Shown here: positions 1 through 64,000 of the stretch, in pieces | Position numbering within the stretch: the first letter of the stretch is position 1 | How the letters are laid out: every line of letters begins with the position of its first letter | Assembly (NCBI GenBank): GCA_964016885.1 | Contig: OZ024742.1 | Coordinates: 94,240,001 to 94,304,000 of the forward strand | Source: Eledone cirrhosa | Lineage: Eukaryota | Direction: 5' to 3' | Length of the DNA stretch: 64,000 nt | The notes under the pieces: generated by a model | What the model saw: only the letters and a program-made list of their open reading frames with translations | Told to the model about the DNA's origin: nothing | Databases searched by the model: none | Program-made: the position numbers and the translations under genes

Positions 1-133
1 AATGACTGCAACAATAATTACAAGAGATATAACAGGAACTGCAACATTGTGCAGCAGCAATAATTAGAGTGAATGTTGCAGCAAGCCTATTAGTTTATAT
101 AACTCAAATTACTTGATTATTGCAGTTATATAT

Positions 134-295
134 GCAGGTGTAACCGTGTGGTTTAAAAGTTTGGTTAGAAACCATGTGGTTCTGAGTTTGCACTCACTGT
201 ATACTACCATGGTTAATTGTCTTCTACCATAGCCTTCAGTTGACCAATCTCTCATGTGCGCACTTAGTAATATGAACTATGCATAAGAGCAAAAT
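134..295 (+). mobile_element. Decayed tRNA-derived SINE
   Basis: Degenerate A/B-box-like head (GTGTGGTTT...GGTTCTGAGTT) and a body similar to the copy at 10976-11130; followed by (TA)n. Confidence 0.4.
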
Positions 296-769
296 GTATA
301 TAAATATATATATATATTGTTATACTTGGGGAGGGTCATATTGTTGTAATAATATTGCCAGAAATAATAACAGAACACACTCACTGTTTGGTTGGTTTTC
401 GCTTCTGTATCTTTTATATCTCCACAGTTAATTCATTTGGTCCTCAATGTTTATCATTGACTGACCAACGTTAAAAAATACAGATATAAACACACACACA
501 CACACACACACAGATATATATATATATAAATATGGATACAATAAGGAACTGGTTAGACCATTACTCACCAGAGTACTCGATACTTGGAGTAGTAGAGTAT
601 GGTTATATGATAGAGTCTTGGTATGTATATATATATGAGGGAGGGGAGTTGGGGAATGTGGTCATATGCCTTTTTATGGTGTACAGGGTATGAATACACT
701 TCTTGGCAGTACTCCTGCTATTTATAAAAGACCTGTCACAGTGTGGATATTTGGTGAACTGTGCTGCAT

Positions 770-1555
770 CTGCAGCAAAAACCACACTGTTCATAAACAG
801 GATTGACATGAACAGCTAGGTTTGAAATGGCATTACAACTGGTTATGTATGACCAGTCTGTTGGAATTTGCAGATGACATGGTATTATTTAAATTATCAG
901 AAGGGGATCTCCGACATGTACTTGATAGGTTTGATTTTGACTGTTGCATGGCTGGAATGAAAATCAGTGTTGCAAAGCCTAAGTGACTTCTCCTCTCAAG
1001 GACGTCTGTATAGTGTACTCTACATGTAAATGGAGTTCCTCTGAAGCAGGTGTAGAAGTTGAAGAATCTCAGGGTCATCTTCTTAAATGATGGAAAGCAA
1101 AAGGCTGACTTGAGTATAAGAATTGCAGGAGCTGGTGCCGTCATGTGCCAGCTCCAGCATTTGGTCGAAAGAAGGGAGGTATGTGTAAAATCCAAACTCA
1201 CTATCTTCAACTCAGTGTTTGTGGGCAACCCTTACTAATGACCAAAATATTACAATTATAAATATAAGCATCTGAAATGGGGTTCCTCCAAAGGGTGGTT
1301 GAAGAAACATTACTCAATAGAGTATGTAGCTCAGAGATCAGAGAGTCCCTACAGGTAGAGCCACTACTTCTTATTGAGAGATCACAGCTGTGAAATATTA
1401 TGGGCATGCAGTTAGAATGTCCCAGGAAAAAATTGCTGGACAGATTTTACAGGAAAAACCAACTGGCAGAAGACTGGGGGATAGACCCCAAGCAAGATGT
1501 TTGGATAACATCCATGAACTCAGCTGGACTAGATCAATGTCTTGAAAAAATGAAA
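770..1555 (+). pseudogene. RTE-clade (Rex3/Expander-like) LINE, RT C-terminal remnant
   Basis: Manual translation gives EFADDMVLF...AGMKISVAK...GVPLKQV...RIAGAGAVM with several stops. Homologous to 34680-35530. Confidence 0.75.
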
Positions 1556-1869
1556 TTTGGTAGACAGAAACTACAAAAGACCAACGTATAAGAAATGTCA
1601 GCAAGGAAAAATAACACAAGAGAACAATACAATACAATTAAAAGATAGAGTGTGAGAGAGAAGAGAGAATGTTTGAGAGAAAGAAGAAGAAAAAGGAAGA
1701 TAGAAGAGAGTAAGAAAAGAAAGAAAACATGTGTGTTTGCATGTATCCAGTCTGTGTTTATGTTTGTATTCATGTTTATATTCCACACATTAACAGTTCA
1801 ACAAAAGGAGATTGACCAGATAAATACCAGATTTTTAAAAATTCCCACATCCTGGATGCTGCAGTAAAT

Positions 1870-2200
1870 ATGAGGGTCACTGCTTCCATAGCTAAATGGA
1901 ATAAAATACTAAAGTACTAGGACTTATTGGTAAACCATTTCTTCCTGTCTGTGGCATTCAAAACATTTAAGGAGCAAGGCCGCTGACAACAGAATTCTTA
2001 TCATCGTTAGCAGCGCACCTTACCATGGTATTATATGATGCCTATGAGGGTGCTTGGTTATTTCAGCACCTTAGCCTTGCCATCACCCACAGTAATACTG
2101 TGAGTGTGTTAACTTGCCCTAAAAATTTCAGATGACCCTTATGGTGTGTGACCGATTGATACACTTACTGTTGAGTTGATGCTTTGATTGTACATTTTTC
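1870..2200 (+). mobile_element. CRE-like non-LTR retrotransposon 3' end (REL endonuclease tail plus 3' UTR)
   Basis: Degenerate KY.DL...VAFKT...AWLFQHLSLAITHSNTVSVL motif. Related copies at 62930-63300, one of which encodes GNAASML. Confidence 0.55.
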
Positions 2201-2589
2201 CATATTATATCTATAAGGTTCTTAGCAATTCTTAATTGATTCTATGTATTAATTTCGATTTCATCTTATATATTTGTTATATGATAATGAAAATGCTTGT
2301 TTTTCTCAGGTTAATATGATCAGTTAAGTCCCTTTAAAGTGGTGTCCCAACACTGCCATAATCTAATCATTGATATAAGTAAAAAGACTTTTAAAAAAGA
2401 CGAATATTTGTTAAAAGCCAATGACAGAGACTCTATGTTGTCACTTGAATTGCTAGAAATAGTAGCGAAAACTTATTCTATTTACATGCTACCACCTTAC
2501 AAAAATAATTAATTCATTATATAATAATCAAGGTCAGAAAGTATTTGATTGTATAGTATGGTGGGTGGTAGTTTATCTAGAGCTAAATA

Positions 2590-2950
2590 TATACAGCAAT
2601 AACAAAAACTGCAGGAATATAACAACAATATTATTAAAAATAATAATAATAGTAAAAACAATAACAATAACAACAACAATAATAATAATAATAATGACAA
2701 TAAAAATAACAACAAAAAATGCAGGAAGAACAACAATTACAATAACTACAAGAAGAAAATTAACAACTACAGTAGCAAGAATAACAACAATAACAGCAGG
2801 AATAAGGAAATAGAAAGAATAGCTAAATAAAACAACAGGAGCACATGCTGTCATGACAGTTGTAATAGCAACAAAAAGAAATAAAATCACAGTATTAACA
2901 ACAACACAAGTACTCAAACAACAAGAACAGCAACAGCAGCAGCAATAATA
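2590..2950. repeat. (AAC/AAT/CAG)n low-complexity tract
   Basis: Directly visible trinucleotide repeats; they explain the poly-L/I/V ORFs. Confidence 0.9.
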
Positions 2951-2954
2951 ATAG

Positions 2955-3465
2955 ATTCTGATTTAGGCACAAGGCCAGCAATTTTGGAGGAGGAGGAAAT
3001 TGAATAAATCAACTCCAATGCATGACTGGTACTTTATTTAACAACCCCATAAAGATTAAAAGCAAAGCTAACCTCAGTGGGATTTGAACTCAGAATGTAA
3101 AGGGCCATAACTCTATGCCGCTAAGCATATTCGCTGATGCTCTAGCGATTTTGCCAATTGGATTATAGGCACAAGGCTAACAATTTTGAACTCAGAATGT
3201 AAAGGGCCTAACTCTATGCCGTTAAGCATGTTGGCCAATGCTCTAGCGATTCTGCAATTTGGATTATAGGCACAAGGCTAACAATTTTTGGGGGAAGGGG
3301 AATGTCGATTAAATCGACCCAAGTGCATTACTGGTATATTATTTTATCCACCCGATAAGGATGAAAGGCAAAGTGAAATTTGGACTCAGAACGTAAAGGG
3401 ACGTAACTCTATGCCACAAAGCATGTTTTCTGATGCTCTACCAATTCTGGCAATCCACCATCCTA
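2955..3465 (-). mobile_element. Cluster of three partial tRNA-derived SINE copies (family A)
   Basis: Repeated AGGCACAAGGC...TTTGAACTCAGAA segments. The minus strand has a B-box (GAGTTCAAATCC) and a central TTTGCCTTTCATCC...GGGGTCGAT block. Confidence 0.75.
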
Positions 3466-3672
3466 ACATCAGCAAGAGCAGTAATAATAACAATAACTAC
3501 AGTAGCAGAAACAACAATATAACATCAATCATAATAACAAATATAATAAATGTGAGTGTTGATTGAAAAGTTCGTAGGATGACTATGAATGAGTAATGAT
3601 AGAGCTGTGATATCTTGCCTACATTAATTTCAAATCTCCTTATTAATAACTGCATTGTTTCTTTCCAGGGAC

Positions 3673-4010
3673 TTTGGAGGCCCCATTTGATCATAAATGA
3701 CCATGATTTTGCACCTAGAAAGTTTCCCTCTGAGGCACAATCCTGGGCAAGGTTTGTTTTGTGGAAGACTAGCAGTCACCCATGCATACCAGCCTCCCCT
3801 CTACACACCACCAATGTTGTCTAAGGGAAAGGCAATGATCGATACAGCTTGGCAGCAGTGACGTTGCAACTCATTTCTACAGCGGAGTAAACTGGAGCAA
3901 CATGTGAAATAAAGTGTCTCAAGGACACAATGCATCATCCAGTCCGAGAATCAAACTCACAACCTCTCAATTGCAAGCCCGATGCTCTAAACACTAAGCC
4001 ATGTGCCTTC
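3673..4010 (-). mobile_element. tRNA-derived SINE (family B)
   Basis: Minus strand reads GGCACATGGCTTAGTG (A-box), GAGTTTGATTCTC (B-box), then TGTGTCCTTGAG...ACACTTTATTTCAC. Homologous to 22545-22840. Confidence 0.8.
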
Positions 4011-4974
4011 ACAGGGACTATTTTCTAAAATAAACCTCATTTGGTTATTCCATGTGAGTAACTTTATCAGTCTATAAACGTTTCAGCCAACACTCATATG
4101 ACAACTGAAACACAGGCTGTAAACAGTCATAAACACAACTAAAACAGCAGCAGAAACTACAACTGCACAGCAAACACTGTCCTTGAGGAGCTAGTAATGG
4201 TATGCTTGGGATTGCATAATCTGCTTGAAAGAACAGCTAAATCTTCCTTTAAAACAAGGATACATTGGGTACTTAGTTCCAGGTAAATTATCTGAAGAAA
4301 AGGTAGGGTGGTCACCATTAGAATGACTTTAAATATAAACCTACTAAATTAGGGATGGTTGGTGTGCTTAGCAACTAAGCCAGCTCCTCCACCAGACCCT
4401 TGTCTAGTGAGGAGGTTAAGTGGAACCCCAGCAACACAATAAACAAGAGCTGTTAAAAGGACAGATTAACTCCTCAGAGTCAATGGCTATCAACCCCAAC
4501 TATGGTTTAAATAGCCTCCTCAACCTGCAATTGGCTAAGCTTGGGGAAGATAGCTACACCTCTGTCATGGCAAAAACCAGACAGAAAGAGGTGAAGGTCA
4601 ACCAGGGAGGGGTTCCTCCAACCAGAGTGAGAAGTCCCTCGATTGGATTGGAAATTAGAAATGAACTGTGTATACATAACAATAGTAGTAGTAGCAGCAA
4701 AAATAACAGCAGCAGTATCAGCAACAATAACTATTACTACTACAATAATAACAACAACAATAACAGCAATAACAGCAACAACCATAACAGCAACAAAATC
4801 AACAATAGCAAAAGCCATAATAACAACAGACTCTCCCCCACTCCAGCTATCACATGTCAGATGTATACATAATTGTTATTGTCAAGTTACAGCAGACATT
4901 AACAGCACCAAAGGCTGCAGCATTGCAAATTAAAACAACAACAACAGCAACAACAACAAAAATAATAATAATGA

Positions 4975-5188
4975 TTTCTACTATAGGTACAAGGCCAGTA
5001 ATTTTTGGGAGAGGAAAGTTGATTAAATCGACCCCAGTGTGTGACTGGTACTTTATTTTATCGATCCCATAAGGATAAAAGGCAAAGTTAACCTCAGCGA
5101 GATTTTAACTCAGATCATAAAGGGCTGCAACACTATGCTGCAAAGCATGACGTCCAACCCTCTACTAATACTGCCAACCCTCCGCCCT
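4975..5188 (-). mobile_element. tRNA-derived SINE (family A)
   Basis: TGGCAGTATTAG A-box, GAGTTAAAATC B-box, central TTGCCTTTTATCCTTATGGGATCGATAAAATAAAGTACCAG block and ATT tail. Confidence 0.8.
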
Positions 5189-5237
5189 ATAATAATAATG
5201 ATAATAATAATAATAATATTAATAATAATAATAATAA

Positions 5238-5435
5238 ATATACTAAGGAAGATTCTGTCAATATAAGTACATCACAAGTCTAAACACTAAAGATGCATAT
5301 GTGAGTATGTATGTTCTTTCTTGAACATGGCGGACCTTGTTGTTTCTTGAGGTCACTGCTTGTGACTTGGTGATAACTCGTATGAACATAAAGCAAGATA
5401 AATGCAACTGTAATAATAATAATAATAATAATAAT
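5238..5435 (+). mobile_element. Dong/R4 LINE 3'-terminal fragment
   Basis: Near-identical to 7779-7977; ends in (TAA)n and is embedded in a (TAA)n tract. Confidence 0.9.
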
Positions 5436-7978
5436 ATACATGCCCCATGGATAGACAGACAAATGAAAGATACAGCTCACCTTGAGGAACAAATATGGGA
5501 AAATATAACAGTTGAATAGTTGCGTTTGGCTCTAAGAAAAACCAGCAAATGGAAATCCCCTGGAAAAGACAAAATACAAAATTTTTGGATAAATGCCTTC
5601 ACAGAGTCTCGTGAGCTGTTAGCCCAACTTTACAATGAAATAGTTAAGGAGCCAGAAAAGATACCATCATGGCTAGTTAACGGCATTACATTCCTGCTTC
5701 CGAAGAATGATGAGACAAACAATCCCAAAAATTACAGACCGATAACTTTCTTGACCACAATGTATAAAATTTTAACATCAGTCCTAACTGAATATACATA
5801 TGACCACCTGATAACAAATTACCTATTTCCCATTGAGCAGAAAGGGTGTAAACGAGGCTCATATGGCTGTAAGGATCAGCTTTTGGTTAACAAAATGATA
5901 CTGGAAGATTGTCATAATAGACACAAAAATCTATCAATTGCTTGGATAGATTATAAAAAAGCATTCGATAGTTTGCCACACAGTTGGATTGAAAAATGTT
6001 TAGAGATTTTCAAAATATCTCCCGTTGTCAGGAGGTTTTTGTCATTCAGTATGAAGACATGGAAAACGACACTCCTTTTGAATAGTGAAACAAAATCACT
6101 GGAAGCTGGAGAAGTTAATATTAATTGTGGAATTTTTCAGGGTGACTCTTTATCACCGCTTTTATTCTGCATCGCACTTATACCATTAAGTAGAATGCTC
6201 AATGAAAAAAAACATGGATATAAAGTCTATGACAAAACCATTAATCACTTGTTCTACATGGATGACCTGAAACTATTCGCAAAAAATGATGAACAATTGC
6301 AAGGGCTATTATCCACTGTGGAGCAGTTCAGTGATGACATTAAAATGGAGTTTGGACTAGATAAATGCGCCAAAGCAACGTTCACCAGAGGAAAGCTGCT
6401 GAAAAGTTCAGACATTAGTCTTGATCGGGGGAATGTGATAAGAGAACTTGATCAAGAGGAAACTTACAAATATCTAGGTCTTTGTGAAGTAGACGGAATC
6501 AAGCACTCGACAATGAGGGAAAGGATAAGGAAGGAATGTTACCACAGAGTAAGAGCAATCTTAAGAATGGAATTGAATGCAAGGAATAGGATCAATGCCA
6601 TAAACTCGCTTGCCATACCAGTAGTAACCTACAGTTACAATGTCATCAACTGGTCAAGCACAGTGATCCGTAGGCTCGATACAAAAATTCGAAAATTCTT
6701 AACCATGCACAGAATGCATCACCCTAAGGCAGATACAGATAGAATATATCTCTCTAGGAAAGAAGGAGGACGTGGGTTAATCCAGTTAGACATTGCGTTG
6801 AAAACTGCAACAATTGGATTATCTACATATCTAAGGGAATCACATGATTGGATGATCAAACTCGTTTTGAAACACGAAAGCATCAAAAGATCATACTCCA
6901 TTACAAAAGATGCACAAAGATACAGTAATGGACTACAAATTTCAGAAGTCCCATTTACTGCTGAAATGGAAAACACAGAAAAAGCAAAGCAGGTAAAAGT
7001 AACTGCAAAGAAAGAACCGCTACAGAAACTGGCGAAGAAATGGCAAGAAAAGCCTCTGTATGGAAAATACCCAGAAGGAGCTAACAATCCTGATGTTGAC
7101 AAAACTTTAACCCATCAGTGGTTGGCATCCTCTGGACTGAAATCGGAGACTGAAGGACTGATTATATCAGCACAAGATCAGTGTCTGCCAACAAAAAATT
7201 ACCAAGCCAACATAATAAAAAATGGATGCAGCCCATTATGTCGTGTATGTAAAAAACAACCAGCGACCATTGACCATATAATTTCAATGTGCAGTCCTAT
7301 AGCTCCAACCGAATACCTAAACAGGCATGACAGAGCTGCACAATACATACATTGGATAATGTGTAAGCATTTTGACCTGCCCCATCAAAAGAATTGGTGG
7401 GAGCATCAACCACCTCCCATACCTGAAAAAGATCACATCTCAATCTTGTGGAACTTTAGCATCCAAACAGACCGAAAAATAGATGCAAGTAGACCTGATA
7501 TAATATTGAAGGACTTTAAAAAGAGGGTATGCCTGCTAATTGATATGTCCGTTCCAATAGACAAGAATGTATCTATAAAAACATTTGAAAAATTGAGCAA
7601 GTATAAGGACCTGGAGATAGAAATTGGAAAAATGCGGACATTTAGAACTAAAACAATACCAGTGATTGTAGGCGCTCTAGGAATGATACCTAAGGCGTCT
7701 AATGATTACTTATCGCTAATCTCAGGAAACCCGCGTATAGGAGAAATACAAAAGATAGTACTAATTGGAACCTGCCCATATACTAAGGAAGATTATGTCA
7801 ATATAAGTACATCACAAGTCTAAACACCTAAAGATGCATGTGTGAGTATGCATGTTCTTTCTTGAACATGGTGGACCTTGTTGTCTCTTGAGGTCACTGG
7901 TTGTGACTTGGTGATAACTCGTATGAACACAAAGCAAGATAAATGCAGCTGTAATAATAATAATAATAATAATAATAA
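5436..7978 (+). mobile_element. 5'-truncated Dong/R4-clade non-LTR retrotransposon
   Basis: RT followed by a CCHC knuckle and a REL endonuclease; 3' UTR ends in a (TAA)n tail; the 5' junction lies in (TAA)n. Confidence 0.9.
5520..7823 (+). pseudogene. Reverse transcriptase / restriction-like endonuclease ORF (Dong/R4)
   Basis: Motifs NYRPIT, WIDYKKAFDS, GIFQGDSLSPLLF, YMDD, CRVC...HIISMC, RHD, RPDII..D and KLSKYKDL. An in-frame TAG lies at 5517-5519 upstream and there is a probable frameshift near the C-terminus. Confidence 0.9.
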
Positions 7979-8819
7979 CAACAACAACAAAACCACAGAC
8001 ACTACAATGAATTCAGCATGTAACTGTAAGATATGAAGTTTGTGCAAACAACAATAACAACAATAACACTAGGGACTGCTGTTATTGCAACTATACCCCA
8101 TAATTATATAGCATGTACCCTATGACACATGTCTGTATGCATATGTATGTGTGCATGTGTATATGCATTTGCATGCATGCATATGTATGCATATATATGT
8201 GTGGTTGTGTATGCATGTGTGTGCATGTGTATATATGCAAATGCATATTTCTGCATGTATATGTATATGCATATTATGTTGTATAAGACTAAGTTCTATT
8301 TTACTTCATTTGTTTACTGATGTCTAGTCTTTTCAAAGTTTGTTGTAGTTTCATTATTTATAAATGTACACACAATAGTCAATTTGTCTATATGAAGCAA
8401 TCTAATAATTTAAACCTTCACTAATTCTATACAAAATATCAACATAATCCATTTTGTTTATGCGTTACATATACATACATGTTTTGATAAAACAAAGATT
8501 GGAAAGTCTATTAACCAATTTAATGATGAGATGTTCATGTGCTATAATAGTTCATCTGATTAATTAAGGCAAGTTCCCTATCTATTCCTATTTCAAAGAA
8601 AAGAAGAGAAGGAAGTAAAATGATTATGCTTTTATTCTATACTAAATAAATGCATAGGTTGAAAATATAAACGTCTCAGTATTAAACTGATTAATATGAA
8701 ATCCATTTGTTTATTTCACTAAACATGATAAACTCAACTTGCATGCATATAGACACATATAAACAGGCACATCATACATACATGCATACATACAGACATA
8801 TATGCATACATACAAATGC

Positions 8820-9468
8820 ATACATTAAGAGGGATCAGATGTTGTTTACTCGAGAGAAGGTTACGTTGGTATGGTCACATGATGCGCATGAAAGACGACA
8901 GCTGTATAACAAAGTGCAGGGCAATAAAGATAGACGGTAGCTACGGAGTAGGCAGACCCAGAAAAACCTGGGACGAGCTGATAAATTCTGACCTCACACA
9001 CTTACACCTCTCCAAGACAATGTCACTGGACCGAGACCTTTGGCGGTACTCAGTAATAGAGAAGACCCGCCTTACCTAAATACAAAGTAAAACTTACTAC
9101 AGTCAGTAAGCATCTCTAACAAAATACACCCCATCCCACCAACCCCACCCCATCCACGCCGCCCCTTTCAATGTAAAATTATGTTGGTGCCACAACATCC
9201 AGGCCGAAACAAATGAGATTGTGTAGGTGTCACGATAAAAAAAACACACAGTCCACGCTGTAATGTGGCCGTGTAAGCAACACGGTAAAAACCTCCCAGC
9301 CCCACACTGTAAATGTGGTTGGTGTTTGGAAGGGCATCCAGCTGTAGAAAACCCGCCAGACAGTCCTATGCGAGCAAGACAACCACTCTTGCCTCAAGTG
9401 GGAAAACCCCGTCCAAACCCATGCAAGCGTGGAACACGGACGTTAAACGATGATGATGATGATGATGA
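8820..9468 (+). mobile_element. RTE LINE 3' fragment
   Basis: RRLRWYGHMMRM...GRPRKTW, then a 3' UTR and (GAT)n tail; close to the element at 24903-27337. Confidence 0.9.
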
Positions 9469-10975
9469 TATATACATACATACATACATATACACATACA
9501 TACACATTCATATACAGACACATACAAAGGCATATGCAGACACATACAACAATATTTTTTTTGTGCATGAGTATATGCATATATGTAAGACATATCCATA
9601 TGCTTACATACACAAACATGTTTTTATGCCAGACATTATTACCGGCTTTATGTAGAATGTTTTTTTCAAATTTGAAAAACAAATACAAGTAAATTTAAAA
9701 CACTGCAGTGCCATATACATTGAAAATTGAATTGAAGGCTGCTATGGACATGTTGTGTGTGGTGTGGTATGGGGTGTGTTTGTTTGTTTGTGTGTGTGTG
9801 TGTGCGCATGCATGTGTGTGTGTGAGAGAGAAAGAGAGAGAGGGGGGAAAGTAATTAGATTTGGTGATGTTTAGCCTCAAGTCAGCCTTAATCAAACAGA
9901 CTTAGGATCAAAGATATTTCAGCTGTCCCCATACAATCCCTTTTTAAGACAGTGTATTTTAAATTACATTATGTCCTTTCTTTTTGTAGGATGTGATGGT
10001 GGAATTCTAAAGAGAGTTGGCTGCCAATTTTAGCACATTGAAAATATCTCTAAAGAATTCTTAACTGTCTTACATGAGAAAAAGTTCCAATATGATGCCT
10101 CAAACTGTTATATATTAAACCTTCTATTGATGTATAAGTCAAAGATGGCATGGCACTACTGTCAGATACAACATGCAAATTATACATTTACAATATTTTG
10201 AGGCCACTTTTCCATAATAAAACAGGTGTTAGACTTAAGAGCCCCATGAAATGCTTCCTACTCATCATGGGATCCTTTAGGAACCAATGTTTAACTGTCA
10301 GATACCCCTTCTGGTGCCAACGTTTTTCTTTGCTTCTTCCTGCATACCGTGTTCTTATTCTAAACCAGATAAGGAGATTTGAGTGCTATTAAAAGAGGTT
10401 GAGTGACCAGATGAAATTCGCATATTAGTTTAATAATTTCTGCTGCTATATTTTCTAACAATAATATCATTTTACCAAAAGATTCCAGAGATGTAGTAGA
10501 TTTCACTGGTTAGCACTGGATGGTCTTTTGTGGCCTCCTCATATGTCCCAGTGCCTGTTCAACATGTCATTCAGTGAACTGATGACAGGCAATATATGCT
10601 TATTCAAGCTGAGCACCTAGCTTCTCTCAGTTTGACAACCGACCTATGTAGTGAAAAGTCGCTGATATGGCTATCATAGGATAGTCTAGTAGATCAGGTC
10701 AGATCTATTGGAGTAAGCCTCGATAAAAATCCTGCATGTATCATAGTAAGCAGTAGCTTATACGATGATCATCAGTTTAAATAAATGACCTCAGCATCAT
10801 GAACACCGGTGGCTTTGCAGATAATCGACTATAAATTCAACAATGTGTTGGCATAACTGCCCTAGTTAGCAGAAAAATCTATGCAGGTATGGCAAGCCAC
10901 ATATATTCTAGCCATTAGAAAAAGCAAACTAAATGCTTCATCCTCAATGGATGACTCAAGAAGAAAAAGAAGAAG

Positions 10976-11130
10976 TAGATCATGGCTCAATGGTTCAAAA
11001 GACTGCTTTGTAACCACAAAGTTCTGGATTTGATCCCACTATGTGACACCTTGAAAAGTATCTTTTACCTTACTTAGACCCACCCAAGACTTTGTGAATG
11101 AAATTAGGCAACTGTGTAAGACCATAATAG
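10976..11130 (+). mobile_element. Decayed tRNA-derived SINE
   Basis: TGGCTCAATGG A-box, GATTTGATCCC B-box-like, then GTGACACCTTG. Confidence 0.5.
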
Positions 11131-13177
11131 AATGTGTACCTGTAATTCCATAATCCAATATTCATTCTAATTCTGCCCAAGAATTACAGTAACACCTTTA
11201 TTAACAAATCACCCAAAACAGCCCCTGTTTCTACAATAAAATGCTTCTTGTTTTAAAGTGTATATATTTTACCTGGAAACCTTCCATCATAATTTATGTT
11301 CCAAACAGCAGCTTAATAATGAGAATGTTATACAACTAAATCTCTTCAAATGATTGTGCATGCCTGTAGAATCACATTTCAAATGCACTCAGTCGTTTCA
11401 AGTCAGATGCCTTTAAAGTCCATGCCTCACAACAATATAAAGCTACTGGCCACACTACATATTAATTCAAAAAGCAGATGAACTAGTTGATTGAATAACT
11501 ACGATATTCATCATTAAAACTGACGGAGATCCATTTATTCTTAATCTTGCCCTAAGATATTGACATCAGTTGTGAGACTGCAATTGGTTAAAAGTGAAAC
11601 CTCTTAAACATTTCCTTTCTTTCATTTTTATCCTCTCTGCCAGAATAGACAAGAAAAAAAAAAGAAAAAAAGCTGATGCAAGTGCGAGGCGTCTGCCAGC
11701 CAAAATGTCATATAAAGATTATAACTGCTTTCACGACAGTATCACTGACCGACTAACTTGCACAGAAGCTTTTCTCATTGGTTGCTGCCAACTTTAAATA
11801 GTTTTCGCTGCGTTTTATCTAATTTTCATGCTCGCTTTTTATTTTCCTTCTTTGCTGTGATAGTTAAGTATTATATTTATTTATTTATTATTTTTTTTTT
11901 TGCCTTTTCATATTCATAGATATTGCCAATCATATCATTTATCAGATTAGTATCTTTCAAAGTAATTCTTGCAAGCCATTTATTGCATAAGCAATGAAGC
12001 AGTGATATCGCTTTCAGACTTTTGCCTGCCTTTTGAAGAGGTGTATTGGAAAAATTTTTAATTTTCATATATAACCATCTCACAGACATTGGATAATTTG
12101 TCTTATGTACGACAGTTTAATTAAATGTACACCAATTAAATGGTGATGCTTTAGCATTTCTTCACTCCGTTCATATCTACTGCTAAACGTAATTATTCAC
12201 ACATACACACACATATATATAGATATAAATATATATATATATGTATGTATGTATGTATGTATTCATATATATATATGTACATAAATTTATGCCTGTGTGT
12301 GTGAATGTATGTATATTAATAATTGATACCATATATATGTATACATCCATATATATATATATATATATATTCTCATATATGTAGGCACATTTGTGTTTAT
12401 ATATTTATATACCTTTTAATATCTATAAATCTAAGTTTCTATTATCCCTCTCTCTCTTTCTCTTTATATATAATATAATATATAATATTTTATATCTATA
12501 TTCATATATATATAATGTAATATATATAGAAACACACACATATATGTATGTATGTATGTATATGATATATATATAATCAATTCATAGGCATCTTATGTAT
12601 CTGTTTATGTATAAAGATAAATTTATAATATATGAATATATGCGTGTGTAGATATTTCTGACTGTGTATTCAAGTGTACATTGATAAGCATATAAATGTA
12701 TATTTGAAAGCAAGTAAAAGCATATATGTGTGTTGTGTGCCTGTGTGTGTGTGTGTGTATAAAGAGAGGGAGAGAGAGGGAGAGAGGGAGAGAGAGGAAG
12801 AGGGAGAGAGAGAGATGTGTATACTCACACGCACATAGTTTTATATTATTTATGATTTTGTGTTATGTGCATTTTATATATGCTTGAATGTATATCAACA
12901 CTTTGATACATACATATTCTTACATATAAGCACATATACATATATGCACATATACACACATATACACACATTTATATATATACTGACTTCCTCAAAATGG
13001 CTAACTGAACACGTGTTCCCCCACCCCAACATTATTTTTCCATTTCTTCTTTATATCTCCTGCTATGTTTTGATGACTGTCAGACGTCTGAAACTTTAAG
13101 ACTCTCTTCATTAAACATTAAACTAATACATTTTCATTGTACTGTATTATTTTCTGTGTTGTTTTCCCTTTAATTTT

Positions 13178-13304
<127 letters not shown>

Positions 13305-13904
13305 ATTTATATATACATAAACGAGAAAAAAAGAAAATAATGACTTCACTTGTAGTGTTAAATAATTTGATTTAATTTTATAATATTATAATATTATGAG
13401 TTGGTAGATCTAGTAAGTTCTTTGTTAACTGCGGTAGGAAGAATTTTAAATATTACTGGTTAACTTTGTTGAAGAACTTTTTCGCATTCGTCTGTGGCGA
13501 TTGTCAAACTGAGATCAGGTTGTGTTGAGATGTATGACTATATATAAGAGAGATTTGGGTCTGTCTGGGGTGTGGGGTGTGGTATTAATGAGTGTTGATG
13601 AGGATTTTGAGGAATTAAAGCATACACACACACACGCACATACATGCACACATACATACACACCCACACACATATATATATATACACTCAGAAAATGGTG
13701 AGGTTGCAAGAAAAGGGGGTTTGAGAAGGTGGTTGTAAACCTTCCCTCCTGCTGGTTTTATTTCATTAGCTGACCTTTGATGAGTATATAATGGCAGGGT
13801 GATTTTCAAATTCGTTTCTTATAGCTGAATCAACTCTCTTAAATTTATAAATTTCTATATCAAAGATGAATTTTGGTGCGTGTCTGGGTTTTGGGGTTTT
13901 AATG

Positions 13905-15770
13905 AGGTGTCAGATACATGTCTTTTGATAAGAATGGGATGATAGTAAAAAAAGTAAAGAAGGTGGAGCAATCATCATCATGGACAAAAACCACTACAAG
14001 GATATGGTCCTAGAACAGTTGAATAACGAGGATTTTTACAGAAAAATCAGTAAAGACGAATAAAGAGAATCGAAGATTAAAGTAGGCAATCTGACGACGA
14101 AGTACCAAAACAACCTCACACTAAAGGAAATCAATTACTTAACCAACTTCGAAATGAAAACCAGCAATTTCTATGGTTTACCGAAGGGTCACAAATCCAG
14201 AGAAATCTAAAACCACACAAAAGGCAAAAATACATCATATGTTGAAGTACCAAAACCGACAGATTTAAAATTACGCCTAATTGTTGCTGGTCCAGCCTCA
14301 AGCACACAACGTCTAAGCAACCTACTGAAACCCTTACGTAAAAAAGTGACAAGCTTCATCAGAGATGATATGTAATTCCTGAACTATATCTCCCAGAAAG
14401 TACACCTAGAAATAATCTTAGTCAGCTTTGACGTAACAAGCTTATATACTAACATCTCACAAGACTTAGGAGTTGAAGCTGTTGACTTCTGGATTACAAA
14501 ACATCCAGACTACATTTCAGTGAGATTCCCCACAAAAAATATTTTGGAAGGACTCAAATTTCCTTTTTGATAATCAACTATATTTACAAATAAAAGGACC
14601 AGGCATGGGCACCAAAGTGGCCCCAACATATTCAACACTCGTTATGGGCCACCTAGAAGCAAAATTACATTCCAAACTGCAGGAAACATTCAGTCATGAC
14701 TTAGCCACCTACATTAATCACAACTGGAAAGGTTAATTATACGACTACTTCATCTTCTGGAATAGACGCCAATAATTCCATTCCATCATAAACAATCTTC
14801 ACGAAGAAATAAAATTCACCATGGAATGTAATAAAAAGGAACTATCGTTTCTGGATATCCTTATCATTAAGGAAGGGGAAAATATCAAAACGGACTTATT
14901 TTACAAACCAACAGACACACAACAATACTTGAATTTTCGTTCATCACACCCATCACATACCAAAAGGAACATTCCTTTTAACATGGCTAGACGCATCTGC
15001 ACCATAGTGACATACCCCACACTACAGGAAAAAAGATTATATGAATTAAAAGAGTTCCTTAAGAGACAAGAATATGCGGTGAACCTCATCAACACAACCA
15101 TCTCCAAAGCCCAGAACATCCCAGTGTCAACACTGAGAAAAACAAAGCAACAAAATAGAATGGAAAAAACAGTTGTCCTTTTTGTCATCACTAACAATCC
15201 AAGTAACTTCAACATTGTGAAAGCCGCCAAACAATATTTCCCGATTCTCCAGCAGTCCTCTAAAATGTATGCACTCATAAAAGACGCGCAAATTATATAT
15301 AATAAACGTCAAGCACCCAACCTAAAGAAACTGCTTACCAAGGCAAAATTTACGTCTAATAATGAAGCAATGCAAGTTAAGAAATGCGGGCACCCTCGAT
15401 GCGGAACTTGCGAACACATTGAAGAGGGTGAATAAATCTCCTTTAAAAACAACCAGTCTTTCACAGTTAATGCAAACATGAATTGCAAAACCAAAAACTT
15501 CATTTACTGTGCAACCTGCCCACAATGTAAAGAATACTATATTGGTGAAACCGGAACGGGTCTACATGACAGAGTTCGAGTACATAAACAACAAATTAGA
15601 GACCCCTCTGTCAGAAACACCACATGCAATGAACACTTCGCAACATGCGGAAAGGGAAATTTCACAATTTTCCCCTTCTTATATGGTCGGACAACGAACA
15701 TTTCCGAAAATATAAAAAGAATTCTTTATTAGAAAATACAAACCACTACTGAACACAAAAAGTGATACTC
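13905..15770 (+). pseudogene. Penelope-like element RT plus GIY-YIG endonuclease (disrupted)
   Basis: GGAIIIMDK, FYGLPK, VSFDVTSLYTNI, GMGTKVAP, FLDILI, YKPTDTQQYLNFRSSHP, CGHPRCGTC linker and IYCATCPQCKEYYIGETG. Confidence 0.9.
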
Positions 15771-16039
15771 CATCTTCAAGTAACGGAATTCTCCCCTTCT
15801 TTTTTCTTTTAAAAAAATCTCATATTGAAAAAGAAAAATAGTTGATGACACCCATACTTTCAAACATTCAATCGCCGAAGAGAAGAAAAACCCTCAGAGG
15901 TACAATAACATTTCATTAATTTCCGCTTCCTCACACCAATGTATATGTGAACTTAAACACTTGAGTAGATGTATGTACAGATGTGGTTTTTTTTTATATA
16001 TGTGTCTGTAAGTATACAGATATGTTTATATGTATGTCT

Positions 16040-16087
16040 GCATACGTGTGTGTGTATATATGTGTGTGTATGCACGTGCGTATGTGC

Positions 16088-16155
<68 letters not shown>

Positions 16156-16340
16156 TGTGTGTGTATATATATGTGTGTGTATGTATATGTATATATATGT
16201 GTGTGTGTGTATATATGTGTGTGTATGTGTGTATGTATATATATATGTATATGTGTGTGTATGATTATGTGTATACGTATGTATGTACATGGATGTGTGG
16301 GCGTATGCATGTGTGTGTATATACATATATACATATATAG
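16040..16340. repeat. (TG/TA)n microsatellite
   Basis: Directly visible. Confidence 0.95.
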
Positions 16341-17540
16341 ATAGTTAAAGAAAGAAGAGTAACATGATTGGCTGTACAATAAGGGCTTTATTTAAAGTAC
16401 TGACAATTGTTTCGTTGATCAGGTGCGACTAGAGTTCGCTAATCGCTTGAGGTTGCGTCAATCGATCTGCAATACATTGTTTACCACTGGTCAACACATC
16501 AGAGTACGTAGATATGAAAATAATTCACTCGAGGCAAGACTTATATAGAAAAACAGCGTAAAACCAAACCAATAACATCAATAATAAAATAGTGTATAAT
16601 TAAAACAATAACATCAATAATAAGATATTTATGGTAAATAGATAGAGAAATTACAGATGTAAAAAGTAAAAAGTAAAATATAAGATAGGGTACATTAAAA
16701 AATAATAAGAAAATGAGGAAATTGAAAATATAAAGAAAAAGTGAGTGAGAAATTGTAAGTAGATGTTAGTAGTTTTTGAGTCAGTGTTCTTATAAGGATT
16801 CTTTGGTGATAACATGGGCAACTAGATTTGAGATGTAGATAAATATGTGTAGAGGATCCAATAAAAAAAAGACAATAAATTAGAGATTAATTGATGTATA
16901 CATGTATTATATTTATGGGCTAGGGATGATGGGACGTTTGATAAACGCTTGTTGTAAATGTTTTGCTGATGTTTCTATCTTAATGGGGTTGATGAAGAGA
17001 GGGTGGAAGAAGTGTACAGAGATTCATGATCCAGTGACCGGTTGGCAGTTTGATAGTTAATAGTGGTGCGATGGTGTGTATTCTATGTTAAAATCTAGGT
17101 GGTTTAGTACTAATTTTGGGATTGTTGGTTCAAATCATGGTGGTTTGAAGTTCGCAAATCTAGTGGCTATGTTATGCCTACAGAAAATAGATCTTTCTAT
17201 TTTGCTGTTAAGCAACATCGTACCTTAAAATATGTAGCAGTTCTAAATTACAAATCCCGCTGTAGGCTTTTGCTACCGATAATTTCGACCAGCTAATCCT
17301 ATATTCTAGGTTTTTGTCCTTAAGCTGCCAGATTTTATTGGCGAGCGTTGTAGAGTTCTCCAGTGCATGGTTCTTCGTGGAGTGTCTGTGGACGTACCAC
17401 CTTTTCTTAAACTGCCCAGCTGTGGAACCTATGTAGTGCCAGGTAGAGCTGCCTGAATTCACAGTACACAGGTATACCATACTCGAATCAAGGCATCTAT
17501 TTAGTACTGTGCACTTATCTGGTAATTACAATTTGAGGTT
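16340..17540 (-). mobile_element. Penelope-like element 3' part (Neptune-type GIY-YIG plus 3' UTR)
   Basis: ORF 17208-17480 reads VYLCTV...YIGSTAGQFKKRW..H...TTLANKIWQLK...ISW; a hammerhead motif lies in the downstream UTR. Confidence 0.75.
16397..16507 (-). ncRNA. Type I hammerhead ribozyme motif (A9>U variant, long stem II)
   Basis: GTACT CTGATGT GTTGA..(~80 nt)..TCAAC GAAAC AATT GTC AGTAC, followed by AATAAA. Confidence 0.7.
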
Positions 17541-17739
17541 TTATTTCGTGCAGGTTCGTCGTTGCGGTATTGTAAGTTGTTGTGGGTGGGTTGTGATTTA
17601 GGCTTATTAATGTTTTGTTGTGATGCGTTCTGGTTGTGATGTTGTTATGTGTTTTGTATTTGGTGCTATCTTAAAACTATCCACGACGCGGAGTACTCAT
17701 AACCTCTAACTGGATTACTTATAACGATAAATTGTTATC

Positions 17740-17786
<47 letters not shown>

Positions 17787-17789
17787 TAT

Positions 17790-18032
17790 AACCGTCTATG
17801 CATTTCAGGCTTAACTGGCCTTCGTCAGGACGGTCCCTCCCACCGCTTGCGACTGCTGGACTAGAAGACAGCTGAGAATATATACTTTTCTCGTCTGTGT
17901 AAATGAGGTGATTAATCTCATTTGCATATGAAGCTGCATAGCTACGACTTCCTAAAACTGTATTTCTTTGGAGATAGGAAATATTTATACATATTGTATA
18001 AAGCTATGCTTGAAGCGAAATCCTATTTCTTT

Positions 18033-18040
<8 letters not shown>
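17790..18040 (-). repeat. Left arm of the outer inverted repeat (partner 19525-19778)
   Basis: About 250-bp reverse complement of the partner; about 3 substitutions seen by eye. Confidence 0.95.
17791..17834 (-). ncRNA. Minimal type I hammerhead ribozyme
   Basis: Reverse complement of 19733-19776. Confidence 0.88.
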
Positions 18041-18107
<67 letters not shown>

Positions 18108-18329
18108 ACACACACACACATATAAATATATATATATATAGATAATTTAATATATCTACTAACATAAGCGCACAGATGTACGCTAATGCCAGCAAATACA
18201 CAGGTTATGTCATAGTACCTAGGTGGTTCAATGCAGGACAATGCAGAACAATAATATATAAGACGTAAAATAAGAAAATTTCTTTAAAAAAATTTTTTTT
18301 TAAAATTAACTTACTTATTTGAATTTTCA

Positions 18330-18409
18330 CTCCAACTAATTAGTTTCTGCAATGGGATAAAGACAGTTACGTAATGAACTGTTGAGAATTTCATTGCGTC
18401 ATCAGGGAG
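18330..18409 (-). ncRNA. Type I hammerhead ribozyme (intact core)
   Basis: CTCC CTGATGA cGCAATG...CATTGCa GAAAC TAATTA GTT GGAG; palindromic stem III and GUU cleavage triplet. Confidence 0.8.
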
Positions 18410-18955
18410 GTAATTCTCAGCCGAGTCTCCAGGCGATGCGCGGACACTGGGGACTCATATAAAAATAATAATAATTCAGCAACTGGAACAGCTATCGAGG
18501 ACTGGATTCCAGCCACTGAAAATTCTCACTGCCACTGATCATATGGCCGATTCTAAAGAATCAATCACGTGACACAGAGGCTAGTCAGTAGGAATGGGAT
18601 GGTAAGATGACAGACGCCTACTAACACCCCCCCAAAAAAAATTTAGAAGTGGTTTTGGCAGGTTTGCTCGACAAATCAGTGATTTGTCGAGCAAACCTGC
18701 CAAAACCACTTCTAAATTTTTTTTTTTGGGGGGGGGGGTGTTAGTAGGCGTCTGTCATCTTACCATCCCATTCCTACTGACTAGCCTCTGTGTCACGTGA
18801 TTGATTCTTTAGAATCGGCCATATGATCAGTGGCAGTGAGAATTTTCAGTGGTTGGAATCCAGTCCTCGATAGCTGTTCCAGTTGCTGAATTATTATTAT
18901 TTTTATATGAGTCCCCAGTGTCCGCGCATCGCCTGGAGACTCGGCTGAGAATTAC

Positions 18956-19035
18956 CTCCATGATGACGCAATGAAATTCTCAACAGTTCATTACGTAACT
19001 GTCTTTATCCCATTGCAGAAACTAATTAGTTGGAG
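18956..19035 (+). ncRNA. Hammerhead copy with C3>A core substitution
   Basis: Mirror of 18330-18409 but reads ATGATGA. Confidence 0.7.
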
Positions 19036-19103
19036 TGAAAATTTAAGTAAGTAAGTTAATTTTAAAAAAAAAATTTTTTTAAAGAAATTTTCTTATTTTA
19101 CGT

Positions 19104-19522
<419 letters not shown>

Positions 19523-19524
19523 TA

Positions 19525-19870
19525 TATATATATAAAAGAAATAGGATTTCGCTTCAAGCATAGCTTTATACAATATGTATAAATATTTCCTATCTCCAAA
19601 GAAATACAGTTTTAGGAAGCCGTAGCTATGCAGCTTCATATGCAAATTAGATTAATCACCTCATTTACACAGACGAGAAAAGTATATATTCTCAGCTGTT
19701 TTCTAGTCCAGCAGTCGCAAGCGGTGGGAGGGACCGTCCTGACGAAGGCCAGTTAAGCCTGAAATGCATAGACGGTTAGCCGCCTTGCTTCTGCTGGACA
19801 TCACCAGAGGGCGTTAGACCCCCCCACCCCCTCCCGGTGTTTGCATAGCTACGGCTGAAGGGTTTTTCAA
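19525..19870 (+). mobile_element. Short non-coding hammerhead-bearing retroelement end (PLE pseudo-LTR or retrozyme-like)
   Basis: Bounded by (TA)n, no ORF, contains an intact hammerhead and long-range complementary flanks. Confidence 0.65.
19733..19776 (+). ncRNA. Minimal type I hammerhead ribozyme
   Basis: ACCGTC CTGACGA AGGC cagttaa GCCT GAAA TGCA TA GACGGT: 6-bp stem I, full core, 4-bp stem II, palindromic ATGCAT stem III, AUA cleavage after 19770. Confidence 0.9.
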
Positions 19871-19957
19871 CATATGTATATACAGGATTTCCATAGATGA
19901 TAGAGCAAGGAAAACAATGCTTGATCTATTGCAAGAGAGCTTATTTAATGCAAATAA

Positions 19958-20070
19958 TTGTTTCTACTTTAGGCACAAGGCCTGCAATTAACTAGTTCAT
20001 TACTGGTACTTTATTTTATCACCCCGTAAGGATGAAAGGCAAAGTCAACCTCGACGGGATTTGAACTTAT
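19958..20070 (-). mobile_element. SINE family A fragment
   Basis: GGATGAAAGGCAAAGTCAACCTCG...GGATTTGAAC on the plus strand. Confidence 0.7.
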
Positions 20071-20617
20071 TTAATGTAAATAATGCTTCATAAACTTAAC
20101 ATGTATGTGAAACTATTTCTTTCAGGGTCCCGTTATAGCCACCACTGTATATTCGAGGATATTTGCCCTCACGCTCAATGAGGGGTCAGTTTGGAAGAAC
20201 CTCCTCCAATATATAACTGGACCCCAAAACCAATGGTTGCATATACATGCTAAGTTCATGAAACATTATTTGTAGTATATATCATCATCATCATCATCAT
20301 CATCGTTTAACGTCTATCTTCCACGCTAGCATGGGTTAGACATATATATATATATATATATGTGTATGTGTGTTTGAGTATATGCATCTCTTGCTTTCTG
20401 TCTCACTCTCTCTCACTATCTCTTTTTACACATACACACACACACACACATAGATATGCATCCCCTCGCTTTCAAATATACATTTATATGCTTATCAATA
20501 TACACTTGAATACACAATTTTAAATTGTAATATTATAAAATTAAATTGTTTAGAACACCAACTACAAGAGACGATATTTTTTTCCTTTTTTCAAATATTC
20601 ATAAATATATACAAATA

Positions 20618-20790
20618 TCGTTTTATGTCCATTCTTCCACGCTAGCATGGGTTAGACGGGTTGTCTTGTTGTGGGCAATGCCATGTCAGGTGACCATGTC
20701 TTGCTCATACAGAACTGATTTTGGCCTCATTTCTACAGCTGGATGCCCTTCCTAACACCAACCACATTTACAGTGAGTACTGGGTGTCTA
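20618..20790 (-). mobile_element. RTE LINE 3' UTR fragment
   Basis: Matches 52254-52420 (CCACGCTAGCATGGGTTAGACGGG...GCTGGATGCCCTTCCTAACACC). Confidence 0.8.
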
Positions 20791-21059
20791 ACCATTCAGC
20801 AACATTTGGAAATGAGTTTACATGTGAAAGCATATATCTGAGGAGCCTTCAATTCCAGAGTCAGGAATGAATATGATCGATCTTTCTTTGAGCTGATCGG
20901 CAGTGAAACATACATAATGTGATTAAATATGATGCAACACATTCTTTGTTCCCGAATTATTATTATTGATACTCTAACCCCCCCCCCCCCCCACCCAATA
21001 GCATCTAGTGCTCATCTTGGAGTACCACCTGAGAACGTAATTCAATTGCACCCTTTCTA

Positions 21060-21100
<41 letters not shown>

Positions 21101-21179
21101 TCATCATCATCATCATCACTGTTTAACCTCTATTTTTCTTGCATTGCTTGCATTGGTTAGATGGGTCACCCATGTCATG

Positions 21180-21979
21180 AGGTATGTCTAGTGAGCTGGC
21201 CATGCTGTACTATATTTGGGGGGGGGGGGGGTTACAGTTGGATGCCCTTCCTAACACCAGCCACATTTACAGTGTGGAACTGGATGGTACTGTTATGAGG
21301 AGGGTGTGGCCTGTGGCCAGGCCATACCCTGCTCATATCGGTTCCATAATTTGGGAGCTGGCTGGTCCATTCTGAAGTATGTCTGGCCAGTTGGCCACAT
21401 CAAGCCTTACTCTTAGTGGAGCCCTAGGTGGCACCGTTATGAAGAGTATCTGGCCAGTTCGCTGCATCAAACCTCACTCAGAGTGGAGCTGTGTTACCGG
21501 GTAGTCCTGTCTTGAACTAAGTTTGGTCAAATGGCCACACCGTACATTGCACGTATCATGTTATGTATTTTATGATCAGAGTAGTTACATTATGAGGGAG
21601 ATCTGGCCAGTTGGCTGTGCCATGCATTGCTCATAGTGGAACCATGTTTGGGCTAGGTTTTTATGGCTGTTGGATGCCCTTTCTCCTGCCAACCATGTTT
21701 AGAGTGTGGAACTGGGAGGCACCATTGTGAGACAAGTCTGGCCAGTTCGTTGTGTTGTACCTTGTTCAAGCAGTACTTTTGCAGGTGGATGCCCTTCCTA
21801 ACACCAACTGCATTTGTAGTGTGGAGCTGGTTGGTCTAGTTATGAGACAAGTCTGTTCAGATGGACATGCCATACCTTGCACAAATCTGGACTCTGCTCA
21901 AATTGAAACCATAATTTGGGAGCTGTGTGAACCCATTATGAGGGAAGACTGGTCAGTTGGCTATGCCATGTCTTGCTGA

Positions 21980-21980
<1 letters not shown>
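21180..21980. repeat. Degenerate tandem array with a TTATGAG...TCTGGCCAGTTGGC core
   Basis: About 7-8 diverged units, interleaved with RTE-UTR-like GGATGCCCTTCCTAACACC blocks. Confidence 0.65.
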
Positions 21981-22112
<132 letters not shown>

Positions 22113-22544
22113 ATACCATGCAGGGCCAATGTATCAATTCACCAGAAATATTTTCCCTTTGGGCTACTTTTGAACACCATCTTCTAACTTTTGAAAACAT
22201 TATGCTACTATTAATTAAATTTATCTGGCAACCCTCAACACCAACATGTGTTTGAACATATTTTAAATATTAAAACGTCACATCTTTAACTTAAAACTTT
22301 TTTTTTCCTGAAAGAAACCTTAAGTGATCATCTAGCTGATGTTATCTATCAGATAATTTGAATGAGACTCTCATTGATGTAGTTTCATGTTGCATGCTTT
22401 TGGAGATGAAATTTAGTACATACAGGTCACTTTCAAATGTTGAAATGCTAATGTATTGCCTTATGTAGAGTGTATATATTGAATAATCATTAGCATGATC
22501 ACCATCATTACCATGATGATCACCACCACCAAAGGGTAAAGACA

Positions 22545-22840
22545 CATTTTTTGTCATGTATGGGATTTACACCTAGAAGACTGAGCAAGTTCGATTGTGG
22601 AAGACCAGTAGTTGTCCATGGATACCAGTCTCCCCTCTCCACACCACCAGTGATGTCCAAGGGAAAGGCAAACGCTTGACACCAGTGACGTTGTAACTCA
22701 TTTCTGCTGCTGAGTGAACTGGAGCAATGTGAAATAAAGTGTATTACTAAAGGACACAATACATTGCCTAGTATGGGAATTGAACTCACAACCTAACAAT
22801 TGTAAGCCCATTGTTCTAACCAATAAGTCCTGTGCCTTCA
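22545..22840 (-). mobile_element. tRNA-derived SINE (family B)
   Basis: Homologous to 3673-4010. Confidence 0.8.
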
Positions 22841-22921
22841 CCATGAATATCATAATCATCATCATAATACTTATCATCATCATTATCTACATGATGATAA
22901 TGATTTCTGATTTGTTTACAT

Positions 22922-23122
22922 AATTATTTCTACTTTTGGCACAAGGCCAGCAATTATCCCAGTGCATTACTAGTAATTTATTTCATCGACCCCGTAAGGA
23001 TGAGAGGCAAAGTTAACCTCGGCGGGATTTGAACTCAGACCATAAAGGGCCGTAAATCTTTGCGTCAAAGCATTGCGTCAAAGCATTGCGTCCGCCCCAC
23101 TACCGATACTGCCAATCCACAC
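22922..23122 (-). mobile_element. tRNA-derived SINE (family A)
   Basis: Homologous to 4975-5188; carries an internal duplication of TTGCGTCAAAGCA. Confidence 0.8.
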
Positions 23123-23899
23123 ATAATAATGATTGATGATGATTGCTTGCAGTTTCATCCAGAATAGAATAATTCTTATTAAATTAAAGAAAGTTTTATC
23201 TTCAAAATATGTTAACAATAATCCTCATCAAACCCACCATACAAGTATCACCACTAACATAATCTTCATCATAACTACTATCACCATCATCATCATCATC
23301 AGTATCATCATTATGACGATGAACCTCATAGTCATCATCTTAAATGTGACCACTGTCACCAGTGCTTTCACAATCATCTACATTGTTATCATCACAATCA
23401 TCAACATATTCAACACTACCATTGACATTATCATCATTACCGTCATATAAATACTAGCACCAGAAACTTCAACATCACCATTTAGGAATAAAGGAACCCT
23501 AATGTCATCACTCAACTTGCTAAAAATATCTATAAATATTCAGATTTTGTAATCAAGTACTCTTTTTGTGGTGAATATCAAAAACTAGAAATATGTCAGA
23601 AGAAAACATAGATTTGATATTACTAGATGTGAAAATGTTTATTATGTATTATCTGGAGCTATGGATTTTATCTCTGGAATTTGCTATTGATATTGTTGTA
23701 GCCTCCCCGACTCTATGCCACATTCATTTTTGTTGTCTTTTCTTCTGGGCATTAACTAATATACACGTAGTAACTGGCACTTCTGCCTCCATCTCCAATT
23801 TGATTGGCCCCTTACCATACTCTACTACTCCAATACTTGGGGTAGTAGAGTGTGGTAGTATGAAAGAGTCGGGCCCTGACAGCTGAGGTCTTGCTGTTT

Positions 23900-24286
23900 A
23901 AACCAAAGAATTTAAGGCGTTTATTAACTTATAATTGTTTCTACAATATATTTTTTTAAAACTACGATATTTTTTTAATGTATTCTTAATTGTAAAATGT
24001 TATCATGAACTCTAAAACACAAACAATAATATATTTCTTTAGACTATATTATGTTTTAATTGCATTCACAACTGTAAACTTTTATCGTGATATTCTGATA
24101 AGTGATTTGTATATTATGTTTTAATTATTTTCTTGAGTGACTCATATCGGTATTTAGATGATATCTGATGACACTCATGGTCTATACTCACTAATGGTGA
24201 ATTGTTAAATAAAATAATTCACTATAGGTAGCGTAACCCGGGTAGAAAGAATGGTTACTTACTAAAAGCCTTAAATTCTTTGGTTT
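23900..24286. mobile_element. MITE-like element with terminal inverted repeats
   Basis: AAACCAAAGAATTTAAGGC (23900-23918) and its perfect reverse complement (24268-24286); no clear TSD. Confidence 0.5.
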
Positions 24287-24761
24287 GTAAACAAACTATA
24301 AATATATAACAGCTCTGCAGGATCTTCATTACATTGAGCTAAAAAGCACCTAGTAAATGAATATATTTCTCTCATCAATATCAATATAATATTATTATAA
24401 TATTATTATATATATATATATGATTTTTGTTTTGTTTATTACTTTAGTCTCCACACTTATTGTAACCCTAATCTCCATTTGTCTTCCTTTCTTCTTTACT
24501 TATCACATCTACTTGCCCACACAATCCTCTCTCAACCATCTCTATTTCTCATTTACCTGATACTCACCTCTCAACTTTACATTTCCCTGTACCTAATAGC
24601 CACTGATTTCTGACGTTAAAGGTATTTTACCCGACTTACATACAGTTGTCATATATGGAGATTTGGCTGTCGTAACAGCTATGCCTTGCATTCGAGTTTT
24701 CAAATTATACATATATCAATATAGTTATGTAATAAACAACATAAGATAATTATTTCATTTG

Positions 24762-24814
24762 CCAGTGGTTTCTTGAAGGCAGATGTTATGTCTGTCTTCA
24801 GTCGTCAGCCTACA
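24762..24814 (-). ncRNA. Truncated or degenerate hammerhead motif
   Basis: CTGACGA cTGAAGaCAGA-loop-TCTGcCTTCAa GAAAC CACTGG; the 3' strand of stem I is missing. Confidence 0.5.
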
Positions 24815-24902
24815 TAGGGGACTCTTTTTTCCTGTACCTTTCCAGCAGAAATATTTCACATATATAAATATATATAAGAGGCACACACACAAAAACATAT
24901 AT

Positions 24903-27337
24903 TATCATCATCATCCTCATCTTCGGTTAACGTCCATTTTCCACGCTAGCATGGGTTAGAGGGGAGTTGTCCCAATTTGAGTCAAGGTTGGCGGGTGACC
25001 GTGTCTCGCTCATATAGGACTATCTGGCAGGTTTTCTACGGCTGGATGCCCTTCCTAACACCAACCACATTTACAGTGTGGAACTAGGAACTTTTTACCA
25101 TGTTACCTACACAGCCACATTACAGCGTGGACTGTGTGTTTTTTGTTGTGACACCTACACAATCTCGATCTCATTATCTCATTTATTTGGACTGGATGTT
25201 GTGGTACCAACTTTACAGAGAGAGGGTGGTGTTGGTGGGAGTGGGAGGATAAGGTAGGGGTAGTGGATTGTGGTGTATATTTGGTTAAGAGGTGCTTACT
25301 GACTAGGTTTTGCTTTGTACACAGGCAAGGCGAGTCTTCTGTATTACTGCGTAGTGCCAAAGATCTTGGTCCAGTGACATTGTCTTAAAGAGGTGCAAGT
25401 GTGTAAGGTCGGAATTTATTAGATCGTCCCAGGTTTTTCTGGGTCTACCTACTCCGTAACTACCATCAATTTTGATCGCCCTGCACTTTTTTATACAGCT
25501 GTCGTATTTCATCCGCATCACGTGGCCATACCAACGTAGTCTTCTCTCAAGTAAACAGCATCTGATCCCTCTTATTCCTAATTTCTCACTTAGTTCATTT
25601 ATGCTTTGCCGTTCACGTATAATACTATTACACATCCAATGGGGCATGCATACTTCGTTCCATTCCAGTCTGCGCAGGTCCTCTGCACGTAATGCCCATG
25701 TCTCACTGCCATGTAGCATTGCTGTTCGTATACAAGCATCATACAATCTGCCTTTCATTTTTAGAGAGAAACCTTTTGTGGCCAACAGCGGTATAAGCTC
25801 TCTGAACTTTTTCCATCCTGTTCTGACTCTGGCTACTGTACTTTGAAAAGACCCTCCTCCACTGCTGATTTCGTCACCCAGGTAACGGAAAGTGTCTACT
25901 ATTTCTATAGAACCATCTCGGAAATAGAAGGAGCTAGTATCCTGTGGACATTTGCTACTTATTGAACCTGAGCATCGGCCACATATAAAGTCTACGTTCT
26001 TAGATAGTTTACCTGTGATCCCACTACATCTTTTATGTACCCATACTTTGCATTTGGGACATAAAATGGAACTTCTGCCTACTCCTTTCCTACACACTGA
26101 GCATGGCCATTTCCCTGAGGGCACTTGTGCCCTATTTTCCTTTCTACAAACTAGAACTTTAGTCTTAGACAAGTTAACTTTGAGGCCTTTTGATTCTAGG
26201 CCATGCTTCCATGTTTGGAATTTCTTCTCTAGTTCAGCCATTGATTCAGCTATGAGCCTTTGATCATCTGCGTATAGGAGTTCCTATGGATGGGCAGCCG
26301 GTCTTGAACTACTCTGTTATAGCCTGAAGGGCAATAATAAATAGGAGGGGGCTAAGGACAGAGCCTTGATGAACGCCAACTTTTACACTAAATTCTTCAC
26401 AATATTCATTGTTAATTCTAACCTTACTGACTGTTTAATTATACATAGCTTGTATAGCTCTCACAAGCCATTCATCAACACCTAGTTTTCTAACAGCCCA
26501 CCAGATAATGGAGCGGGGAACTCTGTCAAAGGCTTTCTCCAGGTCTACAAAAGCTAAGTAGAGGGGTTTACTTTTAGCTAGGTAATTCTCTTGTAGTTGT
26601 CGTACAAGGAAAAGAGCGTCTGTGGTACTTTTATCTGACACAAACCCAAACTGCATTTCATCTAGATTAATTCGCTCTCTGATTAGTTGCGCTATAACTC
26701 TTTCTGTGACCTTCATGACCTGGTCACTAACTTAATGCCTCTATAGTTTCCCCTATCTAGAGCATCCCCTTTAACCTTGTAGCAGTTAATGATGATGCTG
26801 TTACGTCTGTCTTTCGGTATGACCCCATTCTGTATTACTTGGTTTACTATACGGGTGATCGTAGTGTGTCCCACCATACCAGATGCCTTCAACATCTCAG
26901 CAACTATCTCCGAAGGCCCAGCTGCCTTGCTTGTCTTCATATCTTTGATTGCCTTACTTATTATACTACCTTTAACTTGCACCGCTGGTCCTTCTATCGG
27001 ATCGATTTGGGGCAGACTATCTTTTTCCCAGTTATTCTCCTCATTTAATAGTCTCTCATAGTAACACTTCCAGGCTATCTTCTTATCAGTATGAGTGAGC
27101 GCAAGTACACCGTTATCATTACGGACACACTTCTCCCCGACAATATCCCGGTTTTCCTTGACACATTGTCTAGCAATCCTGAACAGGTCACGTTTTTGGT
27201 CCTCACGTTGTAGAACATGCTTGAACTTTCTATCCTTTGCTACCCTTTTTGCAAGGTACACTTGTCTCCTAGCTTCTCTCCTGACCACTTGATAGTGCTC
27301 TCTACATCCCCCATCCTGCCATACTTTCCAAGCCATA
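24903..27337 (-). mobile_element. 5'-truncated RTE LINE (RT with embedded PHD-like finger)
   Basis: NYRGIKL, QFGF, AFVDLEKAFDRVP, ELLYADD, a C4HC3 finger, RLRWYGHV and a (GAT)n tail; frameshifted. Confidence 0.93.
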
Positions 27338-27553
27338 TATATTTCACATATATTTCTATGATTATACTTTTAATAACTAGAATTAGTTTCTGCTGGTCTC
27401 CACATTAGGCTAACTGTATGTAAATGTTCAGCAGTAATTTGCAAGAGACTTGGCTATAATAATAACAAACACAATCATACATCAATCTGACCACCTCACT
27501 AACAAAACCATGAATGAAAAACTTGTGTGTAAGTGAGTGTGTGTGTGAGTGTG

Positions 27554-27614
<61 letters not shown>

Positions 27615-27624
27615 TATTTTTGTA

Positions 27625-27669
<45 letters not shown>

Positions 27670-27749
27670 CACACACGTAAATACGACTGTTATTGCTCCA
27701 ACCAGTCTACTAACAATCAATAACCACCTTAAATATACATACACACGCT

Positions 27750-27835
<86 letters not shown>

Positions 27836-27984
27836 AATACATATATACATGCACATATAAACTTATGCATATAAACATGCATATATATATATATATGTGT
27901 GTGTGTGTGGGTGTATGTGTGTGTGTACAGAAAACATGACACATATGTGTGTTTGTAGGCATGTATGGATATATGTGTGTGTGT

Positions 27985-28210
27985 AATAAGATGTTATCCA
28001 AATCATTATGAAAGAAATCATTGGTTCCTATTGTGATAATAACATAATTTGCTGACGCTCCTTGACCTAACAGTGAACCTGGCGCTGAATTTGGCAGTAA
28101 TAGCTCACTCCTTCTCCTTTTGCAGCCAGTTCCTTGAGTTTTACTAAGTCTTGCACAGATCGTTTGCCTGGAATGATCTATCAGTCCAATATTACTTACT
28201 GCCAATTTCT
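27985..28210 (-). pseudogene. Possible SGNH esterase fragment (LINE ORF1-like)
   Basis: NYVIITIGTND resembles SGNH block III; no other blocks are visible. Confidence 0.3.
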
Positions 28211-28573
28211 TAATTCACTTTTGTCATGTGATATTTTATCACTGTAATAAATTTGAAGGTTAATTGCTTATTGCATGACACCACTGAATGTATCTGTATG
28301 TATATGTATATATATATATACATACATACATACACTCACACATACATAAATAAATATATATATATATATATAAAGACCCACACATACTTATATGCATGTA
28401 CGAAAGAGAGAGAGAGAGTGGGGGATTATATAAAGAAGCCAATTGTCTGATGGAAAAACCTAACGGATATCTATGAAATTATAGTCTTTTACATATATTC
28501 CACTCACTACATAAAAAATGCAGCAGCCTATAATGTGGTATATAAAGGGATAATGGGCTTATAATATATAAAA

Positions 28574-29488
28574 CTAGCAGTGGTACCCGGCGTTGCACGG
28601 GATAAGATATTTTGGAATGCGGGCCGCCAACAGACCTAATCGTGGAAAAACTGCATAACTGGACAATATATAAAGAAAATAAACCGAATACTCTGATGGC
28701 TGGATAATCTCTAAGATTTTCCTCGATGAAGCAGGAAAAATGCGGGTTTTCACCTAATGCGGGCCCTAGGGGATCAAGAAAATGAATTTTTTTATGTGCA
28801 TAATATGCCTTCAAATTTCGGGAAAATCGGCTACATGTAACGCCTCAAAAAAGCCCTAAAAAGCTGAAAAAACGAGGTTTTTCACCTAATGCGGGCCCTA
28901 GGCCATAAAAAGTTGGATTTTCTTTGCTCACGGTATGAAGAAGAGACTGACTAATACATAGTTACAGTTTCAAGGAAATCAGGCTGACGTAACGCCTCAA
29001 AAAACTCCTAAAAACCTTAAAAAAAAACGGTTTTTCACCTAGGGGATCAAAAAGTTGAATTTGTTTATGTGCATAACTTTCCCTGACACATAAATAATAC
29101 ACATGGAAAGTTTGAAAAAACTCGGTTGGGCACTTCTCGAGTTTTAGGGATTCAAATTCACATACACTCACACACACACAGACATGCTCAGGGAAGTGAC
29201 GTAATGCAGACAGCCAGACATACAGACAGATATTATAAGGGCGTAACGTTATATGTATGTATCTATCTAAAAAGAGAAAGACTAAGAATTATAGAGAGAG
29301 GTCACTAAATCGCCTAATGCGGTCCCTAGGGCATTGAAAATTTGAAAATTATTTTTGCTCAGAACACTCCCTGAAACATAAGTATTACATGTGTAAAGTT
29401 TGAAAACAGTCGGTTGGGTGCTTCTCGAGTTTTAGGGATTCAAACTCACACACACAGGGACAGACATCCTCAGTTTTATATATATAGA
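28574..29488 (-). mobile_element. Non-autonomous Helitron
   Basis: Minus strand starts A|TCTATATATA, ends with a CCCGTGCAACGCCGGG hairpin and CTAG|T; no TSD; internal TTTTCACCTAATGCGGGCCCTAGG subrepeats. Confidence 0.85.
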
Positions 29489-30655
29489 TAACACGAACTG
29501 TCACCAACTAGACAAATTTGGGGAAAAACCCCACGAACACATATATAAAAATCACGCCTGAGAACTTCAGTAGATACAAGCACGAATATAGTTAATTTCT
29601 GCAGCCTTATACTAAATGAACACAGTAGCGCCTATAAACCTTTCAAAAAATGCATAATAATACATTAGAAATAGCATCCACCAAACATCTTCCAGCACAA
29701 GAATCTAATCAAAAACATCAATATAACTTTTCAAATTACTCTCAGATGAGATATCTATCACCAGAGTATCTCCATATTACAATGATTCACTAATGTTATG
29801 CTACTTCAGTTAGGCTACCCATCATCCTCATTATTTAACGCCCATTTTCCTTGTTAGCAAGTGTTGGATGAGTCTACATAGACCAAGTCAGTACTTAATA
29901 GGAGCCACTGATTTCTCAGATGGTCTGGAATCTATCAGAGTGAGAAATGTCATGCCATAGATATAGACATTTTCTTGACACAACTAAACAGTCCTCTTTA
30001 GCTTTTATTCAGTAAATTTCTATGGCTGGATGCCTTTCTTCACACCAACTATATCCAACTATTTCCCATCTATGGACTATTAAAATTACCAACTCAGAAT
30101 CCTCTTTATATGTATTTATTGTGAACACAGGAATGGGTAACAAGAATAAAAACATGGAACCAGGATGAAATATGAAGTAAATCTATTAGTTTGATGCATG
30201 GTGAAATGGAAAGAGTGAATATTTACAGACACTTCCCTCAGTATTCTTTGGGGAATTTTCAAATCCTACATTATGGATTTATTTCCTGAATGATGGCCAC
30301 ATATTGAGAAAAAAAAAATTCAGTTATTCTTCAACACTAAGATGTCATTAACAAAATTCATCTTAGTTGCTTTTGTGTGTTTTACACATAGGGTAATGAT
30401 GTGATGTGTTGTTGCATGTGAACAGATCAATATGCCATGCATTCTGTAAATGACAATTTTTTATGCATTTAGTAACATTTGTTGAGAAACATCTTGATGG
30501 CTAATCATATTTCAATGTGTTTGAGAATACCTTTCTATATATTTATTTTTTTGTAATGTTTCCATTTTTCCATTTTTCAGTCACATGAATATTTAGTAAC
30601 ATAAAACTCAGAGTAGTAATGCAGTAATCTTTTACTTCTAATATGTTCAGGCACA

Positions 30656-30659
<4 letters not shown>

Positions 30660-30735
<76 letters not shown>
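30660..30735. repeat. (GA)n microsatellite
   Basis: Directly visible. Confidence 0.95.
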
Positions 30736-30737
<2 letters not shown>

Positions 30738-32186
30738 ATAGTGGGAGAAAAGATATAATAAATAACTAAAAAATGGCTGACTAAATATGCATGTGTGCTT
30801 TTTTTCTCAATTTTATTTTCCCTTGTTTCTTCCACTTCTCACTCTTTATCTTTCTATTTTATCTTTTATCTCTCATTTTATATCTGAGGAAGCAATAGTT
30901 AAGTCTGATACATTAAGACTCTTTTCCTATCATTTCAAGTGGTAAACTAATGTATTTCTTCATTCTACTGTGTCATTTGCTTACATATTACACACACACA
31001 CACATACACACACTCATGCACACACACACACACATATATAGATATAGATACTTAATCAGCTTCAACAAAGAGCATTCTATTCTTCAATCAACAATAGCAG
31101 TTACTCATTAAAATAATGATTAAGTATTTGAGTAGTTCACACACTTGGGATACCCAGACTAAATCAACATGACACTGAGTCTGTACCTTTGAATATCTGG
31201 TACAGCCTATTTAATGGGATTTCATACAGTTTCTACCTACCCAATTTTACTCGCATAGCTTATAGTCATATTAACTGTTTGTGAAATGAATGTAACTATT
31301 TACTTAAGAGGAAATATAATTGAAGAAACAAAGAAGAATTTATGTTAATAATAATAATTTAGAGTTAAAATATAGAAACAGAAAAATATAAAGTAAATGA
31401 AAGAGACATTAGTCTTAAACACTAATGGCCAATTATCTGGGTTAATAAATGGCATCTGTTTAAATCTATAGGATAATTGTGTTGAAGAGAGGATTGCTGG
31501 TATTAAAACATACTGGTTCTTTTTGGTAGTATCTTATAAACTTTGACAATATAAAATGTGTGAAAGCGAAGAATGCAAAAAAATATAAATTAGATAGATG
31601 ATCATAAAAATGCTTTTAAATAAGCCTTAAAATACCATTTAGTCTGTGGGGCACATCTGAAGCACTACTCTGACTTAGATGTAGTCTGTCACCCTCTCCT
31701 TTACCACCTTTCTTTCATTGCCTAATAATCCTTTCTCTCTCCACATTTTCCTCTCATTTATATCAGTTATAGCTCTTTCCTACACTAATTCCCTTTTCTA
31801 TACATTTGACCAAATATTAAATTCTTTATTACTTGAATGTAATTTTATCATACGAATATATTTGAGTATTTTGAAATAAAATAAATTACAGAAAATTCAC
31901 ATGAAATGTTATTTGGAATAAACTTTACATGCTAGATTGAAGGTAGTTTGAAGGTGTTGCTTAATTATCTGTTTGGAAATATAATTGTTTTAAAATGTTT
32001 TAAGGTTTTGAAAATCCTAAGTCTACAAAGAGAAGTACGTAAGTAAATTCAGATGTGCAAAGTAGACAAGGATATTTTTAATAGTATATGAGGTGGCAAA
32101 TATATATTAAATCATGATGATGATGAAACATTGTATACGGATCTATATATGCCTTTATTATCCTTCATTATCATTAATTTAACAAA

Positions 32187-32309
32187 AGGATAGGCCTTAA
32201 GGAGTGCTAGAAAATTAATTTATTTTTACTCTAATTTCTCTAAATTAGTATAAGTTGACTAAAATGGATCCACCTGGAACTCTTTCTAGCATTCCTTAAG
32301 GCTTATCCT
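32187..32309. repeat. Short inverted repeat (27-bp arms)
   Basis: AGGATAGGCCTTAAGGAGTGCTAGAAA versus the reverse complement of 32283-32309; 2 mismatches. Confidence 0.75.
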
Positions 32310-32809
32310 GTTTTACTATCCTTCTATAAAACGTTATATTTACACCATGTGGAGAACATTTAAATAATGTCTTCCAAGGGTAGATAACTAGCATTTTAAT
32401 GCAGCATAAGAGCTATATTTTATCGAGGACCTAAACATACTGATGAAGTGATTCTTGTTCTTAATGATGTTTACCAGAATCAATAATTGGTGATTGATAC
32501 TAATTTCTGTAATCGATGGTGCACATTCTATTTCTCTGGTTCTTTGAAACAAGCCTCTCTATGTAAGTGCAGTATAATCTTTATGTAAGTACAGCAAAAT
32601 TTTAACACCTAAGGATATATTTTTAAATTTACATTTAAATCTACATATCATTTGCTCACTATATGTACAAAATACTAGGTTGTTTCACAATTGATATATC
32701 CACATATATATTGTTTACAAATATATGATATTATAGATGCTCTGAACGGAAGTTTATTCAGCTTTTTACTGAGAAACATTATCGATATATATTTATATGT
32801 ATTGATTAA

Positions 32810-34218
32810 ACCTAAAATTGTCCACGCGAAACTTCATATGACAGTAGTCCTTTGGTGGTAGCGGATCCTTGTGGCTTTTAGTAAATACAATAAAAGAATT
32901 CACAATGGTTAAATTCACTAAAAACCACAAGATGTATCTCCCCCATTTCTTTCCAGGGCGCCCAACTGGGTAATATGCACAGTACTGGTCAGATTTGTCA
33001 ACCCCACCCATATATTTATTGTAGGAGAGGTTAACTAAAGGTCTACCCTCAGCCCCAACACCTGGTTGTTGGTTAGAACTCAGGAACAAAATTTGCCGTT
33101 TGTCTTTGAACACTGTGGCTAACATGTTCTCTTTTTGCATTTCGAGAATGTGCCCTCTGTTTTTCAGTTTCGCAACTTTTATTTCTCGGGGTAGCCCTTT
33201 CCGATTGCTCATTATTATGCCTCAGGTGTATGTATTTACAAGGGCAAGATCCTCTGCTAAAAGCACCGATGAAAAAAAAAATGGTCAAAATATATATGTC
33301 TGTGTTGAGAGTGGAAGGGTTGAGTCAGCGACCACACAACACGTAACCCAACCCATGTTTTCTCTCTCCGTTATGTTTTTTTCCTGTGTAAACATCAAAG
33401 TTTACACAGTATCCTGTGTCCGATTCACAGTTCCCACACTTTGATGCCCCATTTGGTAGGTTTAGCTGGCATATACTGTCTGAAATGAACCCTACCCATA
33501 TACCCAATCATAGCTTCATCAACACTAAGATTTCTTCCAAGTATATACACACTTTTCTGACAACATTTCAATTAATGGTCGCACTTTGTACAGTGGGTCG
33601 TAATTTGATTCATTTCTACCAGGGGCATTTGAAGTATCAACCAGATGCAAATACTGGTTTAATTTGATGAATCTCGTTTTTGCCTTAATACTAGATATAT
33701 AAGGGTCACCAAACCTTATATCAGTACTCCAATAATTCCACAGTCGTGGAAATTGTTTAATACCAAACATAATATTTATGGTAAAAAACGCTTTCATTTC
33801 GGCAGAATCTGTCGGACGCCATAACAGATCGGGTTTTCCGATATTAGAAATTTGTTGTTGTGCATAGCGATTTGTCTCTTCTGCCACAACTTCTAAGAAA
33901 GTTTGTGGTAAACATAAAAAAAAATAATCCAGTGCTTTAGCATCGGGTGGTAATGTGTGTTGTGGTCCAGTATTTTCTGTAAAATCCGAAACATGTATTG
34001 GTGTTGTTTCTTTCAACCACGTTGGTGTTTTTTCAATGGTGTCAGTCAAATCTTCTCTTTCACTTTCAAAGTGACTATCATCATCATCAGATATATCAGA
34101 AATAAATATATCTGATTCGTTTGAAGATAAATCACTGATATTATCTTGTTTCTTTTTGATCTCGAATGTCGTCGGACATAAAACCTTCAAATTCGTTGTC
34201 GCTACTTTCGGAGGCCAT
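32810..34218 (-). pseudogene. piggyBac (PGBD4-like) transposase, frameshifted and 3'-truncated
   Basis: MASESSDNEFEGF N-terminus, ETNRYAQQ, DPLYKVRPLI, LSVDEAMI, KPTKWGIK and YNKYMGGVDKSDQ. Confidence 0.9.
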
Positions 34219-34344
34219 GTTACACTTTCAACGTTAAAAACACGTGTTATCGCAAGTTCTTTCACTATACTAAGAGTTAATTTTCGCGCGTAAGGGCTTT
34301 ATCTCGCAGTAATCTCAAATTGACGAGATTTCGATGATGTCAAT

Positions 34345-34462
34345 ATTATTTCCCGCCGAGGTTAACTTTGCCTTTCATCGTTATGGGGTCGATAAAATAA
34401 AGTACCAGTTATACCCTGAAATAATTGCTGGCCTTGTGCTTAAAGTAGAAACAATTATTTTT
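34345..34462 (+). mobile_element. SINE family A 3' half
   Basis: CCGCCGAGGTTAACTTTGCCTTTCATC...GGGGTCGATAAAATAAAGTACCAG. Confidence 0.75.
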
Positions 34463-34555
34463 AGAAGGAGATCTCCATGTAGTATTAAATGTCGGTTTGA
34501 ATAAATGAAAGGGGACATAATCTTGTCGGTTTTTGTCGGTTTGAATGCTAAAGGG

Positions 34556-34659
<104 letters not shown>

Positions 34660-34679
34660 GCAATAAGCATGTTGGAACA

Positions 34680-35530
34680 ATATGAATGCTCTAGTATTTG
34701 TGTTTGGATAAATGGTGCTTAGCCAAAACCATTGAATGTGGGTATCAGACTCTGCCAAATGTGCACTGTCATCTCTCCTGTCCGTAATCTTCATAGACAA
34801 GATTGACATGCATAGCCAGCTTGGAAGAATTATCAAGGCTGGCAGGTGTAAGATTAGTTGGATGGAATTTGTGGATGTCATGGAACTACATATCTCCACT
34901 GAAGATGATCTCTGATATACACTTGATAGTCTTGCTGTTGCGTGCTGCACTAGCTGGAATGGAAATCAGTGCCGTAAAGACAGAGTCACTCATCCTCTCA
35001 AAGAAGCCTGCACAGTGCTAGCTACATGTAAGTGGAGTTCCACTGAAGCAGGCAGAAAATTCAAATATCTCGAAGCTGTGTTCATGAATGAGGGAAGGCA
35101 GGAGGCTGAATTAAGTGCAAGAATTACAGGAGCTGTTGCAGTAATGTGTCAGCTTTAGGGAGGTAGGTGTAAAAGTAAAACTTGTTATCTTCAATTCATG
35201 GTAACCCTTGCCTATAATCATGAATTTTGTGTAAGGACCAAAAGAATACAATCACAAATACAAGAAACTGAAATGGGGTTTCTCTGAAGGCTTTCTGGAG
35301 TAAAATTACTCGATAGAGTGCATAGTTCAGAGATCAGAGTATCCCTCAAGGTTGAGCCCCTACTTCTCCAATCTTAGAAATCACAGCTCTGATACTATGG
35401 ACATGTGCTTAGGATGTCTCAGGAAAGAATTGCTGGGGAGAGTTTGGCAAAACCAACTGGTAGGAGACCCAGGAGTAGACACCAAGCAACATAGATTAGA
35501 TGACTGCCGCATGCTGAGGCCAGACTGGTC
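34680..35530 (+). pseudogene. RTE (Rex3/Expander-like) RT remnant
   Basis: Homologous to 770-1555 (AGMEISAVKTE, SGVPLKQ, GRQEAELSARI). Confidence 0.75.
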
Positions 35531-36056
35531 AGGTTCATATGCTTTACTTTAACTTGGTTTCTATGGCTAGAGGCCTATCTTAATGCCAACCAACTTACAA
35601 TATGTACTGCAAGCATGGTTTCTATGGCTGGTTGCTCTTCCTAACACCAATCACTTTATAGAATATACTGGGATCATTTTATCGTGACACCAGCACTACA
35701 ACCTGAGATGATGTACTGGATACTTTAGTTCTGGCAAGTATAGGAAACCTACATATGCTGCTGCCATGGTATTCAGCCAAAGAAACCATGTCAAACAATT
35801 GATTGAGTGGAATCTTCAGTTGTGTTAAGGACATTCCAACCAACCTAGTGCTTGTTCCATTATAAAATACACCGACTACACTCTGTAAAGTAGTTCATGA
35901 TAGGAGGCATATTCCACTGTAGAAACCATGCCAAAACGTGAATGTATGTAAATGAGATATGCTTCTCCTTAACCATAGCTTGTCTGAGAGGACTATCGCT
36001 CTGATTATGGAAAAATGAACATTAAATGTTCTAGATTATGATAGAATATATTTATA

Positions 36057-36562
36057 TATGAGGTACACTCAAGAGGTTTTGAGACTTTTATCAGAGATAT
36101 ATTTATTTAACTCAGAACAACCCAAACTCTAGTCTCCATCAATTAGGATCTTCCAACTTCAATGCACTTGTTGTAGCACTCCAGTCACTTCTGGAAGGCC
36201 CGGTTGTAGTCCTCGAAAATGAAGGTGTCCTGGTCACTTGTCACAGCCACTTTTATCTGCTCCTCGTCCTCAAAGCAGATATCCTAGAGCTTCTCCTTCA
36301 GCTTTGGGAACATCCAGAAGTCGTATGTGGCTAGTTCTTGACTGTAGAAAGTATGAGGGAGAGTCTTGATTCCCATATTGGCGAAGTAGTTGGTCAACTG
36401 GTTGGATTTTTGTCAGGAGGCATTGTCCTGGTGCAGGTGCCTGTCACCAGACTTGATGAATTTTGATCTCTTGTGACGAAATATCTTTCTGAACTACCTC
36501 AAAATCTCTACATAGTACTCATTGTGGACTGTTTGGCTGTGGAGGAGCTAGTGGATGTAGAT
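36057..36562 (-). mobile_element. Mariner transposon 3' half
   Basis: HQDNA...LPHTFYSQELATYDFWMFPKLK (degenerate HPPYSPDLAPxD) and ECYNKCIEV. Confidence 0.85.
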
Positions 36563-36980
36563 CAAAGGTTCTCAACGGGGGGGGGGGGTCATATGCACCC
36601 CCAGAGGGCGTTTTGGAGCAAGGCGGAGTCAAGGGGTGCACTGGAAGGCTCTTTACTTTGGTAAGTTTTATAAGCCATATTTGTATGTCTCTGAGACAGC
36701 CAGTGTGAATGCATTTGAATGAGCATGCAGACAGCATAACTATGGTATGACCGCAGCTGTAAGCAGGTGTGCAGGCGTGTCTAGAGATCCTAAAAATGGA
36801 AAAACCCACAGTCAACTGGGTCAAGGACCCTTTGAGTTCACCCAGTTAGAATCTTGTCTTTCCTTTACCGATAACAATGTATTTCATGTCTGAAATTATT
36901 GACTCAACCGTAACGAGTTAACACTATGTAGATCTATTTTATTCCCTATTGTATAAATAATATTACAAATACAAACACAG

Positions 36981-37381
36981 AAGCAGGTAACACACACATC
37001 TAGGACCACATACAACACATAAGCAGGTAATACACACATCTAGGACCACATACAACTCATAATCAGGTAGCATACACATCTAGGAACACATACAACAGAT
37101 AAACAGGCAATACACACATCTAGGACCACATACAACACATAAGCAGGTAATACACACATCTAGGACCACATACAACACATAATCAGGTAATACATACATC
37201 TAGGACCACATACAACACATAATCAGGTAATATAGACATCAAGGACCACATACAACACACAAGCAGGTAATACATACAGCTGGAACAACATACAATACAT
37301 AAGCAGGTAATACATACATCTAGGACTACATACAACACACAGGCAGGTAATACATACATCTAGGACCACATACAACACACA
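36981..37381. repeat. 40-bp minisatellite, about 10 copies
   Basis: Unit AAGCAGGTAATACACACATCTAGGACCACATACAACACAT. Confidence 0.95.
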
Positions 37382-38445
37382 TTGTATCATGTGCTACGGA
37401 CGATGCAAGAGCAATGGTCGGCCAACATAAGGGTTTCGTCACTTTTCTGAAGAGATAAAATCTATTTGTATTTGCTGTTCATTGTGTCATTCATCGACAA
37501 CACTTGGCTGCGAAGAAACTCAGTGAGTCGCTGAGAGAGACCTTGCAGGTGGCCATTGATGTCATCAATTTTATCAAACGCCATTCCCTCAATGAACGAA
37601 TTTTTCGGCAACTGTGCCAAGATAATGACAAAGAATTCGTCAAGTTGCTCCTTCATACTGAAGTGAGGTGGCTTTCAAAGGGCAAGTGCCTTACTCACTT
37701 CTTTGAACTGTTCGACTCTATCAATGAGTTTCTTCGAGGACGCAACACAGAACTGTACAAGAAAACCCTCGATGTGAGGCAAGACTGTGCCTACCTCACT
37801 AACATCTTCGACAAATGCAATAGCATCATTATGGCTTTGCAGGGGAAGAAAATCACCTTGCTTAAAGCAAGGAATGCTGTGGAAACATTCCTGGCCAAAT
37901 TGAATGTCATCAAAAGGAATCTTTGTTGACGGGAATTCTATAATATTCCTAGTGTCGCCAATGTTCAAAACATTGTAAGCGATGACCAACTCCAAATTTA
38001 TACCGCTCACCTCCGTGCACTACAAGACAACATGAGAGAATGGTTTGTTGACCTTTTGGTGATGGACATCCCAATGTGGATAGCAGATCCCTTCATAGCT
38101 ACCGTCGACGATTTGGACGTTAAATTTCAGGAATAATTCATTGAACTTCAGCAGATGACATGATCAAAATTAGATTTCCCAAAATAGGTGAACCCCTTTT
38201 TTGGATGCAAGAGGAAATTCAGCGTCGATTTCCACTCGTACATGCAGAGGCTAAGATATTTGCTCTGCCTTTTCCAAGCTCATACTTAGTCGAGAGGAGG
38301 TTTGGTGCTGTTTCCAGACTGCACAGTAAGTCTCGCAACCGCTACAATGTAATTACACGTGGAGATCGCTGGCTACATATTACGAAAATTCAGCCTCACG
38401 CCAAAGAGTTAGCTAGAGTCCATGAAGCCAAGGGTTCCATTGAAA
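37381..38445 (+). pseudogene. hAT transposase (SCAND3/ZBED8-like) C-terminal part
   Basis: CATDDARAMVG, HCVIHRQHLAAK, LLLHTEVRWLSKG and PFPSSYLVERRF; contains stops and frameshifts. Confidence 0.9.
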
Positions 38446-38869
38446 TGAGGTCAAAGTTAAATAAGTTAATTTATCCGAAAACTTGGATATGATATTGTTA
38501 CAAAGCAAACTAACAATTTTTTTTATTCGTAGTTGCAGTCTGACTAGACTGGAAACCATCTACTACAATTCACTTACTCATTTGTTGTTAATATTTTACC
38601 ATTTACTAATAAATATACCCTCATATAGTCATGAAAACGCTCTTCCATGGTCTCTCAGCTCCCAACTGGAGGGGACATCAAGTTAGATATCAACATTTAT
38701 TCTGTCCGTTTCAATAAAGGGACAATTGGAAAGCTTTGAAATGATATAATTGTCACTTTCTTCCAGATAAGAGCACACTTGGGATAGAATGAGCTGCTCT
38801 TGTATAAATGTTCAAAATTGCTGGTATCGCCTGGTGGGAATATAACAAATTCAACTGGTCCTTCAGCAG

Positions 38870-39300
38870 CAACGTTTTATGTCCGTTCTTCCACACTAGC
38901 ATAGGTTAGACGGGTTGTCCTGTTGTGGGCAGTGTCCGGTCGGCTGACCTTGTCTTTCTAATACGGGAACTGATTCTGGCTTGATTTCTACAGCTGGATG
39001 CCCTTCCTAACACCAACCTCATTTACAGTGAGGGCTGGGTGCTTTTTTTTCCGTGGCATCTACATGTCCACTTTACAGTGTGGGCTGGGTGCTTTTTTGC
39101 CGTAGCACCTCTACGACCACTTTGCAGTGGTATGATAGGGACCCCAGTCCTATCATCTCATTTCTACAGCTGAGTAAACTGGAGTAATGTGAAGTAAAGT
39201 GTCTTGCTCAAGGAAACAACACATCACCCGATCCGAGAATTTAACTCACAACCTTTCGATTACAAGCTCAATGCTCTAACCACTAAGCCATGTGCCTTCC
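38870..39300 (-). mobile_element. Composite SINE (family B head plus RTE 3' UTR tail) inside the hAT
   Basis: Head matches 3870-4010; tail matches the LINE 3' UTR at 52254-52510. Confidence 0.85.
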
Positions 39301-39525
39301 TTATTCATATAAAAGAACATTTATGTTCCTCTTTTTGAAATTTATATATTTCCTTTCAAGGAATGTATTTATACTCTCAGCTGCCTGCAATGGTATCTTT
39401 GGAATATTGTTAATCAATTTTTAGTACTCGACTGATATCAAAATCAGTAGTATATTGAAAAATGGAAAAATAGGGTAGGGGTGCGTTTCGTGATTTCGAG
39501 GGACAAAATGGATTGAGAACCTGTG

Positions 39526-39850
39526 ATGTAGATGATACCCCTGTTGTCAAAGAATGGGATCATCTTGAGCTTCCCAGTGGACCTGCTTTGCCTGAACTTC
39601 TTAGGCCTCAGGGAATCAGAATATTTCTACTGGGCACTCTAGCTTTTTGTCTCTGGAACATAACAGTAGACACAGCTCTCACCATAGGTTACCAAAGACT
39701 CAAGGACACTTGGATTCAAAGTGATCCACTCGACCATCTCCCTGCCGTCAACAACTCTTGCCCCTGCTTTTGATCTTCTCCGAGCACCCTGTGAACAAAC
39801 CTTGCACTAATTTTGCCAGAAACATAAGGGTAATAGCCATGAAATATCAT
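39526..39850 (-). mobile_element. Mariner transposon middle part
   Basis: KISARFVHRVL, then GESCVYCYVPETK...PKKFRQSRSTGKLKMIPFFDNRGII, which continues into 36562. Confidence 0.85.
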
Positions 39851-40045
39851 GCCATGATACACTGGTTAAAACATTATTTTACTTTGTTTTGTTTCATTTA
39901 CAATTATTTGCCCTTCATATTGTCTACCATATTGTACTAGCTTTTAAAAAAAAACTCATTGGTTGTTTACTACATATATCACAATGCTTCATATTAACTA
40001 CAGTACTCTCTCTCTCTCTCTCTCTGTATATACATATATATATAT

Positions 40046-40378
40046 ATTCATTTCATTTTACGTCCACTTTTCCCTGCTTGCAAGGGTGGGACGGGAACTG
40101 ATTCTGGCTTGATTTCTACAGCTGGATGCCCTTCCTAACACCAACCTCATTTACAGTGAGTGCTGGGTGCTTTTTTGCCGTGGCACCTCCACGACCACTT
40201 TGCAGTGGAATGATATGGACCCGAGTCTTATCATCTTATTTCTACAGCTGAGTAAACTGGAGCAATGTGAAATAAAGTGTCTTGCTCAAGGAAACAACAC
40301 ATCACCCAGTCTGAGAATTGAACTCACAACCTTTCGATTGCGAGGCCAATGCTCTAACCACTAAGCCATGTGCCTCCA
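40046..40378 (-). mobile_element. Composite SINE, short-tail subfamily
   Basis: Near-identical to 43540-43882. Confidence 0.85.
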
Positions 40379-40380
40379 GG

Positions 40381-40423
40381 GCAAATAGATCAAAATATTT
40401 TAAAGTCACAGTTAGTCCGGGTT

Positions 40424-40463
<40 letters not shown>

Positions 40464-41476
40464 CATCATCATCATCATCATCATATATATATATATACAT
40501 ACTTATATAATTCATAGAAATTTGGGACTTGTCTCTTTCTTCCTCAATTTTTGTTGCTTCACCATTTGGTTTGTTTACCCTCGCGTCCCCCTTATTTACG
40601 TGTCCCAACGACTTTTTTTAGCCGTTGCTCGCACCAACCGGAGGTATATGGTCTTTAAAGCGATGAAATGCCTATGATTGTTGGAAGATCACTGATGAAG
40701 GACAAACTTTTTTCATATGTAACCCATTTGCAACTCCGCAGCGCCCTTATTATCATATTTACACATATTTTTTCCTCTGCTGCAACCCGTCTTTTTCGTT
40801 CTATGTATCTTTACCCTTTCTAGCAGTCTCTTTCTCTGTTAGCCTCTTCCTCACCCTTCACTCACTCATTCTCTGTCACTACCTCTCCTCCTCCTCTTTC
40901 TTCCCGTTTGACCTGTGTGTAATTCTTTTCTCTCGCACGCTCGGCCAAGCTGGTCGGAATTTTTTCTCTCCCTCGTCTACGATTTCACAGAACTTATGTT
41001 TACCGAATTCGCAGACCAGACCCCTTCTTCCTCCCGTTAGACCTGTACGAAATTCCTTCCTTGCTCACATTTCAACCAGGTTTGATGGTCTTTATTCTCT
41101 CGTTCACGATTTCACCGAATTTAAATTCATAGAAATTTGGGACTTGTCTCCTTCTTCCTCACTTTCTGTTGCTTCACCATTTTGTTGGTTTACCCTCGCG
41201 TCCCCTTCATTTACGTGTCCCAACGAATTTTTTTAGCCGTTGCTCGCACCAACCGGAGGTATATGGTCTTTAAAGCGATGAAATACCTATGATGGTTGGA
41301 TGATCACTGATGAAGGACAAACTTTTTTCATATATATAAGTATGTATATATATATATATATATGATGATGATGATGATGATGATATATATATATGTATAT
41401 ATATATATTTATATATATATATAACCCGGACTAACTGGGACTTTAAAATAATTTAGAATAATTTTGATCTATTTGC
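40381..41476. repeat. Inverted repeat (arms 40381-40509 and 41333-41476) enclosing a 615-bp-period direct repeat
   Basis: The arms include unique sequence plus mirrored (TA)/(ATC) tracts; 40509-40718 recurs at 41124-41334. Confidence 0.9.
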
Positions 41477-42690
41477 ACTTTTCATTGTTTGACTTGCGTG
41501 GTGGCTTTTTCCCGGCTGCGCGCTGGGCACTCGTAAAGTTCAGCCTTCCTTGAGTGCTCGAAAAAATAAATTTCTCCTCTTTCGGTAAATGAAATTACTC
41601 GGAGTGGCTTGCTCTGCCCCAGTCCCACCGCGCCGCTTGTTTTGGCCGCCTATTTATACCCGTACCTACAAACTCCAGGTTTGGGCACAACTATTAGCTG
41701 TATCTTGCCTCTATTGACACGTAAATAAACCCCTAATGTGTGATTTAATTGTATTCGTGGTATAGACGATGGCCTGTCGAAATTGTGGGGTTCCCGCTAG
41801 CGATCCCGGGGCCAAAGTTAGTTTCGTTCCTAGAGTACTCGGAAAAATGAATTTCCATTTCTTTCGCTGGACGATACCACTCGAGACTGGCTGACTCATG
41901 GTGGTGGGTGTGCTTTACTCTATATCCCATCCTAATAGCTTTCGAGATAAAAAAAAATTGTTTCATATAAGACACTCTCCGTAAGTTCGTTAAATAAATA
42001 AATCTCGCTACCTCTATTTTTCAATTTACCATTTTGCAATATAATATTTTTAATTTAATTTATTTCATCCTATAACTCGCAACATAAGTTTAGCGCTCCA
42101 ATCTTCGGTTCACACATTAGACCATACAGACACCCACTATAGATTCTTTGGGTAGCATTCTTTTCGCGGCATTTTCTAACATGAATTTATTTTGACCCTT
42201 ACACTACACTTCTTTCTCCCTTTCTTTCTTTCTTCCCCTTCTTCTTTGACGGAGTGGTGGTAGTACATGATAGGCCTGCGCCCCCTTACCAGATGTTCAC
42301 TGGTAGTTTTTCGGTTGCCAATATTTTGAGGGCGGCTGGCTGTGAACTAGTTGGTCAGCCGTCTTCTCTGTCTCTGGTTTCTCGGACCCATGGTTTTTCG
42401 GACACATGGCTTTTTACATATTCCTTTGTTATATTCCAATACCTGATGATATCACCGGATTCATATGGAACCCGGTCATTGAAATGATCATAGTATAATA
42501 AAATTTCAAGGATTTACACCAGTCCAGCCTCCTGTTACTTCATTTATAATTAATTCCGTATTCGCACCACCAACTACACAAACGAAGATGGGTGAACTGC
42601 ACTGCGTTGAGTACTCTTCACAATATTACACCAGGTTTGACCATACCGAATGACTAGTTCTATCCAGTGGTGAACCAACAAACCTTAAGA
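41420..42690 (+). mobile_element. Probable Penelope-like terminal region carrying a hammerhead
   Basis: CpG-rich segment bounded by (TA)n, with an inverted copy of its 5' end upstream and a hammerhead plus AATAAA; no recognisable ORF. Confidence 0.5.
42439..42496 (+). ncRNA. Type I hammerhead ribozyme
   Basis: ATAC CTGATGA tATcACCGG...CCGGTcATt GAAA TGATCA TA GTAT, then AATAAA; palindromic ATGATCAT stem III. Confidence 0.8.
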
Positions 42691-42787
42691 TATATGTATA
42701 TATATATGTATATATATATCTTGCGAGCAGGGAAGAGCGGACGTAAAATGATGATGATGATGATGATATATATATATGTATATATAC

Positions 42788-42907
<120 letters not shown>

Positions 42908-45197
42908 GTTCTGCGACAGGAAGATCAGAGGCGTGCGGTGTTCTACATTGCAAGGCAGTGTGTCAATGCAAATCAGGATGTTGTTGGAGATAAATGTGTT
43001 CGGAACAATACCGGTGTACTTAGTGTCACGAATGATCAGAAAAAGGTGGCCTGGAAATGTCATTATGAGAGACTGATGAATGTGGAGAATGAATGGGAGA
43101 GAGAAATTACCCTCAGTAGATCTGACAGAGAGACCAGCTATTGAGATTGACGAACATAGGGTCCAAGAGCGATTAAGGAAATGAAAAATGGTAAGGCTGC
43201 TGGACCATCGGAAATAGTTGCTGAGATGCTGAAGGCATCAGGGGACGTAGGCACTAAGCTGGTTGCACGCATCATCAATCAGGCTATATATGGTGGTGTC
43301 ATACCCAAAGACTGGTGCAGCAGTATTCTCATAAATTGCTACAAAGGTAAAGGGGATGCTCTGGAGAGAAGCACTTATAGGGGTATAAAACTGATGGATC
43401 AGTTTATGAAAGTGGCAGAAAGGATATTAGCACAACTAATTAGAGAAAGGGTCAAACTAGATGAGATGCAGTTTGGTTTTGTGCCTGGCAAGAGTACAAC
43501 AGATGCCCTCTTCTTGGTGAGACAATTGCAAGAGAGGTTCATCATCATCATCATTTCATTTTACGTCCGCTTTTTCCCTGCTTGCAAGGGTGGGACGGGA
43601 ACTGATTATGGCTTGATTTCTACAGCTGGATGCCCTTCCTAACACCAACCTCATTTACAGTGAGTGCTGGGTGATTTTTTGCCGTGGCACCTCCACGACC
43701 ACTTTGTAGTGGAATGATAGGGACTCCAGTCCCTATCATCTCATTTCTACAGCTGAGTAAACTGGAGCAATGTGAAATAAAGTGTCTTGCTCAATGGAAA
43801 CAACACATCACTGGTCTGAGAATTGAACTGAAAACCTTTCGATTGCAAGGCCAATGCTCTAACCACTAAGCCATGTGCCTCCATAGAGAAAAATAAGCCA
43901 CTATACTTAGCCTTTGTTGACCTAGAGAAGGCCTTTGATAGGGTACCCCAATCTATCATCTGGTGGTCCCTAAGGAAACTAGGTGTTGAGGAATGGCTTG
44001 TGAGGACAGTGAAAACTTTGTACATAGGTACTGTCAGTAAAGTCAGGGTAGGAATGGAGTTTAGTGAGGAATTCCAGATACAAGTAGGAGTACATCAAGG
44101 TTCGGTCCTCAGCCCGCTCTTGTTCATTATAGTCCTCCAAGCCATAACAGGAGTTTAAGACTGGCTGTCCATGGGAACTTCTCTATGCTGACGATCTGGT
44201 TCTTATAGCAGAATCAGTAGAGGAGCTAGAGAATAAATTCTGGCTATGGAAACAACAGTTGGAATCAAGAGGACTGAGAGTGAACATAGCTAAGACAAAA
44301 GTGTTGATAAGTAGAAGAGAGGAAATGGGAAATGGTCATGATAAGTAGAAGAGAGGAAAAGGGAAATGGTCATGTTTCATATGTAGGAAAGGAACTGGCA
44401 TAAATTCCATAAAATATACGCAATGCAGATCTTGGGTACACAAGAGATGTAGTGGGATAGCAGGCAAACTAACAGGTAGGGAAAACTACACATGCAGTAG
44501 ACGTACAGGGAAAGTTGGCAGTAGTATTCGCAGTGATAGACTCATTTTTCCAATCCAGGTGGGTTCTATAGAAGTTGTTGATAGCTTCCGGTATCTAGGT
44601 GATCAGATTAGCATGGGAGGGGGGTGTTCCAAGGCCATAGTATCTAGAATAAGGCCGGGTTGGAAGAAGTTTAGGGAGCTGCTTCCTCTGTTGACGAAGA
44701 AGGGTTTCTCCCTGCGTACGAAAGGACGATTATATGATGCCTGTGTGAGATGCGCGATGCTGCATGGTAGTGAGACATGGGCAGCAACTGCAGAAGATAT
44801 GCGACGGCTGGAGAGAAATGAAGCAAGTATGCTCCGTTGGATTTCCAATGTCAATGTGCATGAACGACCCAGCATAAAAGAGTTGAGAAAGAAACTGGGT
44901 ATAGGAAGAATAAGTTGTGGTGTGCAGGAGAGAAGGCTGAGATGGTATGGACATGTGATGCGCATGGAGGATGACCGATGGGTGAAGAAGTGCCAGGAAA
45001 TCCCAGTGGAGGGAAGACGCAGTAGAGGTAGACCATGAAAAACATGGGCGGAGGTGGTGAGAGCAGACCTCAGATCGCTGAAACTCACCAAGGAGATGAG
45101 GAAGGACTGTGACAAGGGGAGAGATGCTGTGCTGAATAGGACCCATCCAACCCATGCAAGCAGGGAAAAGCGGACGTAAAATGATGATGATGATGAT
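42908..45197 (+). mobile_element. 5'-truncated RTE LINE (second subfamily)
   Basis: [34 protein letters not shown] and a short UTR with (GAT)n tail; interrupted by a SINE. Confidence 0.93.
43540..43882 (-). mobile_element. Composite SINE inserted antisense in the RTE RT region
   Basis: Splits QERF|IEKNKPLY; has a tRNA-like head and (GAT)n tail. Confidence 0.9.
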
Positions 45198-45367
45198 ATG
45201 TATATATATATATATATTTATTAAAATAACAGATTAAAGTTTAAGCAATGAATCACTGCTTCCACATTTATTATTATTATTATTATAAATAAAATACCAG
45301 TAATGCACTGAGGTAATTGCTGTCCTTGTGCCAAAAGTAGAAACAATTATTATTATTATTATTATTA

Positions 45368-45402
<35 letters not shown>

Positions 45403-45726
45403 TACATTTCACATAATATAAAATTAAATTTGAAATAGACTCAACGAAAATAATAAAAGAAAAAGATATGTAAGAAAATCTGTGAAAATATTTGAAATTT
45501 CAAGCAGTTTTCTTTAGAAATGAAAATAAGTCATCAATCAATTTTTTTTTATACTTGAAACGATCTACAAATTTAAGCGAATGACATCAAATCTAATGGA
45601 CACTGCGTTTGCTGTGTCTATGATAAATTAAGCCTCATTATAGTCTCTTGCTCTTACTCTTTGTCTCTCTGTCTCTCAGTGTCTCATTCCATCTCTGCCT
45701 ATATCATAAACTTTTCCTTTCACACA

Positions 45727-45783
<57 letters not shown>

Positions 45784-46189
45784 GCTCTGCTTCTCAACAT
45801 TCTCCACATTTCTCAATCTCTTTTTTCATAAAGTCTCTTTCAGTCCTTGTGCCTCTCTCACTCAGTCGACCTCTCTCTATTGTCACCACCACTACATCGC
45901 GCTCTGTCTATCTATCTGTCTATCTGTCTATCTGTTTGTCTGTCTATTTCTCTCTCTATCAATTTATGTATCTTCTATTATCACCATCACTACCACCTCT
46001 TTCTCCTCATCCACCCCTCTCTTTTCCTCACAGCATAAATGGCATCCTGGGAATTGTTTCAAAGATTAAATTTAAAATCATAGATTAGGTTTCGCACTAA
46101 TTGTAGGTATCTGATGAAGGTGTTTAAAAGATTGTGAAAGTTCAAGAGACACGGGATTAGATCTATCATAACTACTGAGGTATCCCTCT

Positions 46190-46200
46190 CCTCCACCACC

Positions 46201-46247
<47 letters not shown>

Positions 46248-46335
46248 CACTGCTGCTGCTGCTGTTGCTACTACTAATACTGCTGCTGCTGCTACTGCTA
46301 CTACTACAGCTGCTTCTGCTGCTGTTGCTGTTACA

Positions 46336-46398
<63 letters not shown>

Positions 46399-46460
46399 GT
46401 TGCTACTAATGATGATGATGATACTGATGATGATGATAATTGTAATAACACTACTACAAC
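46190..46460. repeat. (CTA/CTG/CCA/GAT)n trinucleotide tract
   Basis: Directly visible. Confidence 0.9.
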
Positions 46461-46851
46461 TGATATAAAAACATACACTAAATCCCATTTTAAATGTAAA
46501 TTATTGCAAATATGTAAAGATTTATGGAGATAATGATGTGTATATATGTGTATAAAAATCTATGCATAAATCATGATAGCGTGTATCTGTGTGTGTCCAT
46601 GTGTTACTAGACATGCTAATGTGTGTGTGTGTGTGTGTGTGTGTGCATATATATGTACCTCTTTGCACATATATCATAAAGGTATTTGAACTTATATACA
46701 ATGATAGTGTAATACATACAGTTATCTATACACATGGACATGGATACACATAGAAATGCATTTAAATTTGAATAAACTCATTGTTGTGCATCTAATTATG
46801 TGTGTTAATATATATATGTATATACATATATATGTATACATATATATGTAT

Positions 46852-46920
<69 letters not shown>

Positions 46921-46937
46921 TACATATATATATATAC

Positions 46938-46970
<33 letters not shown>

Positions 46971-46988
46971 ATATATATATATATATAC

Positions 46989-47024
<36 letters not shown>

Positions 47025-48386
47025 GCATACGCACACACAAACACACATATATACATATGAACAGAGCTCTCATATATATGCATAAAAGTATATGTATGCC
47101 TTTAAATGCATTCAGTCTAGTTTGTGCACATATTTATATGTAAATACATGAATAAATATACATGACATTTTATGCACATGTACTTCAATATACATATATA
47201 TGTGTGTATAAATCCATACATGTGTATATTAACAATACATATGGGTAATATATGTGAATCAGTGTATATGTATATATATATATGTATATGTCTGTGTGTG
47301 TGTGGGTGTATGCATCTGCGTGTGTATACATATGTTTGAATGTGTGTATGCTTATATGATATGCAACTATATATGAATATTGCATACAGAGACACATAGA
47401 GCAAATATGTGACATGAAGTCATGTTTTGCATAAATATACTTCTGCATGCCCCATTCTTTTATTTAATGGTGTGTGTATTTTCTAGTGCATATAAAATGA
47501 TATGCATACATAGGTTAGGTGCAGGCTGACATGTCAATTATAGAGTGCCTATATTAACACTAAACCCACACACCTTTCCTAGTGATCCCCATGCAATTAA
47601 TAGGGCAGCAGAGGGCAAGACATTTCAGTGGCACAGCTGAGATTTGCATCATATCATGTGAGATATGAAGCCAGGCAACAGACAATTTGTCTCACTAGAT
47701 GCTGCTGCTGTTGTTATTGCTTTTGTTGCCACCCTAAATGACAATTGTAATGTGGTTTTGCCTCAGGTTCCTCCTTTATTAATAAATCATGAAGGATCTT
47801 AACCAGATATATAGAATTTATCAAAAACACCCTAGCCCATACCCCCAAACAACTTTTCCCCACCACCATTACCATGATCATCCTCATCATCGTCCTCATC
47901 AGCATCATTTTTATCGGAAGCATTCTCCTCCTTCACCTCGCAATCATCATGATCACTATCAACATCATCATCATTAACACTACTAACGTTATTCTCATAA
48001 AAAACGATAACATCAAAACGACGATGGGCAAAGTATTAAAAGACTTTTATGGAATTCATTTGTTATATCACTCATGTAGCAATAATTTATTCAGGAATAT
48101 TCTCACTACCAGAGTACAGAAGACCAGTCAACAAAAACTGTAGTCAAGTCAGTCTAGGCTGATAATTTTTACAATAGGATTGGTCTAATATATGGACATT
48201 TGCAATTAAGGTATAGATATAACAAACAACATGTGTAAACTAATAAGGAAATTGCCTTACATAAAAATGCAAGCTTTCAAATGAAAATCTAGCAGCCGGA
48301 AACACATTACCATAACATATACATGGATACAAATGTGTGTGAGTGTGTGCGTATGTGTGTTTGTGTGTGTGAGTGTGTGTGTGCGT

Positions 48387-48451
<65 letters not shown>

Positions 48452-48865
48452 ACACAATGAAAATGGATTGTTGCTAAATGAAGTAACAATTTAGATTTTC
48501 CTTTACATCTAAGAGTTTATGGAATACTGATTGTACTAACTAGATAATGGAAAGTTAATGGAAAAACACTCAGTTACTGTTAGTTTTAATGATAACTTAT
48601 ATTGTGGGATTCAGTTCAGCATATCGTTATATTAGTGGGTGGAGATTTGAAATTATTGAAATGTGATTTACATTGAAGGAATAACAATTACACTTCCAAT
48701 GGAAGAAAGTAATTAAATACCAATTGGAAACTGAATATAAATGGTTACTAAGATTCTTTGTACATTATCTTTAGTTAGGAGTATTTGACTTTACGATAGT
48801 TTTCATAGCTACAGCAGTTTTAGCAAGACAATTCCAATAGCTATTTTGATCTGGTACAATAATGT

Positions 48866-49149
48866 GGAGGCACGTGACCTAGTGGTAAGGGTGTTGGACT
48901 TACGATCATAATGTTGTGTGTTCGATTCCTGGGTTGGGTTGCTTGTTATGTTCTTGAGCAAAACACTTCAGTTCACGTTGCTCCTCCAGTATACTCAGCT
49001 GAAATTGAGTACCAGCATATCTGGGATTTTGACCCTGCAATGGACTGGTGTCCTGTCCAGGAGTGAGTCTTTTACTCTCTGTCGCTTTAGGCCATAACTC
49101 TGGGATAAGCACCGGCCTCACAAGCCTTCTGGCTTAAGACAGACTTTAG
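48866..49149 (+). mobile_element. Full-length tRNA-derived SINE with 10-bp TSD
   Basis: A-box TGACCTAGTGG, B-box GTTCGATTCC, a CCTGCAATGGACTGGTGTCCTGTCCAGG block and ACAATAATGT duplicated at 48856-48865 and 49150-49159. Confidence 0.85.
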
Positions 49150-49689
49150 ACAATAATGTTGAAAATCTAGCAAAATGTAAATGGTGTAAAATATCTCAAC
49201 ATTTACATTGACTGTACTGTTGTCTTATTAATTATGTGTTGTGTGCTAATCTATCTGCTGGTCATGAGTTCAATTCATGTGTTAGTGTATTTTTATATGC
49301 TCTATTTTTTAAGTGGATTAAACAAGTAACATCATAGAGAAGTAATACAAAGATGACATGGACAATGAAATGAGAACAATCTACCCATATAACATTTGAT
49401 TGGAAATTTCAAGAGAATTAATTACCAAAGACAGCATGCACCTAAAAAGGATATAATGGCTAAATGTTGTGATAATAATAGTAAAGTATAGGACACTCAT
49501 CTGAATGAATCATTTTATAATAATAATTCTTCATCACAACAATTTAATCATGATAATGTACATATAAAGAGGAGTTAAACATAGTAGTGTGGCTATTATA
49601 GATTTTGAAAACTAAAAAGACATCGAATGGTTTCGATTTAGCTCCATTTATCTGAACACAAATACTCGAGTATTCATATAAAAGACATC

Positions 49690-50780
49690 AGAGCAGCAAG
49701 AAGCTGACTATACATCCTGTACCCTGCAGAACCTTCCACAGAAGGTACAGAAGAATGTGGTTATATGCCTTTTCAAGGTTGACAAACCAAGAATATACCT
49801 CTTGGCAAACTCCCACGATTTCTCGAAGATCTGCAGCACTGTGAATATTTGGTCGGTTGTGCTGTATCTGGGGCAAAAACGACACTGTTCATCAGCTAGC
49901 CTGGACTCAACAATCTCCCTGCATATCTTTGCCAGATACTTAGCACAGATTTTACTGAGGAGGCTTAACAAGGAAATCCCTTTGCAATTGGATATAATCT
50001 TTCTTGTCTCGCTTTTTGAAATTGGTTTAATCAGTCGTGATTGCCATTGCTTCGGTGCCTTTTCAGAAATCCAGACTTTTAACATTTTGGGCTGGATTTT
50101 ATCTTCCCTAGAGGCGTTGCCACATTTGAGCTCTTTAACTGCTCTTCTGATCTAAGCTTCTCAGAGATTAGTCACTGCTCACTGCTGCACATTGTGTACA
50201 TCAGAAGATGCTGTTGTGATCAGGTTTTAGAGATCAGCAAAGTATTCTCCCATCTCATGATGATCCACCTCCCTGAAGAGAGGAGAACCCCAGACACGTT
50301 CTTGATAGCAGGGGTAGAGGAGGACTTTTTATTACAAAGTCGGCAGATGGTCTGCCAGAAAACTTTATTTGCTGATCTGAAGTTGGATTCCAGCTTAAAC
50401 ACAAAGTACTCCCACATCATAACTTTGGGCAACATTACTGTCTCTGCTGCAATTCTTTGTACCTGCTTGTACCTCAAGTGCAAGAAGGAGGACTTATTTC
50501 CAAGCCAAGCTTTGTAGACCTCCTTCTTTGCTCGGATGGCATCTTTGATCCCTTGATTGAACCAAAGGGTCCTCCTATCATTGGGTGCCACACCAGGCCA
50601 CTTTCACCCACAGTATTTAACAGCTGAAGCAGAAACTGCTAAGCTGTACAATCTCAACTCTTTCTCAACGTTCTCAATTTACTCAAGGAGTTCTCTGAAT
50701 TTGGATAAAATAGTATCTGCTTAACTGGTCCTGACTACCTTATCCACCAATGCTTCCCACTTTATCCTGTAGGTCACCCT
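49690..50780 (-). pseudogene. RTE (Rex3/Expander-like) RT N-terminal remnant
   Basis: TLWFNQGIKDAIRAKK, NCKGISLLS, DEQCRF, STTDQIF and FVNLEKAY. Confidence 0.85.
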
Positions 50781-52229
50781 ACATGAACAGGATTGGCATG
50801 CACAGCCAGCCTGGAAGTGGTATCATTACTGGCAGTTTTAAAATTTACTTCAATGTGTATTGAAATACTACAACCAAAGGATTTTAAAATAAGATTAATT
50901 GATTTGTGCCCTCCCTGTGAAACACAGTAACATTTGTGTATTATTTTGAGACTTATTCTAAAACATACTGAGTTTCATAAGAGATGGCTTAGACCTAATA
51001 AACCTTCTTCTGGAAGAATATCAATAGACAATTTTATTTTCTCATTTAATATAAGTGAAATTCTAAACTATGATTCCACATAAATAAGCATTGGAAGCAA
51101 TAAATTTCTAGTTTGAATAATTTCTCCACAATCTACTTGGATGAATAGAGAAATTATTCATCATTGGAAAAACAGAGTTCATTCTACAAAATATTTATTT
51201 TGACTTTAATGGCAACCTGTTTTTAAATATTTTCTGCTAAATCTTTTTAGAATGTTTAGAGTTAACTTACTGCAAGCACATTCTATGAATTTAAAACAGT
51301 ATAAATATTCACTGTAAAGAATCACTTCAATTCTGCATCAAGAAATTTAATTTATGTTATTAAATGCTATTTCAATACTGGATGAATGGTTATCCAGGAT
51401 TCAAAGAAACGCTATTTTAATTTTGGATATAGTATTATCTAATGTGCCTTGGAAAATATACTAAAGTGATTTGAGTCCCTGATTCAGTTGTTCATATGTA
51501 TATCATCATCATCACAATTAAACGTCCATTTTTCTATGCTAGCATGTGTTAAACAAATAGCCTCATTGTGAGACAAGATGACATTGACTTGCACATATAG
51601 AACTGATTTTGAATTGGTTTCTATGGCCCTTCCTAAATCCAACCACATTTCCAGTGTGTACTAGGTGCTTTTTATCATACAGTGTGGACCGGCTGCTTTT
51701 TTGTCCTGACACCTTCACGACCACTTTAAAAATGTATATATATATAAATATTGGTTTACGAAGCTAGTCAAAAAGAATTGGTATAGGTCCAGCTATCAAT
51801 TATTCACTCAATGGTTTTAAAAGGTTTGTACATTAGAGAAATAAGCCTATAAGCCAAAGTGCTCACATTCATTAATCAGTACGAAAAACGACTATGTGTG
51901 GGTAAAGATATTTTTATATCAAATAAACCAGACTGTCCTGCAGTTTCTATGCTTCAGTCAGTCAACAATAGTTCCAAATACAACCACTATTCACAGTTAC
52001 TAGGCAATATCTGCAGACATTACATAAAATGGCACTGGAACGCACTTCTTCAGCAGGTGATCATCTCACACGAATGGAAATACTCAATGCATGAGGAGAT
52101 GCAGATATGTAAAATTACAACTATGGTGCCAAGTGGTTTTGGCTTATGACACAAGGTGAAACCGCTTTCTGCCATGGTTGGGATTTTACATCTCTGTCTC
52201 TCTCTTTATATATACATATATATATATGT

Positions 52230-55200
52230 ATCATCATTATCATCATCATCACCGTTTTACGTCCATTCTTCCACGCTAGCATGGGTTAGACGGGTTGTCC
52301 TGTTGTGGGCAGTGTCCGGTCGGCTGACCTTTTCTTGCTCATACAGAAACTGATTCTGGCTTGATTTCTACAGCTGGATGCCCTTCCTAACACCAACCTC
52401 ATTTACAGTGAGTGCTGGGTGCTTTTTTTTCCATGGTGCCTACATGACCACTTTACAGTGTGGGCTGGGTGCTTTTTTGCTGTGGCACCTCTACGACTAC
52501 TTTGCAGTGGGAGGGGTGGGGGCATATTGTCTATATGCTTCAGCTTCGACTTGTACCCGTGGGAAGTCGGGTCTTCTGTATTACTGCATGAAGCCAGAGG
52601 TCATGGTCCTGTGTCATCGCCTTTGAGAGGTGTAATTGGGTAAGATCGGCTTTTATCACCTCATCCCAGGTTTTCTTGGGTCTCCCCACTCCGCGGCTTC
52701 CATCGACTTCTAGTGCTCTACACCTTTTTATGCAGCTATCATCCTTCATATGCATCACATGTCCATACCAATGCAATTGCTGTTCGTATACAAGCATCAT
52801 ACAGTCTGCCTTTCATTTTGAGGGAAAAGCCTTTTGCAGCTAGCAGTGGCAGTAGCTGCCTGAACTTCTTCCATCCTGTTCTTGCCCTAGTTATTGTACT
52901 TTCTGAACACCCACCTCCGCTGCTAATTCGGTTACCTAGGTAACAGAAGCTGTCTACTGTTTCTACAGAACCCTCCCAGAGTTTGGTGGTGCTTGTTTTC
53001 TTTGGCCGTTTGCTGCTTGCTACATGTGAAGCCTACATTCTTAGTTAATCTTCCTGAGATCCCACTACATCTCTTGTGTACCCATTGTTTGCATTTGAGG
53101 CAGAGGATGGAGTTCCTACCTACACCTTTCCTATATACTGAGCGAGGCCATTTCCCTGAGGAGATCTGGGTTCTGTTTTCTCATCTACTTACGAGGACAT
53201 TAGTCTTTGTCCAGTTAACTTTGAGACCCTTTCTTTCTACTCCCTGCTTCCATGTTTGGAATTTCTTCTCTAGTTCTACCATAGATTCAGCTATAAGTGT
53301 GAGATCATCCGCATATAAATTTCCCATGGGCATCCGGTCTTAAACTCTTACGTTATTGACTGCTAAACTATAATGAACAGGAGAGGGCTAAGAACAGAGC
53401 CCTGGTGGACACCAACCTGTATGCTAAATTCCTCGCTATTCTCATTAATAACACTAACTTTGCTGACTGCTTCCTTATACAAGGCTTGTACAGCTTTCCC
53501 CAGCCATTCATCTACTCCTAGTTTTCTAAGAGCCCACCAGATTATAGCACAGGTGACTCTGTCAAAGGCTTTTTCCAGATCGATGAATGCCAGGAAGAGC
53601 GGCTTACTTTTAGCTAGGTACCCAAATTGCAACTCATCTAGTTTTACCCAGTCCCCAATCAGCTGTTCTATAACTCTTTCCAATACTTTCATGACTTTAT
53701 CCATCAGCTTTATTCCTCTATAGTTTCCTCTATCTAGTGCATCACCTTTACCCTTTAGCAGTTGATTATGAGGCTGCTGCACCAATCCTTTGGCATGACA
53801 CCCTTTAGTATTACCTGGTGAACAATAGATGTGGTTATGGTGTGACCTAACAACCCCGATGCCTTCAGCATCTCGGCATCTATACCCGGTGGGTAGGTTG
53901 CTTTGCCTGTCTTCATATCTTTGATTGCCTTACTTACTACGCTGCTGCTGACTTGTACAGCTGGCCCCTCTATAGGATCCACTTGGGTTAGGGTCTCTTT
54001 TTCCCATGCATTCTCCTCATTTAGTAATCTTTCATAATGGCTCTTCCACGCATCTTTCTTTTCAGCACTTGTGAGGACAAGCTCACCTTTATCATTCCGG
54101 ATACGCTTCTCTCCAATGACATCACAATTCTCTCTGAAACACTGCCTCGCAATCTTGAACTCCTCCTGTTTCTGGTCCTCACATTGCAAAACATGCCTGA
54201 ATTTTCTATCCTCTGCTTCCTTTCTAGCTAAGTATACTTGTTGCCTAGCTTCCCTCCTGGTCTCTATGTAATGTATCCTCCTTCCCCCATTCTTCCATTC
54301 TTTCCATGCCTGTCTTTTACCCTTAACTGCCTCATCTACCTTATTGTTCCACCACCAAGTCACTCTTCTCCTCTCTGTGGTCTTTCTCCAACCACAGATC
54401 TGGTCCGTCGCCTTTAGTAAGTTATGTTTTAGGAACTCCCAGTGCTCTTCTACATTGAATGTCTCTATCTGATCTTCTTTACTGTCATAGGAGTCGAGTA
54501 TAATATCTTTAAATCTGTTACTGGCTGAGGGGTCTTTCAGCTTCCAGATCTTTCTTCTCCAGGTTGCCTTCTGTTACCAAGTTCATCTAGTTCTGACAGT
54601 GAGGTTGCTGACAACTAAGCTATGTTGGGAAGTACATTCCTCACCAGAGAAGGCTTTTGTGTTTACAGCCGTCCATCTATCTCATCCTCTGATGAGATAG
54701 ATAGACTCTGACTAGAATGCTCCCCTGATCTATAGGTGATCAGATGGTTGTTGGGTTTTTTGAAGTTTGTGTTACATATCGACATATCATTGGTGTCACA
54801 GAATTCTAGAAGCCTTCATTTCTTGTGCCAAACCCATGGCCTCCATGTACTCTATAGAAGCTGTCCTGGTGTTTACCACGTGTCAGTTAAAATATCCTGC
54901 AATGATTAGGAAGTCATTGTCGTTTATTAGGGCAGTAGTGTGCATTAGGGACTCATAAAACCTATCCTTAAGTTCGTCTGGCAACCCCGTTTGGGATGCA
55001 TAAGCTGATATTATTGTGTCGCAATTGTTTTATTCAGGACTAGTCTGAGTTTAATGATACTTGCATTCACCCTGTTCACTGAGATTACCATATCTACCCA
55101 TTTGTCAGCTAGTAGTATACCTACACCACCCATCCCGTTGTCATTTCCCACCCAGAAAAATTTGTAGCACTGACTTTTGCCTACAAGGACTCTAGCGGAA

Positions 55201-55330
55201 TCTCCTCTCCATCTAATCACTTGCACACAGCATACATCAATTTCCTTTCGCTTTAGCATCTCTACAATTTCTCCTGCTCTTCCTTTCATTGGGCTTACAT
55301 TAATGGTTCCAACTTAGAGTTTGGCGCATT
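52230..55330 (-). mobile_element. Near-full-length RTE LINE (APE endonuclease plus RT), disrupted
   Basis: IDVCCVQ.IRW, GVGILL, SAYA.Q, TWWWN, NYRGIKL, GVHQGSVLSPLLF, YADD, a PHD-like finger and a (GAT)n tail. Confidence 0.93.
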
Positions 55331-55651
55331 TGCCATCATTCATGGGAAAGGGTGAATTTTTGCGGGGGTATGTGTATGCTTCTTGTCTCTGAATTAAAGC
55401 TTTGCATGGGTGCTTGGTAACTCGTGGATTCATATTCATTTATTAATTCGGGATTGCTCCTTTTATCCTCAGGTCATCCATACATAACAGTAAAAGAACT
55501 CAGAGCTAGAAGAAAAGTAGTAGTAATAGTAGTAATGGCAGAGTTTGTTGGGGTTGGTAATGGGTGGGGGACATGTTGCTGAGGTTTGATTGGTCGAATA
55601 GACTATGGTGGTGTGAGGGGGTGGGCGTTAGGGAAATTGTGAGATAGGTAA

Positions 55652-56224
55652 CCATCATGTCCTATAGCATCCCAGGAGAGTTGGGTGAAATAATCAGATA
55701 CAAGTACGCATATTAGACAAGGCGAATACGCTAGGATTTCTAAGATGTTCATCTAGCTTCGTAAACCTCGAAAAGCGAGAGGAAGGGAGGTAATGGGTAA
55801 GGGGATAGATGACTTTTGTAGAGAGAGAGAGACACACAGAGTCATAATAGCCAATGTGGGAAAAACAGCGTAAAAATATATATGCTTTGTGAAGGCAAAC
55901 GAAATGATAAATATCAACAATAATAATGTGAGTGGAACATTTGCAATTGGGGAAGAGCGATACCTGGAAATAATGTGTGGGATATGGTTTGGGAGTTTTA
56001 GTAATCCATTTTAGCCTTTCAGAAATCAAGTGTGTCTGACTTCGTAAAAACCTCGAAATGAATGAAGAATGAATGGAAGAGAGAAGGGAGGCAATGGCTA
56101 AGGGGTAGATGACTTTCATAGAGAGAGAGAGAGTCATAATAGCCATCATGGCTTATAGCATCCCAGGAGATTTGGGTGAAATAATCCGATACAAGTACGC
56201 ATATTAGACAAGGCGAATATGCTA
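55652..56224. repeat. Permuted direct duplication (A-B-x-B-A)
   Basis: Block A at 55652-55731 and 56143-56224; block B at 55757-55853 and 56040-56146. Confidence 0.8.
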
Positions 56225-58559
56225 CAGACATATGTACCTAGGTAGTCTGCTCCTAGCAGAAGCTTGACCAGTTTTCTTAAGGTGTGCTTTTTCTGTGCAT
56301 GAGCACATAGTGGCTCTTAAACCCCAAAAGCTGTTTCAAATGTACATTACAAACAATGCAAATATGTCTTACCGTAAGTGGCACAGTATTGTCTATCTTG
56401 TCTGATTTGAGAGTAATTAAATGCCTTTAGAGACCTACATGTGCCTTTAATACGTTGTTGTGATCATACATGATTCCTAAGAGAATTAAAAGAAATTGAA
56501 GCTTTTTGAATCTGAGATGAAATTTCTGTGTCCAAAATTACATTTCAGGTTAGCATGCTGCCAAGGTATTTAAAGTAATTGACAAAATACTAACCTTTTA
56601 TCTTTCACATACATTTGAAGAATAGTTGGGTCCTGCACTGGTGCAGGTTAGTATATATGTATACACACATGTATGCACACACACACACATATATATATAC
56701 ACACATATACATATATATATGTACATGTATGCATGTGTGTGTACATCAGTATGATATATAAAGAGAATACAAGCTTCTAAGTATGATGTTATTGATAAAA
56801 TCTATCATAGCCCTCTATTGTTGGAATATAAAAAAGCAATGCATAAAGGCCTTACTAGAGTTGAATGTCAAAGAATTTCTTCAGACATGCCAATAAATGG
56901 CGTTCTTCAGATAAATGTAGAAACGTTTTCTGTTTTCTGTTTTCCTCAATTTTTTTGTGGTTTGTTTCTTAATATTTTTCCCCTGAATGTAAAGAATAGT
57001 TTAATAGTAATATGTATAATGGTGATAATAATGATGATGATGCTGGTGGTAATGGCAATGATGATAATGATGTTTATGATAATGGTTGTAGTAGTATTGA
57101 TGTTGGTAGAGATGGTGGGTATGAGGATGTTCTTACTGGTTGCCACAATGATGATGATAGTGGTCATTGTAGTGGTGATCATAATCTTGGATGGTTTCAA
57201 TGTAATATTGGCAGTATTGGTGATGCTTGTGATGAAGAATATGGTAATGATGATGATTATGATAATTAGATAGATGCATATGATTTAGGTTGGTATACAT
57301 GGATGTATATGGTCTTATTAATATTCACTAAACACAACACAACTTCACATATGGCTATATATCTATTTACAAATTCATATTTATAACGCCCCCCCCCCCC
57401 TATATATATATATATAGCTGGGCTTTCAAAATGTATGTTTATTAAACATACCATATATCTTTTTGTCATACCCTCTTTCTTTTTATCTCTCTCTCTCTCA
57501 TACCATCTCTCTCTTTCTCTACAGAATGGAGAACAATCAAGAACGCTCATTGTGGTCTGCTTTGTTTTACATTTCTTTATGCATATTTCTAATAAGTTGT
57601 TGCCTCGTTTTTGAAGACTGAGTTGTGGGAGGAGGCCTCGGAGTAGTGGCAGGGAGGGTTTATCATTTAGTAGTAGTAACTCCTCTTCCCCTCTCTCATT
57701 GAAACGTCTTCTCTTTTCTCCTCGATTGTAAATATATCCCCAGGTCTTCAATTATTGATTTTTATTGAAATCCAATTAACCAGTCCTATTTCTGAATATT
57801 AGTTTAACATGTGTATAAAGTTTAATTAGGATTGGATCACTGGTGTAGGAGCCAACTGGTTATACACACAACACAGATACACAGATACACAGATGCACAT
57901 TCATAAATTGCCATTTATATAGTAGATATGCTGAAAGTAAATTTTAATTATATATAAATATACAGTATATATATGTGTGTGTGTGTGTTTGTGTAAATAT
58001 ATATATATATGTAAGTGTAAATTTACTTTGGCAGCTACATATGTATATTTGCAATGTGCATAGCATCATTATGATATATGTTCATTTTTATGAGACCAAT
58101 ATATACGCAACTTTATATATCTATGTTTAAATGTACCTGTGTGCATAGGTATTTATGTTTACACTCACACTCATATATATAGGTATATGTGTATATGTGT
58201 GTGTGTGTGCGTGCGTGCGCGCGTGTGTGTGTGTATATGAGTGTGAATTAGTGTGTGTGTTGGTGTGTGTATGTGTGTGTTTATGTCTGTATATATGTAT
58301 GTACACATATGTATTCATATTCAAATAGTCATGAGTTGAATGTATGTAAATATTCATTTCTGAAAGTGTTTGCAACACTGTTTTAATGTATACATATGAT
58401 CCTACTTGTATGTATGTATATATATATATGCCTATGTATTTATGTGTATGCATATATAAAATTATGCATATCATCATCATCATTTAATGGATGGTAATAA
58501 TAATGATGATATATACATATGTGTATGATTATGTATATATATATAAATATGTATGTTTG

Positions 58560-58590
<31 letters not shown>

Positions 58591-58621
58591 ATATAAACAC
58601 ACACCTATATATATATATATA

Positions 58622-58667
<46 letters not shown>

Positions 58668-59944
58668 TATATATATGTATATAAATATATATATATATAT
58701 TTAGATGTGACGTGTGTTAATTCCAGTAGTCTTTTACATTACATTTTGGACAGTTACTGAGTGGCAATGTTTTGTTATTTTGTTCATTTATTATATAGTC
58801 TGGTACAAATTTGACAGCAATGAAATAGTTAAGTAATACACTTTATTGTTATTATTTATGTCCGATATTTCTCATTTACTATTGCAAACGCTGGACTCCA
58901 ACAAATCGACAAGCTTCCTTTGTTGTGGTTTATACATTGTCAAGATCTTATAATCAGTGTATTTTGGACATGTGCTAACTGCCAGAGAATAAAGAAATAA
59001 GCGTCAATGCAGCCAAGTTGAGCCAAAGACCCAGACTTGCTTTCCAATGCGTAGGTTGTTTCTGTCACCTCTACTTCACAGCTATACAATTAATTATTGC
59101 AGTTTTTGTTGTTGTTGTTTTTGCATTATCATTAATGTTGGTTTATGTTCAATTCAGTCTTGATCAAACAGACATATATTCAATGTTTTTTCCAATTATG
59201 ACTATCTTTGTTTGTTTTTTGTTATTTTTTCAGACACTGTGTTGACGACTACATTATGTCCTTTGTTTTTCTAAGTTAGTGGGGTGTGATTTCAGAGAAA
59301 TTTCACTGCTATTTCTAACAAGTTATGTAAAAATATTAAGGGACTATCATAGTCTATGTGTGTGTGAAATGTATCCCAGTTTCCAAGTGTAAAAACATCT
59401 GACATGAAGATCAATATCATCTAAGTTAGCATTAATTTCATGTTTCAAATAATTTAACCTAATGATCCTATTTTGTGGAAAAAGTATACCTTATATTTGT
59501 GTGTTGTGAGAGCTGACTAAATCTTCACATGTTCTCACAGACTGGTGATATTAATGAGAGTCCAATGTGCAGCCTGAACTTCATTTATGGCCAGGCTTGG
59601 ATTTAGACCTTGAGTGGCCTGGGACTCACAAAAAATTAGAAGACACTGCAAACACCCCAATTTTACATAACAAAGTTGTATTGGCACAACTAATTGGAAC
59701 TGAAAAGTAATACATACAGTTATTGGATTTAAAAAATCTACCTCTCCTAAAACTAAAAAGCCCAGCTGAGACCACAAATAAATTGCAATGGCCAATGTTT
59801 TTAGGACAAACATGCGAAATTGCTATGGCACGATTATAGTCAGAATACTTACTAAGCATTATGGATGTAAAACAGAAGATACATAAATTAAATATTGATT
59901 TAGTTTAATTCAATTAAATTCAGTTAAATATCTACTGACTGTAC

Positions 59945-60110
59945 TGCTTTCTGGAAATCATCTCCAAGAAGATTATGCTGAGTTTATAAAACTCTCCCTT
60001 TTCTATCTTAGTGGTTGGTCATCTTTCCAAGTTCTCCTTCTCAGTCTCAGGAGTTTACCACCAGGCTTATTGAATGGCTAAGGCCATATATGTAATCAAG
60101 ATAGTTGTTC
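59945..60110 (+). pseudogene. hAT-related (hATm-like) transposase fragment
   Basis: QEDYAEFIKLSLFYL, then after a frameshift GVYHQAY*MAKAIYVIKI, resembling the RDDY...PGAxHxARWMAKAIY motif. Family assignment is from memory. Confidence 0.5.
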
Positions 60111-61013
60111 AAAGCTTGCACCATGTGATTCAAGAGATTTAGAAAAAGTCATTTCTGGTAATAAATTGCATTCATAAAAAGTGTTTCTCTCTTCAATCCC
60201 AATATTATTTAGAACATATTCCTCCTGATTATTTTCATTTGATTGCATTTTGTCATTAGATTTCCTCATTGGATCCAGTAAAGTGAACAGAAGGACAATA
60301 TACCTCAGGCCAGGTCCAAAAAGAGTTAGTAATAAAAAGATGTTAAAGTGTGCAACACCCAAATATTATTCGATTGAGCTGTAATTCAGCATACTTTGTT
60401 ATTTTATCAACTTGAATGCAAGAGAATCGACAGAAAATGATTGGCCAATAGCTTGCTAATAGAGATATATATGGACATATGAACAAAGATATATATACAC
60501 ATTTTTATACATAAACACATCGTATGGCCTTTCATATATATTATTTTTATGTATAATAAACACCCATTTAGTCTTGCTGTGGGTATTTTAAGCTATGATC
60601 ATGTCGTAGCTACTTCTGTGCTTACCCCAATTATGAGGTAGCTATAATATTAATCGAACTTACAGTATTCATAGTGAGACTAAACATAATATCATACAAT
60701 AACATATTGTATATGAATCCATATTGACCATTATTCTATGGTTAACCAACTATAAGCCTGTTCTAGCTTGCACTATATATAATTAATCTTTCAACAAGAA
60801 TAGTTGGTTTACAAAATCTATATCTTTACAGAGTACTAATGAGCAGTCATGACTGTAAAATATATGTTCACTACTGCTACCCCAAAGCTAATGTAGCTGT
60901 AATATTATCAAAGCTTAAAATTCTCAGAGCAAAGATAAATGTATGCTTACTGTACATAAACACTGCTTTTGTTTTAGAATTACAATGTTTTTATTATCAT
61001 ATAACAGATTAAA

Positions 61014-62835
61014 TCATCATCATCATCATCACCGTTTTATGTCCGTTCTTCTACGCTAGCATGGGTTAGACGGGTTGTCCTGTTGTGGGCAGTGTCCTGT
61101 CGGCTGACCTTGTCTTGCTCATATGGGAACTGATTCTGGCTTGATTTCTACAGCTAGATGCTCTTCCTAACACCAACCTCATTTACAGTGAGTGCTGGGT
61201 GCTTTTCTTCCGTGGCACCTACATGTCAACTTTATAGTGTGGGCTGGGTGCTTTTTTGCCGTGGCACTTCCATGACCATTTGCAGTGGGAGGGTGTGGGG
61301 GCATATTGTCTATATGCTTCAGCTTCGGCTTGTACCCGTGGGGGGGTTGGGTCTTCTGTATTACTGCATGATGTCAGAGGTCAGGGTCTTGTCTCATCGC
61401 CTTTGAGAGGTGTTTTATCACCTCATCCCAGGTCTTCTTGGGTCTCCTAACTCCGCAGTTTCCAACGACTTCTAGTTCTCTGCACCTTTTTATGCAGCTG
61501 TCATCCTTCATACGCATCACATATCTATACCAACACAACAGCCTCTCCTGCACACAGCATTTGATTCCTCTTATGCTCAGTCTCTCTCTCAATTCATTTA
61601 TGCTTTGCCATTCGTGTATATTACTATTACACAACCATCGGAGCATGCAGGCTTCGTTTCTTTCTAATCTAGGCAAGTCTTCCACAGTCAGCGCCCAGGT
61701 CTCACTACTATGTAACATTGCTGTTTGTATACATGCATCATACAGTCTGCCTATCATTTTGAGGGAAAAGTCTTTTGCAGCTAGCAGTGGCTGTAGCTCC
61801 CTGAACTTCTTCCATCCCATTCTTACCCTAGTTATTGTACTTTCCGAACACCCACCTCCGCTGCTAATTCGGTCACCTAGGTAGCAGAAGCTGTCTACTG
61901 TTTCTACAGAGCCCTCCCAGAGATTGGTGGTACTTGTTTCCTGTGGCTGTTTGCTGCTTGCTGTCCCAGTACAGCTGCTGCATGTGAAGCCTACATTCTT
62001 AATTAAGCTTCCTGAGATCCCGCTACATCTCTTGTGTACCCATTGTTTGCATTTGGGGCAGAGAATGGAGTTCCTACCTACACCTTTCCTACATATTGAG
62101 CAAGGCCATTTCCCTGAGGGAATCTGGGTTCTGTTTTCTCATCTACTTACAAGGATCTTAGTCTTTGTCAGGTTGACTTTGAGACCCCTTCTTTCTAGTC
62201 CCTGCTTCCAAGTTTGGAATTTCTACTCTAGTTCTACCATAGATTCAGCTATAAGTGCGAGGTCATCTGCATACAGGAGTTCCCATGGGCATCCGGTCTT
62301 AAACTCCTCCGTTATTGCCTGCAGGACTATGATGAACAGGAGAGGGCTAAGAACAGAGCCCTGGTGGACCCCAACCTGTACGCTAAATTCCTCGCTATAC
62401 TCATTGCTAATCCTAACTTTGCTGACTACTCCCCTATACTAGGCTTGTACAGCTTTCCCCAGCCATTCATCTACTCCTAGTTTTCTAAGAGCCCACCAGA
62501 TTATAGCACGGGGAACTCTGTCAAAGGCTTTCTCGAGATTGACGAATGCCAGGTAGAGTGGCTTACTTTTAGCTAGGTACTTTTCCTGTAAATGCCTCAC
62601 AAGGAAGATGGCATCAGTGGTGCCTCTTCCTTGCGCAAACCCAAATTGCATCTCATCTAGTTTCACCCGGTCCCTAATCAACTGTGCTATAACTCTTTCT
62701 GTTACTTTCATGACCTGGTCCATCAGCTTTATACCTCTATAGTTTCCTCTATTTAGTGCATCACCTTTAACTTTGTAGCAGTTGACAATGATGCTGCTGC
62801 ACCAATCCTTTAGTATGACACCTTCTAGTATTAAC
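61014..62835 (-). mobile_element. 5'-truncated RTE LINE (same subfamily as 52230-55330)
   Basis: NYRGIKL, AFVNLEKAFDRVP, ELLYADDL, PHD-like finger and a near-identical 3' UTR. Confidence 0.93.
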
Positions 62836-62929
62836 CAATCCTTTGGTAAGTACATACATATAATCAATTAATTATTGCTAGAGACCTTATAAAAATTATA
62901 CACAAAAATATATGATCGAAGCAAAAAAA

Positions 62930-63037
62930 ATACAACTACAGAACACATCAATTTAACCCTAAGTCATCCATCTGACACACACCACAAGGGTCATCAGGAC
63001 GTTTTGATGCAGACCAACATGCTCGCAGCATTACCAC
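62930..63037 (-). mobile_element. CRE-like 3' end
   Basis: GNAASML codons followed by the ATGACCCTTGTGGTGTGTG UTR, as at 2090-2190. Confidence 0.55.
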
Positions 63038-63044
63038 AACGTTA

Positions 63045-63300
63045 CAGCCTGTGGCATTCAAGATGCTTGGGGAAGCTGGGGTGCTGACAGCAAAGTTCTT
63101 GCCATCGTTAGTGGCTTGCCTTACCAAGGTGTCATGTGAGGCCTATGAGAGAGCTTAGTTGTTTCAGTGCCTTTGCCTCCTCATCACCTGTGGTAATACT
63201 GTGAGCGTTTTGGCTTAACTCAAACATTTCCAATGACCTTTGTGGTATGTGTGTGACCGGTTAACGTACTTAGTGTTGAATTTATGTTGATATATGTATT
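63045..63300 (+). mobile_element. CRE-like 3' end
   Basis: PVAFKMLG...LFQCLCLLITCGNTVSVL; homologous to 1945-2190. Confidence 0.6.
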
Positions 63301-63593
63301 TTTTCCATAAACATATTGAAGAACAATACGGATTCATATGCGGCTTTATTCTGAATAATGCTATGTTAGTGCTTTCACTAATTAACAAAGGAAAGAGAGG
63401 AATGTCAGCACTTCAATTTGTCTGCAACTTCAATATCTTCAAGGTATTTATCCATTGATAAATACCACTAAAGGTTAAAAGTTTAAATAATTGACTTTTT
63501 AATCAACAGCTGAATCATATAACTAAATAAAACACATGCTGATTTCTGTGTTTGTGTCAATGGGTAAATATTCATGTGTGTTGTTATTTGTGT

Positions 63594-63671
<78 letters not shown>

Positions 63672-63770
63672 GTGTGTGTGTGTTGTCATTCCTGTTAATG
63701 TGTTTGTGTCTCTCTCTCTATAAATATACTTGTGTGTGTTGTCATTTCTATCGATGCATATGTGTTTCTA

Positions 63771-63805
<35 letters not shown>

Positions 63806-64000
63806 GTGTGTGTGTGAGAAAGAGAGAGAGAGAGAGAGTTTTGTAACTTTCTTTGCTTGCTACTCCAAAGTTTCACCAGCAGAGAACAACAGCTGGTCTC
63901 TAACAAAAGAACAAAATTCTTTGACACCAATCAGTTTGGTTGAGTCATACAAAATATTTATTGGCAGTTTCTGGCTGTCTTAACTCTTAAACTAATGAGC

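Follow-up and report, generated by a model that had tools for sequence, protein, structure and literature searches.

A truncated hammerhead repeat in the genome of Eledone cirrhosa is likely a non-LTR retrozyme inserted by Penelope-like enzymes

The window analysed here, a stretch of 64,000 nucleotides from the 3.0-Gb genome of Eledone cirrhosa, is AT-rich and contains many microsatellites and broken retrotransposon frames. Within it lies one copy of a 324-bp tandemly joined repeat without protein coding (Table 1). The copy comprises two arms joined head to head, of which the inverted arm runs out into a TA microsatellite near 19522, and it stands without a tandem neighbour on its strand. The flagged copy represents an ordinary, decayed insertion that is probably unable to act as a source. 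A local inverted duplicate lies nearby and holds a second hammerhead core (17798-17828) together with the same arm junction. Since this rare junction is included, the duplicate was made after or during the insertion, possibly by fold-back priming at the TA run. The two copies (17789-18040 and 19527-19778) each face a microsatellite.

Several neighbouring repeats can be recognised. Positions 18254-19112 form an 860-bp fold-back, 97% self-complementary, which belongs to another repeat family found in several other loci; its minus strand shows half of a hammerhead-like core near 18391-18410, and it may be another Penelope-type palindromic insertion. Another high-copy repeat with very deep read cover occupies 19224-19520 and has a CTGATGA half core near 19453, and one more loose match to the hammerhead pattern is found at 49955-49981. 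A broken Penelope-like element (RT end, cysteine linker and GIY-YIG) spans 13950-15760, and its repeat is unrelated in sequence to the unit described here. Elsewhere in the genome this element has relatives whose 796-aa frames are intact. An open frame of 767 aa with a reverse transcriptase domain (Pfam RVT_1) is located at 5520-7823.

Table 1. Features of the repeat copy and its local duplicate, in window positions
Feature	Position	Strand	Basis or remark
Sense arm, unit positions 20-238, truncated at both ends	19627..19856	+	arm alignment
Inverted 5'-truncated arm, unit positions ~224-324 including the 'tail'	19534..19632	-	arm alignment
6-bp microhomology joining both arms head to head	19627..19632	.	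junction exact once in genome
'Closing helix' 5' side: end of inverted arm, not a family feature	19618..19632	+	junction counts
'Closing helix' 3' side: final 15 nt of truncated sense arm	19842..19856	+	arm alignment
Candidate promoter 11-mer, match to upstream motif of host U6, U6atac and RNase MRP genes	19640..19650	+	promoter function inferred
TATA-like box, 43 nt after the 11-mer; also an RNA hairpin loop	19683..19690	+	host comparison
Extended stem I: distal 9-bp helix and GCAAG/CTTGC	19706..19799	+	covariation, folding
Canonical-form type I hammerhead	19732..19777	+	sequence; 254 exact 44-nt copies; covariation
Hammerhead stem I	19732-19738/19771-19777	+	sequence
Hammerhead core CTGACGA	19739-19745	+	sequence
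Hammerhead stem II, 4 bp, 7-nt loop	19746-19749/19757-19760	+	sequence
Hammerhead GAAA	19761-19764	+	sequence
One-pair helix III with palindromic loop ATGCAT (19764-19769), predicted cut after A19770	19764..19770	+	folding, subfamily comparison
Expanded, interrupted C tract including CCCTCCC (19829-19835)	19821..19836	+	in the family, 3' strand of a small hairpin
Second copy, local inverted duplicate of 19527-19778	17789..18040	-	98.8% over 252 bp (3 differences)

The repeat family is large. The 44-nt ribozyme has 254 exact copies in the genome and the upstream 26-mer, which represents the normal flank and junction, has 869, while a search of the genomic DNA yielded 1890 candidates, of which 40 were scored and gave at least 130 matches. 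Two subfamilies were distinguished, with consensuses ~85% identical. The young unit measures ~324 bp (GC 0.44, longest ATG frame 56 aa) and the older one 343 bp (GC 0.39, longest ATG frame 44 aa), and in both the end of the unit joins its start. All arm counts given below refer to 93 loci kept of 101 (eight duplicate loci were dropped), which yielded 162 arms; 40 of the 93 had been chosen by the upstream 26-mer, that is, without regard to the ribozyme. Tandem copies, which the original prediction had proposed to look for elsewhere, were found: the unit junction is spanned by 85 of the 162 arms, and 65 contain more than one unit, the longest being 639 nt. Two complete hammerheads are present in only 7/162 arms, none of the arms examined exceeds two units, and no long arrays were seen among the loci examined. 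The unit thus combines the attributes used for non-LTR retrozymes, namely a non-coding unit within 150-450 bp, GC below 50%, a type I hammerhead and tandem organisation. Contigs of four other organisms match parts of the unit at 85-95% and are too fragmentary for covariation or a partner search. Directly after the tandem junction, at unit positions 3-23 (e.g. L009:1484-1504), there is a perfect 9-bp hairpin, which does not vary between the subfamilies and seems to occur in a related organism too.

By its form the ribozyme motif is a canonical metazoan type I hammerhead, for which cleavage is predicted. The elements named in the original prediction (the helix strands, GGGAGGG at 19726-19732, CCCTCCC at 19829-19835, the core, GAAA, ATGCAT and A19770) were all found in place, and CUGANGA, GAAA and NUH (H not G) are kept in both subfamily consensuses, position H17 being A19770 in the window copy and C in the older subfamily. 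Helix I has 6-7 bp and is extended, helix II has 4 bp and helix III a single pair with a palindromic tetraloop. This compares with 6 bp, 4 bp and 1-2 bp with a 2-4-nt palindromic loop in the canonical metazoan form, according to the text available of PMC4209133. The same source describes the minimal hammerhead of Penelope-like elements (PLEs) in schistosome families as having a helix II of 7-8 bp, a helix I of 4-5 bp and an extra base before helix II. The 4-bp helix II, the 6-7-bp helix I and the lack of an extra base rule out this minimal form (min-HHR), and the label 'minimal' initially given to the motif was therefore wrong. Rfam returned no hammerhead match: nothing passed the gathering score, and relaxing E to 10 brought up seven weak matches, all unrelated. 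Loop 2, which would take part in a tertiary contact with loop 1, keeps six of its seven bases while three of the four stem II pairs swap between the subfamilies, and the first stem II pair, typically G-C in such motifs, is A-U in the young subfamily, or U-U in 15/101 copies.

How the repeat spreads is indicated by the geometry of its insertions. Two arms lie head to head in 62 of the 93 loci (26/40 among those chosen independently of the ribozyme), and 128 of the 162 arms terminate at one of two 3' end sites, ~35-40 bp apart, such that the stretch between them forms a 'tail' on one arm only. Among the 62 pairs, 38 have one site each, one has the far site twice, none has the near site twice and 23 include a truncated arm. 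A dinucleotide microsatellite adjoins 105 of the 128 ends. The older subfamily behaves likewise, with 19/46 loci head to head and two end clusters. Diagnostic bases are shared within a locus far over expectation (28/30, 15/19, 18/21, 22/23 and 28/29, where 0.49, 0.34, 0.54, 0.73 and 0.76 were expected), as would be the case if both arms arose in a single insertion event. The marks described for Penelope-like elements are a partial tandem, an inverted 5' copy and a one-sided tail of 30-40 bp (PMC8557442, PMC3846280, as far as their text was available), and the accessible part of PMC11167929 reports that the reverse transcriptase has two internal start sites which are reflected in the tail. Compared with these descriptions, the genomic copies match the Penelope-type pattern of an inverted 5'-truncated copy, one-sided tail, partial tandem and microsatellite target.

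The cut site is crossed by 139/162 arms, and only 3/162 have a 5' end within 5 nt of it, so that a clustering of arm 5' ends at the cut was looked for and not found. Since the arms run through the cut site, the template would have been uncut or re-joined RNA, two states that DNA cannot distinguish, and these figures give no direct sign of cleavage. A lizard Penelope enzyme is reported to prefer unprocessed RNA (PMC11167929, in the part available). Four young 5' ends at position 99 were not used, as they may represent an alignment effect of the inverted stem.

We therefore consider it likely that the window copy is a truncated, decaying member of a 324-bp non-coding repeat, a non-LTR retrozyme put into microsatellites by a Penelope-like reverse transcriptase/endonuclease. 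The original prediction of a retrozyme-like identity, a conserved extended stem I and dimer dependence is thus retained, whereas its ~240-nt domain, its pseudoknot and the 'minimal' label are not (see below). The closest competing explanation sees in the copies the terminal repeats (pLTRs), solo or in partial tandem, of an autonomous Penelope-like element that escaped the sample in its full-length form. Such elements leave the same pattern of tail, inversion and microsatellite target, most of their insertions are 5'-truncated, the frog retrozymes and pLTRs are related according to the part available of 10.64898/2026.07.22.740005, and our sample covers ~140 of well over a thousand places. However, the unit end joins straight to its start in 85/162 arms, and likewise in the older subfamily, no frame leads into the unit at any of the 40 loci chosen independently of the ribozyme, and the hammerhead is canonical in form, not minimal. 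We consequently regard terminal repeats of an autonomous element as unlikely.

Penelope-like elements with intact 796-aa frames do exist in this genome. At the nucleotide level the unit resembles neither the 30 loci with Penelope-like frames nor the five longer ones that were compared with it, and a reverse transcriptase plus GIY-YIG frame between terminal repeats was not found at the loci examined. At locus L223 (about 3070-5005) an older unit cut near position 270 continues, on the same strand, into a Penelope-like element that is 5'-truncated, and the rest of the unit is absent on the far side of that element. A template-jump chimera is possible for this single case, which fits an insertion with deletion as well. 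That no Penelope partner was found could also speak for spread by other machinery, such as a LINE or fold-back duplication at the DNA level, the Penelope-like geometry then being coincidental; LINE-type reverse transcriptase frames are abundant within the window, and an inverted duplication at the DNA level did happen at this very locus (17789-18040). Against this stand the two fixed internal 3' ends on opposite arms (38/62 pairs), which the text available of PMC11167929 describes as peculiar to Penelope-like elements, and the arm lengths and junctions, which vary freely, unlike fixed terminal inverted repeats. Other machinery is for these reasons very improbable, and we continue with a retrozyme mobilised by a Penelope-like enzyme.

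Outside the hammerhead itself, stem I is extended by two further helices that had been noticed in the window copy and that prove to be family features. In the distal one, GTCCAGCAG (19706-19714) pairs with CTGCTGGAC (19791-19799). The core, stems I and II and the GCAAG, GGGA/TCCC and GTCCAGCAG helices are common to the whole family, with GGGA pairing with TCCC inside stem I in both subfamilies. The window copy has lost GGGA/TCCC through three substitutions (19778, 19779 and 19782), and the same substitutions created CGG/CCG. The latter helix, initially taken as part of stem I, is thus present in the window copy and private to it, and ~99% of the depth in run X1, which represents other copies, reads otherwise at these positions.

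Covariation was scored on an alignment (A2) that took in 25 of the 51 young copies and 25 of the 33 old ones, leaving out the downstream small hairpin, whose columns align poorly. The 30 named pairs were paired in 92.2% of 1493 cells compared with 33-45% when the partners were slid. Two-sided change was found in 92 cells, compared with 33.7 in shuffles (0/500 as high), and the number of pairs showing such change, six, was not above shuffles (301/500 as high). Between the two consensuses, the swapped pairs are three of the four in stem II, one in stem I and one in the distal helix, and one further change keeps a G-U pair. The chance of eleven changes landing as five pairs is ~2e-5 under random placement, or ~1e-4 when the CpG-type distal pair, which could stem from CpG decay, is omitted. 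Since there was one split between two subfamilies and not many independent events, this covariation is good but not repeated evidence. On the basis of these alignments, the two subfamilies keep the fold by compensatory change. Covariation had been put forward as a check on the flanking helices, and it favoured the extended stem I (five compensatory pairs) and failed to favour the pseudoknot.

The original prediction had placed the hammerhead in a ~240-nt domain closed by a perfect 15-bp helix and possibly locked by a pseudoknot. Its features are beyond chance as a whole: 19618-19632 and 19842-19856 are perfect complements, a 15-mer inverted match occurs in only 17/5000 shuffles (a count that includes self-overlapping palindromes), and folding of the 256-nt stretch gives -96.6 kcal/mol (z = -4.86, 0/200 shuffles as good). 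Nevertheless, the 15-bp helix, CGG/CCG and CCCTCCC are private to the window copy. The two arms overlap by 15 unit positions and this overlap is the 15-bp helix, its length being set by the truncation, and across the 62 head-to-head pairs the overlap ranges from 0 to 324 nt. The window copy's arm junction has one exact match in the genome plus one with a mismatch in the local duplicate, compared with 869 for the normal flank, and no contig piece bridging this junction was present among the matches listed. As judged from the copies compared, the helix is a by-product of insertion and truncation, and the real unit of 324 nt continues past 19856. The proposed GGGAGGG/CCCTCCC pseudoknot is paired in 53% of cells compared with 46-71% for slid versions, its central A-U pair is found in 1/50 rows, CCCTCCC lies in a variable C tract and occurs in 6/110 copies, and the older subfamily reads GGGAGAG and is without the C tract. 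The pseudoknot could form in the window copy alone; in the family the GGGA is paired within stem I. Hence, although in the window copy alone the 15-bp helix is predicted at a probability of 0.86-1.0, the 7-bp duplex taken by itself would contribute -13.6 kcal/mol and the G-rich strand is released by the changes at 19778-19782, a functional 240-nt RNA domain is scarcely credible and is already largely refuted by the junction, overlap and pairing counts across copies.

The suggestion that cleavage depends on a dimer, in comparison, gained support from folding predictions. The A15.1-U16.1 pair of helix III has a predicted probability of 0.00 in the monomer, and the cofold optimum of two motifs is a double hammerhead (-30.9 compared with -27.2 kcal/mol for two monomers), favoured by 3.7 kcal/mol with or without the extended stem. 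A dimer model has been described for such motifs in PMC4209133 and PMC6765202, as far as their text was available, and the predicted cleavage mainly as a dimer, which agrees with it, is likely. Among predicted frog retrozymes, 8/9 gave no cleavage in vitro according to the part available of 10.64898/2026.07.22.740005.

Unit positions 1-98 contain the 11-mer ATGCAAATGAG and, 43 nt further on, a TATA-like box, which together resemble a host U6-type (type 3 Pol III) promoter. This part of the unit is more conserved between the subfamilies (94%, 92/98) than the rest (80%, 181/225; Fisher p = 0.0015); both motifs sit in predicted RNA hairpins, which may account for the conservation. The host U6-type promoter (L182-L185, L216, L221) appears to combine an octamer-like 11-mer, located around -77, with TATA at -30. 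This arrangement, with the motif at -76 to -78, was found for U6 (three distinct promoters), RNase MRP and U6atac, the 11-mer of RNase MRP being identical to that of the unit and that of U6atac having one mismatch. The spacing is 43 nt in both subfamilies compared with 46-48 in host genes, i.e. 3-5 nt short. The 11-mer is absent from U2 genes and from the RNase P match, and also from nine further U6 and four further U6atac matches that look like retrocopies. Host U2 genes have a different upstream block, yet a TATA-like run near -32. Tandem arrays were noted for the U6 gene (~1.8-kb spacing, G000:C19:31780605-31840331) and the U2 gene (~2.2-kb spacing, G000:C3:307349256-307453739). The pair of 11-mer and TATA occurred in 0/200000 shuffles of the unit and was absent from a 297-kb control, the pattern having been defined after seeing the data. 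A T run of at least five is present at the unit junction in 37/46 young copies, where Pol III read-through would be expected to stop, which argues against the promoter reading. We treat the 11-mer and TATA box as a candidate promoter only, with about even chances that it works.

A cycle can be proposed in which partial-tandem copies would be transcribed, possibly from the unit's own U6-type motif and TATA box. The ribozyme would then cleave behind A19770, mainly where the palindrome lets two motifs pair, and the monomers set free could be closed into circles. For a Penelope-type enzyme, two internal sites (unit ~283-289 and 322-324) may each serve as the starting point of reverse transcription, which would pass over the cut site and extend across as much as two units, either on a circle or on multimer RNA left uncut, with the second, inverted arm built in the same event. 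In its complete form, with a host U6-type promoter in a circularly permuted unit, a dimer-gated hammerhead giving rise to circles and Penelope copying from two sites, the model is tentative and rather doubtful.

Retrozymes, dimeric hammerheads and the Penelope insertion geometry are already known individually, and Penelope-like elements have been proposed as movers of animal retrozymes (PMC7229834) and linked to them by co-occurrence (10.64898/2026.07.22.740005), both as stated in the text available. The squid genome paper only counts hammerhead matches (235). In the literature we found neither this retrozyme family described nor a U6-type promoter reported for any retrozyme, though the supplements of PMC7229834 or 10.64898/2026.07.22.740005 may list it. 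This is likely a new retrozyme family, mobilised by Penelope-like enzymes, and what it adds are insertion scars that tie a canonical-hammerhead retrozyme to these enzymes, together with a candidate U6-type promoter. Since the Penelope tail and inversion are found on a protein-free unit with a canonical hammerhead, the link between retrozymes and Penelope-like elements becomes testable with a short RNA. If the promoter, circle and Penelope reading is true, the insertions would be direct genomic evidence for the partnership and the 324-nt unit a minimal substrate for Penelope retrotransposition.

The comparisons that follow are with the available text of the papers cited. The family resembles the metazoan non-LTR retrozymes of PMC7229834 (axolotl HHR_Amex1 and the 350-390-bp mussel units) in its unit size of 324/343 bp, GC below 50%, lack of coding, canonical type I hammerhead, highly self-paired unit and head-to-tail junction, and axolotl HHR_Amex1 shares the one-pair helix III with a palindromic tetraloop. 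It differs from them in its dispersed insertions of one to two units, inverted arms and one-sided tail, in the lack of long arrays in the loci seen and in being known here from DNA; the word 'inverted' is absent from the available main text of PMC7229834. With the terminal repeats of Penelope (PMC8557442, PMC3846280, PMC4209133, PMC11167929) it shares partial tandems, a head-to-head inverted 5'-truncated copy, a 30-40-bp tail at one end, AT-rich or microsatellite targets, a type I hammerhead with palindromic helix III and insertions running through the cut site. Unlike those repeats, it has no reading frame, its hammerhead is canonical rather than minimal, and it resembles none of the examined Penelope-like loci of the host in sequence. 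Newt satellite 2 and schistosome Sm-alpha (PMC2220036, PMC6765202) are also hammerhead repeats with a promoter, here a candidate, inside the unit, and likewise need a tandem neighbour for whole transcription. The newt promoter is of the snRNA-type Pol II class and the schistosome one Pol III, whereas the match here is to the U6/U6atac/RNase MRP motif and not to U2. For frog retrozymes the same dependence on Penelope-like elements has been proposed (Li, Clavereau and Pollet 2026, 10.64898/2026.07.22.740005). That study builds its case on co-occurrence and on sequence trees, for the most part in vertebrates, whereas the argument presented here is drawn from the geometry of the insertions.
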